Source: a virus | IMG/VR virus record: IMGVR_UViG_3300003716_000001 | Length of the DNA: 5,191 nucleotides | Direction: 5' to 3' (one strand) | In this document: positions 1 through 5,191 of the stretch, one piece after another | Layout of the letters: the number at the start of each line of letters is the position of its first letter | How positions within the stretch are numbered: the stretch's first letter is position 1 | The notes under the pieces: model-generated | What the model was told of the DNA's origin: nothing | What the model saw: the letters and a program-made list of their open reading frames with translations, nothing else | Databases searched by the model: none | Position numbers and translations under genes: made by a program

Positions 1-240
1 CGCGAAAGTTTAGATATGGTTAATCGTGCAAACGATAACTTTATGCAGTTGCCAGCCGAATTAAGGCAGATGTTTGGCAACGATGCAGGAACGTTTTTTG
101 AGTTCGCAACGAACCCAGAAAACGAACAAAAAATGATCGAATTAGGACTGAAGGAGGCTCCAGTCGTAATAGAAGAAACGCCAAAAAAGGCGAAAAAGGA
201 AGCGCCCGAACCTCCCGCTCCCCAAGAAGCTGGGGAGTAG
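1..240 (+). CDS. VP3: C-terminal fragment of the VP3 internal scaffolding protein. It is the wrap-around duplicate of 4389..4628; the 5' part lies before the window start.
   Basis: Frame 1 is open from base 1 (RESLDMVNRAN...) and is identical to residues 68-146 of the 146-aa ORF at 4188..4628. Stop TAG at 238..240. Confidence 0.9.
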   Translation, partial: RESLDMVNRANDNFMQLPAELRQMFGNDAGTFFEFATNPENEQKMIELGLKEAPVVIEETPKKAKKEAPEPPAPQEAGE

Positions 241-249
241 AGGGCGCGC

Positions 250-286
250 GTGGGCACATTTACCTACTAGATGTAAATGTGCCCAC
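250..286 (+). repeat. Perfect 14-bp inverted repeat (stem-loop) in the only sizeable non-coding region. Candidate terminator or ssDNA origin structure.
   Basis: GTGGGCACATTTAC (250..263) and GTAAATGTGCCCAC (273..286) are exact reverse complements, separated by a 9-nt loop CTACTAGAT. It lies 10 nt after the VP3 stop. No T-tract follows (TGACAGTCAAAGG). A smaller 7-bp hairpin CTCCCCA/TGGGGAG lies at 218..224/231..237. Confidence 0.9.
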
Positions 287-295
287 TGACAGTCA

Positions 296-303
296 AAGGA
301 GGT
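296..303 (+). promoter_or_regulatory. Shine-Dalgarno site AAGGAGGT for the 68-aa ORF.
   Basis: AAGGAGGT sits a few nt upstream of the ATG at 309. It is the longest anti-SD complement I found in the genome. Confidence 0.8.
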
Positions 304-308
304 AAAAC

Positions 309-515
309 ATGGATAAAGTAAGATATAATTTAGTACAAGCTAAGAATAATGACGGTAAAAGTCATTGGATAAAAATAGGAATAGCCCAAAAACAGGGCGA
401 TAAGTTTTGGGTAAAAATGGATGTGTTACCAATACCAAACGAAAAAGGTGAAGTTTGGTTGAATCTTTATGAAAGGACAGATGATTATGTATCGGAAAAA
501 AATGTCGAAAGGTAA
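309..515 (+). CDS. Hypothetical 68-aa soluble protein, an orphan with no canonical Microviridae counterpart that I recognise.
   Basis: Intact ORF on the coding strand. It is preceded by AAGGAGGT with good spacing and occupies the VP3-VP4 interval, which is otherwise unassigned. No hydrophobic segment. Trp- and Lys-rich, and beta-strand-like by eye. Confidence 0.7.
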   Translation: MDKVRYNLVQAKNNDGKSHWIKIGIAQKQGDKFWVKMDVLPIPNEKGEVWLNLYERTDDYVSEKNVER

Positions 516-600
516 AAGTAAGCGGATGTTCAGCAGAACAGCAAGCAGGGTTAAGTCAAAGAATTATGCCAAGCCAATGCGCGGAGGTATTAGAACCTAA
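469..600 (+). CDS. VP8: Small, highly basic DNA-binding/packaging protein (gokushovirus VP8/ORF8-like, functional analogue of phiX174 J). Start is uncertain: ATG at 469, 481, 487 or 502.
   Basis: My own translation, below the ORF-track cutoff: (MKGQMIMYRKK)MSKGKSKRMFSRTASRVKSKNYAKPMRGGIRT*. The last 32 aa contain 11 Lys/Arg and no acidic residue. The FSRTA...MRGGIR C-terminal pattern matches what I recall for chlamydiaphage ORF8-type proteins. Stop TAA at 598..600 overlaps the VP4 ATG (TAATG). It overlaps the 3' end of the 68-aa ORF in the +1 frame. Confidence 0.75.
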   Translation: MKGQMIMYRKKMSKGKSKRMFSRTASRVKSKNYAKPMRGGIRT

Positions 601-1493
601 TGCCTTGCTACAATCCGCTAGTTGGCTACAAGCTAGACGGCAAAGTAGTATTTGATAAGCCCTTTGCCCTTGCAAAGGGCTTTAATTTAGCTTGTGGTAG
701 GTGTATTGGGTGTCGACTAGAATATAGTCGGCAATGGGCGATAAGATGCGTCCATGAAGCCCAAATGCACGATAACAATTGTTTTATAACCTTGACGTTC
801 GACAATGAGTATTTGTCGAGTCGTGAAAATCCAGCTTCGCTGGATGTAAGTGAGTTTCAGAGATTTATGAAACGATTAAGGGAAAGATATAATCATAAGA
901 TTAGATTTTTCCATTGTGGTGAATACGGCGATAAAAATAAGAGACCACATTATCATGCCTTATTGTTTGGGCATGATTTTGAAGATAAAAAGTTGTGGTC
1001 AGTAAGAGATGATATAAGGCTGTATATTAGTGAAGAATTAAAACAGCTTTGGCCGTATGGATTCCACACAATAGGAGATGTTACTTTTGAAAGTGCCGCG
1101 TATTGTGCGCGGTATGTTATGAAAAAGATAACAGGAGATAAAGCGATAGAACATTATCGCGAGGTTGATTTAGAAACAGGAGAAGTAATAAACGAAATCA
1201 AACCAGAATACTGTACCATGAGCAGGCGTCCAGGCATTGGCGCCACATGGTACGAAAAGTATGGATGGGACGATTGCCACAAACATGACTTTATTGTTGT
1301 AAATGGCAAGGAAGTAAGGCCCCCAAGATACTATGATAAGCTATGCGATGAAAAAATAATGGTTGACATTAAGAAAAAGCGTATAGAAAATATGGATGAC
1401 CCAATAATCAATTATGATAATCGTATGGATAGATTATGGGTTGAAGAAGAAGTAAAAATGAGAAAGCTAGAAAAGCTAGTAAGAAATCTTTAG
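600..1493 (+). CDS. VP4: Rolling-circle replication initiator protein, HUH endonuclease superfamily (gokushovirus VP4, analogue of phiX174 A).
   Basis: 297-aa ORF with RCR motif I FITLTF (aa 62-67), HUH motif PHYHALLFG (HYH at nt 948..956), and a two-tyrosine motif YCARYVMKK (Y168 at 1101, Y172 at 1113) comparable to the phiX174 A active-site YxxxY-KK. N-terminal Cys cluster C3 and CGRCIGC (aa 32-38). GGAGGT at 583..588 upstream. Confidence 0.93.
   Translation: MPCYNPLVGYKLDGKVVFDKPFALAKGFNLACGRCIGCRLEYSRQWAIRCVHEAQMHDNNCFITLTFDNEYLSSRENPASLDVSEFQRFMKRLRERYNHKIRFFHCGEYGDKNKRPHYHALLFGHDFEDKKLWSVRDDIRLYISEELKQLWPYGFHTIGDVTFESAAYCARYVMKKITGDKAIEHYREVDLETGEVINEIKPEYCTMSRRPGIGATWYEKYGWDDCHKHDFIVVNGKEVRPPRYYDKLCDEKIMVDIKKKRIENMDDPIINYDNRMDRLWVEEEVKMRKLEKLVRNL
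657..688 (+). terminator. Perfect 11-bp stem, 4-nt loop hairpin with a T-rich tail, embedded in VP4 codons 20-30. Intrinsic-terminator/attenuator-like or origin-like structure.
   Basis: AAGCCCTTTGC (657..667), loop CCTT, GCAAAGGGCTT (672..682) are exact reverse complements, followed by TAATTT (683..688). TTGATA sits immediately 5' at 652..657. Confidence 0.45.
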
Positions 1494-1503
1494 GAGTGTT
1501 AAG

Positions 1504-1752
1504 ATGAAGAAAGTTTATTATGCAGTTTATGACAGAAAAGCAGAAGTATATTCAACGCCTTTTCTGGAAGTAACAGATGGTACAGCGATTAGAGCGCTGC
1601 AGGAAGCAATAGCAGATGGAAATCATCCGTTTGCAAAGCATCCCGGCGATTATAGTTTACATCGTTTGGGAACATTTGAGGATACAACAGCAGAAATTGC
1701 TGTAGAAGAAAAGAAAAAAATTATAGAAGTTGAGACATTAGGAGCTAATTAA
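1504..1752 (+). CDS. VP5: VP5-like small non-structural protein of gokushoviruses (proposed ssDNA synthesis/packaging role, phiX174 C-like).
   Basis: 82-aa ORF directly downstream of VP4, as in chlamydiaphage/phiMH2K gene order. AGGAG at 1492..1496 is 7 nt before the ATG. The pattern VYD.K.E.Y..PF......A.R........HPF.KHP.DY.L..LG.F.D resembles gokushovirus VP5 sequences I recall. Confidence 0.75.
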   Translation: MKKVYYAVYDRKAEVYSTPFLEVTDGTAIRALQEAIADGNHPFAKHPGDYSLHRLGTFEDTTAEIAVEEKKKIIEVETLGAN

Positions 1753-3345
1753 ATGTTAGATAGTCGCACCGGAACATTACCAACAGTAATGAAACATGAG
1801 TTCAGCCGAGTACCGCAAGCGGATATACAACGGTCAACGTTCAACCGTAGCCACGGGTTAAAAACAACGTTTGATGCAGGTTATCTGGTACCAATATTGG
1901 TTGATGAGGTACTTCCGGGCGATACGTTTAGTGTAAACGCTATGGGGTTTGGCCGCTTGGCCACCCCAATTTATCCGATTATGGATAACTTGTATGTTGA
2001 GACATTTTTCTTTTTTGTACCAAACAGACTGATTTGGGACAATTGGGAACGTTTTAACGGCGCCCAAGATAACCCAACAGATAGTACAAGTTATTTAGTG
2101 CCACAAATTACGTTGGGTTCAGGTGTTAGCATTGCAGATAGCACATTGTTTGATTACATGGGTTTGCCAATTAATGTAAATGGAATTGCATTTAACAATT
2201 TGCATGGTAGAGCATATAATTTGATTTGGAATGAATGGTTTCGTGATGAAAACCTTCAGGATAGCGTACAAGTAGATAAGGACGATGGTCCAGATAGTAT
2301 TAATGATTATGTTTTGTTGAAGCGCGGTAAGCGGCATGATTATTTTACATCATGTTTGCCTTGGCCACAAAAGGGTGATGCAGTTAATTTGCCGTTAGGT
2401 ACTTCAGCACCCGTAATAGGTGATGGAACAAATGATATTTATCTGAATTATTCAGGTGGTAATGCAAGGTTGTCGGTTGATGGTTCAGGATTTCTGAAAG
2501 CAACAGGCCCAGCCGGCAATCAATACCCTAAATGGGGTACATTGACAACTTTTGAACAAACAGGTTTAGAAGTAGATTTGTCAACGGCAACAGCCGCAAC
2601 AATTAATGAACTGCGGGAAGCATTTCAAATTCAAAGACTGTATGAGCGCGATGCGCGAGGTGGTACACGTTACACAGAAATCCTACAAAGTCATTTTGGC
2701 GTTACATCGCCAGACGCTAGGTTGCAGCGTCCAGAATATTTGGGTGGTGGTAAATCACCTGTAGGTTTTGAAGCTGTACCACAGACAAGTAGTACAGACG
2801 CAACAACGCCACAAGGAAACTTGGCGGCCATGGCGCAAGTAGGTGTAGGAGGTCACGGGTTTACAAAGTCATTTACAGAACATGGCGTGATCATCGGTAT
2901 GGCAAATGTATTTGCAGATTTGACATATCAGCAAGGTATGAATCGTATGTGGAAACGGCGCGATCGTTGGGATTATTATTGGCCAGCGCTAGCGCATTTA
3001 GGAGAGCAAGCAGTCCTAAATGAAGAAATTTATGCACAAGGTACGTCAGCAGATACAGATGTCTTTGGATATCAAGAGAGGTACGCTGAATATCGCTACA
3101 AGCCGTCGCAAATTACAGGTAAAATGCGTAGTGCGGCGGCAGGAACGTTGGATGTTTGGCATCTTAGTCAAGATTTCAGCGCGTTACCAGTATTAAACAG
3201 TTCGTTTATCGAAGAAAATCCGCCAATCGATAGAGTAGTCGCGGTTACAAATGAGCCAGATTTTATATTTGATTGGTTTTTCAATATGAAAACAACGCGA
3301 CCGATGCCAGTGTACTCAGTGCCTGGACTAATCGACCATTTTTAG
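1753..3345 (+). CDS. VP1: Major capsid protein (Microviridae F/VP1 family).
   Basis: 530-aa ORF. N-terminal FSRVPQADIQRSTFNRSH...TTFDAGYLVPI..DEVLPGDTF, then ...RGGTRYTEILQSHFGV.SPDARLQRPEYLGGG and YQERYAEYRYKPS, are hallmark conserved blocks of Microviridae major capsid proteins. AGGAG at 1740..1744 is 8 nt before the ATG. The VP5 TAA abuts the VP1 ATG. Confidence 0.96.
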   Translation: MLDSRTGTLPTVMKHEFSRVPQADIQRSTFNRSHGLKTTFDAGYLVPILVDEVLPGDTFSVNAMGFGRLATPIYPIMDNLYVETFFFFVPNRLIWDNWERFNGAQDNPTDSTSYLVPQITLGSGVSIADSTLFDYMGLPINVNGIAFNNLHGRAYNLIWNEWFRDENLQDSVQVDKDDGPDSINDYVLLKRGKRHDYFTSCLPWPQKGDAVNLPLGTSAPVIGDGTNDIYLNYSGGNARLSVDGSGFLKATGPAGNQYPKWGTLTTFEQTGLEVDLSTATAATINELREAFQIQRLYERDARGGTRYTEILQSHFGVTSPDARLQRPEYLGGGKSPVGFEAVPQTSSTDATTPQGNLAAMAQVGVGGHGFTKSFTEHGVIIGMANVFADLTYQQGMNRMWKRRDRWDYYWPALAHLGEQAVLNEEIYAQGTSADTDVFGYQERYAEYRYKPSQITGKMRSAAAGTLDVWHLSQDFSALPVLNSSFIEENPPIDRVVAVTNEPDFIFDWFFNMKTTRPMPVYSVPGLIDHF

Positions 3346-3352
3346 GTGAAAA

Positions 3353-3520
3353 ATGAAAGCAAAATATGCAGTATATTTTGGGTTACTTAAACGCTTTGCT
3401 TTACCCATTATTATTGGAGGCCTTGTACTTTGGCTTGTTAATAATGGCTTTGGTAATTGGGCGGATATTGTATGCGACATTAGTACTAATTTAGGTGTTT
3501 ACGTAGCGGAGTGTAAATGA
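3353..3520 (+). CDS. Unannotated 55-aa small membrane protein with a single predicted TM helix. Candidate lysis or membrane-acting accessory protein.
   Basis: My own translation: MKAKYAVYFGLLKRFALPIIIGGLVLWLVNNGFGNWADIVCDISTNLGVYVAECK*. AGGTGA at 3344..3349, overlapping the VP1 stop, precedes the ATG at 3353. Stop TGA at 3518..3520 overlaps the VP2 ATG at 3517 (ATGA), so the ORF fills the 171-nt VP1-VP2 gap exactly. Basic N-terminus (K2, K4, K13, R14), hydrophobic core FALPIIIGGLVLWLV, acidic C-terminal part. Confidence 0.6.
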   Translation: MKAKYAVYFGLLKRFALPIIIGGLVLWLVNNGFGNWADIVCDISTNLGVYVAECK

Positions 3521-4191
3521 TGCTTCCATCAGCAGGAGCCATGATACAAGGTGCAGGTGCTGTTATACAAGGTTTAGCAGCTTATAAATCTGCACAGAAA
3601 CAAATGAAGTTTCAGCGGGAAATGTCTAACACCGCTGTACAACGTCAAATGGCCGACATGCGAGCGGCAGGGATAAATCCAATATTGGCTGCAAAATATG
3701 GCGGCGCAAGTACGCCAACTGGTGCAGCATATCAGGTTCCAAATATTGGGGCCGCAGCTGTTGAGGGATACAAAGGAGCCTCATCAGCAAAACAAATGCA
3801 AGAGCAAGCGAGGTTGACAGGAGTAAAAGCAGATATAGAAAAGCGTACGTTGGATTATTTAGAAAAAGAAAATTTAACGATGGCGCAAGTAATGTATACT
3901 GCAAAAAATGTATTTACGTCTAAAATGTTGGATACATTTGAAAAAGGTTTAAGCGGTAGATGGCAAGAATTACCAAATCCTTATAGAGGGATTGGTCAAT
4001 TTTTGCATAAAGAATTCAGGGACGCTGGAATGATATCACAAAGAGGCGAGGTGATGTCAATTTCAGGCGAAGGTTTAGGTAATTTAATTGCAAAAGCTGT
4101 TAAATTAGCAAGTGATGCAGGCGTGCAAGCAGTTACAGAAACAGGTCGCGGAATTATAGATGCAATTGCAGATAGGATAATGAAGAAATGA
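3517..4191 (+). CDS. VP2: Minor capsid / DNA pilot protein (gokushovirus VP2, phiX174 H analogue).
   Basis: 224-aa ORF downstream of VP1. Gly/Ala-rich N-terminus and the block FQREMSNTAVQRQMADMRAAGINPILA resemble the conserved VP2 motif I recall (..QR...D...AG.NP.LA). GGAG at 3508..3511 is 5 nt before the ATG. Confidence 0.85.
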   Translation: MMLPSAGAMIQGAGAVIQGLAAYKSAQKQMKFQREMSNTAVQRQMADMRAAGINPILAAKYGGASTPTGAAYQVPNIGAAAVEGYKGASSAKQMQEQARLTGVKADIEKRTLDYLEKENLTMAQVMYTAKNVFTSKMLDTFEKGLSGRWQELPNPYRGIGQFLHKEFRDAGMISQRGEVMSISGEGLGNLIAKAVKLASDAGVQAVTETGRGIIDAIADRIMKK

Positions 4192-4628
4192 CAAATAAAT
4201 TCAAAACAGGATATGTAGAGCGCAAGCGAGTTCAAACGAAGCCGGAAGGCGAAAGTTTGACACAGCAGCACTTCGCGAAAGAAGCGGATGTGCGTAATAT
4301 TATTAAGCAATATGACCGGACAGGGTTAATTGCAAATGTAGCGCGCGGTGTCGCGCAATATGGCGATTATTCGGAAATTAACGAATATCGCGAAAGTTTA
4401 GATATGGTTAATCGTGCAAACGATAACTTTATGCAGTTGCCAGCCGAATTAAGGCAGATGTTTGGCAACGATGCAGGAACGTTTTTTGAGTTCGCAACGA
4501 ACCCAGAAAACGAACAAAAAATGATCGAATTAGGACTGAAGGAGGCTCCAGTCGTAATAGAAGAAACGCCAAAAAAGGCGAAAAAGGAAGCGCCCGAACC
4601 TCCCGCTCCCCAAGAAGCTGGGGAGTAG
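4188..4628 (+). CDS. VP3: Internal scaffolding protein (gokushovirus VP3), full-length copy.
   Basis: 146-aa ORF whose ATG overlaps the VP2 stop (ATGA at 4188..4191). The block QQHFAKEADVRNIIKQYDRTGLI...YGDYSE...EYRESLDMVNRANDNFMQLPAELRQMFGNDAGTFFEF..NPEN...LGL matches the conserved gokushovirus scaffold pattern I recall. Charged, Pro-rich tail. Confidence 0.88.
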   Translation: MTNKFKTGYVERKRVQTKPEGESLTQQHFAKEADVRNIIKQYDRTGLIANVARGVAQYGDYSEINEYRESLDMVNRANDNFMQLPAELRQMFGNDAGTFFEFATNPENEQKMIELGLKEAPVVIEETPKKAKKEAPEPPAPQEAGE

Positions 4629-4637
4629 AGGGCGCGC

Positions 4638-4674
4638 GTGGGCACATTTACCTACTAGATGTAAATGTGCCCAC
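4638..4674 (+). repeat. Second written copy of the 14-bp stem-loop (same as 250..286).
   Basis: GTGGGCACATTTAC at 4638..4651 and GTAAATGTGCCCAC at 4661..4674. Same locus in the circular genome. Confidence 0.9.
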
Positions 4675-4696
4675 TGACAGTCAAAGGAGGTAAAAC

Positions 4697-4903
4697 ATGG
4701 ATAAAGTAAGATATAATTTAGTACAAGCTAAGAATAATGACGGTAAAAGTCATTGGATAAAAATAGGAATAGCCCAAAAACAGGGCGATAAGTTTTGGGT
4801 AAAAATGGATGTGTTACCAATACCAAACGAAAAAGGTGAAGTTTGGTTGAATCTTTATGAAAGGACAGATGATTATGTATCGGAAAAAAATGTCGAAAGG
4901 TAA
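4697..4903 (+). CDS. Second written copy of the 68-aa hypothetical protein (same as 309..515).
   Basis: Identical translation in the ORF track, offset 4388. Confidence 0.7.
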   Translation: MDKVRYNLVQAKNNDGKSHWIKIGIAQKQGDKFWVKMDVLPIPNEKGEVWLNLYERTDDYVSEKNVER

Positions 4904-4988
4904 AAGTAAGCGGATGTTCAGCAGAACAGCAAGCAGGGTTAAGTCAAAGAATTATGCCAAGCCAATGCGCGGAGGTATTAGAACCTAA
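4857..4988 (+). CDS. VP8: Second written copy of the VP8/J-like basic protein (same as 469..600).
   Basis: Identical sequence at offset 4388. TAATG junction with VP4 at 4986..4990. Confidence 0.75.
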   Translation: MKGQMIMYRKKMSKGKSKRMFSRTASRVKSKNYAKPMRGGIRT

Positions 4989-5191
4989 TGCCTTGCTACA
5001 ATCCGCTAGTTGGCTACAAGCTAGACGGCAAAGTAGTATTTGATAAGCCCTTTGCCCTTGCAAAGGGCTTTAATTTAGCTTGTGGTAGGTGTATTGGGTG
5101 TCGACTAGAATATAGTCGGCAATGGGCGATAAGATGCGTCCATGAAGCCCAAATGCACGATAACAATTGTTTTATAACCTTGACGTTCGAC
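4988..5191 (+). CDS. VP4: N-terminal 68 codons of VP4, second written copy, truncated by the window end (same as 600..803).
   Basis: ATG at 4988. The sequence reads MPCYNPLVGY...FITLTFD and stops at the window edge without a stop codon. Confidence 0.9.
   Translation, partial: MPCYNPLVGYKLDGKVVFDKPFALAKGFNLACGRCIGCRLEYSRQWAIRCVHEAQMHDNNCFITLTFD
5045..5076 (+). terminator. Second written copy of the intragenic VP4 hairpin (same as 657..688).
   Basis: Same sequence at offset 4388. Confidence 0.45.

What the first reader, a model, noticed from the sequence alone, without database searches (positions are those of the whole stretch)
3353..3520. Hidden 55-aa single-pass membrane ORF filling the VP1-VP2 gap: candidate single-gene lysis protein
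The ORF track leaves 3346..3516 empty. Read by hand, an SD-like AGGTGA and an ATG at 3353 open a 55-codon frame. Its TGA overlaps the VP2 ATG (ATGA), so the gap is filled edge to edge in an otherwise gap-free genome. The product has a basic N-terminus, one hydrophobic helix containing a proline (FALPIIIGGLVLWLV) and an acidic tail. This predicts an N-in/C-out topology by the positive-inside rule. Established knowledge: phiX174-type microviruses lyse with protein E, a small N-terminal-TM protein with a functionally essential TM proline that inhibits MraY. Gokushoviruses have no E homologue, and their lysis function is generally unassigned. A small TM protein translationally coupled to the late structural genes is therefore a plausible unrelated lysis effector. 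A superinfection-exclusion or membrane-anchoring factor is an alternative. Caveat: the stretch is T-rich. A second hydrophobic ORF exists in the +1 frame (3366..3494, MQYILGYLNALLYPLLLEALYFGLLIMALVIGRILYATLVLI), but it has no SD at usable spacing, so the choice of frame and coding status are not proven.
Basis: partly seen in the sequence, partly recalled or inferred. Interest (0 to 1): 0.75.

Follow-up and report, generated by a model that had tools for sequence, protein, structure and literature searches.

The report
Two nested small membrane-protein genes
The "empty" gap between the capsid and pilot genes of this small marine gokushovirus holds a real, conserved 55-residue membrane-protein gene, and probably a second very hydrophobic gene nested in its +1 frame, which makes the pair the best testable candidates for this phage group's unknown host-lysis function.

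Summary
ORF 3353-3520 exists, starts 3 nt after a perfect anti-SD match (AGGTGA), and its TGA overlaps the VP2 ATG. It is a real gene. Homologues fill the same VP1-VP2 slot in 96 of 111 related loci (76 distinct proteins, 55-61 aa). P18, G22, W27, C41 and C54 are invariant. Substitutions are biased to third codon positions. The flanking charges predict an N-in/C-out topology. The family has no detectable relative among known families, including phiX174 E.

It is open in 68 of 77 members. In those members, fourfold sites are 60% T, against 26-28% in VP1 and VP2, and synonymous divergence is 0.36-0.41 of the flanking genes. The eight members with a closed +1 frame show neither effect. +1 stops are rarer than codon permutation predicts in 13 of 14 clusters.

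Function is untested. A lysis module is the most plausible role (about 0.4), and the weakly initiated nested ORF resembles E/L-type lysis genes at least as much as the 55-aa protein does. A sister clade lacks the slot entirely, so the gene is an accessory one.

The parts
1753..3345 (+). VP1 major capsid gene. Its stop codon TAG (3343-3345) lies inside the SD of the small gene.
   Evidence: Pfam Phage_F E 3e-189, PHROG 514. Sequence.
3344..3349 (+). Shine-Dalgarno AGGTGA, 3 nt upstream of ATG 3353. It is a perfect complement of the 16S 3' tail UCACCU (established knowledge).
   Evidence: An SD-like motif lies within 16 nt of the start in 66 of 77 family members, AGGTG in 37 of them.
3353..3520 (+). 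Gene for the conserved 55-aa single-pass membrane protein ('Gap55'), frame 0.
   Evidence: 76 distinct homologues. P18, G22, W27, C41 and C54 are invariant. dN/dS is 0.37. The AlphaFold2 model has mean pLDDT 85.8, with helices at 3-30 and 34-46.
3395..3439 (+). Hydrophobic core (residues 15-29, FALPIIIGGLVLWLV). Its conserved face is P18-G22-V25-W27/L28. P18 is the codon at 3404-3406.
   Evidence: Kyte-Doolittle mean 2.56, Hessa-scale sum -0.82 kcal/mol. Column conservation.
3443..3517 (+). Acidic C-terminal tail (residues 31-55), predicted to be periplasmic. It contains an amphipathic helix (34-46) and the invariant cysteines C41 (3473-3475) and C54 (3512-3514).
   Evidence: The periplasmic location and a C41-C54 disulfide are inferences.
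3366..3494 (+). Nested +1-frame ORF: 42 aa, very hydrophobic (MQYILGYLNALLYPLLLEALYFGLLIMALVIGRILYATLVLI), with no SD of its own.
   Evidence: Family-wide evidence of selection. The signal is weaker in the window's own cluster (fourfold T 0.32-0.41, pS ratio 0.52).
3508..3511 (+). GGAG, the SD of VP2, lying inside codons 52-53 of the small gene, 5 nt before ATG 3517.
   Evidence: Read directly. Third-position G is nearly fixed at codon 52 across the family.
3517..4191 (+). VP2 DNA pilot gene. Its ATG overlaps the small gene's TGA (ATGA), indicating translational coupling.
   Evidence: PHROG pilot-protein families, E 1e-28. Most family members have the junction TAATG or ATGA.

Best explanation
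The VP1-VP2 gap is a compact module that encodes membrane proteins.

Shown:
- Frame 0 (3353-3520) encodes a conserved 55-aa protein. It is read from a strong SD that overlaps the VP1 stop, and it is stop/start-coupled to VP2. It should therefore be made together with the late structural proteins.

Inferred from sequence:
- The protein is a bitopic inner-membrane protein. A short basic N-terminus faces the cytoplasm. It has a 15-residue hydrophobic helix whose invariant P-xxx-G-xx-V-x-W-L face suggests specific packing against another transmembrane helix. Its 25-residue acidic tail faces the periplasm, with C41 and C54 positioned to form a disulfide.

Shown statistically for the family, less strongly for this window:
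- A second ORF nested in the +1 frame (3366-3494; 42-51 aa in relatives) is kept open. It is kept hydrophobic by T at what are its second codon positions. It suppresses synonymous change in frame 0. Its ATG lies 5 nt before, or 4 or 13 nt after, the main ATG. It is badly placed relative to the SD, so it should be translated weakly.

Inferred function:
- These are the only membrane-targeted accessory products of a phage that has no muralytic enzyme and no known lysis gene. I take the module to be the phage's host-envelope/lysis device.
- The weakly initiated, overprinted, fast-evolving hydrophobic peptide is the E/L-like effector or co-effector.
- The conserved 55-aa protein either targets a host membrane or periplasmic cell-wall factor itself, or controls the peptide.

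Sub-probabilities:
- Frame 0 is a real gene: 0.97.
- N-in/C-out membrane protein: 0.8.
- The +1 ORF is functional in the family: 0.7; in this window: 0.55.
- The module acts in lysis: about 0.4.
For: Coding and conservation:
- Homologues are in the same slot in 4 GenBank relatives, in 36 IMG/VR loci and in 96 of 111 loci overall.
- The family has 77 distinct DNAs and 76 distinct proteins of 55-61 aa.
- P18, G22, W27, C41 and C54 are invariant.
- Variable sites by codon position are 75/30/119.
- Within-group changes are 125 synonymous versus 93 non-synonymous in frame 0, 65/153 in +1 and 23/193 in +2.
- dN/dS is 0.37.

Topology:
- Family net charge is +2.4 at the N-terminus and -2.75 in the C-tail. 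The hydrophobic core is residues 15-29.
- The AlphaFold2 model has pLDDT 85.8.

+1 ORF:
- It is open for at least 40 codons in 68 of 77 members, against 2 of 77 for +2.
- Fourfold-site T is 0.60 and A 0.11 in open members. In closed members T is 0.26 and A 0.37. In VP1 and VP2 of both classes T is 0.21-0.28.
- The ratio of synonymous divergence (pS), small gene over VP1, is 0.41 in open members and 0.98 in closed ones. Against VP2 it is 0.36 and 1.11.
- With no selection on openness, +1 stops are fewer than within-sequence synonymous-codon permutation predicts in 13 of 14 clusters (Wilcoxon p = 0.004). +2 goes the other way.
- A nearby +1 ATG accompanies openness. In cluster 0, all 14 open members have it and none of the 6 closed members do.
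- There is no conserved RNA structure, and the RNA fold z-score is -0.64.

Lysis inference:
- No peptidase or endolysin domain is present in any ORF.
- All other ORFs are assigned or soluble.
- Gokushoviruses lack a known lysis gene (PMC7062461; PMC3394797).
- Non-homologous small hydrophobic ORFs occupy the same slot in L091 and L115.
Against: - No functional data exist.
- A sister clade (L099, L102, L103, L105, L106, L109; VP1 about 68% identical) has the VP2 ATG abutting the VP1 stop and has no such gene. phiMH2K and Chp2 also lack it. Gokushoviruses can therefore complete their cycle without it.
- Eight family members have lost the +1 ORF, and no replacement gene was seen in six of those genomes that were mapped.
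- A strong SD and coupling to the most abundant protein predict high, early expression of the 55-aa protein. This is unlike E or L.
- An invariant cysteine pair is not a feature of known single-gene lysis proteins.
- The T-rich, A-poor third positions also open the antisense frame in 50 of 77 members. Part of the +1 openness is therefore compositional.
- The window's own cluster shows the weakest bias, and its +1 ATG has no SD.
- The sequences are phylogenetically related, so the P values are approximate.
Confidence: 0.4

Rival explanations
1. The 55-aa protein alone is a single-gene lysis protein that blocks a lipid II pathway enzyme through its proline-containing transmembrane helix. The +1 ORF is a non-functional by-product.
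For: - The helix face is conserved, with invariant P18 and G22. This is the kind of surface with which E binds MraY (established knowledge).
- It is the only conserved accessory membrane protein in the genome.
- It is present in all 77 members, including those without the +1 ORF.
- Gokushovirus lysis is unassigned.
Against: - There is no homology to E.
- The predicted topology is opposite to that of E (plus established knowledge of E as N-out/C-in).
- Strong translation signals would risk premature lysis.
- Synonymous constraint and context-specific avoidance of +1 stops need another explanation.
- The gene is absent from the sister clade.
Confidence: 0.2
2. The 55-aa protein is a non-lytic accessory membrane protein. 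It could be a phiX174 K-like modulator of burst size, a superinfection-exclusion or DNA-entry blocker, or a membrane anchor or chaperone for the hydrophobic pilot protein VP2, to which it is translationally coupled.
For: - Expression is tied to VP1 and VP2 by overlapping signals.
- The gene is dispensable at clade level.
- The conserved periplasmic cysteine pair and amphipathic helix suggest a folded binding module rather than a simple toxin.
- phiX174 carries a non-essential 56-aa hydrophobic protein K (established knowledge).
Against: - Superinfection exclusion is of little value to a lytic phage at low marine host densities (inference).
- There is no homology to any exclusion or defence family (PADLOC, PHROGs).
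- This model leaves the phage with no lysis candidate other than the +1 peptide.
Confidence: 0.3
3. The T-rich synonymous sites reflect selection at the nucleotide level rather than a translated +1 ORF. Candidates are U-rich mRNA of a membrane protein, an unstructured single-stranded DNA/RNA stretch, or a replication or priming signal downstream of the capsid gene, as in the phiX174/G4 F-G spacer.
For: - A-depletion also affects NCN codons, which cannot form +1 stops.
- The antisense frame is opened too.
- The single-stranded DNA fold has z = -2.41.
- The window's +1 ATG lacks an SD.
Against: - +1 stops are avoided beyond what composition predicts in 13 of 14 clusters, while +2 stops are not.
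- A +1 ATG co-occurs with openness.
- T at frame-0 third positions is exactly what makes the +1 product hydrophobic.
- There is no conserved structure and no Rfam hit.
- The bias disappears completely in members with a closed +1 frame.
Confidence: 0.2
4. The ORF is not a gene but a chance open frame in a T-rich spacer.
For: None beyond its small size and the absence of database annotation in 7 of 8 GenBank records.
Against: Length, start, stop and five residues are conserved across 14 clusters that share less than 65% identity, with third-position-biased substitution.
Confidence: 0.02

Closest known systems
phiX174 protein E (Bullavirinae single-gene lysis protein, MraY inhibitor)
   Same: - It is a small microvirus membrane protein with one transmembrane helix carrying a conserved, functionally critical proline.
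- E is overprinted in the +1 frame of another gene (D) and weakly translated. This is the geometry of the nested 3366-3494 ORF here (D/E coordinates).
   Different: - There is no sequence relationship (hhalign probability 0.1%; E sequence verified).
- The 55-aa protein has its own slot and a strong SD.
- Its predicted topology (N-in/C-out) is opposite to that of E.
- It has a cysteine pair in the tail, and it lacks a long basic cytoplasmic domain.
Single-gene lysis proteins of ssRNA phages (MS2 L, SglM, SglPP7)
   Same: - They are 35-75 aa with one transmembrane helix.
- They evolve de novo, often overprinted, with little sequence conservation and patchy distribution.
- L-type proteins are N-in with a basic N-terminus.
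- The +1 peptide fits this profile.
   Different: - They come from a different virus realm.
- No motif is shared, for example the LS dipeptide of L-like proteins.
- Their targets (MurJ, DnaJ-dependent autolysis) are untested here.
phiX174 protein K
   Same: It is a non-essential hydrophobic protein of about 56 aa in a microvirus, encoded in overlapping frames, with a modest effect on burst size (established knowledge).
   Different: There is no similarity in genomic position, and no sequence comparison was run. K has no conserved cysteine pair.
Hok/Gef type I toxins with the overlapping mok frame
   Same: They are peptides of about 50 aa, N-in/C-out, with a basic N-terminus, one helix and a periplasmic tail with conserved cysteines. 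The toxin frame is overlapped by a second frame that controls its translation (established knowledge).
   Different: There is no Pfam Hok/Gef hit, even at E <= 10. They are chromosomal or plasmid addiction modules regulated by antisense RNA, not phage late genes.
Lambda Rz/Rz1 spanins and class III holin T4 T
   Same: - Rz1 is nested entirely in the +1 frame of Rz, which is a type II (N-in/C-out) membrane protein with periplasmic disulfides.
- T4 T is N-in, single-pass, with a disulfide-containing periplasmic domain.
- Nested architecture is typical of lysis cassettes.
   Different: - The tail here (25 aa) is far too short to span the periplasm.
- The +1 product has no lipobox.
- There is no endolysin in the genome for a holin to release.
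Bdellovibrio phage phiMH2K orfN
   Same: It is a gokushovirus overlapping ORF that its annotators likened to phiX174 E and K (annotation note).
   Different: It is nested in the Rep gene (VP4), is 109 aa and is not homologous. phiMH2K has only an 81-nt VP1-VP2 gap with no ORF.

Membership tests
phiX174 E lysis protein family | Detectable sequence or profile homology to E | tested here: not met
   hhalign of the 35-sequence profile against E gave probability 0.1% over 3 aligned columns. The E sequence was checked against J02482. There is no Pfam family at E <= 0.01, and only SxtJ and RepB_C noise at E <= 10.
phiX174 E lysis protein family | N-terminal transmembrane helix with an essential proline | tested here: met
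   One hydrophobic helix at residues 15-29, with P18 invariant in 77 of 77 members. This is a resemblance only; whether the proline is essential was not tested.
phiX174 E lysis protein family | N-out/C-in topology with a basic cytoplasmic C-terminal domain | tested here: not met
   The family N-terminus has net charge +2.4 and the C-tail -2.75, which predicts N-in/C-out. This is a prediction, not a measurement.
phiX174 E lysis protein family | Gene overprinted inside the external scaffold gene D | tested here: not met
   The 55-aa gene occupies its own slot between VP1 and VP2. Gokushoviruses have no D gene.
phiX174 E lysis protein family | Inhibits MraY; lysis depends on SlyD | not testable with these tools
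   This needs expression and suppressor genetics.
Single-gene lysis proteins (functional class) | Expression of the gene alone causes lysis of growing cells | not testable with these tools
Single-gene lysis proteins (functional class) | Small protein with a membrane-spanning segment, in a phage without an endolysin | tested here: met
   Both products are hydrophobic. No muralytic or peptidase domain is present in any ORF of the genome.
Holin | Partner endolysin encoded by the same phage | tested here: not met
   The Pfam and PHROG scans of all nine ORFs found only capsid, pilot, scaffold, Rep, ORF5 and ORF8-like families.
Hok/Gef toxins | Match to the Hok/Gef profile | tested here: not met
   No Hok/Gef hit among the 35 members at E <= 10.
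Functional overlapping (overprinted) gene, applied to the +1 ORF | Frame kept open across divergent relatives beyond the compositional expectation | tested here: met
   68 of 77 members are open for at least 40 codons. There are fewer stops than synonymous-codon permutation predicts in 13 of 14 clusters, p = 0.004.
Functional overlapping (overprinted) gene, applied to the +1 ORF | Reduced synonymous rate in the host frame relative to the flanking genes | tested here: met
   The pS ratio is 0.41 against VP1 and 0.36 against VP2 in open members, and 0.98 and 1.11 in closed members. For the window's own cluster it is 0.52.
Functional overlapping (overprinted) gene, applied to the +1 ORF | Conserved start codon with a usable initiation context | tested here: inconclusive
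   About 58 of 76 members have an ATG at -5, +4 or +13 relative to the main ATG. However, the spacing to the SD is poor. The window's ATG at 3366 has no SD, and a few open clusters have no nearby ATG.
Functional overlapping (overprinted) gene, applied to the +1 ORF | Product detected | not testable with these tools
   This needs ribosome profiling or proteomics.

The most novel reading that the evidence does not exclude
A clade of marine gokushoviruses carries a previously unrecognised dual-coded lysis cassette of about 170 nt. It consists of a conserved type II membrane protein with a disulfide-stapled periplasmic tail and, overprinted in its +1 frame, a weakly translated hydrophobic peptide. 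Together they effect and time host lysis through a target unrelated to the E-MraY mechanism. This would be the first lysis system identified for the Gokushovirinae and a new family of 'protein antibiotics'.
Probability: 0.25. Interest if true: 0.85.

Novelty: new variant of a known kind. Interest (0 to 1): 0.62.

Why it matters
- How gokushoviruses get out of their hosts is an open question. They are among the most abundant ssDNA phages in oceans and guts, yet they lack E, and most lack any peptidase (PMC7062461, PMC3394797).
- This module gives two concrete candidates of about 50 residues each. They can be synthesised and tested directly.
- If either candidate is lytic, it defines a new small-protein inhibitor or disruptor of the Gram-negative envelope.
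- Independently of function, the family is a clean natural experiment in overprinting. Lineages with and without the nested ORF sit side by side, and codon usage and synonymous rate switch accordingly.
- The gene is missing from the annotation of 7 of the 8 GenBank genomes that carry it. Microvirus annotation pipelines with length cut-offs are therefore systematically missing it.

Tried and rejected
- Known-family searches of the 55-aa protein found nothing credible. This covers Pfam, PHROGs, NCBIfam, PADLOC, PDB sequences, Foldseek against PDB, and Rfam for the region. The best Foldseek E-value was 4. The weak SxtJ and RepB_C hits are below threshold and are treated as noise.
- An exhaustive HMM search of 1.84 billion representatives found only 17 hits, 15 of them proteins of 55-60 aa. 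There is therefore no cellular homologue to borrow a function from.
- A structured RNA/DNA element does not explain the synonymous constraint. RNAalifold predicts no pairs on 23 sequences, and the RNA z-score is -0.64. The single-stranded DNA z-score of -2.41 is marginal and is not supported by covariation.
- No promoter-like or terminator-like site lies on the + strand in the gap.
- I considered stop-codon readthrough of VP1 into the +1 ORF. I rejected it because the frame relation to VP1 differs between clusters. The spacing between the VP1 stop and the small ORF's ATG is 7, 8 or 9 nt.
- The antisense ORF (3328-3480, minus strand) is open in 50 of 77 members. I treat it as a by-product of A-poor third positions, because microviruses transcribe one strand only.
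- The phiX174 D/E overlap did not work as a positive control for the T-bias signature. D is T-rich at third positions throughout.
The VP1-based scan found only phage-sized contigs in Gammaproteobacteria MAG bins and one Prochlorococcus single-cell assembly. The host remains uncertain.
- Pooled dN/dS over all pairs was uninformative because synonymous sites are saturated. It was replaced by within-cluster analyses.
Full report
**Context**

The window is one unit of a 4388-nt circular genome plus an exact 803-nt repeat of its start. Profile searches identify the standard gokushovirus gene set:

| Gene | Coordinates | Evidence |
|---|---|---|
| Rep | 600-1493 | REP_ORF2-G2P |
| ORF5 | 1504-1752 | Phage_ORF5 |
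| VP1 | 1753-3345 | Phage_F, E 3e-189 |
| VP2 pilot | 3517-4191 | pilot-protein PHROGs |
| VP3 scaffold | 4188-4628 | Chlamy_scaf |
| ORF8-like basic protein | 469-600 | phrog_10695 (function unknown); resemblance to Chp2 ORF8 |
| Unassigned 68-aa ORF | 309-515 | none |

No ORF has a peptidase or muralytic domain. The nearest GenBank genomes are uncultured marine and Ciona-gut microviruses, about 76% identical over parts of the genome.

**Checking the observation**

- The VP1 stop TAG is at 3343-3345.
- AGGTGA is at 3344-3349.
- ATG is at 3353, opening a 55-codon frame.
- TGA is at 3518-3520, overlapping the VP2 ATG at 3517.
- The alternative +1 ORF is at 3366-3494.

AGGTGA is a perfect complement of the 3' tail of 16S rRNA (established knowledge), and 3 nt is a suitable spacing for that part of the anti-SD. 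The VP2 SD (GGAG, 3508-3511) lies inside codons 52-53 of the small gene.

**Is frame 0 a gene?**

Yes.
- The four closest GenBank genomes all have a VP1-VP2 gap of 160-180 nt filled by a homologous ORF. Only KC131023 annotates it, as a hypothetical protein.
- In tblastn, 8 phage records carry it, and 7 of them do not annotate it.
- Protein searches returned 34 clusters of 54-64 aa from microvirus-sized contigs.
- An exhaustive HMM search of 1.84 billion representatives returned only 17 hits, 15 of them proteins of 55-60 aa.
- I fetched DNA by the family motif (36 loci) and by VP1 (80 loci). A family member follows VP1 in 96 of 111 loci. Most of the rest are contigs that end at VP1.
- This gave 77 distinct DNA sequences and 76 distinct proteins of 55-61 aa, in 14 clusters at 65% identity.
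- P18, G22, W27, C41 and C54 are invariant. V25, L28 and W36 are nearly so. Position 13 is always K or R, and position 31 is always N or H.
- Within subfamilies, variable sites fall 75/30/119 on codon positions 1/2/3. Changes are 125 synonymous to 93 non-synonymous in frame 0, against 65:153 in +1 and 23:193 in +2.
- Within-cluster dN/dS is 0.37.
- The start lies 7-9 nt after the VP1 stop in 59 of 77 sequences, with an SD-like motif in 66 of 77. The stop usually abuts or overlaps the VP2 ATG (TAATG or ATGA).

The architecture of VP1 stop, SD, small gene, VP2 start is therefore itself conserved.

**What the protein looks like**

- The only strongly hydrophobic stretch is residues 15-29 (Kyte-Doolittle 2.56; Hessa-scale sum -0.82 kcal/mol). 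It is bounded by K13/R14 and N30/N31.
- Across the family the N-terminal segment has net charge +2.4 (range +1 to +4) and the tail -2.75 (range -5 to 0). The positive-inside rule gives N-in/C-out (inference).
- AlphaFold2, run on the 35-sequence alignment, gives pLDDT 85.8 with helices at 3-30 and 34-46.
- The conserved positions P18, G22, V25 and L28/W27 fall on one helix face. This suggests specific helix-helix packing (inference).
- The tail has an amphipathic helix and the invariant C41/C54 pair. In a periplasmic location, a disulfide is the natural reading (inference).
- No library or structure search gives a credible relative. The profile does not align with phiX174 E (E sequence verified).

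**The +1 frame**

Frame 0 is clearly the conserved protein, but the +1 frame behaves like a second gene.

1. Openness. It is open for at least 40 codons in 68 of 77 members, against 2 of 77 for +2.
2. Codon usage. The small gene's codon usage differs from every other gene of the same genomes.
   - Family third positions are T 0.48 and A 0.15, against 0.34 and 0.33 in VP1.
   - In the window, third-position T is 0.49, against 0.21-0.35 elsewhere.
   - At fourfold sites of codons 2-46, open members have T 0.60 and A 0.11. The eight closed members have T 0.26 and A 0.37.
   - VP1 and VP2 of both classes have T 0.21-0.28.
   - A frame-0 third position is the second position of the +1 codon. T there is exactly what makes the +1 product hydrophobic.
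3. Synonymous divergence. In open members it is 0.41 of that in the last 120 codons of VP1, and 0.36 of that in the first 120 codons of VP2. In closed members the ratios are 0.98 and 1.11.
4. Stop avoidance beyond composition. I did not select on openness. I held each sequence's codon composition fixed by permuting synonymous codons. +1 stops in codons 1-46 are fewer than expected in 13 of 14 clusters (Wilcoxon p = 0.004). +2 stops are more frequent than expected in 12 of 14 clusters.
5. Start codons. An ATG in the +1 frame lies 5 nt upstream, or 4 or 13 nt downstream, of the main ATG in about 58 of 76 sequences. In the largest cluster it is present in all 14 open members and in none of the 6 closed ones.
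6. Structure. No conserved RNA structure exists.

The products are 42-51 aa, with two hydrophobic stretches separated by a polar or basic patch. Their sequences drift freely apart from what frame 0 imposes.

Caveats:
- A-poor third positions also open the directly antisense frame in 50 of 77 members. Composition therefore explains part of the openness.
- The sequences are related, so the statistics are approximate.
- The +1 ATGs sit badly with respect to the SD.
- The window's own cluster shows the weakest bias (fourfold T 0.32-0.41; pS ratio 0.52), and its ATG at 3366 has no SD.

I put the probability that the +1 ORF is functional at about 0.7 for the family and 0.55 for this window.

**Distribution**

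- The module is an accessory one.
- A sister clade with about 68% VP1 identity (L099, L102, L103, L105, L106, L109) has the VP2 ATG abutting the VP1 stop, in genomes of about 4.1 kb with six genes.
- phiMH2K and Chp2 have short gaps with no such ORF.
- Two other lineages carry unrelated small hydrophobic ORFs in the same slot: L091 (76 aa) and L115 (38 aa). The slot therefore seems to be a recurrent site for small membrane proteins.
- Host clues are weak. Phage-sized contigs occur in Gammaproteobacteria MAG bins and in one Prochlorococcus single-cell assembly. The latter (L114) carries both the 55-aa homologue and an open +1 ORF.

**Function**

Nothing here tests function.

For a lysis role:
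- The phage must lyse its host.
- It encodes no muralytic enzyme.
- Gokushoviruses have no known lysis gene (PMC7062461; PMC3394797).
- Apart from the hydrophobic N-terminus of the pilot protein, these are the only membrane-directed products.
- Nested or overprinted small membrane genes are a hallmark of phage lysis functions: E in D, L in the ssRNA phages, and Rz1 in Rz (established knowledge).

Against a simple E-like role for the 55-aa protein:
- Its predicted topology is opposite to that of E.
- It has a strong SD and is coupled to the most abundant protein.
- It has an invariant cysteine pair.
- Relatives manage without it.

The weakly initiated, fast-drifting, lineage-variable +1 peptide fits the profile of E/L-type effectors better. 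However, eight family members lack it.

My best single model is a two-product envelope/lysis module (about 0.4). The rivals are:
- lysis by the 55-aa protein alone (0.2);
- a non-lytic accessory membrane role, such as a K-like function, exclusion, or handling of the pilot protein (0.3).

A separate question is whether the synonymous bias reflects selection at the nucleotide level rather than translation of the +1 ORF (0.2).

**Novelty**

- The ORF has been deposited once as a hypothetical protein. [quoted passage not shown]
- In the literature searches run here, no paper was found that assigns it a function or notes the nested frame.
- It is a new protein family, and apparently a new instance of overprinting in Microviridae. 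The general kind of thing, small phage membrane proteins and overlapping genes, is well known.

Noticed in passing
window 250-286 (and the repeat copy at 4638-4674): A perfect 14-bp inverted repeat (GTGGGCACATTTAC ... GTAAATGTGCCCAC, 9-nt loop) lies in the only sizeable non-coding stretch (241-308), between VP3 and the 68-aa ORF. It could be a terminator, an origin, or a minus-strand priming hairpin.
   Followed up: partly
window 309-515: An unassigned 68-aa soluble ORF has a perfect SD (AAGGAGGT) and overlaps the ORF8-like basic protein gene (469-600). Homologues are visible in many relatives (for example MWNVNYKVVQAKKSGDRTNW... in L068, L073 and L080). It has only noise-level profile hits.
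   Followed up: partly
L078 415-579, L080 4262-4426, L068 3570-3734, L070 3708-3872, L063 3346-3510 and others; window about 4350-4390: A conserved 54-aa basic ORF (MAIIQKSM.MQKL...NSTIMLDYFLNLPPIRKTRKK) is nested in an alternative frame of VP3 in all ten cluster-0 genomes listed. In the window the same frame starts MAIIRKLTNIAKV and then hits a stop. This may be another overprinted gene that is absent here.
   Followed up: no
L102, L109, L106, L099, L103, L105: A sister clade (VP1 about 68% identical) lacks the VP1-VP2 slot completely, and its genomes are only about 4.1 kb. L102 and L109 share a 58-aa partly hydrophobic ORF nested in VP1 (MLDY.A.NTS...). L102 and L106 have another at VP1 offset about 680. 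Whether these substitute for the missing module was not examined.
   Followed up: no
L091 3879-4109; L115 2445-2561: Unrelated small hydrophobic ORFs (76 aa and 38 aa) end at or overlap the VP2 start in more distant gokushoviruses. The VP1-VP2 junction may be a recurrent landing site for small membrane-protein genes.
   Followed up: partly
L114 (QCLV01000032.1, Prochlorococcus sp. AG-418-F08 single-cell assembly, 4599-nt contig): This is a complete-looking gokushovirus contig inside a Prochlorococcus single-cell genome. It carries the 55-aa homologue (1511-1681) and an open +1 ORF (1542-1667). It is a possible host clue, or the result of co-sorting.
   Followed up: partly
window 666-680 (and 5054-5068): A terminator-like hairpin, GCCCTTGCAAAGGGC followed by TTTAATTT, lies inside the Rep gene. 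It overlaps the conserved peptide KPFALAKGFNL. It could be coincidental, or it could relate to the plus-strand origin, which lies within gene A in phiX174.
   Followed up: no
protein P0051 (129 aa): A metagenomic protein joins the first 33 residues of a family member (MNGFKWTIIINMARKFALPAIFGSLVLWLIHHN) to about 96 unrelated residues. It is probably a deletion, a frameshift or an assembly variant.
   Followed up: no
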